From Puniceicoccaceae bacterium (GTDB lineage: Bacteria; Verrucomicrobiota; Verrucomicrobiia; Opitutales; Oceanipulchritudinaceae), in contig JBFOMH010000026.1 of NCBI GenBank assembly GCA_040830765.1, forward strand, positions 1-64,000: a stretch of DNA of 64,000 nt. Reading direction: 5' to 3'. The stretch's first letter is position 1. The number at the start of each line of letters is the position of its first letter. The translations under genes and the position numbers were made by a program. This document shows positions 1 through 64,000 of this stretch, one piece after another. The notes under the pieces were generated by a model, which did not search any database, was not told the origin of the DNA, and worked only from the letters and a program-made list of their open reading frames with translations.

Positions 1-1025
1 ACACCGCCGTGGGGCAGCCCTTCTACAATAGGGAGGCTGGTATAAAAAAAAGTCCTCACGAACCCGGTGTTGGCCAGGGGGGACCCCCCCTGGTCCGGGC
101 TTGGGAGATTTTCGGACTGGAGTGCCTGTTCTACATGGAAAAGGTCAGTTTCAACCAAAACCCCTATCGACGCCCTTTCATGGAACCCTTCGGGGCGAAG
201 TGTTTTGCCAGTCCCAGTAAAACAACCGCCTCAGGGCGGGCCATTCTGGAGGATGATCCTGATTGTACCGGATCCCTTGGGATTGCTATTTCCGAGGCGG
301 TTGAGGTGGCTGCCCAGAACGATGACACCAACTATTGCCTCGGCAGTGTGCTCAACCATGTCCTGCTGCACCAGACTGTTATTGGTCAGGAAGCCATCAA
401 GCAGCTCGAAATGGCCGGTGACTATCCGGATGTCATTGTCGGGTGTACCGGTGGCGGCTCAAACTTTGCCGGGATTGCTTTCCCCTTCCTCGGGCGCAAG
501 CTGCGGGGCGAGGGGGACGTCCGCATTGTGGCGGTCGAGCCATCGGCCTGTCCCAGCCTGACCAAGGGCAAGCACGCATACGACTTTGGGGATACCGCCC
601 ACCTGACCCCGCTGGTGAAAATGCACACCCTCGGCAGTACTTTTGTCCCACCGGGATTCCATAGCGGTGGCTTGCGCTACCATGGCATGGCCCCACTGGT
701 CAGTCACGTTGTGGCCAATGGCTATAGCGAGGCCCGATCCTACAACCAACTGGAGTGTTTTGCCGCGGGGACCCAGTTTGCCCGCACCGAAGGCATCATT
801 CCCGCCCCCGAGGCGACCCACGCCGTCGTCGGGGCAATTCGCGAGGCGGAACGCTGCCGTGAGGAAGGCAAGTCGGAGACAATCCTCTTCAACCTCTGCG
901 GTCATGGCCATTTCGACATGCAGGCCTACACGGATTACAATGCCGGCAAGCTGCGGGACTATGACTATCCTGAAGAGGAAATTGCCATGGCCCTCGCCGG
1001 TCTGCCGAGCTTTGGCAACGAGTAG
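1..1025 (+). CDS. trpB2: TrpB2-like PLP-dependent enzyme (tryptophan synthase beta chain type 2), 5'-truncated at window edge
   Basis: Motifs GSLGIAISEAVE, LGSVLNHVLLHQTVIG, GCTGGGSNFAG, GGLRYHGMAP, EGIIPAPE and FNLCGHGHFD are typical of TrpB2. The frame is open back to base 3 (TAV...). The first ~80 codons carry many non-conservative changes (see findings). Confidence 0.9.
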   Translation, partial: TAVGQPFYNREAGIKKSPHEPGVGQGGPPLVRAWEIFGLECLFYMEKVSFNQNPYRRPFMEPFGAKCFASPSKTTASGRAILEDDPDCTGSLGIAISEAVEVAAQNDDTNYCLGSVLNHVLLHQTVIGQEAIKQLEMAGDYPDVIVGCTGGGSNFAGIAFPFLGRKLRGEGDVRIVAVEPSACPSLTKGKHAYDFGDTAHLTPLVKMHTLGSTFVPPGFHSGGLRYHGMAPLVSHVVANGYSEARSYNQLECFAAGTQFARTEGIIPAPEATHAVVGAIREAERCREEGKSETILFNLCGHGHFDMQAYTDYNAGKLRDYDYPEEEIAMALAGLPSFGNE

Positions 1026-1106
1026 CGTCGCCAAGTCAATTTGTATTGCCCCGGGGGGATACAGGGATCATTCTGTATCCAACGAAACGCCTATCCCCAT
1101 AAAGCC

Positions 1107-2498
1107 ATGATGCGACTTACATTCCTTGGTGCTGCCGGAACGGTTACCGGCAGCCGTCACCTCGTCGAAGTCAACGACAAGCGCCTCCTGGTCGACTGCG
1201 GTCTCTTCCAGGGACCGAAGAAGATCCGTCTCAAGAACTGGGAACCGTTCCCGGTAGAGCCTGCCAGTATTGACGCGGTCATGCTGACCCATGCCCATAT
1301 CGATCACATCGGTTTCCTGCCGGCCATCGTCAAGCATGGTTTCCGTGGCCCCATCTACTGCACCAAGGCAACAGCCGATCTGGCAGGTATTCTTCTTCCC
1401 GATACAGGCCACCTGCAGGAAGAGGAAGCCAAGTGGGCCAACAAGAAGGGCTATTCGAAGCACAAGCCGGCCAAGCCGCTCTTCACGGAGGACGATGCGA
1501 GGGATGTCCTGCAGTACTTGCAGCCGGTTGACTACGGCCAGCACTTTGAGCCGGCACCGGATATCCGGGGCAAGTTCCGCGACACCGGGCATATTCTCGG
1601 GGCAGGTTTCCTTGACTTGAAAAGCACCACCTCTTCAAGCAGGAAGATCATATTCTCGGGGGATGTGGGTCGCCCTGTGGACTCGATCCTGCGGGCGCCC
1701 GTCCCGGCCTACAATGCGGACTACCTGGTCATGGAATCCACTTACGGGGATCGTCTCCATGAAGAAACCTATCCCGTGGATGACCTGGTCCGGGTGGTTA
1801 ATGAGAGCATGGAACGGGGTGGCGTCCTGGTCATACCCTCCTTTGCAGTCGGCCGTTCTCAAACCCTGCTTTACCTCCTGCGGGAACTGGAGGAGGCGGA
1901 CCGCATTCCGCGGGTGCCGATTTACCTTGATTCCCCGATGGCGAACCATGCCCTGCAAGTGCACCGCAACCACATTTCTGATCTCAACCTGACTTGCCGC
2001 AAGCAGTCGATCGCGGGCGAGCGGATTTTCCATCCGGAAAAGTTGGTTTGCTCTGTCTCCCGTGAACAGTCGATGAAGATCAATTCCGTGCAGAAGCGGG
2101 CCATCATCATTTCGGCCAGCGGCATGGTGACCGGGGGGCGGATTCTTCATCATTTGAAGGAGCGCCTTTCCGAACCGCAGCACACAGTCCTCTTTATCGG
2201 GTACCAAGCGCAGGGCACACGTGGACGGACCATTCTCGAGGGCAAGGAGAGCGTGAAGATGTTCGGCCAGCAGGTTCCAATCAAGGCAAAGATTGAGCGT
2301 ATTGAAGGCTTTTCCGGGCATGCAGACTACAATGAGCTACTGGCCTGGATGATGGGCTTCAACAAGGCTCCCGAGCGCACATTCCTCGTCCATGGCGAAC
2401 CGGAGGCCAGCAATGCGATGGCCGAACACATTCGGCGGCACTTCAAGTGGGACGTCACCGTTCCGGTTGAGGACGACCAGGTTCTTTTGGACTTCTAG
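1107..2498 (+). CDS. MBL-fold metallo-hydrolase with beta-CASP/RNA-specificity domain
   Basis: FLGAAGTVTGS, VDCGLFQG, THAHIDH, GHILG, FSGD, MESTYG, FSGHAD and VHGE motifs. Start moved to ATG 1107. Confidence 0.9.
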   Translation: MMRLTFLGAAGTVTGSRHLVEVNDKRLLVDCGLFQGPKKIRLKNWEPFPVEPASIDAVMLTHAHIDHIGFLPAIVKHGFRGPIYCTKATADLAGILLPDTGHLQEEEAKWANKKGYSKHKPAKPLFTEDDARDVLQYLQPVDYGQHFEPAPDIRGKFRDTGHILGAGFLDLKSTTSSSRKIIFSGDVGRPVDSILRAPVPAYNADYLVMESTYGDRLHEETYPVDDLVRVVNESMERGGVLVIPSFAVGRSQTLLYLLRELEEADRIPRVPIYLDSPMANHALQVHRNHISDLNLTCRKQSIAGERIFHPEKLVCSVSREQSMKINSVQKRAIIISASGMVTGGRILHHLKERLSEPQHTVLFIGYQAQGTRGRTILEGKESVKMFGQQVPIKAKIERIEGFSGHADYNELLAWMMGFNKAPERTFLVHGEPEASNAMAEHIRRHFKWDVTVPVEDDQVLLDF

Positions 2499-2575
2499 TC
2501 CTGCCGGCTGTTTTTAACCGACATTTTACCAATTGAGGCTTGCCGGGCTACCGGTATTCCCCTTACTGCCGGTAC

Positions 2576-3586
2576 ATGACCAGATACCGATCTCTTCTCT
2601 TGTTGGTGGCGGGCTTGTTTCCGCTGTGGAGCGTTGCACAGATTGAAATTATTGTTGGCGAGTATACTCAGTTCAATAAGCAGACCGGACCGGATACCCT
2701 GGTTGGATTCGGAGATTGGTCCGGTTCCGAATTTGGCGATAACTATTCCAGTTATCTGTCCGTCGAGGGGCAGGACACGTTATCCAGCCTGACGGTCACC
2801 GGGCCATCTTATCCGACACCGACGAACATCCCGTTCGACGAGGACCTGTGGGAAATTTTTGGGACATATGGCTCAGCGGCCGAGATGACAACTGCCTTCA
2901 TGCCGGGCACCTACACAATTGCCGGTGTCGGGTCCATCTCCGATACCTGGAACGAATTGCTGGTCATGGAGCAATACAACCCGTTGACTCCCCTCAAGGT
3001 AACCAACTACGAGGCGCTGCAGTCCTTCAATCCCAGCGGGGAGGTGACGATCCAATGGGAGGAATTCACGGAGGGGCAGGGAGAAGGCCCGAACCTCGGT
3101 TTCAATGGAGTTATCAATGTCGAGATTTACGGCTACAATGAATTTGGCGGATACCAGGTCTACGATTCTGAGAACGACACGCCCGACGGCGCATTCGGAC
3201 TTCCGCCGACGCAGACCTCCATTACCCTTCCGGCTAACACCTTCAATGCCACGGACTATTACATAGTGAATATCTTCTTCGCTCGAATCGATACCTTCAG
3301 GGATGCAACAACCCTGATCGACGCCATTGTGGCGACGGTAACTGGTTACGAGATCGAAGTCGACATCTACCAGGAGGGTAACAAGCCCGTTGAGAAGACC
3401 GATTGGGCCGGCTATCCGATAGTCGACAGCCCGCCATCCAAGTATGTTGATACAAGTCCCTGGCTGGGATGGATGATCATCGATGATGCTCCCTGGGTCT
3501 ACAACCTCACACTGGACAAGTACCTTTACGTCCAGGAAGGCTGGGTCGGCCCAAGTGGCAGCTGGGTCTACATCCCGAATTTCTAA
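2576..3586 (+). CDS. Secreted acidic protein of unknown function with Trp-rich C-terminal domain (family A)
   Basis: Sec-type signal peptide (MTRYRSLLLLVAGLFPLWSVA-Q) and an acidic, beta-rich body. The C-terminal ~60 aa align with the tail of the GH16 at 14305-16044. Confidence 0.8.
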   Translation: MTRYRSLLLLVAGLFPLWSVAQIEIIVGEYTQFNKQTGPDTLVGFGDWSGSEFGDNYSSYLSVEGQDTLSSLTVTGPSYPTPTNIPFDEDLWEIFGTYGSAAEMTTAFMPGTYTIAGVGSISDTWNELLVMEQYNPLTPLKVTNYEALQSFNPSGEVTIQWEEFTEGQGEGPNLGFNGVINVEIYGYNEFGGYQVYDSENDTPDGAFGLPPTQTSITLPANTFNATDYYIVNIFFARIDTFRDATTLIDAIVATVTGYEIEVDIYQEGNKPVEKTDWAGYPIVDSPPSKYVDTSPWLGWMIIDDAPWVYNLTLDKYLYVQEGWVGPSGSWVYIPNF

Positions 3587-3672
3587 GCAGCACCGGGCTG
3601 GTGCGGTGACTTAGGGATTGAACCTCCTGGGTGCATGCTTCATTCTGTCAGGTACGTTTAGCGTAACCTGAC

Positions 3673-4359
3673 ATGAAAAAGAAAATCGCACTGGTAACCG
3701 GAGGTAACCGGGGCATCGGGTTGGCCATTGTGGCCGGCCTGGCCCGGACAAATGAGTTTAAAGTACTGCTGGGTAGCCGCTCGCTCGAAAAGGGCCGGGC
3801 GGCTGCTGCACTTCTGGAGGGCGACATTGTCCCGGTGGAGCTTGACCTGGCTGATCGTGGACTGTTGGAGCAACAGATGGAGGCAATCCTAGCTGAGCAC
3901 GGGACGATTGATGTGCTGATCAACAATGGGGCCATCATGAGGGAGGGAACCGTGCTAGAGGTTTCAGCGGAAGCATTTGAGGAGAGCTTGCGCGTCAATT
4001 CCGTTGCGGCATTCGACCTGATTCGGCTGGTTGCTCCGGGAATGGAGGCCGGTGGCTATGGACGCATTGTCAATGTCTCTTCCGGCTGGGGATCGTTCAA
4101 TGAGGGATTGGGCGGCCCGATTGCCTATTCCGTCTCCAAGGCCACCCTCAACGCCATCACTATGGTGTCTGCGCGGGACCTTCCGGCCTGTATCAAGATC
4201 AACACCATGTGCCCCGGTTGGGTCCGGACGGAAATGGGCGGGATGAACGCCGAGCGCTCGCCGGAAGAAGGAGCCGACACGGCCATCTGGTTGGCAAGTT
4301 TGCCTGATGATGGACCAACCGGAGGCACCTTCCGCGATCGCCAGCCCATCGAATGGTAG
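3673..4359 (+). CDS. Short-chain dehydrogenase/reductase (carbonyl reductase-like)
   Basis: TGGNRGIG, LINNG, NVSSG, YSVSK (YxxxK) and CPGWVRT motifs. Confidence 0.92.
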   Translation: MKKKIALVTGGNRGIGLAIVAGLARTNEFKVLLGSRSLEKGRAAAALLEGDIVPVELDLADRGLLEQQMEAILAEHGTIDVLINNGAIMREGTVLEVSAEAFEESLRVNSVAAFDLIRLVAPGMEAGGYGRIVNVSSGWGSFNEGLGGPIAYSVSKATLNAITMVSARDLPACIKINTMCPGWVRTEMGGMNAERSPEEGADTAIWLASLPDDGPTGGTFRDRQPIEW

Positions 4360-4401
4360 GTCCTGCGGGCTATCCCAACTTTTAACTTTTCCCTTTTAAA
4401 C

Positions 4402-5988
4402 ATGAAAAAACCACACCTGATCCCTTCCCTGTGCTTCTTCCTGCTCCCGGTTATCACTTACGGGGCGGCAGCCAGCACTATCGAGCATGTAGAACTGTAT
4501 CCCAGCGGTGCCATGGTTGCCCGGTCTGTCGCTTTGACGGAGGCCGATCTCCCAGAGGTGACCATCGAAGGGTTACCCAGCACCCTGATTCCGAGCTCCA
4601 TCCAGATTTCCACTGGAACCGCGGAAGGTGTTCGTCTCGGGGGCTTTCTCTTCCTGCCGAGAGAGAACGTGGTTGAAGCGGATGATGAGCGAACAGCCGA
4701 ACTGCGTCAGGCGGTTGAGGAATTAGAGGAAAGCCTGGACAGGCTGCGCATTGAACGGGAGGTCCTGACGGTTCGGACCCAGCATTTTCGTGGCCTTGCC
4801 CAAAGTATCAGCAAGTCCCTGCAAGAGGAAGCCGACGCAGACACGTTTGCGCTTGCCGAAAAGGCTTGGGGGAAAGCTGAAAGTGTCGCACAAGCCGGTG
4901 CGGCACAATTGGCCATCTTGAAAAAAGAGGAAAAGAAACTTGGTATCGAATTGCAGAAAGTGAAGAAGGACCTTGGTGAGCTGGTAGGAAAGTTGAACCG
5001 TCTCAGCGGTGTCCTGAAAATCGAAGTGGCGGGCTCTGTTGGCGATCAGGATGCCCTTGAAATCCGCTATCAGGTCCGTGAAGGCGGATGGCAACCGGTG
5101 CATGAGTTGCGGGCCAATCCTGCCGCCGGGACACTGGAATGGGTCTACAAGGCACAAATCCGGCAAAACTCGGGTGAGGACTGGAAGGATGTCTCAGTCA
5201 CCCTTAATTCCGCCAGCGCCCTTTATGCCGGGGGGTTGCCGGAGCTGAATCCACTGATCCTTAACAAGGTCGAAGTGCGTCCCATGGCCAAGGCGCGGAT
5301 GGCATTGGAGTCCTCCTATGACATGGTGCAGGCAGCTCCTCCACCAGCCGAGGAAGCGATGCCGGAATCCACAACGACGGGATTCTTCATGGAGTTGCCG
5401 GAGCCGTTAACACTTGAATCGGGGGAAAGCCCCGTCATCAGGGCAGCCTTTACGAGGCAACTGAAGGCCGATTACTGGTCGGAAGCGGTACCTGAGCTTT
5501 CGACCGATGCCTGGTTGATGGCTGGACTGGTTAACGAATTGGGCTGGCCCATTCTGGCTGGTGATTCCTATTGCTACATCGACGACCAGTTGGTGGCTCG
5601 CCGATGGATGCCGTCCTATGCGGCGGGCGAGGAGGTGGAGCTTTCCCTCGGCCGGAATGAGAAAATGAAGATTGAGCGCAAGGAACGGGTCAAGAAACAG
5701 GCAGAGGGGGGGCTTATCGACAAGACAAAGCGACATGACATCAAATACGAGACCACAGTGGAGAATCGTATGGCTGTGGCCCATCGGATTGTCCTCCAAG
5801 ACCGCTTCCCCATCGGCCGGGATAACAAGATCCAGGTCCGTACGATCCAGCCAAAGAATGTCGAGCCAGAGGAGGGGACGGGCATTTTCAAGTGGGAGCG
5901 GACCCTTCAACCGGGTGGAAGTGACATCATGACGACAGAGTTTACGGTCATTTATCCGGCGGAGTGGGATATTTATCCGCCGCTTTAG
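4402..5988 (+). CDS. DUF4139/DUF4140 (MuiA-like) exported protein
   Basis: Signal peptide, N-terminal IEHVELYPSGAMVAR strand, coiled coil, WQPVHELRA...QNSGEDW and LQDRFP motifs typical of DUF4140-DUF4139 proteins. Confidence 0.8.
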   Translation: MKKPHLIPSLCFFLLPVITYGAAASTIEHVELYPSGAMVARSVALTEADLPEVTIEGLPSTLIPSSIQISTGTAEGVRLGGFLFLPRENVVEADDERTAELRQAVEELEESLDRLRIEREVLTVRTQHFRGLAQSISKSLQEEADADTFALAEKAWGKAESVAQAGAAQLAILKKEEKKLGIELQKVKKDLGELVGKLNRLSGVLKIEVAGSVGDQDALEIRYQVREGGWQPVHELRANPAAGTLEWVYKAQIRQNSGEDWKDVSVTLNSASALYAGGLPELNPLILNKVEVRPMAKARMALESSYDMVQAAPPPAEEAMPESTTTGFFMELPEPLTLESGESPVIRAAFTRQLKADYWSEAVPELSTDAWLMAGLVNELGWPILAGDSYCYIDDQLVARRWMPSYAAGEEVELSLGRNEKMKIERKERVKKQAEGGLIDKTKRHDIKYETTVENRMAVAHRIVLQDRFPIGRDNKIQVRTIQPKNVEPEEGTGIFKWERTLQPGGSDIMTTEFTVIYPAEWDIYPPL

Positions 5989-6010
5989 GAATGGGAAAGG
6001 CACACCTGCA

Positions 6011-8905
6011 ATGAACGACTTCGGGATCCTGATCGGGATTGTTGTCCTGGCGCACATTCTGTTAACCCCCCTGGTACTGGTCTTTGTGGCCGTCAAGCAG
6101 AGGAGGAAGATCCGTAACCTTGAGATTGCCATTGATGATTTGCATGAGCGGATTGAAAGCGGTGCACGGCCGGAGGTTGCGGTGGTTGAATCCGCGCCGG
6201 TAGCCAAACCCGATATAGGAGTGGAAAAGCCACTCCCTGCGCCGGCGCCTGAAGAGAGCAAAACGCCTGACCCTGTAATGGAAGGGCCTCTCCCTGCGCA
6301 GCCGGCGGCTGTCCCGAGTTTCGAAAGCCCGCCCGAGCCCGAGCCTGTTTCCGGACCAGAACCCGAACCGGTGACCAGTCGTATCGTCGAGTTCCTTTCC
6401 AGCATTGGCATGTGGCCGCCGGCGGCGGAGGAGAATGTGAGCCGGGAAACCCTACTCATGCAATGGTGGTTGCCGCGCATTGGGGGCGTCCTGGCCCTGC
6501 TCAGTGCGCTTTTTTTCGCGGTCTACATCAACCAGACGACTTCGCCGGTCTTTAAATGCATTGAGTTGCTGGTGGTCTCCCTGGCTATTGCCGGGGGCGG
6601 GCGGTTCCTTGAAAAGCGCTACCAGCGCTTTGGTGGGGTAGTCATGGTGACAGGACTGGTCATGCTCTACTTGACTAGCGTGGCAGCCTATGTCCTGCCG
6701 GCGACGCGGGTCATTGAGGACCCGCTGGTCGGCTCACTGGTCCAGGCGGTGGTATTGGCCTTGATTTGTGGGATTGGCCTGATGCGGCGGTCGGGGGGTA
6801 TTGTCCTGCTGGCCTTTGCCTTTGGGCTGTTTCTCAGCGTCTTCATGGCCTGGGAAGGCCTGCGTGAAGGAGCCTTGATTGCCGCTATCCTCTTGTTTGC
6901 GGCGGGCCTTCTACTGGCTGGAAAGACAAACTTCCGCAACACCTTGTGGATTACGACCCCAGGCAGTTTTCTTGTCGTTCTGGCTTTCCCGGCGCTCTCT
7001 TTCCTCAAGACGGTGCCCGTTCCAGGTATCCTTTCAACGAACATCTTCATCAACATTGTTTTTGCTGCCGTTGCCGGGTCCTATTTCCTCGGCACCCTCG
7101 GCAAGACCCTGCATGCCCGGATTCTGCAATCCGTCGCTTCATCCCTGGCACTTGTCAGCGTGTTCTGTTTCTTCAGGGTCTTTTACCCGGACTCGCTGGA
7201 ATGGGCGGTATTGGCACTGGGCTGTAACATGCTCGCCTTTTCGCTTCTTGCCTGGGGACTTCGCGGTTGTGGCTTCCTTGCCCAACTGCTCTTTATCAAG
7301 GCGGTATTCCTGATCGGGACCTGGGTTGTGCTCCATTTTGCAGGCGATTTACGTTGGATGGTTCTGGCCCTGCAGACGGTGGTTGTCGCGATTACGGCGC
7401 GGAAGGCTGGAACCATTCCAATGGAGACCGTCACCGCGGCGTTGGCGATTGCCAGTGGTGTTGTCTACCTCGAGGTCTTCAATGGAATGCCGGATTTCGG
7501 GACCTTTGTCTGGTGGATGGCCGTCCTCTATCCTGCGGTCATTGTCCTGGCGTTGGCTTATCTCCTGCAAGGGGTGCAGAAGGGGGAATTCCAATTGCGG
7601 GATCCTTCCCGCAACTGGTTTTATCTTGCCGTGATCCTAACGGCCATTGGTTTCTGGATCCTCTTGGCCGAGTACACGCGCCCTCTGCCGGTAGAGACAT
7701 CATGGCTCTTCGTGGCCGTGGCCTATAGCATGGGGGTTATCTCCCTGGTCCCGGTTCTGTCACGCTGGATGCTGCTGGCAACGGCATCCCTTGCCTTTGT
7801 TGTGGCCTGCCTCTTGTTCATGGATGAACCTTTTTCGCTCATTCTTCTGGCAGCAATCCTTGTCATGTCAGTGACCGGTATCCACTTCCTCAGTACATCA
7901 GAAAAACGATCAGCCGTCTTGGGCCAACACGGAATCTACCTCCTTGCCATTCCGTGTATCGCCCTGTGGGCCTTTCAGGCGATGCAGAACTGGCCGGGGC
8001 AGGGTGCGGTGGCCTTCCTGATGGCGGTGGCCATCCTTCTCTTGTCCGTGGTGCCCAAGCTCAACCTTGCCGGTTCCTGGTCCTTCCTTCCGGTGATCAT
8101 CCTGCTGTTGACGGAGAAGGGCAGTCCTGATGGACTGGGGTACTTCTATGCCGCCTTGGTAGCGGGTCTTGGCTGGCTGGCAGTTCCCGCTGTTGTTGGC
8201 GGAACGCGCATCAATCTCGGATGGGGACGGTTGGGCAAGCTGTGGACGGTCGCCGCTTCATTCCTCTTCTGGCTCTTTTTCAGGGAATTTGGCTCCTATT
8301 ATGACAACTGGCTCGGCGGACAACTCCTGATGGCCGGGTTGGCCATCCTCTTGATGACCGGTGCCAAGTTCTTCCCGGTGACTGGATTCTACACGGGTTC
8401 CCTGCTCTTTGGCGGGACCCTGATGGCGAAACACTTTCTTTCCGTGGTCGATCTTGCCCAGCCAGGTTTGTGGAATAGCCATGTTCTATTATCCTATGCG
8501 GCAATCATCGCTTTATTGATGGTCTGGTATTTCCTGCGGGCCACTCCGGTCGAAGGTCCCGCTGAAGCGCGGACCTTTCAACATGGAGCTTCGCTGGTGA
8601 CCGGACTTCTGTTGTTTATCAATTCCGTGCTGACATTCCACTACAACCAGCTCGGATTGCTGGATTGGTACACCCCGATACTTGCCGTAACCGCCTTCGC
8701 GATTATCATTATCGGGCTTCTGAATGTGGACCGGATATACCGGATTATCGGCTTGTTGGCCTTACTGGTGCCCCTCGGGCGGTTGTTCATTGTGGATGTG
8801 CAGGACGTCCTGCACCGGATTATCGCCTTTGCCGCGGCGGCGGTTGTCCTGACAGTTCTAGGGTACCTTTACCACCGCTTGTCCGAACGCTTGCGGGTTG
8901 ACTAG
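6011..8905 (+). CDS. Large polytopic membrane protein, DUF2339-like
   Basis: N-terminal TM, Pro/Glu-rich linker, then WLPRIGGVL and more than 20 hydrophobic segments. C-terminal RLFIVDV...RIIAF...GYLY pattern of DUF2339. Confidence 0.75.
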   Translation: MNDFGILIGIVVLAHILLTPLVLVFVAVKQRRKIRNLEIAIDDLHERIESGARPEVAVVESAPVAKPDIGVEKPLPAPAPEESKTPDPVMEGPLPAQPAAVPSFESPPEPEPVSGPEPEPVTSRIVEFLSSIGMWPPAAEENVSRETLLMQWWLPRIGGVLALLSALFFAVYINQTTSPVFKCIELLVVSLAIAGGGRFLEKRYQRFGGVVMVTGLVMLYLTSVAAYVLPATRVIEDPLVGSLVQAVVLALICGIGLMRRSGGIVLLAFAFGLFLSVFMAWEGLREGALIAAILLFAAGLLLAGKTNFRNTLWITTPGSFLVVLAFPALSFLKTVPVPGILSTNIFINIVFAAVAGSYFLGTLGKTLHARILQSVASSLALVSVFCFFRVFYPDSLEWAVLALGCNMLAFSLLAWGLRGCGFLAQLLFIKAVFLIGTWVVLHFAGDLRWMVLALQTVVVAITARKAGTIPMETVTAALAIASGVVYLEVFNGMPDFGTFVWWMAVLYPAVIVLALAYLLQGVQKGEFQLRDPSRNWFYLAVILTAIGFWILLAEYTRPLPVETSWLFVAVAYSMGVISLVPVLSRWMLLATASLAFVVACLLFMDEPFSLILLAAILVMSVTGIHFLSTSEKRSAVLGQHGIYLLAIPCIALWAFQAMQNWPGQGAVAFLMAVAILLLSVVPKLNLAGSWSFLPVIILLLTEKGSPDGLGYFYAALVAGLGWLAVPAVVGGTRINLGWGRLGKLWTVAASFLFWLFFREFGSYYDNWLGGQLLMAGLAILLMTGAKFFPVTGFYTGSLLFGGTLMAKHFLSVVDLAQPGLWNSHVLLSYAAIIALLMVWYFLRATPVEGPAEARTFQHGASLVTGLLLFINSVLTFHYNQLGLLDWYTPILAVTAFAIIIIGLLNVDRIYRIIGLLALLVPLGRLFIVDVQDVLHRIIAFAAAAVVLTVLGYLYHRLSERLRVD

Positions 8906-10314
8906 AACAACCGCCAGACCAGCGCCACCCCGGCACACAGCACCACCCCGATGACAATCGGCATGAAGGTGGCGACAACCGTCCATCTGGCACTCTTGGT
9001 TTCCTTGTAGATGGTGTAAATCGTCGTCGAGCAGGGGTTGTGGCAGAGGCTGAAGAGCATCAGGCAGACGGCGGTGAGGGTGGTCCAGCCCCCGGCGAGC
9101 AGGATCTGCCGGAGCACGGAACTTTCATCCGTCTCAAACATGACCCCCGCTCCCTGTTCGCCGACACCGGTGAGGCCGGTCATGTGGACGGTCAGCATGA
9201 GGATCGTTGGGATGACAATCTCATTCGCCGGAATGGCCACGATGTAGGCAACGAGGATCACCCCGGTCAGTCCGAGCAGCCAGGCAACGGGGTCCAGTCC
9301 TGTGACCATCCACCAGGCGATGGAGTGATTGGAAATCTGGATGTTGGAAATGAGCCAGATCGCCGCCCCGGCGGGCACGGCAAAGACGATGGCCCGCCAA
9401 AGGACGAAAAGCGTCCGGTCGATCAGTGAAGTGTAGAGTGTCCTGAGAATCTTTGGTGGCCGATAGGGCGGCAACTCGAGGCTGAAGGCGGAGGCCTCCC
9501 CCTTGAGGACCGTCCGGCTGAGAACCCATGAAGAAAGAAAGGCTAACGCGAATCCCAGTCCGGCCACCGATACGACCGCCAGGGCAGCAGTGAAGGAGGC
9601 GAGGGCAGGCGGAACCAAGGCACCGAGGAAGATGACCGCGACCATGATCTGGGTCGGCCAGCGTCCATTGCAGAGGGAAAAATTGTTGGTGATGATGGCA
9701 ATCAGCCTCTCCCGGGGAGAGTCGATGACCCGTGCGGCAATGACGCCTGCTGCGTTACAGCCCAGTCCCATGGTCATGGTCAGGGATTGTTTGCCATGGG
9801 CACCGGCCTTCTGGAAGAGGTGATCCATGTTGAAGGCTACCCGGGGTAGGTAGCCCAAGTCCTCCAGCAAGGTAAAGAGCGGAAAGAAGATGGCCATCGG
9901 TGGAAGCATGACGCTGATCACCCACCCGCAGGTCAGGTAGATGCCGTCAATGAGGAAACCGCTGAGCCAGCTCCACATGCCGATGTCGCTGGCCAGGTCC
10001 TTGAGCAGGCTGTGGCCGTTTTCAATCAACAGGGTATAGAGCATCCCGGAAGGAACATTGGCCCCGGCGATGGTCATCCACAGCACGATCGTGAAGATGA
10101 TAGCCATGAGTGGAAACCCGGTCAAAGGGTTGGTCAGGAGGCGATCGACTGTCCGTTGCAGGGCCATCCGTTTGGACGTTCCGGCCCGGAAGGTCCGCTT
10201 CGAGGCAATGCGGTTGGCCTCACCATAGACGGACTCGCTGAGCCGGTCATGGAAGTTACGGGGGAGATTCCAGCGCAGGGTCTCCACTTTTCTCAATAAA
10301 TCTGATCCTGTCAT
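8902..10314 (-). CDS. feoB: FeoB membrane (gate/nucleoside-recognition) subunit, encoded separately from the GTPase
   Basis: LLEDLGYLPRVAFNMD, GLGCNAAG, SPRERLIAI, CNGRWP, FSLELPPYRPP and HNPCSTT motifs. ATGA overlap with the upstream GTPase gene. Confidence 0.9.
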   Translation of the reverse strand: MTGSDLLRKVETLRWNLPRNFHDRLSESVYGEANRIASKRTFRAGTSKRMALQRTVDRLLTNPLTGFPLMAIIFTIVLWMTIAGANVPSGMLYTLLIENGHSLLKDLASDIGMWSWLSGFLIDGIYLTCGWVISVMLPPMAIFFPLFTLLEDLGYLPRVAFNMDHLFQKAGAHGKQSLTMTMGLGCNAAGVIAARVIDSPRERLIAIITNNFSLCNGRWPTQIMVAVIFLGALVPPALASFTAALAVVSVAGLGFALAFLSSWVLSRTVLKGEASAFSLELPPYRPPKILRTLYTSLIDRTLFVLWRAIVFAVPAGAAIWLISNIQISNHSIAWWMVTGLDPVAWLLGLTGVILVAYIVAIPANEIVIPTILMLTVHMTGLTGVGEQGAGVMFETDESSVLRQILLAGGWTTLTAVCLMLFSLCHNPCSTTIYTIYKETKSARWTVVATFMPIVIGVVLCAGVALVWRLF

Positions 10315-11117
10315 GATGCTGTCGCTACATGGGTTGCATGGGGATCCTCGGCCAGTTCACCTAGCGTGCCGGTAGAGATCGCCTCGAGGAAAGTGGCGTC
10401 TCCGTCAAGAACCTGCAGGGCGATCCATTCCGGATTGGGAACATCCGGGTAGAGGGAACGGATGTCAGCGGCCACGGCCGCAACGGCTCCGGTCAGGCCG
10501 GGGACGTCCAGTTCCAGCTTGGGGGGATTACAGGTGAATGTGCCGGTGGCGACCTCCCGGACGGCATTCAACATGTCCTGGATGCCTTCACCGTTGCGGG
10601 CCACGCAAGGAATAACAGGGACCCCGAGATCCGCTGCCAGTCCCCTGTGGTCAACTTCGATTCCATGTGCCTTGGCCTCGTCCATGAGATTCAGGCAAAT
10701 GACGACCCGGTTGGAGATCTGCAGGATCTGCATGGCCAGGTTGAGGTTGCGTTCGAGACTGGTCGCATCAACGACGATGACCACCACATCGGGTTGACCA
10801 AATAGGACGAAATCCCGGGCAATGCGTTCATCCGTGGAGGTCGACAGGAGCGAATAGGTGCCGGGCAGGTCGACCAGCTTGTAGCGCTTCTTGTCGAGTG
10901 AGAACCCACCCTCGGCGCGCGCGACCGTCTTTCCCGGCCAATTTCCGGTGTGCTGCCGCAGGCCGGTCAGCTGGTTGAAGACCGTGCTCTTGCCGGTATT
11001 CGGATTACCCGCAAGGGCGACTACGTAATCCCAGCCGCTCATCCGGATACCCAGCTTTTCAAGGACGGGAATCCGCGCGCTGCAGGTGTCACAGGTTTCA
11101 GGTGGACAATGGCTCAT
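10311..11117 (-). CDS. feoB: FeoB small GTPase (N-terminal domain) as a stand-alone protein
   Basis: G1 GNPNTGKST, G2 TGNWPGKTV, G3 DLPGTYSL and G4 NLMDEA. N-terminal Cys motif CPPETCDTC. Confidence 0.92.
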   Translation of the reverse strand: MSHCPPETCDTCSARIPVLEKLGIRMSGWDYVVALAGNPNTGKSTVFNQLTGLRQHTGNWPGKTVARAEGGFSLDKKRYKLVDLPGTYSLLSTSTDERIARDFVLFGQPDVVVIVVDATSLERNLNLAMQILQISNRVVICLNLMDEAKAHGIEVDHRGLAADLGVPVIPCVARNGEGIQDMLNAVREVATGTFTCNPPKLELDVPGLTGAVAAVAADIRSLYPDVPNPEWIALQVLDGDATFLEAISTGTLGELAEDPHATHVATAS

Positions 11118-12052
11118 GCTTCCCTCCGGATAAAGATGTTGCGGGCCTGCTGTAGGCGGAGACCAATCGTGCTTCCCCGAAGGGAATAAGCAATAGGGCT
11201 GCCAAAGGGACTGCTGAATTCGCAGCTGACTTCACTTCCGGGAACAAGGCCAAAGTCCAGCAGTCGATGGCGCTCCGGACCCATACAGGCCGGTGATATA
11301 AAAGCGACGGTTCCCTGTTCTCCAGGTTTCAGACTGGCCAATCGCTGCAAATCATCCGGATAAATTTCATCCTCTCCCAGTGGGACAATCTCCACGTGTG
11401 AAGCCAGTCTTGCAGAAAGCTCGAGAGCTTCCCCCGCCAATTCGATGCGTATCGTTTCCGCTCCTTTTTGCAGGACCTTGATGGGCAGCTCCAAGGCCAG
11501 TCCCATGGTTGTCAGCTGTTCAAAGTCCTCTTCCGGTTCGTCTTCAATATGAGCAATGCGTACGCAGTTTCCCTCCGACACACCAGCGAGGGGTTGGTGC
11601 AGTTCTTCGTGCAGGTCATGTTCGCGTTCCGGAATGGGATCGCCATGCGGATCAAACCGTGGCCGGTTCAAGGAGTCCGCCAACTGGTTGATGCCCTCCG
11701 AACTCAGGTAATGTTCCGCCTTGTCCGCCTCCGCATGCAAGGCGTCTGTCGGCAGTCCCTCCTTGCGGGCAAGATAGGTCTCAACCAGACGGTGCGCCCG
11801 TAACAATTCCACCGCCCGTTCCCGGCCTGCTGCACTCAGGCGCCATTTGCCGCCCGCCCGCTCCAGGTGGCCAACCCGCTCCAGCAGCTCCAGCGCCAGG
11901 CCCAGCTTCATTTCCTTGCCGCTCCAACGCGGCTGCAGTTCCTCCACCGACCAGCTCTCTTCCAGCCACTTGCGGTGCGCCACCGCCTTCAGGATGTCTT
12001 CAGCCAATGTCCGGATCCCGTCCTCTCCACTCCCTTTTGTTCTTGTCAGCAT
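11114..12052 (-). CDS. DtxR/MntR-type metal-binding regulator fused to two FeoA (SH3-like) domains
   Basis: EDILKAV, RAHRLVETYL, HAEADKAEHYLS and FDPHGDPIP (DtxR dimerisation domain), followed by two FeoA-like repeats (e.g. RLLDFGLVPGSEV...SPFGSPIAY...GLR). Confidence 0.85.
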   Translation of the reverse strand: MLTRTKGSGEDGIRTLAEDILKAVAHRKWLEESWSVEELQPRWSGKEMKLGLALELLERVGHLERAGGKWRLSAAGRERAVELLRAHRLVETYLARKEGLPTDALHAEADKAEHYLSSEGINQLADSLNRPRFDPHGDPIPEREHDLHEELHQPLAGVSEGNCVRIAHIEDEPEEDFEQLTTMGLALELPIKVLQKGAETIRIELAGEALELSARLASHVEIVPLGEDEIYPDDLQRLASLKPGEQGTVAFISPACMGPERHRLLDFGLVPGSEVSCEFSSPFGSPIAYSLRGSTIGLRLQQARNIFIRREA

Positions 12053-12068
12053 TGTTTCTTCCTCTTCT

Positions 12069-12086
12069 ATGTAGCCAAGGCTACAT
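12069..12086. promoter_or_regulatory. Putative MntR operator (inverted repeat ATGTAGCC-AA-GGCTACAT)
   Basis: Perfect 8-bp arms with a 2-nt spacer in the 102-bp gap between the divergent feo operon and mntR. It contains the TAGC-N4-GCTA core of the enterobacterial MntR box and lies 16 bp upstream of the DtxR-FeoA start codon. Confidence 0.7.
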
Positions 12087-12154
12087 TCAGGGCAGATAAT
12101 TTTCCTTTGAATGGAAACTTGTCAAATAGAAAGCGGAAGATTTCTTGGGAAGAG

Positions 12155-12577
12155 ATGCGAGGACGGACGGTCAGCAAAAAGGCGGCAGCGCGGCACAACC
12201 GGGTGCGGAAGCAGCACTCGGATGAGCTGGCGGAGGACTACGTGGAAGCGATTGGGGCGCTATTGGGTGAGCGGGGCCAGGCGCGGGTGACGGATTTGCA
12301 GGGAGTGTTCGGGGTATCGCATGTGTCGGTCATCCGGGCCTTGAAGCGCATTGAGGAACGAGGACTGGTTGAGCGGACCGAGGCGGGTGGTTATGAGCTG
12401 ACGAGGACTGGAAAGGCGATAGCTGAGGCTTCAGCGGAGCGACATGATCTGGTCGTACGGTTCCTTCTGGCGCTGGGGGTATCCTCCGGGCAGGCGGAGG
12501 CTGATGCCGAGGGGATGGAGCATCACCTCAGCGAAGAGAGCCTGCGGGCGATGAAAGCGTTCCTGGAGAGCCAGTAA
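12155..12577 (+). CDS. mntR: Manganese-responsive transcriptional regulator MntR
   Basis: RVRKQHSDELAEDYVEAI, FGVSHVSV, RHDLVVRFL and ADAEGMEHHLS match the E. coli-type MntR. Start moved to ATG 12155. Confidence 0.88.
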   Translation: MRGRTVSKKAAARHNRVRKQHSDELAEDYVEAIGALLGERGQARVTDLQGVFGVSHVSVIRALKRIEERGLVERTEAGGYELTRTGKAIAEASAERHDLVVRFLLALGVSSGQAEADAEGMEHHLSEESLRAMKAFLESQ

Positions 12578-12582
12578 GCGGT

Positions 12583-14151
12583 TTATCGAGGCAGGACGAG
12601 CGTTTGCAGGGCCTGACCGGGAATCTCAAGGGAGAATGAATCATCAGGCGTGTCGAGGGAGTAGGTAATTCTTTCCTCGGTGAGGTTGAAGACGGCAATG
12701 GCGATGGACCCATCCGGATTGCAAAAGGCGGTAGCCATAAAAGCATCATCATGGCCGGAGAGGCCTATCCGGACAGCGCCGGGGCGGATGAACTTGCTGA
12801 AATGGGCGATGGAGTAGAACAGGGGAGTGAAGTAGGCATGGTCCCTGCCTGAATCGACAAGCACAGGGGCGAGACAGAAGTTGTTGGCGTGATTGGGTCC
12901 ACCGCGGGTGTTGAGGATCATGTTCCAGTCAATCCAACCGACGAGGTTGTGATTCAGTCCGCCAATGAGGTCACGGGTGTAGCGGTAGAAGGCCCGATAG
13001 GGTGGGTGATGGGGCTTGTTTTCCTCCTTGGCCCAGAACATGCCCCAGTCGGTTGCCTCGGGACGCCAGTACCAGTCGTCCTCCAGCCAGGCACCGATAG
13101 GCTCGTCATTCCCGATTGAGTCGATGCAGCCTTCGGAATGGAGAATACGGGTGTCGGGGTATTTGGCCAGGACGGCATCGAGCATGTCTCCTCCAACATC
13201 GACTGTTGACTGGTACCAGTGGACGGCCATTCCGGCGACAAAAGTGGCTGCTTTCTCATCGCCAAGAATGGCATCCGCCCAGTCGAGCATGATATCCTCG
13301 CGATTCTGGTCATAGATCCAGACGGGAGTATTGAGGCCGGACTTGTGGAGCGCAGGACCCAAATGGTCGGCAATAAAGGTCCGCATCTGTTCGGGATTGA
13401 AATGCGTGCTTTCCCAGTTGGCGTCATTGCCCAGTGGCTCATTAATAGGCGTTAAAGCCCATATGGGCACACCTTCCCCGGCGTAGGCTTCAATGTACTT
13501 GACGATATAGCGGGCAAAAGCGTCGTAGAATTCCGGCTTCAGTTCACCGCCATTCCAGGTGCCATTGGTTTTCATCCATGGCGGTGCAGTCCATGGAGAG
13601 GCTAAAATCTTGAAATCGGCCCCGGGCATGCTCTGCGCTTCCTTAATCATTGGCAGAAGGTAGGTACGGTCCGGCTCAATGGAAAAGTGCTCCAGGCCGA
13701 CATCATTCGGAACCGGGGCAAAGGTGTAGTTGCGAAGGGAGAAGTCACAACTGGCGATGTGGGTCCGGGTCAGCGAAATATGGGCCCCCGATGGGGAAAA
13801 ATAGGCCGACATGACCTGCTTGCGGACCTTATCGGACAACTCCGACAGGACATAAGCGCTCGATTCCGTAAAGGAACCGCCAATTCCAATCAATGTCTGG
13901 AAGCTGGTAGAGGGATCCAGGACCAGCTTTCGAGACGGCTCATCGATGGATAAGTTATTGATATCCAATTTTTTAAGTCGATCGCCCTGGCGACTGGTCT
14001 GGTAGACCTGAAGAGTGTGAGGAGTATTCTGCGACTCCGGCGGTTTGACCTCATGCGAATCGCGATGGCTGTCGTCGCCATGTCCGGATGCCAGTAAGGA
14101 GAGGTTTAGAGACAGTATTGAGAGAAGGAGTTTCCGGGTTGTGATGTGCAT
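12583..14151 (-). CDS. Glycoside hydrolase family 30 (GH30_1-like; glucosylceramidase/beta-1,6-glucanase type), exported
   Basis: GIGGSFTES, RTHIASCDFS, ASPWTAPPWMK, acid/base INEP, HWY, nucleophile HSEGC, GWIDWN, GGPNH and HFSKFIRPGA. Signal peptide from ATG 14151. Confidence 0.92.
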   Translation of the reverse strand: MHITTRKLLLSILSLNLSLLASGHGDDSHRDSHEVKPPESQNTPHTLQVYQTSRQGDRLKKLDINNLSIDEPSRKLVLDPSTSFQTLIGIGGSFTESSAYVLSELSDKVRKQVMSAYFSPSGAHISLTRTHIASCDFSLRNYTFAPVPNDVGLEHFSIEPDRTYLLPMIKEAQSMPGADFKILASPWTAPPWMKTNGTWNGGELKPEFYDAFARYIVKYIEAYAGEGVPIWALTPINEPLGNDANWESTHFNPEQMRTFIADHLGPALHKSGLNTPVWIYDQNREDIMLDWADAILGDEKAATFVAGMAVHWYQSTVDVGGDMLDAVLAKYPDTRILHSEGCIDSIGNDEPIGAWLEDDWYWRPEATDWGMFWAKEENKPHHPPYRAFYRYTRDLIGGLNHNLVGWIDWNMILNTRGGPNHANNFCLAPVLVDSGRDHAYFTPLFYSIAHFSKFIRPGAVRIGLSGHDDAFMATAFCNPDGSIAIAVFNLTEERITYSLDTPDDSFSLEIPGQALQTLVLPR

Positions 14152-14304
14152 CGTTTTGCAGGCTGTATAATTAGGTGAATTAGGGAACTTCACGCAGTAT
14201 TACTTGACAAGAGCTATATTGGAGGCAAGAAAAATGCATTAATATGCAGGATGTTTTCAATGTAATCATCCTGATGACGTAAAAACCCTGAAAACTCCTG
14301 TAAA

Positions 14305-16044
14305 GTGAAGCTGAATTACCTGAAGAAGCGCTGGGGAACCGCGATTGCCCTGGTCTATGGAATGAGCATGGCTGGCCTGTTGGCGGTCGATCCGGAACTG
14401 ATCTGGTCGGACGAATTTGATCCGACGCCGGACGGGCTGCCGGATGCGAGCAAGTGGATTTACGACACCGGCGCGGGTGGCTGGGGCAACAATGAGCAGC
14501 AGTTCTACACGGAAGGGCGATTGGAGAATGCTCGCGTGGAGGGCGGCTTGCTGATTATCGAGGCGCGCCAGGAGCCCTGGCCTACGCGCAATCCGGTAGC
14601 GGACTACACATCGGCCCGGCTCTTGTCGAAGGGGCAGGGCGATTGGACGTATGGCCGTGTGGAAGTTAAGGCAAAGCTGCCTGCCGGGCGGGGAACCTGG
14701 CCAGCGATCTGGATGTTGCCAACTGGTAACGAGTACGGCATCTGGCCGAGAAGCGGAGAGATCGATATCATGGAGCATGTTGGTTATGACATGGGAAGGG
14801 TTCATGGCAGCCTGCATTCCCTGGCCAACAACTGGCTTACGGGCACTCAGCCGACGAGTTCGACGATGGTGGCGAATGTCGATACCGAATTTCATGAATA
14901 CACTATTGAGTGGAGTCCTTCCCTGATCCGGTTCCTGATCGACGACGTTGAATTCTACTCTTTCAGCAATCCTGAAACGGGGTGGGAAGCCTGGCCCTTC
15001 GACCAACCTTTCCATCTGATCTTAAACATTGCAGTCGGCGGCTGGTGGGGAGGCGCCCAGGGGATCGATGAGAGCATCTGGCCTGTGCGGATGGAAATTG
15101 ACTACATTCGCGTCTACAACCTGGGGGATACGGTCCCGCTGGACACGGATAACGACATGGACCCGAACGAGACGGATCCGGATGACGACGGTGACGGGCT
15201 GACCGACCTCGAAGAGCACGCCATCGGGACGAACATCCTCAAGGTCGATACCGACGGGGATGGATTCAGTGACTTTGACGAGGTTGAAGCAGGTACTTAT
15301 CCCTTGTTGGTTGGATCATTTCCCGGGTCCAATGCTAGTATCCTGATGGTCAATAATGACTTCGAATTTGGAGAAGAGCCTTGGATCATTCACACCAACC
15401 GGCTCAATTCGGGGGGTGGATGGATTGGTCAGTTGGGTTCCTGGGCGGGAGCTTACGGTATATTTGATTATGTCACGGATATCGGTGACGGAATGCTAAC
15501 CTTCGGAAACTACGCCAGGGGCGACGCACCGAATGCAGAGCACCTTCTTTATCAGGAATGGAAGCCGACCATTATCGACCTGCTTCCCGGCGACGTCATT
15601 CGCTTCCGTGGGGAGGCAATGGCAACATCAAGTGTTCCCAACTATCAAATGGAAGCCTTTATCCGCGTGCTCGACAATGGCTTCCAACCCATGCCTGGGA
15701 CCATAACCATCCCCATCGGACCGGAGATGACGGCCTTTGAACTGGAGACAACCCTTGGGGAGGAGACATTCAACGTCCTCCAGAGTGGCATTCTCATCAA
15801 GGGGCCGCAGGCAGAGACCGCGACCATCACCTTTACCGGACTGGAAACGACCTTGAACGAGGGAACGACCTGGGCCAACTGGCCTGAGGTCGAGGGAAAT
15901 GTCGATACCGGCGGCTGGATGGGCTGGCTCTTTGTGACCAACGATCCCTGGGTCTGGAGTTACAGTCTTAGCAGGTGGATATTCCTTCCTGAGGATTTTA
16001 TTGATGAAAGCGGTGGATGGGTCTACGTTCCCGGAGATTCTTGA
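14305..16044 (+). CDS. GH16 endo-beta-1,3-glucanase (laminarinase type) with TSP3-like Ca-binding repeats, a beta-sandwich module and a Trp-rich family A tail
   Basis: WSDEF, GWGNNEQQFYT, YTSARL, GTWPAIWML, catalytic EIDIMEHVG and PFHLILNIAVGG. DxDxDG repeats at about 15140-15300. Signal peptide. Confidence 0.93.
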   Translation: MKLNYLKKRWGTAIALVYGMSMAGLLAVDPELIWSDEFDPTPDGLPDASKWIYDTGAGGWGNNEQQFYTEGRLENARVEGGLLIIEARQEPWPTRNPVADYTSARLLSKGQGDWTYGRVEVKAKLPAGRGTWPAIWMLPTGNEYGIWPRSGEIDIMEHVGYDMGRVHGSLHSLANNWLTGTQPTSSTMVANVDTEFHEYTIEWSPSLIRFLIDDVEFYSFSNPETGWEAWPFDQPFHLILNIAVGGWWGGAQGIDESIWPVRMEIDYIRVYNLGDTVPLDTDNDMDPNETDPDDDGDGLTDLEEHAIGTNILKVDTDGDGFSDFDEVEAGTYPLLVGSFPGSNASILMVNNDFEFGEEPWIIHTNRLNSGGGWIGQLGSWAGAYGIFDYVTDIGDGMLTFGNYARGDAPNAEHLLYQEWKPTIIDLLPGDVIRFRGEAMATSSVPNYQMEAFIRVLDNGFQPMPGTITIPIGPEMTAFELETTLGEETFNVLQSGILIKGPQAETATITFTGLETTLNEGTTWANWPEVEGNVDTGGWMGWLFVTNDPWVWSYSLSRWIFLPEDFIDESGGWVYVPGDS

Positions 16045-16054
16045 GGACAATTAA

Positions 16055-17485
16055 ATGAGTAGTACCCAGCACCACCGGACGGCTCCTGAGGACCGTATCC
16101 CGATACCTCAGCGAGTAGCCTACGGTGTCGGTGCCCTTGTCAACAATCTGCTCGGGGCGGCCATTCCGATGATGGCGATTGTCCTCAATCTCGGGCTGGG
16201 AATGAATCCTGCCCTGGTCGGCCTGCTGATGGCTCTGCCCCGACTGACGGATGCCTTTACCGACCCGCTCATGGGTTACATATCCGACCATACCCAGAGC
16301 CGTTGGGGCCGTCGGCGTCCCTACATTTTCCTGGGTGCCATCACTGCCGGTATCCTCTTTGCCCTCCTTTGGCAGCTTCCGGCAGGATACAACGAGTCGT
16401 TCTACTTCTGGTACTTCCTGATCGGGTCGATCATCTTCTACCTAGCCTACACGGTCTTCGCCACGCCATGGGTTGCCTTTGGTTATGAGATGACGCCGGA
16501 CAGCAACGAGCGGACCCGGCTAATGGGAGTGACCTATTTTCTTGGCCAGGTGCCGTGGCTGCTGGCGCCTGGTTTTTACTGGTTAATGGAGTGGGAGTCC
16601 TTTGCTCCGGATTCGGTCGCAGGGGCCCGCAAGCTGGCCATTTTCATCGGGGTATTCGCCGTCTTTGCCGGAATAATTCCGGCCCTTCTTTGCAGGGAAC
16701 GAATGAAATCAGTCGCGGATGCCGAGCAATCCATGTTGACTGGACTGTCTTCCCATTTCCTTTCCTTCATGAAGGGCTTCCTGGCAACGATCCGGTTCGG
16801 CCCGTTCCTGAAACTCTGCATGGCGACCTTCCTTGTCTTCAATGGCTTCATGATGGTGTCGTCCTTTTCATCCTATGTGATGATCTTCTACGTCTACGGG
16901 GGCGATCGGGATGCTGGAGCCGGGTTGATGTTCTGGAATGGCTTCCTGATGACCAGCGCCACCATGGTGGTCATCCCCTTGGTGACGATGCTTTCGAGCC
17001 GTATTGGCAAGAAGACGACTTTCTATCTGGCAGTTGGGTTCTCGATTCTTGGCTACGCCTCGAAGTGGCTGCTCTACAGCCCGGTCCAGCCCTGGCTCAT
17101 CCTCTTGTCCACTCCGCTGATTGCCTGTGGCCTGGGGTGCCTCTTTACCCTCATGAATTCCATGGTGGCGGATGTTTGTGATCTTGATGAGCTGAAGACC
17201 GGTCATCGGCGGGAAGGCATGTTCGGATCCATTTTCTGGTGGGTGGTCAAGCTGGGCATTGCCCTGGCTTACTCCCTGGGTGGCGTCTTGCTGAACTACA
17301 CAGGATTCGATGAGCAACTACCGGTTCAATCAGACAACACCCTGCTCATGATGCGCTTGTTTGATATCATCGTTCCCATGGTGACGTCAGCACTGGCTAT
17401 CTGGATTCTTGCCAAATACCCGATTACGGAGGCGAGGGCACTGGAGATTCGTGCGCAGCTGGAAGAGCGCCGGGGCAAAGTCTAA
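16055..17485 (+). CDS. Glycoside-pentoside-hexuronide (GPH/MelB-like) MFS sugar transporter
   Basis: DAFTDPLMGYISD, SRWGRRRPYI, ERTRL and MVADVCDLDELKTGHRREGMF motifs, with about 12 TM segments. Confidence 0.92.
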   Translation: MSSTQHHRTAPEDRIPIPQRVAYGVGALVNNLLGAAIPMMAIVLNLGLGMNPALVGLLMALPRLTDAFTDPLMGYISDHTQSRWGRRRPYIFLGAITAGILFALLWQLPAGYNESFYFWYFLIGSIIFYLAYTVFATPWVAFGYEMTPDSNERTRLMGVTYFLGQVPWLLAPGFYWLMEWESFAPDSVAGARKLAIFIGVFAVFAGIIPALLCRERMKSVADAEQSMLTGLSSHFLSFMKGFLATIRFGPFLKLCMATFLVFNGFMMVSSFSSYVMIFYVYGGDRDAGAGLMFWNGFLMTSATMVVIPLVTMLSSRIGKKTTFYLAVGFSILGYASKWLLYSPVQPWLILLSTPLIACGLGCLFTLMNSMVADVCDLDELKTGHRREGMFGSIFWWVVKLGIALAYSLGGVLLNYTGFDEQLPVQSDNTLLMMRLFDIIVPMVTSALAIWILAKYPITEARALEIRAQLEERRGKV

Positions 17486-17523
17486 GGCATTGCCAAATGG
17501 TGGGTAAAGACCGAGCCTGAGGC

Positions 17524-18078
17524 ATGACAGTAAGCCAAAGGCGACTGCCTCTTTCCCGTGGATTTTATGACCGCCCGACCCTCGAGGTGGCGGCGGAGCT
17601 CTTGAGCTGTTGCTTGTGCCGCAACATCAATGGCACGGTTCACCGATGGCAGATTACCGAGACGGAGGCCTATGACGGTCCGGAGGACAAGGCCTGCCAT
17701 GCCCACAAGGGGCGTACGCGTCGGACAGAGGTAATGTTCGGGCCGGCCGGTAACTGGTATGTCTACCTTTGTTATGGGGTCCATTGGATGCTCAATGTCG
17801 TTACGGGGCCAGTTGACTTTCCGGCTGCCGTGCTGATCCGTGGGGCCGGGGACTTGCATGGGCCCGGAAGGCTGACCAAGGCCTTGCAGATCACCGGGGA
17901 GTTGAACGGACAATCCGCGCTGGAAGCTGGGGAATTATGGATCGAAAGGGGAGTTACCGTAACGGCGGACCCCATAACAACGACTCCCCGGATCGGGGTG
18001 GCCTATGCCGGCCCGGACTGGTCACAACGGCCTTACCGCTTTATCCCCGGTGCGAGATTGGACTTGGCGCGAAAGTGA
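17524..18078 (+). CDS. mpg: DNA-3-methyladenine glycosylase (MPG/AAG family)
   Basis: ITETEAY, DKACHA, YVYLCYGVH, AVLIRG, GPGRLTKAL and TPRIGV motifs. Confidence 0.93.
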   Translation: MTVSQRRLPLSRGFYDRPTLEVAAELLSCCLCRNINGTVHRWQITETEAYDGPEDKACHAHKGRTRRTEVMFGPAGNWYVYLCYGVHWMLNVVTGPVDFPAAVLIRGAGDLHGPGRLTKALQITGELNGQSALEAGELWIERGVTVTADPITTTPRIGVAYAGPDWSQRPYRFIPGARLDLARK

Positions 18079-18112
18079 AGAGGGTGATTCCACGGCCCGA
18101 GCCGGGATGTGG

Positions 18113-19348
18113 TTAGATGAAGTCAATGGGGGGATGATGCTTCCCTAAAACAGGCGTGGGATCGGTCTCAAACCACTTCTCAATGACCGTGCTGTAGACG
18201 GATCGGAAATCCGTGGAGTAGGCGAGGTCCTTGTTCTTCTTGACCTTAAGGTCGGGAGCTTCCCCAAAAAGCGATCCCTTGAGCTGGCTGCCCATGATAA
18301 ACAACGGGGCTGCTGTTCCATGGTCCGTCCCGCCGGAAACATTTTCGCTGGGACGGCGGCCAAATTCGGAGAACGTCATCGTGAGAACCTGGTCATCTAG
18401 ACCATGGGCGACAAGGTCTGCCTGGAAGGCGGCCATGGCGGAGGAGAGCTGTTCCATCAGTTGCCGGTGCCGGAAAAGCTGGTTGGCGTGGGTGTCAAAG
18501 CCGCCCAGGGAGACGAAGTAGACCCGTGTCTCCTGACCGGAGGCAATCAGGGCCGCGACATTACGGAGATTGCGGGCCAGCGGATTTGCCGGGTAGGCGG
18601 CCATTGGCTGGTAGCCCCGGAGACGCTTGAGGACGGCACTTTCCGTAACCAGTGCGTTCATCAGCGTGTGCTGGAGGAAATTGGCATTCTCGCTCATGGA
18701 AAAATCTCCCCGGGCAATGGCCTCTTTCATGCCCTCCCCGGTTGTCCGGTTGCCACGACCGGTGTCGGCGAGGCTGAAGATGTTGTGCTCCCGGTCGCTG
18801 AGGAAAACATCCGGAAGCTCATTACCGATATTCAGGCCGAGGGGATCCGGCGTCGGGATACCCGCGCAGCAATTGTCGAAAAACCGACCCATCCAGCCGG
18901 TGGTTAGATAGTCGTCGCTCCCAGAGGCTGTTTCCCAAATCTCCATGGAACGGAAATGACTCCTGTTTGGATTGGGGTAGCCAACGTTCTGCACAATGGC
19001 TAGCTTACCCTCGTGGTAGAGCTGAGCCATTTCCCCGCAGGAGGGATGGAATCCGAGCTCGTCCGTGATCGGGTGCAGTTCGCTCTTCTGTAGTCCGAGT
19101 TTCGGCCTTAGTCGATAATAGTTATCGTCCTCAAAGGGGACGAGTGTATTCAATCCATCATTACCTCCCGCCAACTGGATAAGGACAAGGATGGTCCTGT
19201 CCTTCTCTGTATCCGGGACGCTGGCCCGTACGGACTGGGTCAGGAAGGCTGGGGCAACACTGCTGAACGCAACCAGCCCAAGCCCGGATGCCGATTGCTT
19301 GAGGAATTCCCTGCGTGTAGTGGGGTAGGTGACGGTAGAATCTGGCAT
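18113..19348 (-). CDS. DUF1501 family protein with twin-arginine (Tat) signal
   Basis: TRREFLK Tat motif. QLAGGNDGLNT, VGYPNPNRSHFRS, GGFDTHANQ, FSEFGRR, GTDHG and STDFRSVY motifs. Confidence 0.9.
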   Translation of the reverse strand: MPDSTVTYPTTRREFLKQSASGLGLVAFSSVAPAFLTQSVRASVPDTEKDRTILVLIQLAGGNDGLNTLVPFEDDNYYRLRPKLGLQKSELHPITDELGFHPSCGEMAQLYHEGKLAIVQNVGYPNPNRSHFRSMEIWETASGSDDYLTTGWMGRFFDNCCAGIPTPDPLGLNIGNELPDVFLSDREHNIFSLADTGRGNRTTGEGMKEAIARGDFSMSENANFLQHTLMNALVTESAVLKRLRGYQPMAAYPANPLARNLRNVAALIASGQETRVYFVSLGGFDTHANQLFRHRQLMEQLSSAMAAFQADLVAHGLDDQVLTMTFSEFGRRPSENVSGGTDHGTAAPLFIMGSQLKGSLFGEAPDLKVKKNKDLAYSTDFRSVYSTVIEKWFETDPTPVLGKHHPPIDFI

Positions 19349-19365
19349 GATGGCTTTCCTCGTTG

Positions 19366-20832
19366 TCAGCAAAGATGGTAGGGAGGGGCGGTCAAGGTGG
19401 CCGCAAGGCAGGCCGCTGCCCAACGGTACCCGCCCTGGTTGGTCTGAAGTTCAAGAAACATAGGCAGCAATGTTTCCGGCTGCGGGGTGACATGAAAGCG
19501 GTGGGCCAGGGTTTCGGCCAAATCACCTGGCTCCATTTCGGCTAACTTCAGGAGTTGCTCCCGGATCACTGTAAACCGGGCCCGGCCCTCTTTTTCCGCC
19601 TCCGCGAGTGCCTGCTTTTCGTCTGCGTTGAGGCGGTCGGTTGGCAAGGGCCGCAGAAGGGATTCCACAAACTGCCGCCGCGCAGCCAGGGTAGCTGAGT
19701 TAATCCAGTTCCGTCCACCCACCCAGCCGCGGACATTGGGCGGATTGTAAAATGGCTGGCCCATCGTCCTGAGGATATTGTTCGTTCGCCTGGGAGACGG
19801 AAACACATCCAGATCAAGGTCCTGCAGCAGCCCGAGATAGTATTGCACGGGAGACTTGATCATATTCCCCCGGAATCCTGGTTCATAGAAAACCCGGGAA
19901 CGAAAAAAGGTCATCACGAGGTAGGGTAGGGAATATCCCGATGCCCGCCAGGCTTCGGCCAGTGGTTTCAGCATGCGGCTTCCCAGTCCGTCCTCTGTCA
20001 GGTAATAGCGCGCCAACTCGTTGGGAAGGAATTCCGCTGCCGCCGGTTGCTTGAACACCAGCTCAATGACATCGTCTAGTTCAAAGGCCCCGGTCTCCCC
20101 GAAAATCGTCTTCGGGGTGGTATCGTGCCGCTGGCGGATAAACCGCACCTCATCCATCTGGTTGACAGTCCAACCGGTCATGGCCCGGGCGGCTTCCTTG
20201 ATGTCCTGTTCCGTATAGTTGCCTTCACCAAGGCAGAACAATTCCAACAGCTCGCGGGCAAAGTTCTCATTCGGGGAGCCTTTGCGACTTTGGTTCAGGT
20301 TGAGATAACGCATCATCGCTGGCGATACCGCCAGGTCGCGGCACATCTCAGGGTAGGTTTTTCCCAGGTTTCGTCGGATCCGTTCCTGGTATTCCATCAG
20401 GGTGGGGGTTCGCCTCACCCCCGCAAAGGCCACTACCCAGACGTCCTGGAAAAACAGCACCAGCTTCTCTTGTGCCGAGTTTCCGGGTTCACGCGCAAAG
20501 GCATACCAGTCCAGACCGTACTGGGCATAGGTCTGCCGGTTTTCCCACTGCAACTCCTGCCGCATCTCCCGCTTTTCCTGCGGACTGCTCCCTTGCAACT
20601 CCTTGTAGCGCGCGCCTATGCTCGTCCGCATCTCCGTCACCTCCCCACGGTCCGTAAAGGGCTCAATCTTTCCCAATAGCTTCCCCAGACTGCCCTCAGG
20701 GCCCCATTCATAAACCTGCTTCACCAGCGCCGGATTGAGCGAAAAGCCCAGCCGTATGGCCAGGTGTCGCGCTGTCTCAACAGTCCACTCCTCCTCTGGT
20801 AACGGTTCCCAAGCAGTTTCCGGTGTTAACAT
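19366..20832 (-). CDS. DUF1800 family protein
   Basis: ARHLAIRLGF, PAMMRYLN, PNENFARELLELFCLG, YTEQDIKEAARAMTGW, IKSP and MGQPFYNPPNVRGW motifs. Canonical partner of DUF1501. Confidence 0.9.
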   Translation of the reverse strand: MLTPETAWEPLPEEEWTVETARHLAIRLGFSLNPALVKQVYEWGPEGSLGKLLGKIEPFTDRGEVTEMRTSIGARYKELQGSSPQEKREMRQELQWENRQTYAQYGLDWYAFAREPGNSAQEKLVLFFQDVWVVAFAGVRRTPTLMEYQERIRRNLGKTYPEMCRDLAVSPAMMRYLNLNQSRKGSPNENFARELLELFCLGEGNYTEQDIKEAARAMTGWTVNQMDEVRFIRQRHDTTPKTIFGETGAFELDDVIELVFKQPAAAEFLPNELARYYLTEDGLGSRMLKPLAEAWRASGYSLPYLVMTFFRSRVFYEPGFRGNMIKSPVQYYLGLLQDLDLDVFPSPRRTNNILRTMGQPFYNPPNVRGWVGGRNWINSATLAARRQFVESLLRPLPTDRLNADEKQALAEAEKEGRARFTVIREQLLKLAEMEPGDLAETLAHRFHVTPQPETLLPMFLELQTNQGGYRWAAACLAATLTAPPYHLC

Positions 20833-20904
20833 GTGTTTCCCTACTGGAAAATGACTTATCAATTCCTCTCTCTCCTGTAAAGTCCGCGGCACCCTCCTTC
20901 TTAA

Positions 20905-20918
20905 TTAATAATTATTAA
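20905..20918. promoter_or_regulatory. Perfect 14-bp AT-only palindrome TTAATAATTATTAA in divergent promoter (candidate operator)
   Basis: Self-complementary and strongly AT-rich against a GC-rich background. It lies between the DUF1800 start and the sugar-acid operon start. Confidence 0.4.
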
Positions 20919-20960
20919 ATTTGCTTGCCTTAGGTGGTGGGGAAATCTCACATTGGAGCA

Positions 20961-21947
20961 ATGAAGTTAGGACGAAGTGACTTGGAGGTATCGCGCTTAA
21001 CACTGGGGACCTGGGCCTTTGCCGGGGGGCAGATCTGGGGGGAGCAGGAGCTGCGGGAGTCGGTATCGACGGTGCATGCGGCCTTGGAGGCGGGAATCAA
21101 TTTTTTCGACACGGCACCGGCCTACGGGGCGGGCAAATCGGAAGAAGTCCTGGGTGAAGCCTTGAAGGGGCGGCGCGGGGAAGCGGTGGTCGCGACGAAA
21201 GTCTCGACCGGACAGCAGAGCCGGGAAGCGCTCTTGAAATCGTGTGAGGAGAGCCTGGAGCGCCTGCAGACGGACTACATTGACCTGTTGCAGGTGCACT
21301 GGCCAAGCCCGGACGTTCCCTTTGCGGAAACAGTGGCGGCTTTTGCGGAACTGAAGCATGCGGGGAAGATCCGCTACGCCGGGGTGTGTAATTTCAGTGC
21401 CAAGGACATCAGCCGCTGGCTGGACGCTGGCGGGGAGATGGTGACCAACCAGCTCCCGTATTCGCTCCTGACGCGGGCCATTGAATTTGACATCATCCCT
21501 GCCTGTGAGAAGCGGGGTATTGCCACCTTGCCCTACAGTCCGCTGATGCAGGGACTGCTGACGGGTAAGTTCAAGACACCGGATGATGTACCGGACGGAC
21601 GATCACGCAGCCGGCACTTCCGTCCGGATCGGCCGATGGCACGGCATGGTGAGCCGGGATGCGAAGCGGAGACCTTCGCGGCGATCGAACAGGTCGGGGA
21701 AGTTGCGCAAGCCGCTGGCCAGCCGATGGACGCGGTGGCCCTGGCCTGGGTCCTGGCCCAGCCGACCGTGGGAAGCGTCATCTTCGGGGCGCGGACAGTG
21801 GAGCAACTGAAAGCCAATACCCTGGGCCTGGAAATTGAGTTATCCGATGATGTTCTCCAGGAACTGACAAAGGCGACCGCTGAAGTGAAGGAATTGCTGG
21901 GCGCCAATCCCGACATCTGGGAGAATCCGAGCCGCTTTAATCTTTAA
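20961..21947 (+). CDS. Aldo/keto reductase
   Basis: LGTWAF, FFDTAPAYG, ATKV, DYIDLLQVHWP, GVCNF and YSPLMQGLLTGK motifs. Confidence 0.92.
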   Translation: MKLGRSDLEVSRLTLGTWAFAGGQIWGEQELRESVSTVHAALEAGINFFDTAPAYGAGKSEEVLGEALKGRRGEAVVATKVSTGQQSREALLKSCEESLERLQTDYIDLLQVHWPSPDVPFAETVAAFAELKHAGKIRYAGVCNFSAKDISRWLDAGGEMVTNQLPYSLLTRAIEFDIIPACEKRGIATLPYSPLMQGLLTGKFKTPDDVPDGRSRSRHFRPDRPMARHGEPGCEAETFAAIEQVGEVAQAAGQPMDAVALAWVLAQPTVGSVIFGARTVEQLKANTLGLEIELSDDVLQELTKATAEVKELLGANPDIWENPSRFNL

Positions 21948-21951
21948 TACC

Positions 21952-22977
21952 ATGAAAGCCATATTGCTGAAAGAGCCCGGACAATTTGAACCGGTCGAAC
22001 TCCCCGAGCCCGACTCCGCTGAATTGGGGGATGACGAAGCATTAGTCCAGATATGCCATGTCGGCCTGTGCGGGACAGACATCCATGCCTATCATGGTAA
22101 TCAACCGTTTTTCACCTACCCGAGAATCCTTGGCCATGAATTGGGGGTGGAAGTCATTGCCACGGGCAGTGAGCACCCTCATTTGCAGCCGGGGACCCGC
22201 TGTTGTGTGGAGGCCTACCTGTGTGAGCCGGGTGATCAGGCTTACCGGAGAGGGAAAACCAACTGCACCTCAACGACCAAGTGTCTCGGGGTGCATGTTG
22301 ACGGGGGCATGCGGGAACGGATGGTCTTGCCGGTTGACAAGCTTCACCCTTCCACGCTGTCGACCCGTGACCTGGCCCTGGTGGAGCCACTCTGCATCGG
22401 CCATCATGCCGTGGAACGGGCGGCATTGCTGGGAGACGAGACAGTGGCCGTGATCGGCCTCGGACCGATCGGGCTTGGGGTGGTCCAGTTCGCCCTTTTG
22501 CAGGGCGCGCAGGTGGTAGCCATGGACATTTCCCCGGAGCGATTAGCAACTTGTGCGGATTTCTACCCGGGAGTCCGGACTTTGCAGGTCGATCCCCAAC
22601 GTTCCATTCTAGAAAACTGGGAGGCCAGTGGTTTGGAACTACCCGAGGTGGTTTGGGATTGTACGGGAAACAAGCATTCCATGGAGGCCGCCATTGGGCT
22701 GCCGGCCAATGGCGGGAGGATCGTCATGGTCGGTATCTACAATGGGGATTTGTCCTTTTCGGACCCGGACTTTCACCGGCGCGAGTTGTCAATCCTGGCA
22801 ACCCGCAACGCGACGGCTTCGAACTTCCGCGAAGTCGTGCGCCTCATGGAGAGTGGTGAGGTCAGGACTGAGCCGTGGATAACCCATGAATGTAAAGCGG
22901 AGGAGTTTCCTTTCATCATTAATGAGTGGCTGGCTCCGGATTCCGGTCTACTGAAAGGTGTTATCCAGTTTAAGTAA
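21952..22977 (+). CDS. Zn-dependent sugar-acid/polyol dehydrogenase (LgoD/YjjN-like MDR)
   Basis: GLCGTDIH, YPRILGHE, LGVHVDGGM, LVEPL, GLGPIG and FHRRELSILATRNA motifs. Confidence 0.85.
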   Translation: MKAILLKEPGQFEPVELPEPDSAELGDDEALVQICHVGLCGTDIHAYHGNQPFFTYPRILGHELGVEVIATGSEHPHLQPGTRCCVEAYLCEPGDQAYRRGKTNCTSTTKCLGVHVDGGMRERMVLPVDKLHPSTLSTRDLALVEPLCIGHHAVERAALLGDETVAVIGLGPIGLGVVQFALLQGAQVVAMDISPERLATCADFYPGVRTLQVDPQRSILENWEASGLELPEVVWDCTGNKHSMEAAIGLPANGGRIVMVGIYNGDLSFSDPDFHRRELSILATRNATASNFREVVRLMESGEVRTEPWITHECKAEEFPFIINEWLAPDSGLLKGVIQFK

Positions 22978-22985
22978 TAAATAAT

Positions 22986-23759
22986 ATGAGCAATTTAACA
23001 TCCCTCTATTCACTTGAAGGAAAGACAGCGCTGGTAACAGGCGGTTATCGAGGGCTGGGACTGTCGATTTCCCGCGGCCTTGCCGGGGCTGGCGCGAAGA
23101 TTATCCTCAACGGGCGTTCGGCGGATGGCGTTGAAGCCGCCGTTGAGGGCTTGCGCAAGGAAGGTTACGATGCCCATGGGGCACCCTTTGATATCACTGA
23201 TGAGAAGGCGGTAGGTCAAAGTATCGAAAATTTGACGACAAATATCGGGCCAATCGACATCCTCGTCAACAATGCGGGCATCCAAAAGCGGCATAAGCTT
23301 GAGGAAATGCCAGTCGAGGATTTCCGGACCGTCCTTGAGGTCAACCTGACGGCGGCCTTCATCGTGGCCAAGGCAGTGGTTCCCGGCATGATGGAACGGG
23401 AAGGGGGCAAGGTTATCAATATCTGTTCCCTGATGTCTGATTTGGCCCGGCCTACAACCGGCAATTATGCTGCCGCCAAGGGCGGCCTGCGCATGTTGAC
23501 CCGGGCCATGGCCGGGGAGTGGGCCTCCAGCAACATACAGGTCAACGGGATTGGACCCGGTTACTTTGCCACCGAAATGACCCAGAAATTGAAGGATGAT
23601 CCCGACTTCAACAGCTGGATTTGTGGCCGCACCCCGGCTGGGCGCTGGGGAATGCCGGAGGAGTTGCAGGGCTTGGCGGTCTTTCTTGCCAGTGGGGCTT
23701 CATCCTTTGTCAACGGGCAGGTCATCTTTGTCGATGGCGGACTGACTGCAGTGATTTGA
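22986..23759 (+). CDS. Gluconate 5-dehydrogenase-like SDR (IdnO/KduD group)
   Basis: LVNNAGIQKR, INICSLMS, YAAAKGGL, NGIGPGYFATE and RTPAGRWG motifs. Confidence 0.88.
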   Translation: MSNLTSLYSLEGKTALVTGGYRGLGLSISRGLAGAGAKIILNGRSADGVEAAVEGLRKEGYDAHGAPFDITDEKAVGQSIENLTTNIGPIDILVNNAGIQKRHKLEEMPVEDFRTVLEVNLTAAFIVAKAVVPGMMEREGGKVINICSLMSDLARPTTGNYAAAKGGLRMLTRAMAGEWASSNIQVNGIGPGYFATEMTQKLKDDPDFNSWICGRTPAGRWGMPEELQGLAVFLASGASSFVNGQVIFVDGGLTAVI

Positions 23760-23765
23760 TTAAAC

Positions 23766-24575
23766 ATGCAAGAGAATCGCATTACTGTATTCACCAAGCC
23801 ATGGCAGGAACTTTCCCTGGAGGAATTGGCTGACAAGATCCAGGCACTGGGTTTTGACGGGATTGAATTGCCGGTTCGTCCCGGCTTCCAGGTTGAGCCG
23901 GAGTCCGTCCACGAGCAGCTCCCCGTTGCGGTAAAGGTCTTTGCTGATAGGGGATTGAGGATAGAAAGCGTTGCTTCCCAGGCCACCCCAGAGGTAATTG
24001 AGGCCTGTCATCGGGCAGGCGTACCGATGGTTCGTGTCATGCTGCCGATCAATCCGGAGGCAGGGTATCGTGAGTCAGTTAAGGCCTTTCAGACAAATTG
24101 CCTCGCACTGGAACCTCTCTTGAAGGATGGCCCGGTAACGGTGGGCGTGCAGAATCACTGTGGAAACTTTGTGGGAACAGCAGTTGGATTAATGGAAGCC
24201 TTGGCCCCGTTGCCGGAAAGCTTTGTTGCGGTTCTCGACTTTGCCCATACTTCCCTGGCCGGGGAACCAGAACCGTATGCCATGGAGTTAGCCCTGCCGC
24301 GGCTAGGCCTGGTTAATTTGAAAAACGCCCGCCCGGTTGTCCGGACGGTGGATGAACAGGGTGAGGCGAAGTGGGATCGCCAGTGGGTCGGGGCCAAGGA
24401 GGGGCTTACCTCATGGTCAACTGTCGTGGATTTGCTCCGCAGGCACAACTATCAAGGCTCCATCTGCCTCACCTGTGAATACCGTGCCGAGGATTTGAGC
24501 GGCCTCAAGGGGGACGCGGTCCTGCCTCTGATAAGTGAGGACCTGCAGTACCTGAAGGCCCTCCTGAAGCGTTAA
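23766..24575 (+). CDS. Sugar phosphate isomerase/epimerase family (xylose-isomerase-like TIM barrel)
   Basis: VFTKPW, GFDGIEL-PVRPG, QNH, DFAH, LKN and YQGSICLTCEY motifs. Confidence 0.75.
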   Translation: MQENRITVFTKPWQELSLEELADKIQALGFDGIELPVRPGFQVEPESVHEQLPVAVKVFADRGLRIESVASQATPEVIEACHRAGVPMVRVMLPINPEAGYRESVKAFQTNCLALEPLLKDGPVTVGVQNHCGNFVGTAVGLMEALAPLPESFVAVLDFAHTSLAGEPEPYAMELALPRLGLVNLKNARPVVRTVDEQGEAKWDRQWVGAKEGLTSWSTVVDLLRRHNYQGSICLTCEYRAEDLSGLKGDAVLPLISEDLQYLKALLKR

Positions 24576-24592
24576 TCTCAGCAATTTCAATC

Positions 24593-25654
24593 ATGAATCT
24601 ACCTACAACGAGAAAGGTACTGGCTGTCCATGGAGATGGCCAGTTGAGGCGTATCGAAGAATCCATGCCCGAACTGGGCAAGGGAATGGTGATGGTCAAG
24701 ACCGGGGCCTCGCTGGTCAGCCCGGGATCGGAATTTGGCGGTGGCTGGATTGCCCTGCGCCAAATGCAGATCCATCCGGAGGAACGTCCGCCCAAGCCGT
24801 TTGGTTACAGTAGCGGAGGAACGGTGGTCACCCTTGGGGAGGGCGTAGACAGGTTTAAGCAAGGGGATCGCGTTTGCTGTATTGGGGCCAGGTATGCCCA
24901 ACACGCGGATTATTCAGTAGTTCCGCAAAACATGGTCTTCCCGATTCCCGAAAGCATGACCTTTGCCCAGGCCAGCTATGCCATGTTGCTGGGTACAGGC
25001 CTGCAGGCCTTGAGGCGGGGTAAACCCGAGATGGGCGAGTACGTGGCGGTTGTCGGACTTGGACTGGTGGGGCTGTTGACGGCGCGTCTGGCAGAGCTTG
25101 CCGGTTGCCGGGTGATCGGATGGGACACCAGTCCGGAGCGTCTGGCCTATGCCGCGAAACTGGGCATTGAAGCAACCGTTCAGGTGGGGAAGGAAGATCC
25201 CGTTGACAAGACAATGGAATTCACGGGTGGTCATGGCCTGGACCATGGCGTGATTGCCCTCGGAGGGGATGCCAGCCGGCCTTATGACAGCTTGATGGAA
25301 TGCATGAAGGTTTCGCCGGACGGCCATGCTTATGGCAATATCACCATCGTTGGGGGAGCGGACTTTCACTACAAGAAGAACCTCTCCAATGTTAATATTG
25401 TCCGCTCTTCCCGAACGGGACCGGGATACCACGACAAGGCGTGGGAGAGGGGAGCCAGCTATCCGCCGGTTTTCGTCCGCTGGGACACCGGAAGGAATAT
25501 CGAGTATTGTCTGGAATTGGTTTCAAACGGACGGATCAATGTGGACGCCTTAACGACACACACAATCCCCTTCGAGAAGGTGGAAGAACAGACAACTGAA
25601 GCCACTTTGAATCCGGAGACCATCCTTGGAATGGTCTTTGAAATGGATAATTAA
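24593..25654 (+). CDS. MDR-family dehydrogenase (SLxSPGxE type, no classical catalytic Zn Cys/His)
   Basis: SLVSPGSE, GYSSGG, GLGLVG, SSRTGPGYHD and VRWDTGRN patterns. Confidence 0.8.
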   Translation: MNLPTTRKVLAVHGDGQLRRIEESMPELGKGMVMVKTGASLVSPGSEFGGGWIALRQMQIHPEERPPKPFGYSSGGTVVTLGEGVDRFKQGDRVCCIGARYAQHADYSVVPQNMVFPIPESMTFAQASYAMLLGTGLQALRRGKPEMGEYVAVVGLGLVGLLTARLAELAGCRVIGWDTSPERLAYAAKLGIEATVQVGKEDPVDKTMEFTGGHGLDHGVIALGGDASRPYDSLMECMKVSPDGHAYGNITIVGGADFHYKKNLSNVNIVRSSRTGPGYHDKAWERGASYPPVFVRWDTGRNIEYCLELVSNGRINVDALTTHTIPFEKVEEQTTEATLNPETILGMVFEMDN

Positions 25655-25660
25655 TGACTC

Positions 25661-27037
25661 ATGGCGGGTGACGGCAACAGCAAGGCGGTACGGATCAAGG
25701 ATGTGGAGCTGCACTTCCTTCCTGTAAAGGCACGCACGCCCTACAAGTTTGGCCAATACTCGTTGGAAAGTGTCACCTGTGCCCGCGTTGCGGTTACCGT
25801 TGAGCGAAATGATGGCCAAACGGCAACCGGTTGGGGGGAGACGCCCCTGAGTGTCGGTTGGGCCTGGCCAGGCGGGGATGCCATGGAGCGCTTGCAGGCC
25901 ATGGAAATCCTGTGCCGGAATTTTGCCCGGGAACTGCCTGCCTTTGCTGAACAAGGGCACCCAATGGAAATCAGTATGGCCTTTCAGGAGGCCAACCAAT
26001 TCGACTTGGGAGAAGCTGGTATAGGAATGCCATACCTGCCTGCCCTGGTCTGTTTTTCGGCCTTCGATCTTGCTTTGTATGATGCCTTTGGCCGGGTGCA
26101 TGGTGTGCCAGTGTTCGAGGCCTTGGGGAGGGATTGGATGAGCCGTGATTTGAGCCACTACCTGGAGGCGGACCCCGACGCGGAGACAGACTTCAAGAAT
26201 ACCTTTCCGGATACCTTTCTCCAGCATCCCCCCGCACAGCGCCTGCCGGCGTGGCATTCGGTGGGGGCGGGGGATTGCCTCCAGCCGGAAGACCTGACCG
26301 GTTCCGAACCGGATGACGGATATCCCAATACCCTGGTCGACTGGATTCGGCGGGATGGCATCCGTTGTCTGAAGATCAAGCTGACCGGCAAGGAGTATGC
26401 CTGGGACCTGCAGCGGATTATTGACATTGGTAAAATTGCCCAGGTGGAAAACTGCGACTGGCTTTGCGCCGACTACAACTCGACTGTAGCGGAAGTTGAC
26501 TACGTGGTCGATATGCTTGGGGTGCTCAAGGCCGACCATCCGGAAACCTACGCAAGGCTCCTCTATGTCGAACAGCCCTTTCATTATGAAATGGAGGACA
26601 GTCCCGCCGACGTTCATCCGGTATCCTCGCTCAAACCCCTTTACATGGATGAGAGCGCCCACGACTGGAGATTGGTCCGCGAGGGACGCCGTCGCGGTTG
26701 GAACGGGGTCGCCCTGAAGACTTGCAAAACGCTTAGCAGCGCGCTCCTGATGCTGGCCTGGTCAAGGGCGCACGGATTGCCCCTGATGGTCCAGGACCTG
26801 ACCAATCCACGCTTGGCCCAGGTTACCCATGCCCTGCTGGCTGCTCATGCTGGTACGGTCATGGGACTGGAAACCAATTCCATGCAGTTTTACCCGGAGG
26901 CCTCGAGCGAGGAGGCAAAGGTCCATCCAGGACTATTCAACCGGGTGGACGGCCACCTTGACCTCTCGACGCTCCAGGGACCCGGTTTTGGGTACGGGCC
27001 GATTACCCGGCTCCACCTTCTGGATGCGCAGGAATGA
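25661..27037 (+). CDS. Enolase-superfamily (mandelate racemase/muconate lactonising-like) probable acid-sugar dehydratase
   Basis: GWGETPLS, AFDLALYDAFG, KxK motif CLKIKL, metal ligands ADYN / YVEQP / MDESAH, and ALKTCK. Confidence 0.8.
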   Translation: MAGDGNSKAVRIKDVELHFLPVKARTPYKFGQYSLESVTCARVAVTVERNDGQTATGWGETPLSVGWAWPGGDAMERLQAMEILCRNFARELPAFAEQGHPMEISMAFQEANQFDLGEAGIGMPYLPALVCFSAFDLALYDAFGRVHGVPVFEALGRDWMSRDLSHYLEADPDAETDFKNTFPDTFLQHPPAQRLPAWHSVGAGDCLQPEDLTGSEPDDGYPNTLVDWIRRDGIRCLKIKLTGKEYAWDLQRIIDIGKIAQVENCDWLCADYNSTVAEVDYVVDMLGVLKADHPETYARLLYVEQPFHYEMEDSPADVHPVSSLKPLYMDESAHDWRLVREGRRRGWNGVALKTCKTLSSALLMLAWSRAHGLPLMVQDLTNPRLAQVTHALLAAHAGTVMGLETNSMQFYPEASSEEAKVHPGLFNRVDGHLDLSTLQGPGFGYGPITRLHLLDAQE

Positions 27038-27644
27038 GGGATTTCGAGAGAAGGCTTGCCCAAGCAGAATACTGAGTAGTGGCTGGGTGGAGACCGTCCT
27101 CGGCAAAGGCTTCCTCTTTCCCGGCAAATTTACGGGTCAGGTTTGTCCAGTTGACGAATGGGATATTCTCGGAGGAAGCGGCCCGTTCAAAATCATTGTT
27201 GTAGGTGTCGATTGCCGTGGCGATGGCATCCGCATCCCGGTCGATGGCAAAGGGGCTGATTCCCCAATCAGGTATACTCAGCATGAGCACCACAGAATCA
27301 CTAGCCCCACGCAGGGAAAGTGACTGCCCTACAAGATTCTCAATATCCTTCTTGAAGGTCGTCATGTCCAATCCCTGATACTGGTTGTTCACCCCGATGC
27401 AGAGGGTGATAAAGTCCCATTCCGGCTCCAGTTTGGCTTCGCTAAGGGTCTGCAGGAGGTCCGTGGTGGTCCAACCGGTTTGGGCGAGGATGTGGGCGCG
27501 GGCAATGGTTGCCCCTTGTTCCTGCAGTAGCTCATGCAGTTGGAAGGGCCAGCCCTCCTCAAGTGTGACGCCTTCCCCAATGGTGTAGGAGTCGCCCAGG
27601 TGGAGACACTTGAGAGGACGATCAGGTAACCGGACCGGCTGCAT
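27003..27644 (-). CDS. SGNH/GDSL hydrolase
   Basis: LGDSYTIGE (block I), TGWTT, IGVNNQY (block III) and DGLHP (block V). Start ATG 27644 overlaps the kynU 3' end. Confidence 0.9.
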   Translation of the reverse strand: MQPVRLPDRPLKCLHLGDSYTIGEGVTLEEGWPFQLHELLQEQGATIARAHILAQTGWTTTDLLQTLSEAKLEPEWDFITLCIGVNNQYQGLDMTTFKKDIENLVGQSLSLRGASDSVVLMLSIPDWGISPFAIDRDADAIATAIDTYNNDFERAASSENIPFVNWTNLTRKFAGKEEAFAEDGLHPATTQYSAWASLLSKSLIPAHPEGGAG

Positions 27645-28902
27645 GGTCGAATCCCTCGTATTCGCGGTTGACGACAATCTGCCGGATCCGTTCGGCGGCG
27701 CGGACAATATCGCTGTAGGATAGGAAGAGTGGGGCGATGCCCAGGCGAAGGTTGTCGGGGGTACGGAAATCCGGAATGATGGCAGGCGCATCGCTTTTGG
27801 GCTCTATCATGGCCTTGTTGATGCGGAAGGCCTCGGGATGGCGGAAGGCGATGTGGGAACCGCGGATGGCGGAGTCGCGCGGACTGCCGAGTTCAAAGCG
27901 CAACGGTTCGAGGAATGTGTCGAACAGTTCCAGGAATAGGTCCGATTGGCGAATGCTCTTCTCGCGGATTCGCTCAATACCGGCCTCCAGAAGCAGGCGG
28001 ATACCCGGTTCGACCGCCTGTAGCGAAATGATTGGAGGTGTCCCGACGAGGAACCGGCGAATGCCCTTGGCGGCCTCATAGTCCAAATTGAATTGGAACG
28101 GATTCGTTGTACCGAACCAGCCGGCTAGCTGCGGTTGAAGGGACTCCTGCAGGTCCTTCCTCACATAGAGGAAGGCAGGGGCACCGGGTCCACCGTTGAG
28201 GAACTTGTAACTGCAGCCAACCGCCATGTCGACGCCCCAGTCCGAAAGATTAATGGGGACAGAGCCCACCGAATGGCTTACGTCAGCCAGGACTAGGGCA
28301 CCTTTTTCATGAGCGGCGGAGCAGATGGCTTTCAGGTCGTGCATGAATCCCGACTTGAAGACAACATGGCTGACCGTGACCAGGGCGGTGTCCTCCGTAA
28401 TGGCACCCACCATGTCCTCCGTACCGACCGTCAGGCCGTCCCAGGAGGCAACCCGGTTGATGGAGTGATGGTTGCCGAGCATGCCGAGGAGGGCGTTGAG
28501 GGTGTAGAGGTCGGAAGGGAAGTTCAGGTCGTCGGTCAAAATACTGCCTCTGCCTTCCCGGTGGGCAAGGGCGGCCGCGCTCAGCTTAAAGAGATTGACC
28601 GTGACCGAGTCGGCAAAACAAACCTCTCCTGGAGCAGCTCCGAGCAGCGGGGCCAAGAGGTCACCCATGGCCTCCGGGAGACCATGCCACTTGTTGTTCC
28701 ATGAGCGGATGAGTTGCTGGGCCCAGTCCTCCTCGACGGCCCGGGAAAGCAGTCCCGCTGTTTCCCTGGGAAGGGGTCCGAGGGAGTTGCCATCGAGGTA
28801 AATGATACTGTCGAGACCGGTGAAGGAGGTACGAAATGGGGCCAGCGGGTCCGCCGCATCCAACTCCTCGGCCTGCTTGAGAAATGCTTCGATTGCCTGC
28901 AC
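27622..28902 (-). CDS. kynU: Kynureninase
   Basis: ELDAADPL, IYLDGNSLG, NFPSDLY, DVSHSVGSVP, VGCSYKFLNGGPGAP, GTPP and DFRTPDNLRLG motifs. Confidence 0.95.
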   Translation of the reverse strand: MQAIEAFLKQAEELDAADPLAPFRTSFTGLDSIIYLDGNSLGPLPRETAGLLSRAVEEDWAQQLIRSWNNKWHGLPEAMGDLLAPLLGAAPGEVCFADSVTVNLFKLSAAALAHREGRGSILTDDLNFPSDLYTLNALLGMLGNHHSINRVASWDGLTVGTEDMVGAITEDTALVTVSHVVFKSGFMHDLKAICSAAHEKGALVLADVSHSVGSVPINLSDWGVDMAVGCSYKFLNGGPGAPAFLYVRKDLQESLQPQLAGWFGTTNPFQFNLDYEAAKGIRRFLVGTPPIISLQAVEPGIRLLLEAGIERIREKSIRQSDLFLELFDTFLEPLRFELGSPRDSAIRGSHIAFRHPEAFRINKAMIEPKSDAPAIIPDFRTPDNLRLGIAPLFLSYSDIVRAAERIRQIVVNREYEGFDHAAGPVT

Positions 28903-29006
28903 CCCGGCAATGATGTGGGAAACTTGGTTAAGGACAAATGAATTTGGCAGATAAGTTCCGTCTCCACCGGCTTGCGAATTCAGTGATTGTGGCCATTGAT
29001 GACCTT

Positions 29007-30890
29007 ATGAAGTTTATCAAAATGCTGATCCATCTCTCTATCGCCTTCTGCCTGCTTGCTCCTCAGCTTCTGGCGGAAAAGACGATTATTACGGAAGCCG
29101 ACCAGTTGCCCCGGGTTGCCTTTCCCTTTGACGGCAATGTGGTCGAACTGGTTTCTGACCATGAGGCCCTCTCTGGATTCATTGCAAAAATGGAGGCGGA
29201 GATCCTTCGCCAGTTGGATATCTATGACATTCAGGACAATGCGACGGTCCGTGGCTACAAGAGCAACTTGCGCACGGCAGCGCTGCTTCGCGGGGAATAT
29301 GCTGAGGCCCTTGAAATGACCCTCCAGATCCGGGACATGTATGAAAAGCCAGCCGATCGCCTGACCTACGGCTTGATCACGGAATCCCTCCTCGAAACAT
29401 ATATCGAGAGCGGAGACTCCCTCGATGAGGCGGCCGTGGCCACCTTCAAGCAACGCTACGAGGCCAAGGTGGCACCGCTTTCCTGGGATGTCGTCCAAGA
29501 TCAGATAGAACAGGCTAATGGCGTCTACCAGTATATTTCCGAAGCGCTTGTCCTGGGAGGCTTGGAAGCGCAGATGCAAAACACCGTCGACCAGAATAGC
29601 GAATTGACGGTTGCGGATGTAGCCGGGCTGGCATCATCAGCGTTTATGATGAAGCACCTGATGCCAGTTAAGGAAGTTGTGGTTGAAGTGACGGGTGACT
29701 ACATCGCAGCCAATCGTGTCGAAAAGGAAGACATCTGGGCGGATCGGTCGTTTGACTTGAACGGTGCCCAAGGGCTGACCCCGGTTGTCGTGGCGATCTG
29801 GGACTCCGGGGTTGATGCGGAAATCTTCGAGCCGCTAGGTCAAATGTGGACCAATCCGAATGAGGAGCTAAACGGTGAGGATGATGATGGGAACGGCTTT
29901 GTGGACGATATTTATGGCCCGGCATGGGACGAGGATTCCTACAAAACCACCGGTAACCTTTTTCCCCTGACTGAGGAACAATTAGCCGAATATCCCAATG
30001 ATCTGGATTTCACGAAAGGACTTATGGATTTGCAATCGGCTGTCGACAGCGAGGAAGCGGCCAAGACCCGCCAGCGCATGGCGAGCCTCCAGCGGGAAGA
30101 CTTCACCGACTTTGCTGAGAGTCTGGGTCTCTTCGGAAACTACACCCATGGAACACATGTGGCCGGTATTGCTGCCGCCGGCAATCCGGCTATCCGTCTG
30201 ATGAGCGCTCGCTTGTCCCTTGCATACAAAGTCATCCCGCCGGAACCAACGCTTGAGGAAGCCGTGCGTGGCGCCAATGAGATACGCGAGTTTGCGGATT
30301 ATCTCAAGAAGGCAAACGTCCGTGTGGTCAACATGAGCTTCGGCGGGAACCAGGCAATGTACGAATACGCCCTGGAGGCGAACGGAATCGGTGATTCCCC
30401 GGAGCATCGGGCCCAGGTCGCCCGAATCCTCTTTGATCTGGCTTATGACTCGCTATACGAGATGATGGAAAGTGCTCCGGAGATTCTCTTTATTCCCGCA
30501 GCGGGCAACTCGGATGATGATGTCAACTTCACCAAGGACATCCCGAGTTCCATCGACCTGCCGAATGTTCTTGTTGTGGGAGCTGTTGACCAGGCAGGTG
30601 ACGAAACCGGATTTACGAGCTACGGTAAGAACGTCCGCGTGCATGCCAACGGCTTCGAAGTGCCGAGTTACGTCCCCGGTGGACGCGTTATGGAGTTTTC
30701 AGGGACCTCAATGTCGGCTCCCAATGTGACCAACCTTGCCGCCAAGTTGCTGGCCATCAATCCGGAATTGACCCCGGAAGAGGTCATTGAACTGATTCGC
30801 GAGGGCATTGATGTGACCGAGGATGGACGGCGCTACCTAATTAATCCGATGAAGAGTGTCATGCTGCTGATGCAGCGGATGGCCGGCTGA
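29007..30890 (+). CDS. Secreted subtilisin-like (S8) serine peptidase
   Basis: Signal peptide from ATG 29007. Catalytic IWDSGVD, HGTHVAG, AAGN and GTSMS. Long N-terminal helical region. Confidence 0.92.
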   Translation: MKFIKMLIHLSIAFCLLAPQLLAEKTIITEADQLPRVAFPFDGNVVELVSDHEALSGFIAKMEAEILRQLDIYDIQDNATVRGYKSNLRTAALLRGEYAEALEMTLQIRDMYEKPADRLTYGLITESLLETYIESGDSLDEAAVATFKQRYEAKVAPLSWDVVQDQIEQANGVYQYISEALVLGGLEAQMQNTVDQNSELTVADVAGLASSAFMMKHLMPVKEVVVEVTGDYIAANRVEKEDIWADRSFDLNGAQGLTPVVVAIWDSGVDAEIFEPLGQMWTNPNEELNGEDDDGNGFVDDIYGPAWDEDSYKTTGNLFPLTEEQLAEYPNDLDFTKGLMDLQSAVDSEEAAKTRQRMASLQREDFTDFAESLGLFGNYTHGTHVAGIAAAGNPAIRLMSARLSLAYKVIPPEPTLEEAVRGANEIREFADYLKKANVRVVNMSFGGNQAMYEYALEANGIGDSPEHRAQVARILFDLAYDSLYEMMESAPEILFIPAAGNSDDDVNFTKDIPSSIDLPNVLVVGAVDQAGDETGFTSYGKNVRVHANGFEVPSYVPGGRVMEFSGTSMSAPNVTNLAAKLLAINPELTPEEVIELIREGIDVTEDGRRYLINPMKSVMLLMQRMAG

Positions 30891-30966
30891 CCGCCTCGGT
30901 TTTGTCCAACAATTTTCGGGAATTTACCCACCATAGCGGTGGTGGGCGGGTGAAACATGCGGCAGC

Positions 30967-32826
30967 ATGACTTCCATGAGCATGCGAGTCCGGTTTTATT
31001 TCCTGTCCCTGATAATGTCCCTTGCACCGCTGGTTCACGGGATCACCCTTGAACGGGTTGAGCCCTTGAACTGGTGGGCGGGGATGAAGCAGAGCCAGTT
31101 GCAACTCCTCATTTACGGGGAAGGGGTGGGGCTCTTGAGCCCTCGCATCGAGGACGATGCCATTCGCATCGCTGACGTCGTCCGGGTCGAGAATCCGAAT
31201 TACCTCTTCATCTATCTTGATTTGGAGAATACACCCGCCGGCACCTACGCGATCGACCTTCTTGAGGTTGATACGGTGGTCGCCAGTTTCCCATACGAAC
31301 TGCAAGAGCGTAAGGCTGGTTCCTCGGATCGGGAAGGATTCGATGCCTCCGATGTCATTTACCTGATAACTCCGGACCGGTTTGCCAACGGGGATCCCTC
31401 CAATGATGAAGTGGAGGGCTACTCCGAAAAGATCGATCGCTCAGACAAGAGTGGCCGCCATGGTGGCGACCTGCAGGGCGTCATCGACCATCTCGATTAC
31501 ATTGCTGAGATGGGCTTCACCGCCATCTGGTTGAATCCCGTCCTTGAGAACAATATCGAGCGAGCCTATCATGGCTACGCCACGACCGATTTCTACAAGG
31601 TGGATCCACGGTTCGGGACGAACGAGCAGTTTCAGGAATTATCACGCCTGGCCGCGGAACGCGGTATCAAGATCATCCAGGACATGATTCCCAATCATGC
31701 CGGCTTGCCCCACTGGTTTGTGCAGGATCCTCCCATGAAGGACTGGATCAATTTCGGTGGTGAATTTGTCGTTACAAGCCATAGGCGGCAAACGAACCAG
31801 GATATCTACGCCTCGGACTACGACAAGCGGAAGCATGCCGACGGCTGGTTTGTCCGGGTGATGCCAGACCTCAACCAGCGCGAGCCTCTAATGGCCGACT
31901 ACCTGACACAGAATGCCATCTGGTGGGTTGAGTATGCGGATCTTGGTGGTATCCGGGTCGATACCTGGCCTTATCCCGACAAGGACTTCATGGCCCAATG
32001 GACAAAGGATATTCTTACCGAGTATCCGAACCTCAACATCGTCGGTGAGGAGTGGTCCTTGGATGTGCCGATCATTGCCTACTGGCAGCGGGGCAAGGTC
32101 AATCATGACGGCTACGTCTCCCACGCGCCCAGCATGATGGACTTTCCGTTGCAGGATGCCGTTGTCGAAAGCCTGACGGATGAACCGAGGGAGTATCATG
32201 AGCCGCTTCTGCGGATGTATGAGGTCCTGTCCCTCGATTACCTCTATCCGGACCCGGCCAACCTGGTCATCTTTCCAGACAACCATGACATGGCGCGCTT
32301 CTTTACCCAGGTTGAGGAGGACATCGACCTTTTCAGGATGGGTCTGATCTACTTCCTGACCATGCGGGGCATCCCGCAGATCTACTATGGTACGGAAATC
32401 CTCATGGACAGTACCGAGGACCCTGATGACCATGGTATCATTCGGACCGACTTTCCCGGAGGCTGGGCAGGGGATCCGGTTAATGCCTTTACCGGGGAGG
32501 GACTTACCCTCAAGCAGACGAAGGCCAAGGCCTTCCTCCGCAAACTTCTCAACTGGCGCAAGTCTGCCGAGGTGATCCATTCCGGCCGCTTGATGCACTT
32601 TGCTCCGGATGACGGCGTATATGCCTACTTCCGCTATCACGATGACGCATCAGTCATGGTGGTGTTCAACCACAATCGTGAAGATCTGGAGATCGATCTG
32701 GAGCCGTTTGCAGAGCGATTGGAGGGATATTCAACAGCGCGGGACGTGATTGACCTTTCGATACACAATCTGGAGAAGAACCTCCCGGTTCCTGCCCGGA
32801 CAGCGCTGGTCCTGGAACTCAATTAG
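30967..32826 (+). CDS. GH13 cyclomaltodextrinase/neopullulanase (SusA-like), exported
   Basis: RVEPLNWWAGM N-domain, YLITPDRFANGD, GGDLQG, YHGY, GIRVDT, VGEEW, DNHD and YYGTE motifs. Confidence 0.92.
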   Translation: MTSMSMRVRFYFLSLIMSLAPLVHGITLERVEPLNWWAGMKQSQLQLLIYGEGVGLLSPRIEDDAIRIADVVRVENPNYLFIYLDLENTPAGTYAIDLLEVDTVVASFPYELQERKAGSSDREGFDASDVIYLITPDRFANGDPSNDEVEGYSEKIDRSDKSGRHGGDLQGVIDHLDYIAEMGFTAIWLNPVLENNIERAYHGYATTDFYKVDPRFGTNEQFQELSRLAAERGIKIIQDMIPNHAGLPHWFVQDPPMKDWINFGGEFVVTSHRRQTNQDIYASDYDKRKHADGWFVRVMPDLNQREPLMADYLTQNAIWWVEYADLGGIRVDTWPYPDKDFMAQWTKDILTEYPNLNIVGEEWSLDVPIIAYWQRGKVNHDGYVSHAPSMMDFPLQDAVVESLTDEPREYHEPLLRMYEVLSLDYLYPDPANLVIFPDNHDMARFFTQVEEDIDLFRMGLIYFLTMRGIPQIYYGTEILMDSTEDPDDHGIIRTDFPGGWAGDPVNAFTGEGLTLKQTKAKAFLRKLLNWRKSAEVIHSGRLMHFAPDDGVYAYFRYHDDASVMVVFNHNREDLEIDLEPFAERLEGYSTARDVIDLSIHNLEKNLPVPARTALVLELN

Positions 32827-32835
32827 CGAATCCGT

Positions 32836-33996
32836 TCAGTCTCGTTTCAATCCCGGCTTCCGGCTAAGGACGAAGAGTAGCAGGACAAGGCTGAATCCGG
32901 CGAGAACAGCGATTATCCGGAACATGATGGGATAGCCAAAGAGATCGGACAGCCAGCCCATGAGGAAGGAACCGGTGGTCATGCCAGCCATCTTGGTTGA
33001 TATGAGCAGGGTGACGGCGGTGGCCCGCCGGGTAGGGCCACAGAGCAGGGTGACAAAGACAATGGAAGCGACTTCCCGTCCGGCCCAGCCAAAGCCGTGG
33101 AAGAGCTGGGGCAGCCAGAGCCACTCGGGTGCAGTCATGAAGGAAGCCGTCAGGAGGCGCAGGGACTGGGCACTGAATCCGAGGATAAGGATCAGGTTGG
33201 CCCCTTTCCAGTCGACCCAGCGGCCCGTCAGCGGAAGAAAGATGAAGCCAAGAAAACCGTTCAAACTGGAAAGAACCCCGATCCACTCCAAGGGTGCGCC
33301 GAGCGACTTGGCGAAGCTGTTGTAGAAGCCGTTAATCGCCGGGTCGGTCAGGCTGACAAGGAAGTTTGCCGCGAGAAACCAGTAAAGGAGAGTGGGCAGC
33401 TTCTGAGAAAAGGCGGCTTCTTCGGATGCCGTCCGTGGCTGTGGACGATCGAGGGAAAAAACAAAGATCAGCGACAGAGGCAGCAGGGCTGCCGCGACGA
33501 TGGCGATATTCGTTATCGAGGAAAGAAGGGCCGGAAGCAAAAGGGTAGCCGCCATGAACCCGATAGAGCCATAGGACCGGTAATCCCCGTATCCTTCACC
33601 CTCACTGCCTTGGGCGAGGTTACCAAGAACCAGTGCCGGCATTACCCCCATTATGGTCGGAAAGAGGACGCCCCGGAGGATGGCGTAGAAGAGAAAGTCC
33701 GAGGGAGAATCCGCGTAGGCGAACCAAAGAAGACAGAAACTCAGGCCGATGGTCCCGATGGCGATGAGGCGGCGATGAAATCGGAACCGGTCAGCCACCC
33801 GACCCCAAAACGGGCTGGTAATGATGATAAGGGCATTTTCCAGGGCCAGTAGCAGGCCGATAAGGGTCCCGTTCAGGCCTTGTTCCATCATATGGACGGC
33901 CTCATAGACACTCAATTGTGCCGCACAGCCGATTTGCAGGAAACAGGAACCACGGGCATGCCACAGCTTACGGCGCAGGTCAGGTTCGCCAGCCAT
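32836..33996 (-). CDS. MFS transporter (MFS_1-like)
   Basis: PFWGRVADR and YGDYRSYGSIGF motifs, with about 12 hydrophobic segments. Confidence 0.85.
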   Translation of the reverse strand: MAGEPDLRRKLWHARGSCFLQIGCAAQLSVYEAVHMMEQGLNGTLIGLLLALENALIIITSPFWGRVADRFRFHRRLIAIGTIGLSFCLLWFAYADSPSDFLFYAILRGVLFPTIMGVMPALVLGNLAQGSEGEGYGDYRSYGSIGFMAATLLLPALLSSITNIAIVAAALLPLSLIFVFSLDRPQPRTASEEAAFSQKLPTLLYWFLAANFLVSLTDPAINGFYNSFAKSLGAPLEWIGVLSSLNGFLGFIFLPLTGRWVDWKGANLILILGFSAQSLRLLTASFMTAPEWLWLPQLFHGFGWAGREVASIVFVTLLCGPTRRATAVTLLISTKMAGMTTGSFLMGWLSDLFGYPIMFRIIAVLAGFSLVLLLFVLSRKPGLKRD

Positions 33997-34075
33997 GGGT
34001 GTTGCTCAGGTACATTTGGGTAGATGTGGAGTTAATGGGGCAGGGGATTCATTAAGTGTGACCGCTGGCGGGTGG

Positions 34076-36163
34076 TCAATTGCCTAAATAGCGCCACCCC
34101 GGAGCACTGTCCCAGACATATGCCCAAAGTCCCTCCCCGGACTCGAGCCAGTACATCCAATTATTCTCCGTCATGTCGAAGGCATAGACACCTCCACCGA
34201 CCAGGAAGGGAGGGAAGTACAGCCAACCGGTCCCATAGAGGTACCCCATTGGAAACGCCTCCAGATTGAGATATCCCATCCAGGAGCTGGCAGTTCCCTC
34301 AAAAAGATCTGCCTTTGGGAAAAGGTAACGGAAGTAACCGTTATCTCCTTCAAAGATGTGACTGAAACCAAACGGAAACAGCGGGTCATAACTTTCATCG
34401 CCCACATTGACCGGAACCCCGTCATTGCGGGGCCATGAATGGGAAAGGGTCCCCGTCGGGATGACGTCACCGAAGAGGACATCCGTCACGCCCTGTCCTT
34501 CCGTTCCCGGAAGCCAGGCCGCAACTGTGGCATCCCAGCTGGAAAGTTCGCTTTCAATATACAGCGGCCGGCCTGATATCAGGACGACAATGACTGGTAC
34601 GCCAGATGCCTTGATCCGGTCCGCGACCTGGGAATCGCTGCGAGACAAGTACAGGTTGCTGGTATCGCCAAAGCCTTCGGCGTAAGGTAATTCCCCAACG
34701 ACAACAATTCCCACATCCGCCCCGGCAGCTCCGGTACCATCGATGGAGTAGGTGACGGTCGTTTCGGGCGATACGGCAGCTTCGATGGCTTCAAGGATAG
34801 AGGTGCCGATCGTGGTCTCTCCGGATGAGCCCTGCCAGGAAATGGTCCATCCACCGCATTGATTGCCAATGTCATCGGCGTTGCTTCCCGCCACATGGAT
34901 GCGAGCCAGATCCTTTGACAATGGGAGTAAGGCTGAGTCGTCCTTCAGAACCACCAATGACTCGGCAACGGCCTGACGTGCCACTTGACGGTGTTCCGGG
35001 CTGCCGACCATGGGCAGCAGTTCACGCCGGGCAAGCGGTTCTTCAAACAGACCCGACTCAAATTTAATCCGGAGGATTCGGCGGACGGCATCATCAATGC
35101 GGGAAAGCGGGACCTGGCCGCCGTCAACAGCGCTTCGCAGCGTGCTGATGAAGTTCTTGTAGTCATAAGGCACCATGACCATGTCAATTCCGGCATTGAT
35201 GGCAGTGGCAACTGCGGTGAAGTAATCCCGGTCCACCTGGTCGACACCTGCCCAGTCAGAGAGGAGAAGACCGTCGAATCCCAGTTCTTCCTTGAGGACA
35301 TCCGTCAGGAGATACTGGTCACCGTGCACCTTGAGCCCATTCCAGCTGGAATAGGAAACCATGATGGTTCGTGCCCCGGCCTCAATGGCATCGATGTAGG
35401 GGGCAATGTGGATGTCCCTCAATCCTTGTTCATCAATAACCGTGTCGCCCTGGTCGGTGCCGTTGGTTGTTCCCCCGTCGCCGGCAAAGTGCTTGATGCA
35501 GGCGAGAATGCTGCTGGATGCAGTCAAATCGGTCCCCTGGAATCCGTTCATGGCCGCCACACCCATCTGTGAGACAAGCGGCGTATATTCGCTGAAACTT
35601 TCGTAGGTCCGGCCCCACCATTCATTGCGGGCGACCGAAACAGCCGGGGCGAACGTCCAGTGCACCCCTGTTGCCGCAACCTCCTTGGCGGTCACCTCGG
35701 CAGCGCGCTGCATCAGCGCGGGATTACCGGTAGCTCCCATACCGATATTGTGAGGAAAGATAGTTGCTCCATAAACATTGCTATGTCCGTGTACGGCATC
35801 CACTCCATAAAGGATAGGAATGCCTAAACGTGTTGATAAAGAGATATTTATGTATCCATCAACCATATCCGCCCATGCTTCAGGATTGTTGGTCGCCGGA
35901 GCCTCACCCCCACCACTGAGAAGGGAACCCAGAAAATATGTGCTGATGTCCGAGTGGGGGATCACCGAACCAATATTGGCCTGGGTCATTTGCCCGATCT
36001 TCTCATCCAAGGTCATGCGTGAGAGGAGGTCTTCAACCCTATCATCAACCCCTGCCTCCGGATCCAGGTAGAGTGGCTCCTGCGAATAGAGCGGTGACGA
36101 CAGGGCCACGATGGCGAAGGAGAGGAAAATCAGCAAGCGGCACATATTAGGTTTCAGGGTCAT
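34076..36163 (-). CDS. GH3 beta-glucosidase/exo-1,3-beta-glucanase with Trp/Tyr-rich C-terminal tail
   Basis: MTLDEKIGQMTQ, YGVDAVHGH, WGRTYES, KHFAGDG, nucleophile LSDW, GIDMVM, VGELPYAEG and AWLPGTEG. About 90-aa aromatic tail after YDPLFPFGF. Confidence 0.93.
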   Translation of the reverse strand: MTLKPNMCRLLIFLSFAIVALSSPLYSQEPLYLDPEAGVDDRVEDLLSRMTLDEKIGQMTQANIGSVIPHSDISTYFLGSLLSGGGEAPATNNPEAWADMVDGYINISLSTRLGIPILYGVDAVHGHSNVYGATIFPHNIGMGATGNPALMQRAAEVTAKEVAATGVHWTFAPAVSVARNEWWGRTYESFSEYTPLVSQMGVAAMNGFQGTDLTASSSILACIKHFAGDGGTTNGTDQGDTVIDEQGLRDIHIAPYIDAIEAGARTIMVSYSSWNGLKVHGDQYLLTDVLKEELGFDGLLLSDWAGVDQVDRDYFTAVATAINAGIDMVMVPYDYKNFISTLRSAVDGGQVPLSRIDDAVRRILRIKFESGLFEEPLARRELLPMVGSPEHRQVARQAVAESLVVLKDDSALLPLSKDLARIHVAGSNADDIGNQCGGWTISWQGSSGETTIGTSILEAIEAAVSPETTVTYSIDGTGAAGADVGIVVVGELPYAEGFGDTSNLYLSRSDSQVADRIKASGVPVIVVLISGRPLYIESELSSWDATVAAWLPGTEGQGVTDVLFGDVIPTGTLSHSWPRNDGVPVNVGDESYDPLFPFGFSHIFEGDNGYFRYLFPKADLFEGTASSWMGYLNLEAFPMGYLYGTGWLYFPPFLVGGGVYAFDMTENNWMYWLESGEGLWAYVWDSAPGWRYLGN

Positions 36164-37067
36164 TGATTACGGGATTCGGAGATTGAAGCTTGGGATCCGA
36201 AAAACTGATCCTTGCTGTAACGGGAAAATGGTCAGATGGGGTATGGCCGTCCAATTGAAAGCGGACAATGGAAGCCGCTTCGACATGCAAATTGTTGGAA
36301 ACAAAGATATAATCGATTTTTTCGCCGTCCACGGCATTCTCAAAGCCGTTGAACGTGCCAACAATGGTTTCCCCGGGATACGCGGATCGAAAGCTGTCGA
36401 CAAGCTTTACGAGACTGACGCCAAGTGGCCCTGCATTGCCCTTCAGGTAATCAATTGTGGGATTGGATTCACCGGCATTGAAGTCCCCCATGGCAATGAA
36501 CGGTTCAGCGTGGGACCTGTTGTGGATGCGCTGGGCGAGCAGGAGGGCACTCTTCTCCCTCGATTTTTGCGACTGGTGGTCCCAGTGGGTATTGTAAAGG
36601 TAGAGGCGTTCTCCGGTCGCCTTGTCATGGAAACGTGCCCATGAGCAGATGCGAAGATGTCGATTGCCCCAGTGTGCCGAAGGAACCTCCGGCGTATCGG
36701 AGTACCAGAATGTGCCCTCCTCAAGGACTTTGAAACGTGCCTTTCTGTAGAGTATAGCGGAGTATTCACCTTTGCCATCCCCATCTCTTTCTTTTCCTGA
36801 GGCAGCATATTCCGGAAATGCCTCCAATACCTCATCAAGTTGAAACTGAAGAGCCTCCTGCAGGCCAAGGAGGTCCGGTGCCTGCTTCTGGATAACCTCC
36901 ATAACCATGTCACGGCGGTGCTCCCAACTGTCCTCTCCATCATCCGCCAATCCATAACGGATATTGAAGGTCATCAAATCAATTGAATCAGTGGCTCTGG
37001 CTGGGGATTTGGGAAGGAGGAAGCAGCAAATTATGCATGCAGTAAGGACGAGTGAGGGTTTCATCAT
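36147..37067 (-). CDS. Endonuclease/exonuclease/phosphatase (EEP) family protein, exported
   Basis: MTFNIRY, GLQEA, NTHWDH, MGDFN, IDYIF and PSDHFPV motifs. Signal peptide. Overlaps the GH3 start. Confidence 0.9.
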   Translation of the reverse strand: MMKPSLVLTACIICCFLLPKSPARATDSIDLMTFNIRYGLADDGEDSWEHRRDMVMEVIQKQAPDLLGLQEALQFQLDEVLEAFPEYAASGKERDGDGKGEYSAILYRKARFKVLEEGTFWYSDTPEVPSAHWGNRHLRICSWARFHDKATGERLYLYNTHWDHQSQKSREKSALLLAQRIHNRSHAEPFIAMGDFNAGESNPTIDYLKGNAGPLGVSLVKLVDSFRSAYPGETIVGTFNGFENAVDGEKIDYIFVSNNLHVEAASIVRFQLDGHTPSDHFPVTARISFSDPKLQSPNPVINDPET

Positions 37068-37154
37068 CAGGTAGGAAAGGTTCGATGGTGGGGAGTCTGG
37101 AGCGCTGGACAGTGTAGTCCAGAAAGAACGGGGGAAGGCGCGATTTGGGTAGGC

Positions 37155-37186
37155 AAAAAAGGGCTACTCACATGTGTGTGTGGCCC
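37155..37186 (-). terminator. Possible intrinsic terminator downstream of acr3
   Basis: On the minus strand, GGGCCACACACACATGTGAGTAGCCC forms an imperfect hairpin followed by TTTTTT, about 30 bp after the acr3 stop. Confidence 0.45.
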
Positions 37187-37215
37187 GGCAGGTTTTGTTC
37201 CAGAAAAAGTGGGTC

Positions 37216-38286
37216 CTAGGATTCCTGGTTGCCCAGGTTCCTGGCGTACCAACCGCTGGACTGGTTGCAGATCCGGCAGACCGAGAGCATTACCGGTACT
37301 TCCACCAGCACCCCGACGACCGTGGCGAGCGCTGCTCCGGAAGTGGGGCCGAAAAGCGTGATGGCCACTGCCACGGCCAGCTCAAAGAAGTTGCTGGCCC
37401 CGATGAGGGCGCCCGGGCTGGCGACATTATGGGGCACCTTGAAGAGGCGCATGAGGCCGTAGACAAGGGAGGAATTGAAGTACACCTGGAGCAGGATGGG
37501 GATGGCAATGAGGATGACGGCGAACCACCGGGTAGTGATATTCTCCGCCTGGAAGGCGAAAATCAGGGTCAGGGTTGCCAGCAGGGCGATGATTGTGACC
37601 GGGTGGAAGCGGGCGAGGAAGTTCTGGTTAAACCAGTCTTCCCCCTTGGCCTTGATGAGGAAGTGGCGGGAGAGGAAACCAGCTACCAGCGGGATGACAA
37701 TAAAGACGACAACCGAGGTAATGAGGACCTTGGAGGGGATGATGACATCCGCGACGCCGAGCAGGAACATGACAATCGGGGCGAAGGCGACAAGCATGAT
37801 GAGGTCGTTGATGGCCACCTGGGCCAGGGTGTAGGCCGGATCCCCGTCAGTGAGGTAGCTCCAGACAAAAACCATGGCCGTGCAGGGAGCGGCGGCGAGG
37901 ATGATGAGGCCAGCCGTGTATTGCTGGGCCTCATCCGGAGAAACGAAGCTGGTGAAGACCACCTTGAAGAAGAACCAGGCCAGGAGGGCCATGCTGAATG
38001 GCTTGATCAGCCAATTGACAAAGAGGGTAATCAACAATCCCCTGGGTTTCCTGGCAACGCCCTTGATGCCGGCAAAGTCGATTTTCAGCATCATCGGGTA
38101 AATCATGAGCCAGATTAGGACAGCAATCGGTGCATTGACATGCGAGCCGCTGACAAACTCCAGTTCGCTTATCCAGTGGACCGTATCCGGGATTAACTTG
38201 CCGAGGGCGACCCCGGCGACCATGCAGAGCAGCACCCAGACCGAGAGGTAGCGCTCAAAGAATTGCATCCGTTTCTTTTCACTCAT
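37216..38286 (-). CDS. acr3: ACR3-family arsenite efflux transporter
   Basis: FFERYLSVWV, IWLMIYPMM, NWLIKPFSM, APCTAMVFVW, GASNFFELAVAVAI and GVLVEVPVML motifs. Confidence 0.95.
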   Translation of the reverse strand: MSEKKRMQFFERYLSVWVLLCMVAGVALGKLIPDTVHWISELEFVSGSHVNAPIAVLIWLMIYPMMLKIDFAGIKGVARKPRGLLITLFVNWLIKPFSMALLAWFFFKVVFTSFVSPDEAQQYTAGLIILAAAPCTAMVFVWSYLTDGDPAYTLAQVAINDLIMLVAFAPIVMFLLGVADVIIPSKVLITSVVVFIVIPLVAGFLSRHFLIKAKGEDWFNQNFLARFHPVTIIALLATLTLIFAFQAENITTRWFAVILIAIPILLQVYFNSSLVYGLMRLFKVPHNVASPGALIGASNFFELAVAVAITLFGPTSGAALATVVGVLVEVPVMLSVCRICNQSSGWYARNLGNQES

Positions 38287-38447
38287 GACAATAATACAGT
38301 TGAGTGCTATTGAACGACGCCCGGCACAATCTTCAATGCCCAAAATGCTGTTCTGGGCAGGATTGTGGGCGATTACGGTAAAGCACGGGCGGCAATGGCG
38401 GTATGAGAGAGGAAAGCACTATAAAAGGGGCTAGAACAGGAGGTAAG

Positions 38448-39296
38448 ATGAGAAATCCAGTCCATGAAACATCCAGTCTGACTCGCCGGTCCTTTCTCAA
38501 GGGTTCCACTGCAGCGGCCGTGGCCGCTTCGCTGCCGATTCCGGCATCTGCCGGGATGGCCGGTTCGTATTCAGCGGAAGACGATCGATCCAGCGTCAAT
38601 GCCTTGCTCATCAGTGCCACAACCCTGAAAGGCAAGGGTTCACTGGAACATGCCCATGAGGCAATGCGGGAACTGTATGGTTCCATCCGGCGTATTCTGT
38701 TAATCAATTTCGCCAGCTTGCCGGGTGAACGGGATGCCTATGCCGAACGCATGCAGCGGGATTTCCGTGCAATTCATCCGGATATGGTTGTCGATTCCCT
38801 GCATCAGGTTGATATTTCCCGGGCAGAAGCAGCTGTGAGAAAGGCCGAGGCCTTCTACGTCAGCGGCGGAAACACCTTCCTGTTATTGCGTGAGCTTTAT
38901 GACCGGAAGGTGGTCGATTTGATGCGGAAGCGTGTCCTTGGTGGCGTTCCCTATGCCGGATCCAGTGCCGGTTCGAATATCGGGGGCCTCTGCATCGGCA
39001 CAACCAATGACTTCCCGATCACGGATGTACCGACCCGGCGCAGCCTGGGCCTTTTCAACGGCATCTACAATCCTCATCATCCGGAAGAGGCAGCGATTGA
39101 TTTTGCCAGCCGGCAATGGAAGATCCGCCAATATGCCCGCTTCAATCCTGACGAGACCGTGGTCGGCGTGCCGGATTCAGGCATGCTGCGCATTCAGGGA
39201 AACCGGGTGACCCTGCTCGGCGAGGGTGCCGTGGCCTTTGTCCAGCAGGGTGGGGACGGGCGCAGGGTCAACTCCGGCGAAGCCGTCTTTCAGTAA
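38448..39296 (+). CDS. pepE: Peptidase E (S51 family) with N-terminal Tat signal peptide
   Basis: GGNTF, nucleophile GSSAG, TTNDFPI and NPHH motifs. AGGAGG RBS before ATG 38448. LTRRSFLK...ASA Tat signal. Confidence 0.8.
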   Translation: MRNPVHETSSLTRRSFLKGSTAAAVAASLPIPASAGMAGSYSAEDDRSSVNALLISATTLKGKGSLEHAHEAMRELYGSIRRILLINFASLPGERDAYAERMQRDFRAIHPDMVVDSLHQVDISRAEAAVRKAEAFYVSGGNTFLLLRELYDRKVVDLMRKRVLGGVPYAGSSAGSNIGGLCIGTTNDFPITDVPTRRSLGLFNGIYNPHHPEEAAIDFASRQWKIRQYARFNPDETVVGVPDSGMLRIQGNRVTLLGEGAVAFVQQGGDGRRVNSGEAVFQ

Positions 39297-39339
39297 GTTG
39301 TTTAGGATTGGGCCCTTGCGGGAGGTTTTCAGTGCCGGC

Positions 39340-42318
39340 TTACTCCGTTAGCGCGCGCGAGAAGAGGATAAAGTTCAAGGCATCTCCTGTGGGAACGCCC
39401 TGATCTGCGTTACCGGAAATCCGCAGGTCCTCATCCTTCTCCATCCGCCTGACAAAGAGTGTCATGGGGCGGCCATTGACGGGGACCGCCTCGCCGGTCG
39501 GCTGATAGTCACTGAGCCATCCGGGGCGCTCCAGATTCGCATCATGGGCGACAAAGAGATCCAAGGCCTTGCCGGCAGTGGCAACAATGTAGTCGTTTGC
39601 CCAATACGCCCGGTCACGGTTGGCCGTCCGGATGAGCCGGGCGCCCTCCAGTGAGGGTGGAATGGCATCAATGTAGAGCAGGGCATCATCGGAATAGGCC
39701 AGTGCCTTCACGTAGAGCCGCTCTTCGACACCCCCGGCACCATCCCCGGTGTAGGCGAAGGTTGAGAAGTGACGATTATCGTCGGTAGCGACCGTTGCCT
39801 TTGGAGTGGGGAGCTCGCGCGCCGCAGCCAGCTCGGTGAGCGCATCCGTGTCCACCGGTGGGCGAGGGCCGATGGCAAAGTCGAAGTTAGCCGGAGCTTG
39901 GAGAAGCATCCCGTGGTGCAACTCAACCGGTAGTGACTCGAGGACCAGGGTCGTCGGTTCCAGTCCTTCACGGGTTGCAGTGATGGTGACGATTCCCGCC
40001 TCCAGGGTGGAACGGAGACTGGCCCGGTTGATTCCACATTCGGTATCGAAGTAAAGGTGATTGGTACTGTACTCCTTGCCGCTGTTGTAACTGCCGCGCC
40101 AAATAGCGGGTCCGGCAATGCTGAAATCGACCCGGGCTTGATCGGTCGGGCAGCGCCGTCCCTCCTTGTCGACCACTTCAACATCTATCAGGGCGATGTC
40201 AGATCCGTCCGCCCTCCATCCTCCGGGGGCAAGAATTGGAGTCATCCGCAAGGCAACCGCCTCACCGGCGGTTTCCTTGACTTGTTCGGCAACTGCCTCT
40301 CCATCCAAGTAGGCGACAACGCGGATATTTCCCGGTTCAAAAGCGACCTCCGGCCAAGTGAAAAGGGTATCGAGGCTGCGCTCGCCGAGTCCCAGGCTGC
40401 GGCCATTGACGAATAGTTCAGCGGAATCCGCCCTGGCCACGGCGTACATCGTCTTGACGATTCCCTCGGCATAGGTCCAATGGCCGATGAGGTGGACCCG
40501 TGGTTCATCCGCCCAGGTTGCCTGCAGGGCCCAATAGGCTTCCTTGGGGAGCCGCACACCATCGACTTCGCCGGTAGCGCGGGCTGCGTCCGTCCGCTGC
40601 CGGGTCCCATGGGGTCCGTCGGAAAAGATCCAGTTGGCTCCACCTGAGTGGTCCGGTTTGGCTCCGAAGAGTGTCCACCACTCCTTGATGGCATTGACGG
40701 CGAAGCCTTCTGAGTCGAGGTGGTAGGTGTTCAATTCGGCCAGTTCACCAAGGTTCCCGTAGTCAGGCGGTGAATACTTATCCCAGACGCGCCGTGGCGT
40801 TTCTGTCCGGTCGTATTCGGTTTCCACTACAGGCAAGTGTGGATGTGCCCGGACCCGGCCGACGGTCCCGAGCTCGAGATCAATATAGGGAAGCATGCCG
40901 GGTGAGGACATGCGGAAGCCAAAATACCGTTTCCCGTCGGGGTCCCACTGGTCGACCACTTCCCGTAGCTCCTTGGTGTGGGGGACACTGATATTGTAGT
41001 TGCCGCCTTCCCAGACACAGATCGAAGGGTGGTTCCTGAAATAGATAATCGTGTCGCGAAAGGCGGCCTTGCGCGTTTCCCAGGCCTCGCCGAAGCAGTC
41101 CCGTTCGCCATCGACACCCGGCATGATCGTGACAAAGCCGTACTTGTCGCCACTGTGGAGGGCGGAAGCCGAGCCGGCGGAATGTCCCCAGCGAATCATG
41201 TTGCCCCCGGCTTCCTCCATCATGCGGAGCGTGAAATCGCTGAGCCAGTCCGGCAGGGCGGCACCGAGGCCCGCCCACGCCTGGGTCGGTTTATGACCCC
41301 AGCCATGGAGTTTCAACGGCCGCCCGTTGATCCAGAATCCGGTATGGGTATCCCAGCGGAAATTCCGGATGCCAAACGGGCTGGTTGCGGTATCCTGGAT
41401 TACTCCATCGACGACCACGTCAATCCTGACTTCATAGATGTAAGGATAGTCCGGTTCCCAAAGGTGGGGATCCTTGACCACCAGTTCGGTTGTTGCCTTT
41501 GCGCGTTCATTACTCGTCAACTGGACGGATTTGCTGGCCGAAGCCACCGACTGCCCGCCCCGATCAACGAGGGAGAATCGAAGGTCTGCTGATGTCGATG
41601 CCGGAAGGCTGTTTTCGATTTCTGCCGTTACCAGGATGGAGGCGTTCTCTGCAGTGATGGTCGTTGCCCGCGCATAGATACCTTCCGTCTGGAGATTGGA
41701 GTAGAGCGGCAGGGTAACATGGATGGGGTTGGTGACATGCAGGCGAACGTTTCTATAAATACCCCCATGCGGCGGATGCCAGTTGGGATGGTGCCACGGC
41801 GTGTTGCCTTTAAAGTGCGGATCGAAGCGGTTATCTGCCCGGACCGCAAGGACGTTGCTGCCTCCAAAATTGAAGTAGGGCGTCAGGTCGAAACCAAAGG
41901 GGATGAACCCGGTCTTGTTGATACCAAGACGGTGGCCATTGAAGAATATCTCGGCGATTTGGCGGACGCCTTCGAATTCGATATAGACCCGCTTTCCCTG
42001 ATCGGATTCCGGCAGGCTGAATGTCTTCCGGTACCAGGCCACCCCGGTCCACAGGTCCGATTCCCCCTGGTGGCCGCCTTTGCCAAAATTATTGAAGGTG
42101 TCGGTGTCGTTCCAGGTATGCGGGAGACTGACCTGTTGCCACGTTGAATCGTCAAAGCCTGGTTCGTGGGCATCTCCCGGGTCAGATTTTTCAAAACGCC
42201 AGTCCGGATTCAAGTTCAGGACCTGTCGGGCGGTTGTTTGCAATGGCATAAGGCTGATAAGGCAGATGGTTAATCGTGTGACTATTACGAAAAGGCGCGA
42301 TGGGAAAAAAATGTGCAT
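39340..42318 (-). CDS. Glycoside hydrolase family 2 (beta-galactosidase-like, DUF4982-type architecture), exported
   Basis: VSLPHTWN, WYRKTF, IEFEGV, GGIYRNV, LWEPDYPYIY, FGIR, NHPS, GEVDGVRLPK and HLIGHW motifs. Signal peptide. Confidence 0.88.
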   Translation of the reverse strand: MHIFFPSRLFVIVTRLTICLISLMPLQTTARQVLNLNPDWRFEKSDPGDAHEPGFDDSTWQQVSLPHTWNDTDTFNNFGKGGHQGESDLWTGVAWYRKTFSLPESDQGKRVYIEFEGVRQIAEIFFNGHRLGINKTGFIPFGFDLTPYFNFGGSNVLAVRADNRFDPHFKGNTPWHHPNWHPPHGGIYRNVRLHVTNPIHVTLPLYSNLQTEGIYARATTITAENASILVTAEIENSLPASTSADLRFSLVDRGGQSVASASKSVQLTSNERAKATTELVVKDPHLWEPDYPYIYEVRIDVVVDGVIQDTATSPFGIRNFRWDTHTGFWINGRPLKLHGWGHKPTQAWAGLGAALPDWLSDFTLRMMEEAGGNMIRWGHSAGSASALHSGDKYGFVTIMPGVDGERDCFGEAWETRKAAFRDTIIYFRNHPSICVWEGGNYNISVPHTKELREVVDQWDPDGKRYFGFRMSSPGMLPYIDLELGTVGRVRAHPHLPVVETEYDRTETPRRVWDKYSPPDYGNLGELAELNTYHLDSEGFAVNAIKEWWTLFGAKPDHSGGANWIFSDGPHGTRQRTDAARATGEVDGVRLPKEAYWALQATWADEPRVHLIGHWTYAEGIVKTMYAVARADSAELFVNGRSLGLGERSLDTLFTWPEVAFEPGNIRVVAYLDGEAVAEQVKETAGEAVALRMTPILAPGGWRADGSDIALIDVEVVDKEGRRCPTDQARVDFSIAGPAIWRGSYNSGKEYSTNHLYFDTECGINRASLRSTLEAGIVTITATREGLEPTTLVLESLPVELHHGMLLQAPANFDFAIGPRPPVDTDALTELAAARELPTPKATVATDDNRHFSTFAYTGDGAGGVEERLYVKALAYSDDALLYIDAIPPSLEGARLIRTANRDRAYWANDYIVATAGKALDLFVAHDANLERPGWLSDYQPTGEAVPVNGRPMTLFVRRMEKDEDLRISGNADQGVPTGDALNFILFSRALTE

Positions 42319-42545
42319 CGGGAGTGGGATGGATTAGGGTATGAGGGAGGATTTGGGGCAGGAGGCTGTAAAGGGATAATTAAAGCTTATTGTAGGAAAA
42401 TTTTCCGTTGCTGAATCCGTTCTCAGAGAACGGTCAAAAGTCCTTGCCATTTCGCCTTCATGCCCCTCAGTTCTCGACTACCAGTGGCTGGATGTGAGCC
42501 AGCTTTAACCCGCTTTTCCATATCCTTCAACATCCCTTGCCCTCT

Positions 42546-44711
42546 ATGAAACGTGCACTCATAACTACTTGGTTCCTGATCGGAATTTCTCTCCTGAATG
42601 CGGAGTTGGTCGAGGCCCCTTCCTGGGTCAACTTTGCCGAGAGCAAGATGAATGGCAACATGGCTGACAGCGTCCTGCTCGATTTCTCCTACGCAGGGTA
42701 CCACTTTTCCGAAAAGCCGTTACCGGATACCTCGACTTGGAATACCATCGACGTTACCGACCACGGCGCAGTGGCCGACGATGAAGGATTTGATGATGAT
42801 GCCATCCAGGCGGCGATTGATGCTGCTGAGGCAAGTGGAGTCCCGACCGTTGTCTATTTTCCTGCTGGACGCTACAAGGTGGCGGACGAGGAACATGCCA
42901 GCACGCCGATCGTGGTCAATAGCAGCAACATCGTCCTCAAGGGAGCCGGAAGCGGGGAAGGAGGGACGGAAATTTATGCCGACCAGTTCGGGAACTTTCC
43001 CTGGCGGTTCACTTTTATCCCCTCCAGTGTCTCCGATTCCCAGATTGACTGGATTAGGGGCGGCATCAGCCGGGGATCGTTCCAGATAGAGGTCAGCAAT
43101 GGCCGGCGGTTCGGCGTCGGCCAGACGGTTGAGATTTTCCAGCACACGACGGAAAACCTTGAGCTCAACATGCCGGGACTCGACTACAAGGACGTCTGGC
43201 GGCTTCCCAACAATGGCATCCGGCCCTATGAGAAGCATTTGATTACCCATATTGATGGCAACATCCTGACCTTCAAGAATCCAGTCAACCTGCACTTTGC
43301 CAGCCACAGTTCATCGGTGGTCAGGCGTTACACGACCATTGAAGAGGTGGGCGTTGAAGGGATCCTGTTTACCAGCGGATGGATTAACCGTCCGGAGGAA
43401 TATGGTCATCATGACAGTGACCTGGAGGACTATGCCTATCGGGCACTGCGGTTCGAGAATGTCTACAATGGCTGGGTCCGGGACTGTGAGTTCCGTGACT
43501 GGAATGAGATCATGATGATCGAAAAGTCGATGGCGGTAACGGTGAAGAATGTTATCTGTTCCGGAAAACAGGGCCACACTTCCTACTTTACCCGCTACAG
43601 CTACGGTATCCTCTTTGAGAAGTGCCGGGACATCGTGGAAATGGCACCGACTTCAAGGCATGGGCATGCCGGCATGATCCATGGGCCCGGACTGCGCTGG
43701 AGTACAACGGCTACGGTCTACCTTGATTGTGAAATGAACAAGCACCAGTCGATTGATTGCCATGGCTATCATCCGTACGGGAACCTTCTTGATGGCGTCT
43801 ATGGCGGTTCCTTCCGCGGTAATGGAGGGGCGGAGAATTCCTATCCCAACAGCGGTCCGGACCTGACCTTCTGGAACTTTGCCCACAATTCCAATTACTC
43901 CAGCTGGACTTTCAACTTCTGGGATACGGTTAACCGGAAGACCCATACGTATCCCTATCCCAAGTTCATCGGATTCAAGAACGGTCCTGGAGAAAATATC
44001 AGTTTTATCAACGAGGGACTGAATGAATTGTATGACCAGGATGTCTATCCCAAGTCCCTTTTCGATGCCCAGTTGCAGCTTCGGCTATACGGCGGCTACA
44101 TGTCGGCGTCTTCCAGTACCGATGAGCAGCCGGCCAAGCTTGCCAATGACCGGGACGACTCGACGGCCTGGGCCTCCGCGGGAGCGGATCCCGGCGAATG
44201 GCTGATGCTCGACCTCGGTGTTGCCCAGCCAGTCCAGTCCATAACGATCCGGGAAGTCGGAGAGGCGGTAGGGGAATACCGTTTGGAATACTGGAACGAA
44301 TCGGAGTGGCTGGAAATTGAGACCGGTAGCGAAATTGGCATTGAAAAAGTCATATCCTTAACGGAGGCAGTGGAGACGCGAAAGATCCGCCTTCTAATCC
44401 TTGGCCTGTGGGATGGGAGTGACGCCAGTTCGTATTCCATCTCAACATTCAGTGTCGCCAAGGATCGTTCCGATTATCTTGCCTCCCTGAAGGTAAAGGA
44501 TGTCAGCCCGAATGTCTTGAAGCTGTCATGGGATAACCATCCGCTACAGGGTTTGCACGAGGCCTTCTCGGTCGAAGAGTCGGGCAACCTTGTCGACTGG
44601 ATGCCGGCGGAAAATGGGGAAATGGTGACAGTGGGTAACGCGGCGGAATGGAGCACCGAAGAGGTATCCGCCGAAAGCGGTCGATTCTTCAGGATTGGTA
44701 CCAGCCTTTAA
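42546..44711 (+). CDS. Secreted right-handed beta-helix protein (pectate-lyase-like, DUF4955-like) with F5/8 type C (CBM32-like) module and family B C-terminal tail
   Basis: Signal peptide, LLDFSYAGY, DVTDHGAVADD..DDDAIQAAIDAA, VYFPAGRY, NIVLKGAG and PKSLFDAQLQLRL. The SASS...ANDRDDSTAW...WLMLDLG segment is discoidin-like. Confidence 0.75.
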   Translation: MKRALITTWFLIGISLLNAELVEAPSWVNFAESKMNGNMADSVLLDFSYAGYHFSEKPLPDTSTWNTIDVTDHGAVADDEGFDDDAIQAAIDAAEASGVPTVVYFPAGRYKVADEEHASTPIVVNSSNIVLKGAGSGEGGTEIYADQFGNFPWRFTFIPSSVSDSQIDWIRGGISRGSFQIEVSNGRRFGVGQTVEIFQHTTENLELNMPGLDYKDVWRLPNNGIRPYEKHLITHIDGNILTFKNPVNLHFASHSSSVVRRYTTIEEVGVEGILFTSGWINRPEEYGHHDSDLEDYAYRALRFENVYNGWVRDCEFRDWNEIMMIEKSMAVTVKNVICSGKQGHTSYFTRYSYGILFEKCRDIVEMAPTSRHGHAGMIHGPGLRWSTTATVYLDCEMNKHQSIDCHGYHPYGNLLDGVYGGSFRGNGGAENSYPNSGPDLTFWNFAHNSNYSSWTFNFWDTVNRKTHTYPYPKFIGFKNGPGENISFINEGLNELYDQDVYPKSLFDAQLQLRLYGGYMSASSSTDEQPAKLANDRDDSTAWASAGADPGEWLMLDLGVAQPVQSITIREVGEAVGEYRLEYWNESEWLEIETGSEIGIEKVISLTEAVETRKIRLLILGLWDGSDASSYSISTFSVAKDRSDYLASLKVKDVSPNVLKLSWDNHPLQGLHEAFSVEESGNLVDWMPAENGEMVTVGNAAEWSTEEVSAESGRFFRIGTSL

Positions 44712-44853
44712 TTGGCCCGGGCCATCATTCAGGGCGATTCCGCGAAGCGGACGAGTGGCGGACGAGTGGCCGGCTACCCAGCCCGGAAAAGCGGGAGTGG
44801 AACAAGTTTTTTTCCGGGCTTGTTCTGGGGCCAATTTGCATTGATGCTCCGGC

Positions 44854-45204
44854 ATGCTACCGAATACACGTTCGCTAAAAAAATATGTCATCTTTCCCTG
44901 CATTCTTCTGGTCTTCGGGGCGCTGGAAGAAGTGGTGGTCTACAAGTCGGACCTGATAACCAATGACCATGCCCGGGTGGCGGCGATGATGGCCTTCTAT
45001 GCCTTCGGGATTGCCCTGCTGGCATTCTGGGTCACTCCGATTCTTGAAAACATGATCCTTCGCCTGCATGCCGCATCAAAGTTTGGTTCCGGACGACTGG
45101 GAGAGTATCTCTTCGTGCTGCTCCTGCTGGCCGGGGTTTACTTCCTCTGGTATCAGATATTGGTCAACGGGCCGGAAAGCCTTCTGCCGGAGAAATGGCG
45201 TTGA
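44854..45204 (+). CDS. Small membrane protein of unknown function (three TM segments)
   Basis: 116 aa with three hydrophobic stretches. It fills the gap between the beta-helix gene and amn. Confidence 0.6.
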   Translation: MLPNTRSLKKYVIFPCILLVFGALEEVVVYKSDLITNDHARVAAMMAFYAFGIALLAFWVTPILENMILRLHAASKFGSGRLGEYLFVLLLLAGVYFLWYQILVNGPESLLPEKWR

Positions 45205-45295
45205 GCGAGGGTTATATACCATTGCCGGGGAGACCGGTTTCATTGACTGCATTGCTTCTTGAGATTTGCTGGCCCATCTATCAAGCTGCCTGAGC

Positions 45296-46066
45296 ATGAG
45301 CCTTAAGGATAAGATGGTGCGGGACTGGTTACCGCGGTACACGGGAATGCCCTTGGAGGCATTCGGGGAATACATCCTGCTGACCAACTTTGACAAGTAC
45401 GTCGAGCTGTTTGCCGATTGGCATGGGGTGCCGATTGTTGGCCAGGACAAGCCCATGCTGGCGGCCACGGCTGATGACATCACGATTATCAATTTCGGGA
45501 TGGGCAGTGCCACCGCCGCGACGGTCATGGATTTGTTGACTGCCATATCCCCCAAGGCGGTCTGCTTTCTTGGAAAGTGTGGCGGCCTCAAGAAGCGCAA
45601 TGCCCTCGGTGACCTGATCCTGCCAATCGCCGGTATTCGGGGAGAGGGAACCAGCAATGACTATTTCCCTTCAGAGATTCCAGCCCTGCCGGCCTTTGCC
45701 CTGCAAAAAGCCATTTCACGCACCATACGGGAACATCAGCGCGACTACTGGACGGGAACTGTCTACACGACCAACCGCCGTGTCTGGGAGCATGACGAGG
45801 CATTCAAGGACTATCTTGAAGACAACCGGATCATGGCGGTCGACATGGAGACTGCGACCATCTTCATGGTGGGGTTCTACAACCACATCCCGACAGGTGC
45901 ACTCCTACTGGTCAGCGACCAGCCGATGGTCCCGGAAGGAATCAAGTCTGCTTCCAGTGATGCCGAAGTCACGGCCAGGTTTGTCGAATCCCACTTGCGC
46001 ATCGGGGTCGAGTCCCTGAAGCAACTGATAAACAAGGGGGACACCGTCCGGCACTTGAAGTATTGA
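45296..46066 (+). CDS. amn: AMP nucleosidase (short, Bacteroidota/Chlamydia-type)
   Basis: WLPRYTG, YILLTNF, INFGMGS, FLGKCGGL, IRGEGTSNDY, TTNRRVWEHD, DMETAT and LLVSD motifs. Confidence 0.92.
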   Translation: MSLKDKMVRDWLPRYTGMPLEAFGEYILLTNFDKYVELFADWHGVPIVGQDKPMLAATADDITIINFGMGSATAATVMDLLTAISPKAVCFLGKCGGLKKRNALGDLILPIAGIRGEGTSNDYFPSEIPALPAFALQKAISRTIREHQRDYWTGTVYTTNRRVWEHDEAFKDYLEDNRIMAVDMETATIFMVGFYNHIPTGALLLVSDQPMVPEGIKSASSDAEVTARFVESHLRIGVESLKQLINKGDTVRHLKY

Positions 46067-46108
46067 GGATTGATTCCTCTTAATCCTTCCGGAGGGAGCT
46101 AGTCGACA

Positions 46109-47227
46109 ATGCTGTGGGATCGCGAATCTTACTTGTCCCATCTCTGCTTTGGTCCGTCTGACCGGGAGATGGTGGTGGAATTGTTCGGATTGCTGATCGG
46201 GACGGAGGAACTCTGGCGTCAGCAGGGCGCCAGCGAAGCGGAGATTGACTTGACAGCATTTGCCTGGGACCGCGTTCCGCGGGCGCAGCTGCCGTTCAAC
46301 CGGGAGCCCATTAACGACTTGGAAGAAGTTGTCCTCAGGGAGGATGAGAAGGAACGGGTAGTCCGGGATATCTATGGGCGTATCACCGTCTTGCCGAAGC
46401 AGGTGGCGACAATTTCCCTCCCGCAGGGTTTTCCGGTGGAGGAACCCGAGGACTGGGATCGCATTCGTGAGTGGTTCTGTGAAGATGATTCCCGAACGGA
46501 TCCGGAGGCATTAAAGCGATGCGCGGACGCACGGAACGGAGGAGCGGTGGTTACCGCCTGCATCTGGGGCGCCTACGACATCCTGCGACAGCTCATGGGT
46601 GATGAGAACGCCTGCCTGAGCCTCTATGAGGAGCCGGCAATGGTCCGCAATATCCTTGAGACGGTTGGGGAGATGCAGGCCAGGTGCCTGGAGCAGGCGA
46701 TTGAGATATCGCCCGTCGATATACTCTTTGTGCATGAGGATTTCGCTGGCAAGAGCGGGCCGCTGGTGGGGCCAAACCACATCCGCGAAACGTTCAAGCC
46801 ATATTACGAGCAGTTATGGTCCATCGCCCGGAGCGGTGGTGCACGGTTGTTCGATCTCGACAGCGACGGGTACATCGATCCAGTTGTCGACGTGCTTCTT
46901 GAATGTGGCATCAATTGTCTGCATCCGGTGGAACCGGGAGCTGGCAGCGACATTGTCGCCCTGCGAAAGCAATACGGCGATCGCCTGACCCTGCGCGGTG
47001 GCATTGACAAGTTTGCGCTCACCAAGGGCAGGGCGGCCATAGACGAGGAACTGACTTACCGGCTTGATCCCTGCTTGCGGGGCGGCGGGACGATGTTTGC
47101 GCTGGATCATCGCATCCCCTCCCGGGTGACCGTTGAAGCCTACCGGTACTATGTGAAGCGCCTGAGGCAACTCCTGGATCTGCCCCCCATGGAAGCCGAT
47201 GAGCCCGGCTGGGGCCGGATGGCCTAG
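46109..47227 (+). CDS. Uroporphyrinogen decarboxylase-like (URO-D/CIMS) family protein of unknown function
   Basis: LRQLMG, EDFAGKSGPLVGP, DSDG, GINCLHPVE, LRGGIDK and DHRIP patterns. Confidence 0.8.
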   Translation: MLWDRESYLSHLCFGPSDREMVVELFGLLIGTEELWRQQGASEAEIDLTAFAWDRVPRAQLPFNREPINDLEEVVLREDEKERVVRDIYGRITVLPKQVATISLPQGFPVEEPEDWDRIREWFCEDDSRTDPEALKRCADARNGGAVVTACIWGAYDILRQLMGDENACLSLYEEPAMVRNILETVGEMQARCLEQAIEISPVDILFVHEDFAGKSGPLVGPNHIRETFKPYYEQLWSIARSGGARLFDLDSDGYIDPVVDVLLECGINCLHPVEPGAGSDIVALRKQYGDRLTLRGGIDKFALTKGRAAIDEELTYRLDPCLRGGGTMFALDHRIPSRVTVEAYRYYVKRLRQLLDLPPMEADEPGWGRMA

Positions 47228-47325
47228 GCCCATACCCGAGGCCGTTGCCAGACAGTAAACCGGTTTGGTGTTTGCCCGTTCTCCTCTTCTGGGTTTCGTT
47301 AAAGCATCAATTTTTCAATTCCATC

Positions 47326-48735
47326 ATGAAGCGCATTTCCTTGAAACACCTCTGCACGGGAATATTCCTGCCCCTGCTAATGCCCCTTTCCCTGCTTTCC
47401 GGAGAGGAAACATCCCGGTCCCTGATTCTCGGCCAATCGATTCTCGATGAATCGGCGTATCGTTTCCTTGAATACATATCCGACGAATTTGGCCCGCGCA
47501 TGGTCGGGACCGAAGGGCATGCCGCGACGATGGATTACCTGGAGAAGGAACTGCAGTCGCTGGGTTTGGAAACGGAGCGGCAGGAATTCACCTATCCAGG
47601 TTGGGTTCGAGGCGAGTCGCGGGTGGAGTTGCTTGCCCCGCACCGGAAAGTCCTGCGTTCAGTCGACCTTGCCTATGTAGGGGGCTTCGGTCCGGTTAGC
47701 GGTGAGGTGGCCTATGTTGAGGCCAAGGACATTGAAGAGCTGGATACCGAAGCCATCCGCGACCGAATTCTCCTTGTACGCCAGAATGTGAGCTACCGGC
47801 TGCCTCAAATGGTGCGTTTACAAGAAGAGCACGGGGTGAAGGGCCTGCTTTACATCAACCGCGTCAATGGGGGACAGCTTCTGGCGCGGACGGCTGATCA
47901 TGACGGCCGCGCGGCCCCGTTCCCGGTATTTTCCATTACCCAGGAGGAAGGCCTCCTGATGCAGCGGCTGCTGGAGGATGGCAAGGTTGTGCGCGTGGAA
48001 TTGGAGACACGCTCTTCAGCAAAACAGTTTACAGGAGCAAACCTGATTGCCCGCCTGCCGGGCCAGGGCAGCGAACGCGTGATGCTGGGGGCGCACTTTG
48101 ATTCATGGGACCTTGGTCAGGGATCTATTGATAACGGGTTGGGCGTGGCCCAGGTCTATGCGGTCGCCAAGCTACTTAAGGAACTGGGCACCAATAACCA
48201 GCACACTGTCGAATTTGTCTGGTTTGATGCCGAGGAAATGGGACTCTGGGGATCCCGTCATTATGCCGAAGCCGGTGACCTGAGCGACCTTCGGGTGATG
48301 ATCAACCTCGACATGGTGGGCCGGCCGATTGCCATCAACGCCATGGGCTTTGACGGGCTTGTGCCCCTGTTGGAGAGCTATGTGGATTCACTCGGCGCCT
48401 GGGAGTTTTCCAAGAATGTGGCCAACAAGCCCTGGCTTGGCAGCGATCATCATCCCTTCATCATGCAGGGAGTCCCGGCCATTACCTTCAATGCGCCGAT
48501 GGACCATGATGATGTCCGTTATTATCATGATTTTGGGGATAGCATGGACAAGGTGGACCGGACCATGCTCGGCGAGGCCTGTGGGTTGATTGCCTTGCTA
48601 GTTTACGACCTGGCCAATACGGAAGAGCGCGTACCACATTTGGATGACGAGGCTGTTGCGGAACTATTCCGCAAGGCGGATCTCGAGGAGCGTCTTCGCA
48701 AGGCCGACAAATGGCCCTTCGGGGAGGCGGAGTGA
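47326..48735 (+). CDS. Secreted M28 family metallopeptidase (carboxypeptidase Q-like, PA domain)
   Basis: GPRMVGT, GAHFDSWD, DNGLG, AEEMGLWGS, NLDM, SDH and YYH motifs. Signal peptide from ATG 47326. Confidence 0.9.
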   Translation: MKRISLKHLCTGIFLPLLMPLSLLSGEETSRSLILGQSILDESAYRFLEYISDEFGPRMVGTEGHAATMDYLEKELQSLGLETERQEFTYPGWVRGESRVELLAPHRKVLRSVDLAYVGGFGPVSGEVAYVEAKDIEELDTEAIRDRILLVRQNVSYRLPQMVRLQEEHGVKGLLYINRVNGGQLLARTADHDGRAAPFPVFSITQEEGLLMQRLLEDGKVVRVELETRSSAKQFTGANLIARLPGQGSERVMLGAHFDSWDLGQGSIDNGLGVAQVYAVAKLLKELGTNNQHTVEFVWFDAEEMGLWGSRHYAEAGDLSDLRVMINLDMVGRPIAINAMGFDGLVPLLESYVDSLGAWEFSKNVANKPWLGSDHHPFIMQGVPAITFNAPMDHDDVRYYHDFGDSMDKVDRTMLGEACGLIALLVYDLANTEERVPHLDDEAVAELFRKADLEERLRKADKWPFGEAE

Positions 48736-51315
48736 TCACTCCTTGCGAAGAATGACCAACGGGGGCTGGCTGGCAATGCCGCGAGAAGTGAGCCAGCCGG
48801 TAAAGAGGGTGAGCAGGGTCAGGAGCACGGCGAGGACCAGTGCGTCCAGCGGGTTGACAGCAAATGGCAGTGAAAAGACGAAGCGGAAGAGCGCCCATGC
48901 AGTCAGCCAGGAGAGAAGGATACCGGAGAGACTGGCAATTATACCGAGGAGGACAAATTCCAGCGAGAGCACCTGGCGGATGAAGGCGGTGGAGGCACCA
49001 AGGGTGCGAAAAAGGACACTTTCCTGAAGACGCTGGTAGCGGCTGCCGAGAAGGGCTCCGGCGAGGACAATGAGGCCGGTGGCCACGGTGAACCCAGCCA
49101 TGAACTTGATGACAAAGGCGGCCTTGCCGAGGATCTCGTTCAGGGAATCAAAGACGAGGGAAAGGTCGAGAAGGCTGACATTGGCGTAGTTCTCCGTCAG
49201 GGCATTCTGGAGCTGGGCCGTCTGGAGCCGGCTCTCCGTCTTGACGCTGATGGCATAGACGGTCGGGGCTGCCTCAATTGTACCGAGCGGGAAGACGATG
49301 TTGAAGTTTTGTCGACCCGCCTTCCACTGGACCCGGCGGATGCTGCTGACAACGGTCTCCACCGGGACGCCCTGGACATTCCAGGTAATGGAATCCCCGA
49401 TACCGACGCCGAAGTCCTCAATGACATTCTCAGAGAGGGAGACCGGGTAGGGCGGGCCGTCACTGTATTCGGGCACAAATTCCCCCGCGATGACCTCGGC
49501 ATTGTCGAGGACATGGTCCCGATAAGTGTTCCTGAACTCCCAGGTGTAGACCCAGTCCGAGACCGGGGATTCAGGCATCGCTTTCCATTCGGTCAGGGGG
49601 ATGTCCTTGATGGTCTCGACCCGCATGGTGATGACCGGAAGGATGTCCTGGGGCGGCAGGCCGCGATCATTGAGCAGTTCGACAACACCCTCCTTCTGGT
49701 CCTGTTGCACATCGAGGAGGATGGCATTGGCGGCATCTTCCGTTGGTTCAACATCAACCTGATCGAGCAAGCCATCACGGGTGAGCCAAAGGGTATTGAT
49801 GAGGAGGACCCCCATGCCAAGGGAGACAATCATCAGCAAGGTGCGATTATTGGGGCGGTAGAGGTTGCTGAGGGCGAGCCGGTAGGAATAGGGGGCAGAT
49901 TCCGGGTGCAGGCGTCGCAACAAGTACCGCAGGGAATAGGCCACCCCGGCCAACAGCAGGAGCGCTACCAGCAAACCGGTAACAAAGGAAATGGCGAATC
50001 CGGACTGACGCGACTGGATGACCGTAAAGGCAAAGAGGCCACCGAGCAGGAGGAGAACAGTGAGCCAGACCAGGGGATCACGGGTTGCGGAGCGGGCCGG
50101 TTCGATACTGGCCCGGATAGCCCGGAGGGGACTGATGTGACGTATGGAAAGCAACGGGATCAGGGCCGAGGCAAAGACCACAAACCAGCCGAAGCCCAGC
50201 CCAGTGAAAATGGCCGCGAGGCTGATCCGCATGGAGATATCGAAGGGCAGGAATGACTGCAGGAGCGGGGGGAGGAGAAATTGCACCCCGATACCCAGCA
50301 GGGTCCCGGCAATGGCCCCGGCCAGGCCAAAGGTCAGCATCTGGGCAAGATAGATGGTGAAAGCCTGGCGAATGGGAGTACCCAGACAGCGAAGAATAGC
50401 GATGGTCTCCCGTTTGGCCTGCAGGTAGACGTTGACCGCTCCGATAATGCCAATGCCCCCCAGCAGCAGGGCGGAAAATCCAATCAGGTTGAGGAAGTCG
50501 AGCAGGTTATTGAGGATGCGCTCGATACTGCGGCGACGATCGGCAACGGTTTCCACATCAACCCCGTCAACAACGAACAATCCCTCTTTCTCAGATTCGA
50601 GCAAGCGCTCCAGTTCCTCCGCTTGATTGCTTTCAATCCCGACGTAGGTGCGGTAGCGGATAATGGATCCGGTCTGGATGAGGCCCGTTTCCTTGACGTC
50701 TTGTAGTGGAATATAGATACGCGGGGCAAAGAATCCGGTTATCTCCGATTCCCCGGCCATGCGGACAAGGGCCGCGGCGATGGTGTAGGTCTTTTCACCC
50801 AGGCGGACAGAATCCCCCGGACTCAGTCCCAGTTGCAGGAGGACGCTTTCCTCAATTATGGCCTCATCCGGAGCAGGCATTGCCGCCGTATTCGCGCGCT
50901 CGGGGATGAGTTCCATTTTCCCGTAAAAGGGCAATGGGCCTTCGATTGCCCTGACCTGGACAAATCGCGAGGCATTGTCGGCATCCGGGAAAACAGCCAT
51001 TGAGCGGAAGCGCATCTCGCGGATGATTTCTCCGGGCAATTGGTTGATAAAGCGCTCCAGTTCAGTGCTTGGAGGCCGCCTGGTCTGCATGACAGCATCT
51101 GCCCCGAGGAGGCTGCGCGACTGTTCATCGACGATCCGTTGCAGGTTTTCCCTGAGGGAATAGATGGCAACAATGGACCCAATCCCAAAAACGATGCTGA
51201 AGGTAAACAGCAGGAGCAGCAGCCGTTTGCCACGACTATCCCGCCAGGCCATCCTGAAGACCCAGCCGCGGGAAGTACCTCCCTGTGCCTGGTTGACTGA
51301 CTCCTTATGGCTCAT
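48736..51315 (-). CDS. ybbP: ABC transporter permease, FtsX/MacB-like (YbbP type)
   Basis: MAWRDSR, LLGAD, PFYG, IAILRCLG and ESVLFRTLGA motifs, with two FtsX-type TM blocks. Context with ybbA and tesA. Confidence 0.88.
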   Translation of the reverse strand: MSHKESVNQAQGGTSRGWVFRMAWRDSRGKRLLLLLFTFSIVFGIGSIVAIYSLRENLQRIVDEQSRSLLGADAVMQTRRPPSTELERFINQLPGEIIREMRFRSMAVFPDADNASRFVQVRAIEGPLPFYGKMELIPERANTAAMPAPDEAIIEESVLLQLGLSPGDSVRLGEKTYTIAAALVRMAGESEITGFFAPRIYIPLQDVKETGLIQTGSIIRYRTYVGIESNQAEELERLLESEKEGLFVVDGVDVETVADRRRSIERILNNLLDFLNLIGFSALLLGGIGIIGAVNVYLQAKRETIAILRCLGTPIRQAFTIYLAQMLTFGLAGAIAGTLLGIGVQFLLPPLLQSFLPFDISMRISLAAIFTGLGFGWFVVFASALIPLLSIRHISPLRAIRASIEPARSATRDPLVWLTVLLLLGGLFAFTVIQSRQSGFAISFVTGLLVALLLLAGVAYSLRYLLRRLHPESAPYSYRLALSNLYRPNNRTLLMIVSLGMGVLLINTLWLTRDGLLDQVDVEPTEDAANAILLDVQQDQKEGVVELLNDRGLPPQDILPVITMRVETIKDIPLTEWKAMPESPVSDWVYTWEFRNTYRDHVLDNAEVIAGEFVPEYSDGPPYPVSLSENVIEDFGVGIGDSITWNVQGVPVETVVSSIRRVQWKAGRQNFNIVFPLGTIEAAPTVYAISVKTESRLQTAQLQNALTENYANVSLLDLSLVFDSLNEILGKAAFVIKFMAGFTVATGLIVLAGALLGSRYQRLQESVLFRTLGASTAFIRQVLSLEFVLLGIIASLSGILLSWLTAWALFRFVFSLPFAVNPLDALVLAVLLTLLTLFTGWLTSRGIASQPPLVILRKE

Positions 51316-51983
51316 GCAGCTGAATTGCCCTCAATCCGTCCATTGCGGAGGCGCAAAACCCGGTCAGTGCGCGCGGCCAACTCGGTGTCATGAGTGACCA
51401 CAATGAGCGTGTTGCCCGTTTCGCGGTGCGATTGGAAAAGCAGGTCCTCGATTTGGGTTGCCGTTTCCCCGTCAAGATTGCCGGTGGGCTCATCGGCAAA
51501 GAGCAGTGCTGGCTGGCCGGCGCAGGCCCGTGCGATGGCAACCCGCTGCTGCTCACCCCCTGACAACTGGACCGGATAATGACCGGAACGATCAGCGAGG
51601 CCAACCCGCTCCAGCCACTCCATGGCTGTCCGGCGTGGACGCGGAGCGCCTTTCAGCTCAAGTGGGATACAGACATTCTCAAGGGCGCTGAGGGTTGGAA
51701 TGAGTTGGAAGTTCTGGAAAACAAAACCGATATAGCGGCTTCTCAGGGCGGCACGGGCATCCTCGTCCATGGGGGAAAGCGGCTGATCGAGGATATAGAC
51801 CTCCCCATTGCTGGGTGTATCGAGACCGGCGCTGATCCCGAGGAGTGTGGTCTTGCCGCTGCCGGAGGGTCCGACGATGGCCAGGGACTCCCCATCCTCG
51901 ACGAAGGCATTAATGCCGGCCAGTACCTCAAGCGGGCGATCCCCGCTGCGGTAGGTCTTGTGGATGTCTTCAAGTTTGAGCAT
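51312..51983 (-). CDS. ybbA: ABC transporter ATP-binding protein (YbbA/LolD type)
   Basis: GPSGSGKTT, GFVFQNFQL, LSGGEQQRVAIAR, FADEPTGNLD and VTHD motifs. Confidence 0.93.
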   Translation of the reverse strand: MLKLEDIHKTYRSGDRPLEVLAGINAFVEDGESLAIVGPSGSGKTTLLGISAGLDTPSNGEVYILDQPLSPMDEDARAALRSRYIGFVFQNFQLIPTLSALENVCIPLELKGAPRPRRTAMEWLERVGLADRSGHYPVQLSGGEQQRVAIARACAGQPALLFADEPTGNLDGETATQIEDLLFQSHRETGNTLIVVTHDTELAARTDRVLRLRNGRIEGNSAA

Positions 51984-52079
51984 GTTTATTCCAGTTGGTT
52001 GGTCTCTCGTTTCTGGTCCCCGTTTGACGAAACCGGAAATCCGGATGATGGTTATTTCACAAACAGTCCTTTTTCATCC

Positions 52080-52700
52080 ATGAGTATGCGCAATTGCCTC
52101 ATAATTTCCACGCTCCTTTGCATTTTGGCAGGCACCGCTTCCGCGGAGGAGCGAATTGTCTGCCTTGGGGACAGCCTCACGGCCGGCTACGGCCTGGAAC
52201 CGGAGCAGGCTTATCCGAGTATTCTGGAGTCCTTGTTAACAGAGCGGGGCAGGGCTGTTACTGTCGTCAATGCGGGCGTCAGCGGGGACACCTCAGCCGG
52301 CGGATTGCGACGGCTGGGCTGGATCATGCAGCAGGAGATCGATGTCCTGGTCATTGCCCTCGGGGCCAATGACGCTCTCCGCGGGCAGCCGGTGGACTCA
52401 ACCGAAGGGAACCTGCGGGGGATTATCCGGACCGCCCGGGAGAAACAGCCGGATATTACCATCATCCTTGCCGGCATGCGGGCACCACCAAACATGGGAG
52501 GGGATTATGCCTCCCGGTATGAGGCGATTTTTCCTAAATTGGCGGCAGAGGAATCGGTGCAACTGCTGGACTTCCTCCTTGAGGACGTGGCAGCGCGCCC
52601 GGAGCTCAATCTAGCCGATGGCATCCATCCGAACGCCAAGGGCCAGCGATTGATTGCCGAGAACCTGGCGAAGTTGGTGAATGGAGAAAACGAAGCCTAA
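52080..52700 (+). CDS. tesA: Arylesterase/acyl-CoA thioesterase I (SGNH), exported
   Basis: LGDSLTAGYGL, NAGVSGDTSAGGL, LGANDALRG, PPNMG and DGIHPN. Divergent from ybbA as in E. coli. Confidence 0.92.
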   Translation: MSMRNCLIISTLLCILAGTASAEERIVCLGDSLTAGYGLEPEQAYPSILESLLTERGRAVTVVNAGVSGDTSAGGLRRLGWIMQQEIDVLVIALGANDALRGQPVDSTEGNLRGIIRTAREKQPDITIILAGMRAPPNMGGDYASRYEAIFPKLAAEESVQLLDFLLEDVAARPELNLADGIHPNAKGQRLIAENLAKLVNGENEA

Positions 52701-55238
52701 TCAAGGATTCACGCTAATCCGGAAAAAGCGATAAGCCGGCACATTAACGGGAATGGTTTCAATGATGGTCGTGGATGCGCCCGTAGCCGTATGGCTGGAG
52801 CCGATCGGATCCCATTCGGCAAGGTCCGGACTGGCGAGGATGGAGTAGGAGAGACCGATGACGGAATCAAATGTGATCTCCACCTGATCGCTGCTCATCT
52901 GGAAGTCCGTTATTCGGAAAGCGCTGGATGGATCCAGGGGATCGGTGCGACTGCCGAAGAGCTCATCGTAGTCATCCAGTCCATCCCCGTCGGAATCGGC
53001 CTTGAGGGGATTTGTCCCATAGACATTGGTCTCATCGGAATCGCTGATGAAGTCTCCGTCACTATCGGGCCCGGCATCCAGGACAACTAGTTCGGTCAGC
53101 GCCCCAATCATGGGCCCGGCGCCGTTGTTGGCGACGGCGAAATAGTTTCCCGCAGAACCCGGTGTGGCCGTGAAGGAGTAATCCTCCATCGTGCTGACCG
53201 GTGCACCTGAATGGTACCATTGATAGGCCAGTGAGCTGGACGAGGTTACGGTGATTTCCAGATCCACAGTCTGGCCATCCTTTACGACGACTTGGGAGGG
53301 TGGTTCACTGGTGAAGACTGGCAGTTCCGTCGTGCCCGTTAAATGCAGGAAGGCCGCATCGGCAATAAAGCTTCCGGAAAGATCCGTATCCGCATCGGTG
53401 GTGACGCGTTCGATGGAGAGCCGTACGAAAGCCGTATTGGCGGGTGTCGTTGCCTCGAGAATCCAGGGAGTCGCCGTGGCCGGGGTGGCGTTGTCGACGA
53501 TGGTCGTCATGGATTCGCTCAACACGGATTCTCCGGAATCAAGGAACTCAATGCGCAAGCGGCCAAGGGCACCGGTGCCAATAGGGTCAGAACCATGGTT
53601 GGCGGCCAACAGGCCATAACGGAGGTCTTGTCCCGCAGTGGCGGTGACTGTCTGGACAAATCCCGTGCGGTTGTCCGGATCAGAGGGTGGGGCGATGGCA
53701 TCATCCTTGAGGAAAAGGCTTGTTGCAGCAAGGCGGCCGGCAGAGCCGGTGGGGCCGGTTGTTTCCAGTCCGACTTGGATAAAGGGAACGCCGGATGCGG
53801 GGATGTCCGCTTGGAGAGTAAAGTCACCCCCGGCGACAACGGACGTTGCCACGTCGGTAAAACTGTAGTCCGGATTGAAGATGCGAATGAAGGCAGATGC
53901 TTCGTTTCCTGCAGCAAAGGTCTCCTCAATGGCCACTGTTCCGGTGTAAGTAAGGCTCAAGCCCTGCACCACAGCCCCATCCAGTTGCCGGAAGACAACG
54001 GCATTGGCCCGTGGAGGAGGTGATGTCTGGTAAATCGATATGGTGACGGAATCGTCTGAGGTCGTGGCCGGAATGGTTGAAGGGTCAATGGATCCGAACG
54101 CTGTAATTTCGCCACCTTCGTCTTGCTGATTGAGCCAGCCGCTCCAGGACCCGGCTGAGCCATCGGTAAGGAGGTTGGGTGCGGGTTCGCCTCCGGTATC
54201 CGGCGAATTGAGCGGATTGATTTGAACGGAAGCCGCTCCATGAAGGGCCCCAGTAGTGACACTGGCCAGGTTGCCATCGTCCTGGGTGTTCCAATTGGCC
54301 CATTGCGGACCTTGATATTCCTCAAATCCACCGCTGGCCAGGTCGCTTGTCGTGCTTGCAGGCTGCCATACACGGACCCAGTCAATAAGGAAGTAGGAGG
54401 GGAAGATTCCATTGTCTGCCGGCACCCCATCAAATAATCCCCCGACCGCTGCATTCATGATCAAGAACATGGGGCCCTGTGGGATGGCCTGGGCATCCGT
54501 GAAGACAACCTGATCGTCCCACCAGGTGGTTATGCTGGTTGAGGTCCATTCGAGACCATACTCATGGAAACTGGTCTGGAGGTTGACGCCTGTATCCAGG
54601 GTATCGGAATTGTACTGGTTCGAATTGTTCGGACCGACCTTGAAATGATGGGCACTGCTGGTCTGGGTCGGCCGTGAACCCCAGCCCTCCATGATGTCAA
54701 TTTCATCGTCCCAGTACCATGGGTCCGGAGCATTCAGCATCCAGAGCGCCGGCCACATTCCCTGGCCAGCCGGCAACTGGGCCCGCCACTTGAGAATTCC
54801 AAAGGTGAACTGGAATTCGTCGGCGGTATTCAATTTGCCCGAGGTGTATTCATGATAGCCCGGGGTGTAAAGGCCGACGGGATCCGTCACAGTCTCATAA
54901 TCAGCCTTGATTTCCAGAATACCATCGCTCACGGAAACATTATCGGGCGTATAGTACTGGCGTTCGTCATTAATGGTTCCGGCCTGCAGCCAGGGTTCGA
55001 ATTCATCATTGAACCAGTGGGGCTCGACAAATTGCCCATCGCTGGCCCGCTGGTACCAGGCATTTACCCCGACGTTGACGTCCCATTTGCTGGTATCGAC
55101 CGTGGCCCCCTCGAATTCGTCGTTCCAGACTATCCGGTAGCCGGGGATGTTCAGCTCGGTATCCGCGTGGAGAGCCAGACATGTCATTGCCAATAGGCCA
55201 GTCATCCAGCAAGAAGAAAGTTTTGCATTAAAGTGCAT
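52701..55238 (-). CDS. Multimodular GH16 beta-glucanase with beta-sandwich modules, an Ig-like domain, TSP3-like repeats and family B C-terminal tail
   Basis: WNDEF, ERQYY, YTSGKL, GMWPALWML, catalytic EIDIME and PMFLIMNAAVGG. Ig-like LAYQWYHSG...GNYFAVANN and DSDGD repeats. Signal peptide from ATG 55238. Confidence 0.9.
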   Translation of the reverse strand: MHFNAKLSSCWMTGLLAMTCLALHADTELNIPGYRIVWNDEFEGATVDTSKWDVNVGVNAWYQRASDGQFVEPHWFNDEFEPWLQAGTINDERQYYTPDNVSVSDGILEIKADYETVTDPVGLYTPGYHEYTSGKLNTADEFQFTFGILKWRAQLPAGQGMWPALWMLNAPDPWYWDDEIDIMEGWGSRPTQTSSAHHFKVGPNNSNQYNSDTLDTGVNLQTSFHEYGLEWTSTSITTWWDDQVVFTDAQAIPQGPMFLIMNAAVGGLFDGVPADNGIFPSYFLIDWVRVWQPASTTSDLASGGFEEYQGPQWANWNTQDDGNLASVTTGALHGAASVQINPLNSPDTGGEPAPNLLTDGSAGSWSGWLNQQDEGGEITAFGSIDPSTIPATTSDDSVTISIYQTSPPPRANAVVFRQLDGAVVQGLSLTYTGTVAIEETFAAGNEASAFIRIFNPDYSFTDVATSVVAGGDFTLQADIPASGVPFIQVGLETTGPTGSAGRLAATSLFLKDDAIAPPSDPDNRTGFVQTVTATAGQDLRYGLLAANHGSDPIGTGALGRLRIEFLDSGESVLSESMTTIVDNATPATATPWILEATTPANTAFVRLSIERVTTDADTDLSGSFIADAAFLHLTGTTELPVFTSEPPSQVVVKDGQTVDLEITVTSSSSLAYQWYHSGAPVSTMEDYSFTATPGSAGNYFAVANNGAGPMIGALTELVVLDAGPDSDGDFISDSDETNVYGTNPLKADSDGDGLDDYDELFGSRTDPLDPSSAFRITDFQMSSDQVEITFDSVIGLSYSILASPDLAEWDPIGSSHTATGASTTIIETIPVNVPAYRFFRISVNP

Positions 55239-55396
55239 ATTATTGAGTGGAAGGGACAATCGGCTCTGATGCAATGCTGGAAAACAAAAACCTGTACCCG
55301 GGATTGCTGCGCGTATTGGTCTGAGTCCGTGCCGGGCGAGTTTAGGATTTGGCAAATAGGTTGGCAAATCCTGTCAAAGGGCAGTATGGTGTGGCC

Positions 55397-56368
55397 ATGA
55401 ATTACCGCACATTAGGAAAGACAGGCTACAACGTCTCGGCGATCGGATTTGGGGCATGGGCCATCGGGGGAACATCCTGGGGCAAGCAGGAGGATGACGA
55501 TTCCATCAAGGCTCTTCATGAGGCCATCGACCGGGGAGTGAATTTCATCGATACCGCGGCCGGGTACGGGGGTGGCCACAGTGAGCGGCTGATCGGCAAG
55601 GTCCTGAAGGAGCGGTCGGAAGAGATCAAGGTGGCGACCAAGACGCCCCTGAAGTTCCCTGGCACCTGGCCGCCATCGCCGTATGACAATTGGGAGGACC
55701 GCTACGGGGAAGCCTACCTGCGGGAAAACGTGGAGGAGCGACTCCGCTGCCTCGGTGTGGAGTGTCTGGACCTGCTCCAGTTACACACCTGGACACGGGC
55801 CTGGAACCGCGATCCGAAGCCGTTTGAAATTCTCCGCAAGCTGCAGGCGGAGGGGAAGATTGCCAAGATAGGGGTCTCCACGCCGGAGCAAGACCAGAAC
55901 GCCGTTATTGACCTGATGCGGGATGGCTGGGTCGATTCGGTCCAGGTCATCTACAACATTTTCGAACAGGAACCAGCAGCTGAACTGTTGCCGGTGGCCG
56001 AGGAACACAACGTCGGTATCATCGTCCGGGTGGCGATGGAGGAGGGTGCCCTGACTGGCAAGTTTACTGAGGAGACCAGTTTCCCTGAGAGTGACTTCCG
56101 CAGCACCTATTTCGCCGGTGAGCGAATGGGCCGCGTCGTCCGGCGGGTCACGAAAATCAAGGAGGACTTCCCTGGGACCAACCTTGCCGAGCTGGCCCTG
56201 CGCTTTGCCTTGCAGCACCCGGCCGTCAGCACGGTCATCGCCGGCATGCGCAATCCCCGCCAGGTCGAGCTCAACGTTCCCGTCGGGGATATGCCGCCAT
56301 TGTCAGACGAAACGATGGAGAAGCTCCGCCATCACACCTGGCTGAAGCAGTTCTGGCATTCGTATTGA
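55397..56368 (+). CDS. Aldo/keto reductase
   Basis: YRTLGKTG, GFGAWAIGG, FIDTAAGYG, ATK, DLLQLH and QVIYNIFEQ motifs. Confidence 0.92.
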   Translation: MNYRTLGKTGYNVSAIGFGAWAIGGTSWGKQEDDDSIKALHEAIDRGVNFIDTAAGYGGGHSERLIGKVLKERSEEIKVATKTPLKFPGTWPPSPYDNWEDRYGEAYLRENVEERLRCLGVECLDLLQLHTWTRAWNRDPKPFEILRKLQAEGKIAKIGVSTPEQDQNAVIDLMRDGWVDSVQVIYNIFEQEPAAELLPVAEEHNVGIIVRVAMEEGALTGKFTEETSFPESDFRSTYFAGERMGRVVRRVTKIKEDFPGTNLAELALRFALQHPAVSTVIAGMRNPRQVELNVPVGDMPPLSDETMEKLRHHTWLKQFWHSY

Positions 56369-56375
56369 GCGAGCC

Positions 56376-57752
56376 TCAGGTTAGTTCCCGCAGCGCGGCT
56401 GCGAGGGAATCCGCCTCGGTCTTGGCATAGAGTTGCATCGGATCGAGGACTGCTGCCCCCAAAGCTTCTTCGAAGGCCTCCTGGTTGGCGGAGGTGTCGT
56501 AGTTGCTTTGCTCATCCGAACCGAGATTGGACTGGAAGATTCCCGCCGCCGAAACCGGCAGGAAATCCTCATAGGTCTGGGGATCGGCGATGAGGGCACC
56601 GGATTCAATTAAGGTTTCCAGGTTGTCCGATTTGCCCGCCGGCACTTTTCCCGGGCCGGCGCGATAGCGGAAATAGGCCAGGCCCTGCTGGCGGAGCTCG
56701 TCGAAGTTGTCCGGAAAGGCGGCGAAGCGATTCTCCAGTTCGGCCATGTAGTCAGCCGCATGCTCGCCTTGAGGCCCGATTTGGACGGCGGCCCGGGTCC
56801 GGGCCAGCAAGTCATCATAGTGTGCGCGGCCTGCAGGCGTGAGGGCCACTCCCCGCTGCTCAATTTCACCAAAGCGGGCGGTATGGGAACCCGCCTGACC
56901 CCTTTGTCCCTCTCCAACGAAGAGGACGCCCTCTTCCAGTGCCTTGAAGGAGGTCTGGCGCAGAAGGATGGGCGCGGCTCTGCGCGGCGGTCCCTCGACA
57001 ACCGCCTTGGGGCTGATGTTGCGCTGCGGCATGCGCTGCTGGACGGCGTCGATATCGAGGGTGCGCGGAGTCAGGTGGTTGATGTGGGGGCCCTTGAAAC
57101 TGACCACATCGGCGATGAGCCGGTGGGCATCGTGCAGGCGGGCATAAGTGGCCTTGTCGACGGTTGCTTCACTGTGCCAGCGGAAGGTCTCCAGTGCTTC
57201 CGTGACGAAGGACCCGGCGTCTTCCGAAGAGAGTCCGCCATTGGACTCAGCCTGGTCGATAAGTCTCATGGCCTTGTCGGTAACGATTTGCCGGCGGGAA
57301 AGGATGCCTGCGGCCACCTCCGCAAGATCGGGATCTTCTATTAATTCAAGCCGTAGCAGTGAAGTGAATACACGAAACGGATTGTGCTGCAGGGAGGACT
57401 CGGTGAGGGGCCGGAAGGCGGTCGAATGCACGGGGATGCCGGCCACCGAAAGATCGTAGTAGCCCACTGGATACATCCCCATGACCGCGAACATGCGCCG
57501 GATAAGGGCCAGTTCGGCGGGCGTGCCCAGCCGGATGGCCCCATGCCGTTCCACATCAAGCCGGCCGATTTCCCCGGACGCTGTCAGACGCTCCTTAAGG
57601 GCCGGGTCGGCTGCCAATGTCTCCGCATTGACCTCGCGGACTAGTTCCATAAGGGTCCCGTATTGCGGAACCTCCGTCCGGTACATGTCCGACATGGCGG
57701 AGGAGAACAGGGTCCGGATGTCATCCGGATGCATGAAGGCGGGTGTATCCAT
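56376..57752 (-). CDS. hglS: 2-oxoadipate dioxygenase/decarboxylase (hydroxyglutarate synthase, YdcJ/DUF1338)
   Basis: AMSDMYRTEVPQYGTL, ERHGAIRLGT, VHSTAFRP, PFRVFTSLLR, HINHLTPRTLDID, ILLRQTSF, HTARFGEIEQRG and YEDFLPVSAAGIFQSNL motifs. Confidence 0.93.
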   Translation of the reverse strand: MDTPAFMHPDDIRTLFSSAMSDMYRTEVPQYGTLMELVREVNAETLAADPALKERLTASGEIGRLDVERHGAIRLGTPAELALIRRMFAVMGMYPVGYYDLSVAGIPVHSTAFRPLTESSLQHNPFRVFTSLLRLELIEDPDLAEVAAGILSRRQIVTDKAMRLIDQAESNGGLSSEDAGSFVTEALETFRWHSEATVDKATYARLHDAHRLIADVVSFKGPHINHLTPRTLDIDAVQQRMPQRNISPKAVVEGPPRRAAPILLRQTSFKALEEGVLFVGEGQRGQAGSHTARFGEIEQRGVALTPAGRAHYDDLLARTRAAVQIGPQGEHAADYMAELENRFAAFPDNFDELRQQGLAYFRYRAGPGKVPAGKSDNLETLIESGALIADPQTYEDFLPVSAAGIFQSNLGSDEQSNYDTSANQEAFEEALGAAVLDPMQLYAKTEADSLAAALRELT

Positions 57753-57755
57753 TCT

Positions 57756-59258
57756 TCAAATCTCAAACTGAACTCCCTGGGCGAGCGGCAGGGCAGCAGA
57801 GTAATTGACGGTTGAAGTCTGCCGGCGCATGTAGCCCTTCCAGGCATCGGAGCCGCTTTCGCGGCCACCGCCGGTGGCTTTTTCCCCGCCAAAGGCACCG
57901 CCTATCTCGGCTCCTGAGGGCCCGATGTTGACATTGGCAATCCCGCAGTCGGAACCAACGGCCGAGAGGAAGGTTTCCGCTTCCCGCACGTTGAGGGTGA
58001 AGATGCAGGAACTGAGCCCTTGCGGGACGGCGTTCTGGATTTCGATCGCTTCCTCGAGGGTCTCGTAATTCATGACGTAGAGGATGGGCGCGAAGGTTTC
58101 AGTGCGCACAGTCTCGGTCTGTCCCGGCATGAGTACGAGGGCCGGCTTCGCATAGACACCGCCCGGCGTGCCCACTGTCACTGGTTCGCCTCCAAAGACA
58201 ACGCCGCCTTCGCTTTTGGCCTGCTTGAGGGCTTCCTGCATGTTGGCCAGTGACTGCGGGTCAATCAAGGGTCCGATCAAGGTGCCTTCTTCGCGTGGGT
58301 CCCCGATCGGCAGGGAGGCGTAGGCGGCTTTCAGTTTCTCCATCAGCTCATCGCATATGGAGTGATGAACAATGAGCCGGCGCAGGGAGGTACAGCGTTG
58401 CCCGGCGGTCCCGACAGCGGAAAAGACAATTGCCCGGACCGCCATTTCCAGGTCCGCAGACGGCGCGACGATCATGGCATTGTTGCCGCCCAGTTCAAGG
58501 ATCGGCTTGCCCCAGCGGGCCAGGACCTTGGGACCAACGATGTTGCCCATGCGGGTGGAGCCGGTCGCGGAAAGTACCGGGACGTCCTGACTTTCCACGA
58601 GGACATTGCCAACATCCGGGCCGCCAATGACAACCTGTGCCAGTCCGTCCGGTGCGTCTGAGCCGAATCGGTAGACCGCTCGATCAAAGATCTTTTGACA
58701 GGCCAGCGCGGTCAACGGGGTCTTTTCCGAAGGCTTCCAGATAACCGGATTGCCGGTGGCAATTGCGAGGGCAGCGTTCCATGCCCAGACCGCCACGGGG
58801 AAGTTGAAAGCGGTGATGATGCCGACCGGGCCCAACGGATGCCACGTTTCCCGCATAGCATGTCCCGGGCGTTCCGAGGCGATGGTCAGGCCGTACAACT
58901 GGCGCGACAGGCCGACCGCGAAATCGCAGATATCGACCATTTCCTGTACTTCCCCGAGGCCTTCCGAGACAATCTTCCCTGCCTCAAGGGTAACCAGTGC
59001 GCCCAAGGCATCCTTGGCCGCCCGCAGTTCCTCACCGAGCAGACGAATCAACTCCCCCCGGCGCGGGGGCGGCACCTGGCGCCATTCCTTAAACGCCGCT
59101 TGGGAGCGGGCAATGACTGCCGGCACGTCTTCGGCCTTCAGTTCGTGGACGGCGGCGATCTCTGCACCGTCGATGGGGGAACAAACCCGCAGGGTACCAC
59201 CGGTCCGTTCGCTTTCATTCAAATTCAATTCCGCCAATACTGATGCCGGATTCATCAT
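57756..59258 (-). CDS. amaB: L-piperideine-6-carboxylate / aminoadipate-semialdehyde dehydrogenase (ALDH7 family)
   Basis: GEVQEMVDICDFAVGLSRQLYG, AFNFPVAVW, LELGGNNA, GTAGQRCT, SGAEIGGAFGGEKATGGGRESGSDAWK and LPLAQG motifs. Confidence 0.93.
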   Translation of the reverse strand: MMNPASVLAELNLNESERTGGTLRVCSPIDGAEIAAVHELKAEDVPAVIARSQAAFKEWRQVPPPRRGELIRLLGEELRAAKDALGALVTLEAGKIVSEGLGEVQEMVDICDFAVGLSRQLYGLTIASERPGHAMRETWHPLGPVGIITAFNFPVAVWAWNAALAIATGNPVIWKPSEKTPLTALACQKIFDRAVYRFGSDAPDGLAQVVIGGPDVGNVLVESQDVPVLSATGSTRMGNIVGPKVLARWGKPILELGGNNAMIVAPSADLEMAVRAIVFSAVGTAGQRCTSLRRLIVHHSICDELMEKLKAAYASLPIGDPREEGTLIGPLIDPQSLANMQEALKQAKSEGGVVFGGEPVTVGTPGGVYAKPALVLMPGQTETVRTETFAPILYVMNYETLEEAIEIQNAVPQGLSSCIFTLNVREAETFLSAVGSDCGIANVNIGPSGAEIGGAFGGEKATGGGRESGSDAWKGYMRRQTSTVNYSAALPLAQGVQFEI

Positions 59259-59285
59259 GTCGATTTTCCTTTAGAGTAGGTTAGC

Positions 59286-60416
59286 TTAAGGAGCCTCGCC
59301 GTAGCGGGATCCGTTCTCGGTTTTCAAAAAGGCTTCCAGGGGAACGTCTTCCTGCTTCAGGAAGCCGTTTTGGGGCAGTGAGCCGTCACGCACCATCTCG
59401 ATGACTGCCGCTACTGAGGAGGCAGTCGTCCAGGCAATGGCCCTCCGCTGCTTGCCCATGATATCGAGAGGCTTGAGGGCACGGACGAATTCGAGGCGCT
59501 GCAAGCGGCCTTCCACTTCCCCTTCCGCGGCTGCATGAATGTAGACGATGTCATCGTCAACCGGCGGCTTTGCATGAACCAGAATCTCACCGGCCTCCTG
59601 ACGCCGTTCATGCATCAGCAGTTCATGGAAAAAGAAGTTCATCAGCTGCACATGCCCCGGATAGCGCATGGTCTTGTAGTCCATGTCGGGGACACGCCCA
59701 TGGTAGGTTTCGCACATGGTACCGAGTCCGCCGGAGGTCGTGAAGGCCTCGAGCTCAATTCCGCCAATGACAATTTTTTCAATCCACTCCATTGGTGAAA
59801 CCCATTTGACTTCACCACCTTCGAGAACCTGGCAGTCATTGAGGTATTCATTGACCACGCCTTCTGGGGACCAGTTGAAGGAATAGCCCATGAGGCCGGC
59901 TGGGTGTTGGGGAAGCGCACCCACACGCATCTTGCAGGAGCGGCAGTTGGCGAATTGGCTGATCAGGTGCGCCCCGACAATGCCAATGAATCCCGGGGCC
60001 AGTCCGCATTGCGGTGCCATCAGTCCCCTCGAGGACTCCGCCAATTTACGGATAGCCTGGGTCGTCGGGACATCTTCCGTCAAATCGAAGTAATGCAAAC
60101 CCAGCTCATGCGCCACCTCTGCGACGCCACGGTTTAAAAAATAGGGCAGACAGGAAAGGACCGCGTCCCGGTTCGCCAGCGCTTTCTGGAGGCTGGTCTT
60201 GTCAGCGACATCCGTCGCCTCAATGGCAAACGGCAGTCCCTCGAATTTCCGGGTATCGAATCCTGTCACTTCAAATCCCGAACCATGGAGCAGCTCACCA
60301 GCCAGCCGGCCGACCTTGCCCAGACCGAGGACAGCTATCTTTTTCAAGCCTTTCGTGGAAGAGGTGTTCGTTCCGTCTGAAGCCGACGATTCCGGGACCA
60401 GTGAAGCATTTTTCAT
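59286..60416 (-). CDS. Saccharopine dehydrogenase-like protein, probable L-lysine 6-dehydrogenase
   Basis: GLGKVG, HYFDLTEDV, PQCGLAPGF, RVGALP, WSPEGVVNEY, EAFTTSGG and YKTMRYPGH motifs. Directly upstream of amaB. Confidence 0.85.
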   Translation of the reverse strand: MKNASLVPESSASDGTNTSSTKGLKKIAVLGLGKVGRLAGELLHGSGFEVTGFDTRKFEGLPFAIEATDVADKTSLQKALANRDAVLSCLPYFLNRGVAEVAHELGLHYFDLTEDVPTTQAIRKLAESSRGLMAPQCGLAPGFIGIVGAHLISQFANCRSCKMRVGALPQHPAGLMGYSFNWSPEGVVNEYLNDCQVLEGGEVKWVSPMEWIEKIVIGGIELEAFTTSGGLGTMCETYHGRVPDMDYKTMRYPGHVQLMNFFFHELLMHERRQEAGEILVHAKPPVDDDIVYIHAAAEGEVEGRLQRLEFVRALKPLDIMGKQRRAIAWTTASSVAAVIEMVRDGSLPQNGFLKQEDVPLEAFLKTENGSRYGEAP

Positions 60417-60493
60417 GGAAAGAATGGGGTAGGGGGTTATCCGGCCCGACTCAACAGGCTGGTCCTGTATTCAGACATTCAATAGCCGTTGCG

Positions 60494-61378
60494 TCAACAG
60501 TTGTCAGCCGATTGAAAGGCACCGCTTTCCGTCCTATTAGGATTGCTGTTCCTGATGCTCCCGGCCAGTGCCCCAATTGCGAATAGCTCCCATCCAAACG
60601 GGATATAGCCGCCATATCCAGCCAGCGGCATTTCAAAAACATGGAGCACCTCCAGGTAGGGAATGGAGTAAATCCATTTCGGGTAGGCGTAGATATTCCA
60701 CATCTCCCAGAAGAATCCGCAAACCAGGGCACCGAGCCCGAAGGCGATGGTGTTTGACAAGGTACCATAGGCAACCTGCCTGATAAGGGAGGGCCGTCCG
60801 CGGAGGGCATTGAGCGGATCCAGAATGAAGAAAACCGATAACCACATGAGGGGGAAGAAAATCCTTGGGAAGGCCAGCATCAGGCCCAGCATGATCCAGC
60901 CGCTTGCGCACAGCCCGAGCAACAAGTTGCGACCCAGTTGGCAGTTCCACCGTCCTTTGAGGTTCTTTATCCAGCCAACCGTGAGGAGAAGTTCAGCCGT
61001 TCCAAACACCGCTGGAATGACCGTTGAGAAGGATAAGGAGGAAAAGAGAAAGTACTCCAAATCCGTGAACGACTCTCGTCCGAGATAACTCCAGTTCTGG
61101 GTGACCAGGTTCAGCACCTCAAACAGCCACCAAACCGGAATCGAAAGCAGGAAAAGTCCGGCATAACGGAGCCTGCTCCGATGGATCAGTGAGGTGCCGC
61201 AGCGCTGAAAGACCCATCCGTCAACCACCAGGCAGTAACCGAGCCACTGCGGAAAGAACAGCCAGTGCGTGCGCAGTCCTTCCAGTCCCCAGTTGAGGAC
61301 CCAGGCCACCGCCACCAGGACCAGGCCGATCCAGAATCGGATCGGGAAACTCCCTTTATGCGCAGCGGTTGGGCTCAT
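60494..61378 (-). CDS. Conserved-looking integral membrane protein of unknown function
   Basis: About 8 TM segments with WWLFEVLN...NWSY and GFFWEMWN...KWIY...FEMPLAGYGGYIPF patterns. Confidence 0.75.
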   Translation of the reverse strand: MSPTAAHKGSFPIRFWIGLVLVAVAWVLNWGLEGLRTHWLFFPQWLGYCLVVDGWVFQRCGTSLIHRSRLRYAGLFLLSIPVWWLFEVLNLVTQNWSYLGRESFTDLEYFLFSSLSFSTVIPAVFGTAELLLTVGWIKNLKGRWNCQLGRNLLLGLCASGWIMLGLMLAFPRIFFPLMWLSVFFILDPLNALRGRPSLIRQVAYGTLSNTIAFGLGALVCGFFWEMWNIYAYPKWIYSIPYLEVLHVFEMPLAGYGGYIPFGWELFAIGALAGSIRNSNPNRTESGAFQSADNC

Positions 61379-61536
61379 GGTGCAAGGTATCTGCCAGCAT
61401 AGTGACAGGGGTCTTTACGCTGCAATGAAAAAGCCCGGAATTGCCAAGCGCATGCAGCGCTGTGTTGGTCCAGAGTAGGTACGCCGACCTGCCTGTTGTC
61501 GTAGCGAATCTACTAGATTGAATAGCAGAGACTGGG

Positions 61537-62841
61537 CTATCTGGGATTCTTCCTGTTCAGGCCGCCTTCGAAGATATTACCCCCCGGCAGGAAGAGAAAC
61601 AGTTTCCCGCGGCGATCACTTTCGCCAATAAAGATGGTTCCATCGGATCCAGTTGCCATGGCATCAAACTGGTAGGCCCTCTTGGCATAATAGGGGCTCC
61701 GGTCGACAGAGATGTAGCTCCAGTTCGTATAGCCATCATTTGCTTTCGTATCCCAGGAAACCAGTTTGCAAGGTTCGCCCAGTTCACCGCAGATCATGTA
61801 AAGGGTACCGTCGATTCCCATGGTCGCCGCCCGGACCCGCCGGGCAATCCTGGGCTTGCCCATGTCTTTGACGGATTCTGAAACCATGTCCAGTTGGAAA
61901 AGGAAGCCGTCTGATGTAGTTCCCCAGATCACGTCGCCCTTGCCGTGAATCAGCTGCTCAACGACCGGGTATCCATAATAGTTCCATGACTCAAAATACT
62001 CCCCCGGGATAGCACAGGAAAGTGCTTCAAATGCTTGTTCAACAATATCGAAGCGAATGATGCGTCCCTCGTCACCGGATGTAATGACATCACCATTTTC
62101 AAGACAGAGTAGGGCACGGGGAACGGTACGCCATGTTCGCTCGGGTCCAGAGTAGACCTTCTGGGAAAGGATTGGCCCATAGTTGTCCACTTTTCCTGTG
62201 GTTGGATTCAGGCGGAAGAAATCGGCGTCCGGATAGGTGATTCCATAGATGTTGTTGTCCGCCGGATTGAACGTCAAAGCGTAGATCGAGTTGTTCGCCT
62301 TGATCAGGCCGAGGTCCTCAACGGTGGCCTCGTCCTCAGGCAGATAGACGGCCTCATCCGCTGCTCCGGTGGTATAGCGGTAAATCCTCCCTCCAGTGAA
62401 CTTGGCATGGTGGTTCTTAATGTCTTTCCATAGAGCTTTTTCAATTTGCCGATGACCACCGGGAATGTCCCGGGTGAGCGAAATTTCATCCAGCAGGTTC
62501 AGGCCTGTCCCGATATATAGATGACCTTGATCATCGGTCACCAGTGTATGGTGAACGCCCTGGGAATCGGGGATTTGTCCCAATGGCCGAACTTTGTTAA
62601 TGTGGGGATCGTACAGGAAGAGATAGGATTGTTTTCCGCTGGTTGCTCCATAGACATAGCGACTGTCCGCGGGTCGAAGGAGGGCGGAAATGCGGCTATG
62701 GTCGGCTGGTATTTCAGTTGCTCCCGGGTAACCCAGATCGCGGAAGTCCAAGCGGTGATTGTCATAGTTGGGGCTGACCCATTTTTGGCCAAAGGCGAGA
62801 CAGGACAGGTTCAACAGGAGGATGATTGCAATTCGTTTCAT
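61537..62841 (-). CDS. Secreted beta-propeller-like protein of unknown function
   Basis: Signal peptide (MKRIAIILLLNLSCLAFG) and repeated blade-like units (VYGAT, LFLYDP, LYIGT, IYGIT, IWGTT, IFIG). Confidence 0.7.
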   Translation of the reverse strand: MKRIAIILLLNLSCLAFGQKWVSPNYDNHRLDFRDLGYPGATEIPADHSRISALLRPADSRYVYGATSGKQSYLFLYDPHINKVRPLGQIPDSQGVHHTLVTDDQGHLYIGTGLNLLDEISLTRDIPGGHRQIEKALWKDIKNHHAKFTGGRIYRYTTGAADEAVYLPEDEATVEDLGLIKANNSIYALTFNPADNNIYGITYPDADFFRLNPTTGKVDNYGPILSQKVYSGPERTWRTVPRALLCLENGDVITSGDEGRIIRFDIVEQAFEALSCAIPGEYFESWNYYGYPVVEQLIHGKGDVIWGTTSDGFLFQLDMVSESVKDMGKPRIARRVRAATMGIDGTLYMICGELGEPCKLVSWDTKANDGYTNWSYISVDRSPYYAKRAYQFDAMATGSDGTIFIGESDRRGKLFLFLPGGNIFEGGLNRKNPR

Positions 62842-62853
62842 GGCAATGGTTCC

Positions 62854-64000
62854 TTAGTAAGAAGTTGTCGGAAGGGGCATGCTCAGCAGGGCCATTGAAT
62901 AGTGCCAAGTCTCCTCAATCTCACCGGCGATGTACTGTTCATCGTGTTCCTCGATAGCCCCGACGAAATAGAGCTTATTGTCCAAGTGGCTGTAAACGGC
63001 TCCACCAAGGCCAAATACAGGCAATCCTTTTGAAGTCTTCATGAGACCGAGTTCCTTCCGCTTGCCGGAATCGATATCATACTCAATTAAAACCGAAAGC
63101 GGGGGCGTTTTCCTTTCGGTGACCTTGTTGGTGAAATTTCTCTCATCCTTCACATCCCATGATTCAGCGGAGTAGTCGAAAGCGACGGAAGTCACGGGTG
63201 CGTAATAGGCTCGATTGTTGGGAGCCAGGGTAAAGGCCAGGGTCGCGATCGGAATCTTCTTCGGGTCGTCGTCGAGGTAGCGGTCCGCACACATCAGGGA
63301 AAGCGATTCGATTTCGCCTTCCTCCCCCGAGTTGGGATCAAACCGGAATAGCCGGCAATCCGCGTTGGTGATTCCATAGAAAACTTTTTCATCATCCTTC
63401 CACTCGAGGATACGCCAGAGGGTCTTGCGATCGATTTTGGGATTGGACATGGTTCGCGGCGATACCCGGGGATCGTTGGGTACCCGAAGGTTGTAGAGAT
63501 CGTGTATGCGGTCTGTCTCCGGATCATACTTCCAGACGCGATTTACCGGGAAGGCTCCGTAAATGTTCCCTTTGTCATCAGCTACGATAGTGCGGCAGAT
63601 GTCCCAGTCATCGACCCGGCCCTTGGAGACGGTGATGTTCTGCTCCATGTCGTACATGTAAAGATGCCCATCCTCGGCAAGCCCGTAGATCCGCTGGCGC
63701 TTGTTGTCCATGGCGATACCTAGCAGTCCTGCATGCCGGGAAATCATGCCCAGGTTCGTCAGCTTGCGGGTGTCTGGCTCATACTTGAACCAGTGGGCTC
63801 CACGGTAACTGTAGGGATCGATGCACTCCGGACCATTGTCTTCACAGAAGTCCCCGAAATAGATATTCCCCTCAGCGTCTTCCACAAAGGGAACATGTAT
63901 CTTGCCACTGGTCCTGATTCCCTCACCGCGCTCACCTTTGAATATGGATAGGTCGGCAATGTGAATCATGGTGTTCGTTGCGGGATCAAATTCATAGAAA
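62854..64000 (-). CDS. Beta-propeller-like protein of unknown function, 5'-truncated at window edge
   Basis: The frame is open beyond 63969 to the edge (FYEFDPATNTMIH...). Repeated [YF]-[DE]-P blade ends (KYEPDT, KYDPET, RFDPNS) and G-x-I-Y units. Confidence 0.7.
   Translation of the reverse strand, partial: FYEFDPATNTMIHIADLSIFKGERGEGIRTSGKIHVPFVEDAEGNIYFGDFCEDNGPECIDPYSYRGAHWFKYEPDTRKLTNLGMISRHAGLLGIAMDNKRQRIYGLAEDGHLYMYDMEQNITVSKGRVDDWDICRTIVADDKGNIYGAFPVNRVWKYDPETDRIHDLYNLRVPNDPRVSPRTMSNPKIDRKTLWRILEWKDDEKVFYGITNADCRLFRFDPNSGEEGEIESLSLMCADRYLDDDPKKIPIATLAFTLAPNNRAYYAPVTSVAFDYSAESWDVKDERNFTNKVTERKTPPLSVLIEYDIDSGKRKELGLMKTSKGLPVFGLGGAVYSHLDNKLYFVGAIEEHDEQYIAGEIEETWHYSMALLSMPLPTTSY

Follow-up and report, generated by a model that had tools for sequence, protein, structure and literature searches.

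A tryptophan-rich beta-domain on exported proteins of Puniceicoccaceae as a possible envelope-retention module

Introduction

In the window analysed here (the whole stretch of 64,000 nucleotides from the genome of a Puniceicoccaceae bacterium), two exported proteins that are otherwise unrelated end in similar tails rich in tryptophan. A sequence-only reading of this DNA had proposed that the tails are a modular signal for export or cell-surface attachment. What kind of module is it, how widely is it used, and what could it do for the proteins that carry it? Aiming to answer these questions, we built a profile of the tail, referred to below as family A, and searched for it in the rest of the genome, in related genomes and in protein databases.

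Two related tails in the window

Re-translation of the window reproduced both tail sequences of the earlier reading exactly. BLASTP aligned the two with E=2e-14 and 21 identities over 58 columns, with one 4-residue gap before VDT, in agreement with the roughly 21 identities and the gapless stretch from VDT onward described before. Both tails lie at the extreme end of their ORF, as had been claimed: the domain envelope stops 1 residue before the stop codon in carrier 1 (domain iE 3e-20 against the family A HMM) and 2 residues before it in the GH16 enzyme, carrier 2 (iE 3.9e-21). The N-termini of both carriers are signal-peptide-like, again consistent with that reading. The coordinates of these features are given in Table 1.

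Carrier 1 matched no Pfam or NCBIfam family. Its database copies are 336 aa long and begin at residue 13 of the ORF, so that Met13 is the likely start. In carrier 2, Pfam assigned the catalytic domain to Glyco_hydro_16 (E=2e-24, residues 89-268) and the repeats to TSP3_bac (residues 315-331); the gene is flanked by a GH30 gene and a sugar transporter gene. RNA-library contigs (runs X2 and X6) span both tail-coding regions with 0 mismatches, covering 2000-3561 at carrier 1. The RNA-library depth is uneven over the tail regions, and the DNA run is flat there; since such libraries can contain DNA, this is a weak hint that the tail genes are transcribed.

Table 1. Features of the window that bear on the family A tail (positions are those of the window)
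Feature	Position	Strand	Remarks
Carrier gene 1	ORF 2540..3586	+	exported protein, 336/348 aa; likely start at 2576
Carrier 1, end of signal peptide	~2641
Family A tail, carrier 1	3401..3583	+	domain 3401-3580; stop codon 3584-3586
GH30 gene	12586-14193	-	flanks carrier 2
Carrier gene 2	14305..16044	+	signal peptide, GH16, TSP3-type repeats, unassigned middle part, family A tail
Carrier 2, GH16 catalytic domain	~14569-15108
Carrier 2, TSP3-type repeats	~15247-15297
Family A tail, GH16 enzyme	15868..16041	+	domain 15868-16035; stop codon 16042-16044
MFS sugar transporter gene	16055-17482	+	flanks carrier 2
GH3 enzyme, aromatic C-terminal tail	34079..34363	-	diverged family-B-like module; GH3 domains by Pfam

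An expanded family of small beta-domains

The family A HMM was seeded with the two window tails and iterated on six-frame ORFs of the genome until convergence. It found 62 copies, spread over 55 ORFs, the best with a domain E-value of 1e-23; the similarity of the tails is far beyond chance. This paralogue count, together with the diversity of the carriers, bears out the idea of a modular domain on otherwise unrelated secreted proteins. Among 1.84 billion proteins, a profile made from 58 copies matched 1051 cluster representatives at E<=1e-3.

The unit has about 57 residues and is all-beta, with the consensus W-a-G-Y-p...v-D-T-g-x-w-L-G-W-l-n-V...P-W-v-Y-S-y-s-L-x-x-W-i-Y-x-p-E......G-a-W-v-Y-i; tails end in ...GxWvYi plus 0-3 residues. 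Aromatic residues make up 22% of the composition and Trp 9.7%, and all 62 copies are acidic (mean net charge -4.8). An AF2 model of the carrier 1 copy, with the 58 paralogous copies as alignment, had a pLDDT of 95.1 and five beta strands, three consecutive ones bearing a recurrent W-x-Y. Family A is thus modelled, with confidence, as an autonomous and independently folding beta-domain.

Consistent with the earlier failure to assign the tail to a named family, no Pfam, NCBIfam or PDB entry matched it. A sequence-profile search of the PDB had no match below E 0.1, and comparisons of the model with known structures gave a best E of 2.2 (Foldseek, PDB) and a best Z of 3.6 (VIA-align, 48,161 chains). 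The top rows of the structural searches were PipX, OCRE and SH3/Tudor-like folds, which support no assignment, and the choline-binding domains of LytA/LytB resembled the model weakly (Foldseek E 2.5-4.4, TM ~0.23). The uncharacterized family DUF7183 (PF23811) matched 9 of the 58 copies weakly over profile positions ~88-127 of 146, the best at E 0.015 and under the 27-bit gathering cut-off; in the genome, DUF7183 had no match at E<=0.01, and the control matched nowhere either. A keyword search of the literature, which suits unnamed domains poorly, found no description of the domain, and the available portions of PMC8857213 and PMC13274419 contain nothing on tails or anchors.

The GH3 enzyme of the window also has an aromatic tail, and the sequence-only reading had grouped it with the other two. 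This did not hold. Against the family A HMM the GH3 tail reached an iE of only 4.6. In hhalign comparisons it aligned with family A over 27 columns (51% probability), and with a second, related tail, family B, over 64 columns and at higher probability (80%, E=1.3e-5); we therefore rejected it as a member of family A. Family B has about 100 residues and no database name, and it exchanges with family A. Searches of its model against known folds (Foldseek on the PDB, VIA-align) gave a best E of 0.64 and a best Z of 3.6; rows for LptC, LptF and LptD appeared at Z 2.5-3.5, below significance.

Taxonomic range and exchange with PEP-CTERM

In the genomes sampled, family A is confined to one bacterial family. 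Of 24 Puniceicoccaceae genomes, 22 had it, with 3 to 80 matches each, and the 16 genomes that represent the rest of the order had none; sampling across the phylum gave 5/5 Puniceicoccaceae genomes with the domain and 0/395 genomes of other Verrucomicrobiota families. The named database matches were Puniceicoccaceae or Oceanipulchritudo MAGs, and a search with a reduced family A alignment returned six loci, all from Puniceicoccaceae, Opitutales or Oceanipulchritudo MAGs. Such a narrow range would be expected if the domain recognized a lineage-specific ligand.

The sequence-only reading had stated that the tail is neither PEP-CTERM-like nor LPXTG-like, with which our analysis agrees. The genome has genuine PEP-CTERM signals as well (~22 tails by regular expression, and 3 exosortase genes with PF09721 above cut-off), and close paralogues in four passenger families end in either a family A tail or a PEP-CTERM signal. 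Two adjacent paralogues at locus L080 are 57% identical over 215 aa, with homology up to ...SPFPR[LI]DNV; past this point one gene has an A tail and the other VPEP, a helix and RRRK. L081 has three paralogues with A tails and one with PEP-CTERM (59-64% identical over ~258 aa), which part ways after GYKGTAV; orthologues of this passenger found elsewhere carry a single or a double A tail, PEP-CTERM or a B-like tail at their end. The other two exchanges are in other genera (L089, 58% over 197 aa; L101, 35% over 289 aa). A fifth candidate (passenger YEGFDY...DELRVG; L081 4427-5287 versus L037) reached only E=0.02 and was not counted.

PEP-CTERM is considered to sort proteins and to localise them to the cell surface (in the portion of PMC4960237 available), and the natural exchange of the two tails on homologous passengers suggests a localisation role for family A. 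The exchange could also mean that one paralogue is anchored and the other released or targeted to a substrate, which would favour a carbohydrate-binding role. The PEP-CTERM/exosortase system (TIGR02595; PF09721) resembles family A in ending diverse Sec-exported proteins of Verrucomicrobiota and in taking the same slot on homologous passengers. Unlike it, family A has no PEP motif, hydrophobic helix or basic end; it folds into an acidic beta-domain, may be tandem, N-terminal or internal, and implies no processing enzyme.

Carriers and export

A Pfam family could be assigned to 28 of the 55 carriers, and these are mostly CAZymes: GH16 (three), GH10, GH95, GH88 (two), pectate lyase (two), and chondroitinase-B-like and heparinase-II/III-like enzymes. 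Further carriers include a sulfatase, two FGE-sulfatases, CAP (two), LRR_5 (two), cadherin, RCC1 and GDSL proteins, CBM9/CBM96 proteins and a multihaem cytochrome. The expected co-occurrence with signal peptides was found: 50/55 carriers pass a crude test, and 3 more are signal-peptide-like by eye. A loose lipobox pattern occurs in only 3/55, each time within the hydrophobic region, and judging from the sequences no carrier appears to be a clear lipoprotein. GH88, sulfatase and FGE-like proteins, and possibly the cytochrome, are periplasmic enzyme types in other bacteria; thus the module could also act in the periplasm.

With so many CAZymes among the carriers, family A might be a carbohydrate-binding module (CBM) that brings enzymes near a composite substrate by binding an external structural polymer of the habitat, for example chitin or a surface glycan of algae or hosts. 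Cellulose-binding modules, for instance, sit on non-cellulases of plant-cell-wall degraders. The aromatic composition, the W-x-Y on successive predicted strands, the tandem copies and the independence of position (see below) are all as in a CBM, but none of the 58 copies matched a Pfam CBM family at E<=10, and the solved CBM folds were unmatched too, which is weak evidence for so small a domain. Substrate-binding modules usually spread among unrelated degraders, whereas family A is confined to one bacterial family. The tail also takes the slot of PEP-CTERM on paralogues, and it is carried by LRR, cadherin, CAP and RCC1 proteins and by small proteins encoded beside TonB-dependent receptor genes, which have no other visible anchor. 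On balance we consider a CBM rather unlikely.

Position and copy number

In 45/55 carriers, at most 3 residues separate family A from the stop codon, and in 149/168 database proteins the domain lies within 5 residues of the end. This position, the diverse cargo with signal peptides, the restriction to one lineage with strong expansion, the exchange with a sorting signal and the three secretins encoded in the genome are what one would expect if the folded tail were read by a type II secretion system, or by an undescribed lineage-specific machine, and perhaps then cleaved, as the C-terminal domain (CTD) of the type IX secretion system (T9SS) is.

The position is not strictly C-terminal, however. 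In 4/55 carriers the domain is solely N-terminal or internal: directly behind the signal peptide in two pectate lyases, and internal in two others. Seven of the 55 ORFs have two copies in tandem, with a Pro/Gly-rich linker of ~10 aa between them, an additional half-repeat follows the domain in 6 ORFs, and 12/168 database proteins also count among the positions atypical of terminal signals. A module for binding or retention fits such copies better than a C-terminal export signal does. No conserved cleavage motif was seen ahead of the domain in alignments read by eye, no cognate translocon or protease was noticed, and a new translocon limited to one family would be a large assumption. Although the type II system could read a folded domain whatever its position, we regard a secretion signal as still less probable than a CBM. 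Of the original proposal, then, a role in localisation would fit the PEP-CTERM exchanges, and a strictly terminal export signal is not supported.

The T9SS offers a close parallel to this distribution. Its CTD, a small folded beta-domain, ends tens of mutually unrelated proteins that are exported, with many CAZymes among them, and is expanded in one lineage. Family A shares with the CTD of Bacteroidota (PF18962/TIGR04183) the small size, the beta fold, the many exported CAZymes and the expansion in a confined lineage; it differs in its shorter length (57 aa, five strands) and in that it may occur away from the terminus or in more than one copy. In line with the earlier reading, T9SS CTD models matched 0/58 copies at E<=10 (Pfam) or E<=1 (NCBIfam). 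Models of SprA_N and the CTD had no match in the genome; control genomes were equally without match.

Neighbourhood of TonB-dependent receptor genes

An A-tail gene lies within 250 bp of 7 of the 26 TonB-dependent receptor (Plug-domain) genes, mostly co-oriented. Under a placement null the mean was 1.7, and 7 was reached in 4/5000 permutations. A B-type tail gene lies within 100 bp of 3 further receptor genes. We also inspected 20 loci around A matches in six other genera (with matches in five). The 20 were the highest-ranking matches and include several mutual orthologues, so they are not independent; a receptor gene adjoins the A-tail gene in 10 of them. Two of the arrangements are syntenic across genera. 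Genes for an endo-GH16, a small GH16-like or beta-sandwich protein and a TonB-dependent receptor are found side by side.

In the beta(1,3)-glucan loci of Bacteroides, the transporter acts together with glycosidases and glycan-binding proteins of the cell surface (according to the accessible part of PMC7157763). The gene context around the receptor is the same as for the surface lipoproteins of Bacteroidota PULs (SusD, SGBPs, surface GH16), but the A-tailed proteins lack a lipobox and no SusD homologue was noted. The feature shared by the presumed surface components here would be an A or B tail in place of the lipobox.

Dockerins, too, usually sit at the C-terminus of proteins of which many, but not all, are CAZymes, and the tail might similarly join its carrier to a scaffold or to the extracellular face of the receptor, forming multi-enzyme uptake complexes. 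We think this improbable: the A-tail and receptor genes often form what is apparently one operon, but just 7-8 of the 55 carriers lie beside a receptor gene, PEP-CTERM replaces the tail on paralogues of the same receptor locus, so that the slot resembles that of a generic anchor, no repeated cohesin-like partner was noticed, and the all-beta model, with neither Ca-binding EF-hand repeats nor a Pfam match, differs from dockerin (PF00404).

Discussion

We propose, with confidence that is about evenly balanced, that family A serves as a non-covalent envelope-retention module rather than as an export signal confined to the C-terminus. Judging from their signal peptides, the carriers would cross the inner membrane via Sec and then arrive at the envelope surface; three secretins are encoded in the genome. 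At the surface the tail would hold them by non-covalent binding to a repetitive, lineage-specific component of the envelope, for which a glycan of the outer membrane or capsule is the most plausible candidate. Endo-acting glycanases, lyases, glycan-binding and adhesin-like proteins and a multihaem cytochrome would thus be kept near the cell and its TonB-dependent transporters. We infer the binding itself, the ligand and the side of the outer membrane from these patterns. Because all copies are acidic, cation bridges would be required for the tail to bind anionic LPS or sulfated glycans directly.

The nearest functional analogues, by this comparison, may be the non-covalent cell-wall anchoring repeats (PF01473, SLH, CWB2). 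Choline-binding repeats, SLH and CWB2 are modules at either end of exported enzymes that match a polymer in the host envelope, and repeats that anchor proteins non-covalently to the wall are aromatic beta-hairpin modules, single or tandem. Family A differs from the choline-binding repeats in having no significant match to them in sequence or fold (PF01473 had no Pfam match among the 58 copies), in occurring as one or two units of 57 aa instead of arrays of ~20 aa, and in its diderm host.

More tentatively, the A tail and its B-type cousins may serve Puniceicoccaceae as the outer-surface tether of a Sus-like apparatus for glycan capture, although we think this doubtful. Non-lipidated endo-enzymes and glycan-binding proteins would then sit beside TonB-dependent transporters, with the module gripping a lineage-specific envelope glycan. 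If true, diderm bacteria would have another route to uptake complexes at the cell surface, in addition to surface lipoproteins, T9SS/LPS attachment and PEP-CTERM.

Marine Verrucomicrobiota play a major part in breaking down algal polysaccharides that are hard to digest. To our knowledge, they are without the lipoprotein-based and T9SS-based surface retention of Bacteroidota, and how they retain enzymes and binding proteins at the surface is therefore puzzling. A family-specific module on some 55 exported proteins per genome, with up to 80 matches in a relative, could be the solution of one lineage. Family A would also supply a simple sequence tag to predict which enzymes act outside the cell.

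A family of Trp-rich, mostly C-terminal domains

The sequence-only reading had paired the C-terminal tails of two genes in the window, and our translations of both stretches were identical to those it gave. BLASTP aligned the tails with 21 identities over 58 columns (E=2e-14) and a sole gap of four residues before VDT, in agreement with the gap-free alignment described from VDT onward. Each tail closes a long ORF whose N-terminus resembles a signal peptide, as had been noted, and neither is covered by a Pfam or NCBIfam entry (see table). Contigs from RNA libraries span both tail regions with zero mismatches, at uneven depth where a DNA run is flat, which is a weak hint of transcription. The window also contains adjacent DUF1501 and DUF1800 genes (18116-20892, minus strand), a pairing common in PVC bacteria.

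Six-frame translation of the assembly (3.99 Mb, 40 contigs) yielded 54,337 ORFs of at least 40 aa, on which an HMM seeded with the two tails was iterated until convergence. A count of paralogues had been proposed, and the search returned 62 domain copies in 55 ORFs, forming one clear 57-residue family (family A). A Trp in G-x-W-x-Y near the end is invariant, and D-T, L-G-W and W-x-Y are nearly so. The family is 22% aromatic (9.7% Trp), and all 62 copies are acidic (mean net charge -4.8, range -9 to -1). The proposed C-terminal position held for most members but not for all: the last copy ends 0-3 residues from the stop in 45 of the 55 ORFs. Six more ORFs have 35-42 extra residues behind the domain, a half-repeat ending in ...GWVYL that weakly matches the second half of the domain. 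The domain is N-terminal only, right after the signal peptide, in two pectate lyases (L029 and L046), and two ORFs (L030 and L038) have only internal tandem pairs. Seven ORFs carry two copies, joined by a Pro/Gly-rich linker of about 10 residues.

With an alignment of 58 copies, AlphaFold2 produced a confident five-stranded all-beta model (pLDDT 95.1, pTM 0.79). W-x-Y recurs in three successive strands (P-W-v-Y-S, W-i-Y, a-W-v-Y-i); these residues would line one sheet face as an aromatic ladder. None of three comparisons with the PDB was convincing: the sequence profile reached E 0.11 at best, Foldseek E 2.2, and the highest VIA-align score among 48,161 chains was Z 3.6, with PipX and OCRE-type small beta domains.

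Carrier proteins

The association with signal peptides was supported by a crude hydrophobicity test in 50 of the 55 ORFs. Among the other five, three fell just below the threshold with N-termini that still look like signal peptides, one has an apparently truncated N-terminus, and one is a 68-aa ORF (L012), probably a gene remnant, whose region holds several tail-bearing genes. A loose lipobox pattern matched three of the 55 carriers, each time within the hydrophobic core and ahead of an AxA-type site; we therefore see no clear lipoprotein among them.

Pfam families were assigned to 28 of the 55 carriers. They include glycoside hydrolases (three GH16, one of them with CBM6, GH10, GH95 and two GH88), lyases (two pectate lyases, one chondroitinase-B-like and one heparinase-II/III-like), a sulfatase, two FGE-sulfatases, two CAP and two BspA-type LRR proteins, cadherin, RCC1, GDSL lipase, DUF4465, BNR_4, GSDH, and CBM9- and CBM96-containing proteins; a DUF4185 match was below the cut-off. 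The multihaem cytochrome L027, with Cytochrome_cB and MtrC/MtrF-like domains, is a candidate envelope-tethered component. That the tail on these varied carriers is itself a carbohydrate-binding module appears unlikely.

Features discussed in the text (the window is C26:1-64000; G000 is the handle of the genome, C numbers are contigs and L numbers are loci)
Feature	Location	Strand	Description
First carrier	window 2540-3586	+	No Pfam or NCBIfam family; family A tail at end
Second carrier	window 14305-16044	+	GH16 enzyme, TSP3-type repeats, family A tail at end
Compact beta-glucan locus	window 12586-17482		GH30 (-), tailed GH16 (+), MFS sugar transporter (+)
GH3 enzyme	window 34079-36163	-	Diverged ~95-aa aromatic tail at end
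L012	G000:C5:68301-68507		68-aa ORF, nothing but family A tail, without signal peptide
L027	G000:C17:118049-119677		Multihaem c-type cytochrome, C-terminal family A tail
Conserved operon-like trio	G000:C17:370015-375934; also loci L088, L094		GH16+CBM6+A tail, small GH16-like protein, TonB-dependent receptor
L081, L102	G000:C34:11000-22100		Siderophore-receptor-like TonB-dependent receptor beside four secreted-protein paralogues
Family B examples (loci L054-L073)	G000:C5:113430-113729, C20:75333-75638, C26:66816-67124		Family B tails

A second tail family

Following up weak matches revealed another module, family B, which is about 100 residues long and has the consensus GW..S.W.GW....PW..H.EHGW.Y...S..YD..L..W.WT...YP..Y....W.YY..G....RWF. 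It ends about 31-38 further exported-protein ORFs of the genome and is N-terminal in four. No Pfam family corresponds to it, and its confident model (pLDDT 91.3) had no match in the PDB. hhalign found a hairpin motif common to the two families (89.7% probability, E=1.8e-6, 26 columns). The GH3 tail had been counted with family A; HMM and hhalign comparisons group it with family B instead, and the genome holds no close paralogue of it.

Taxonomic distribution

Among 1.84 billion proteins, the profile of 58 copies retrieved 1051 cluster representatives at E<=1e-3, of which 614 pass E<=1e-10. In a list of 168 matched proteins, ranked by total score and thus over-representing two-copy proteins, the domain lies at most 5 residues from the end in 149, is followed by a 6-50-residue extension in 7, and is N-terminal in 2 and internal in 10. 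Matches that bear a name come from Puniceicoccaceae or Oceanipulchritudo MAGs. In a set of 41 related genomes, family A occurs in 22 of the 24 that belong to the window's family (3 to 80 matches each), as against none of 16 from the order's other families; in a phylum sample of 401 genomes (E<=1e-5) the figures are 5/5 within the family and 0/395 outside it, all these being counts from samples with a first-look filter that may miss distant relatives. Family B ranges slightly wider (12 of the 401 genomes). ESM Atlas neighbours of family A were Verrucomicrobiota throughout, adding trypsin, 5'-nucleotidase and cadherin carriers, and no Pfam family covers their aligned part. Keyword searches of the literature returned no description of the domain.

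Tail exchange on homologous proteins

We masked the tails and searched the remaining passengers against all ORFs of the genome. At L080, two adjacent paralogues (57% identity over 215 aa) are homologous up to ...SPFPR[LI]DNV, after which an A tail follows in one gene, and VPEP, then a hydrophobic helix, then RRRK in the other. At L081, four paralogues (59-64% identity), three A-tailed and one with PEP-CTERM, diverge after GYKGTAV; among database orthologues of this passenger the ending may be a single or a double A tail, PEP-CTERM or a B-like tail, or be absent. Two further A/PEP-CTERM pairs occur in other genera (L089, 58% over 197 aa; L101, 35% over 289 aa). A fifth candidate passenger family was too weakly similar to be counted. 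A and B tails also replace each other on RCC1 (44-48% identity), GH88 (45%) and LRR (32%) proteins. The genome has about 22 PEP-CTERM tails (by regular expression) and three exosortase genes, and the A tail therefore coexists with the PEP-CTERM system rather than replacing it; three secretin genes are also present. PEP-CTERM is regarded as a signal for sorting and cell-surface localisation (PMC4960237). A role of family A as a secretion signal seems to us rather unlikely.

Proximity to TonB-dependent receptors

When the neighbours of A-tail genes were clustered, large outer-membrane receptors stood out. The genome has 26 Plug-domain matches. For 7 of these 26 receptor genes an A-tail gene lies no more than 250 bp away, at a gap of 17-194 bp and mostly in the same orientation; when the 55 genes were placed at random, the mean was 1.7, and 4 of 5000 permutations reached 7. 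A B-type tail gene lies within 100 bp of another three receptors. Across six other genera, a receptor gene adjoins the A-tail gene in 10 of 20 loci chosen among the highest-ranking matches; several of these loci are mutually orthologous, and the set is therefore not independent.

Two arrangements are conserved across genera. One pairs an A-tailed beta-sandwich protein (about 340 aa) with an adjacent receptor (about 1250 aa); ESM Atlas models offer, as a lead only, a possible resemblance of this passenger to a polysaccharide lyase (TM 0.79) or a sialidase-CBM-like sandwich (TM 0.63). In the other, a receptor stands with an A-tailed GH16 and a small GH16-like protein whose tail varies: it is of type B here and of type A in the orthologues from two other genera. 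The C34 receptor stands by the L081 paralogues and a separate PEP-CTERM protein. In Bacteroides beta(1,3)-glucan loci, cell-surface GH16 and glycan-binding proteins reportedly cooperate with the transporter (PMC7157763); the tailed GH16/receptor gene layout is parallel. That family A is a protein-docking module is improbable.

A putative envelope-retention module

Family A is a folded, position-tolerant and often duplicated module on exported non-lipoproteins; it swaps with PEP-CTERM, is enriched beside outer-membrane importers and, as sampled, occurs in one bacterial family. The most economical explanation is a putative module for non-covalent retention, to which we give about an even chance. 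Against it stand the acidity of the module and some of its carriers: GH88, sulfatase and FGE-like proteins are periplasmic enzyme types in other bacteria. As a retention module, family A would hold exported proteins to a repetitive, lineage-specific envelope ligand, a parallel being choline-binding or SLH modules, whose occurrence tracks the envelope polymers of each lineage.
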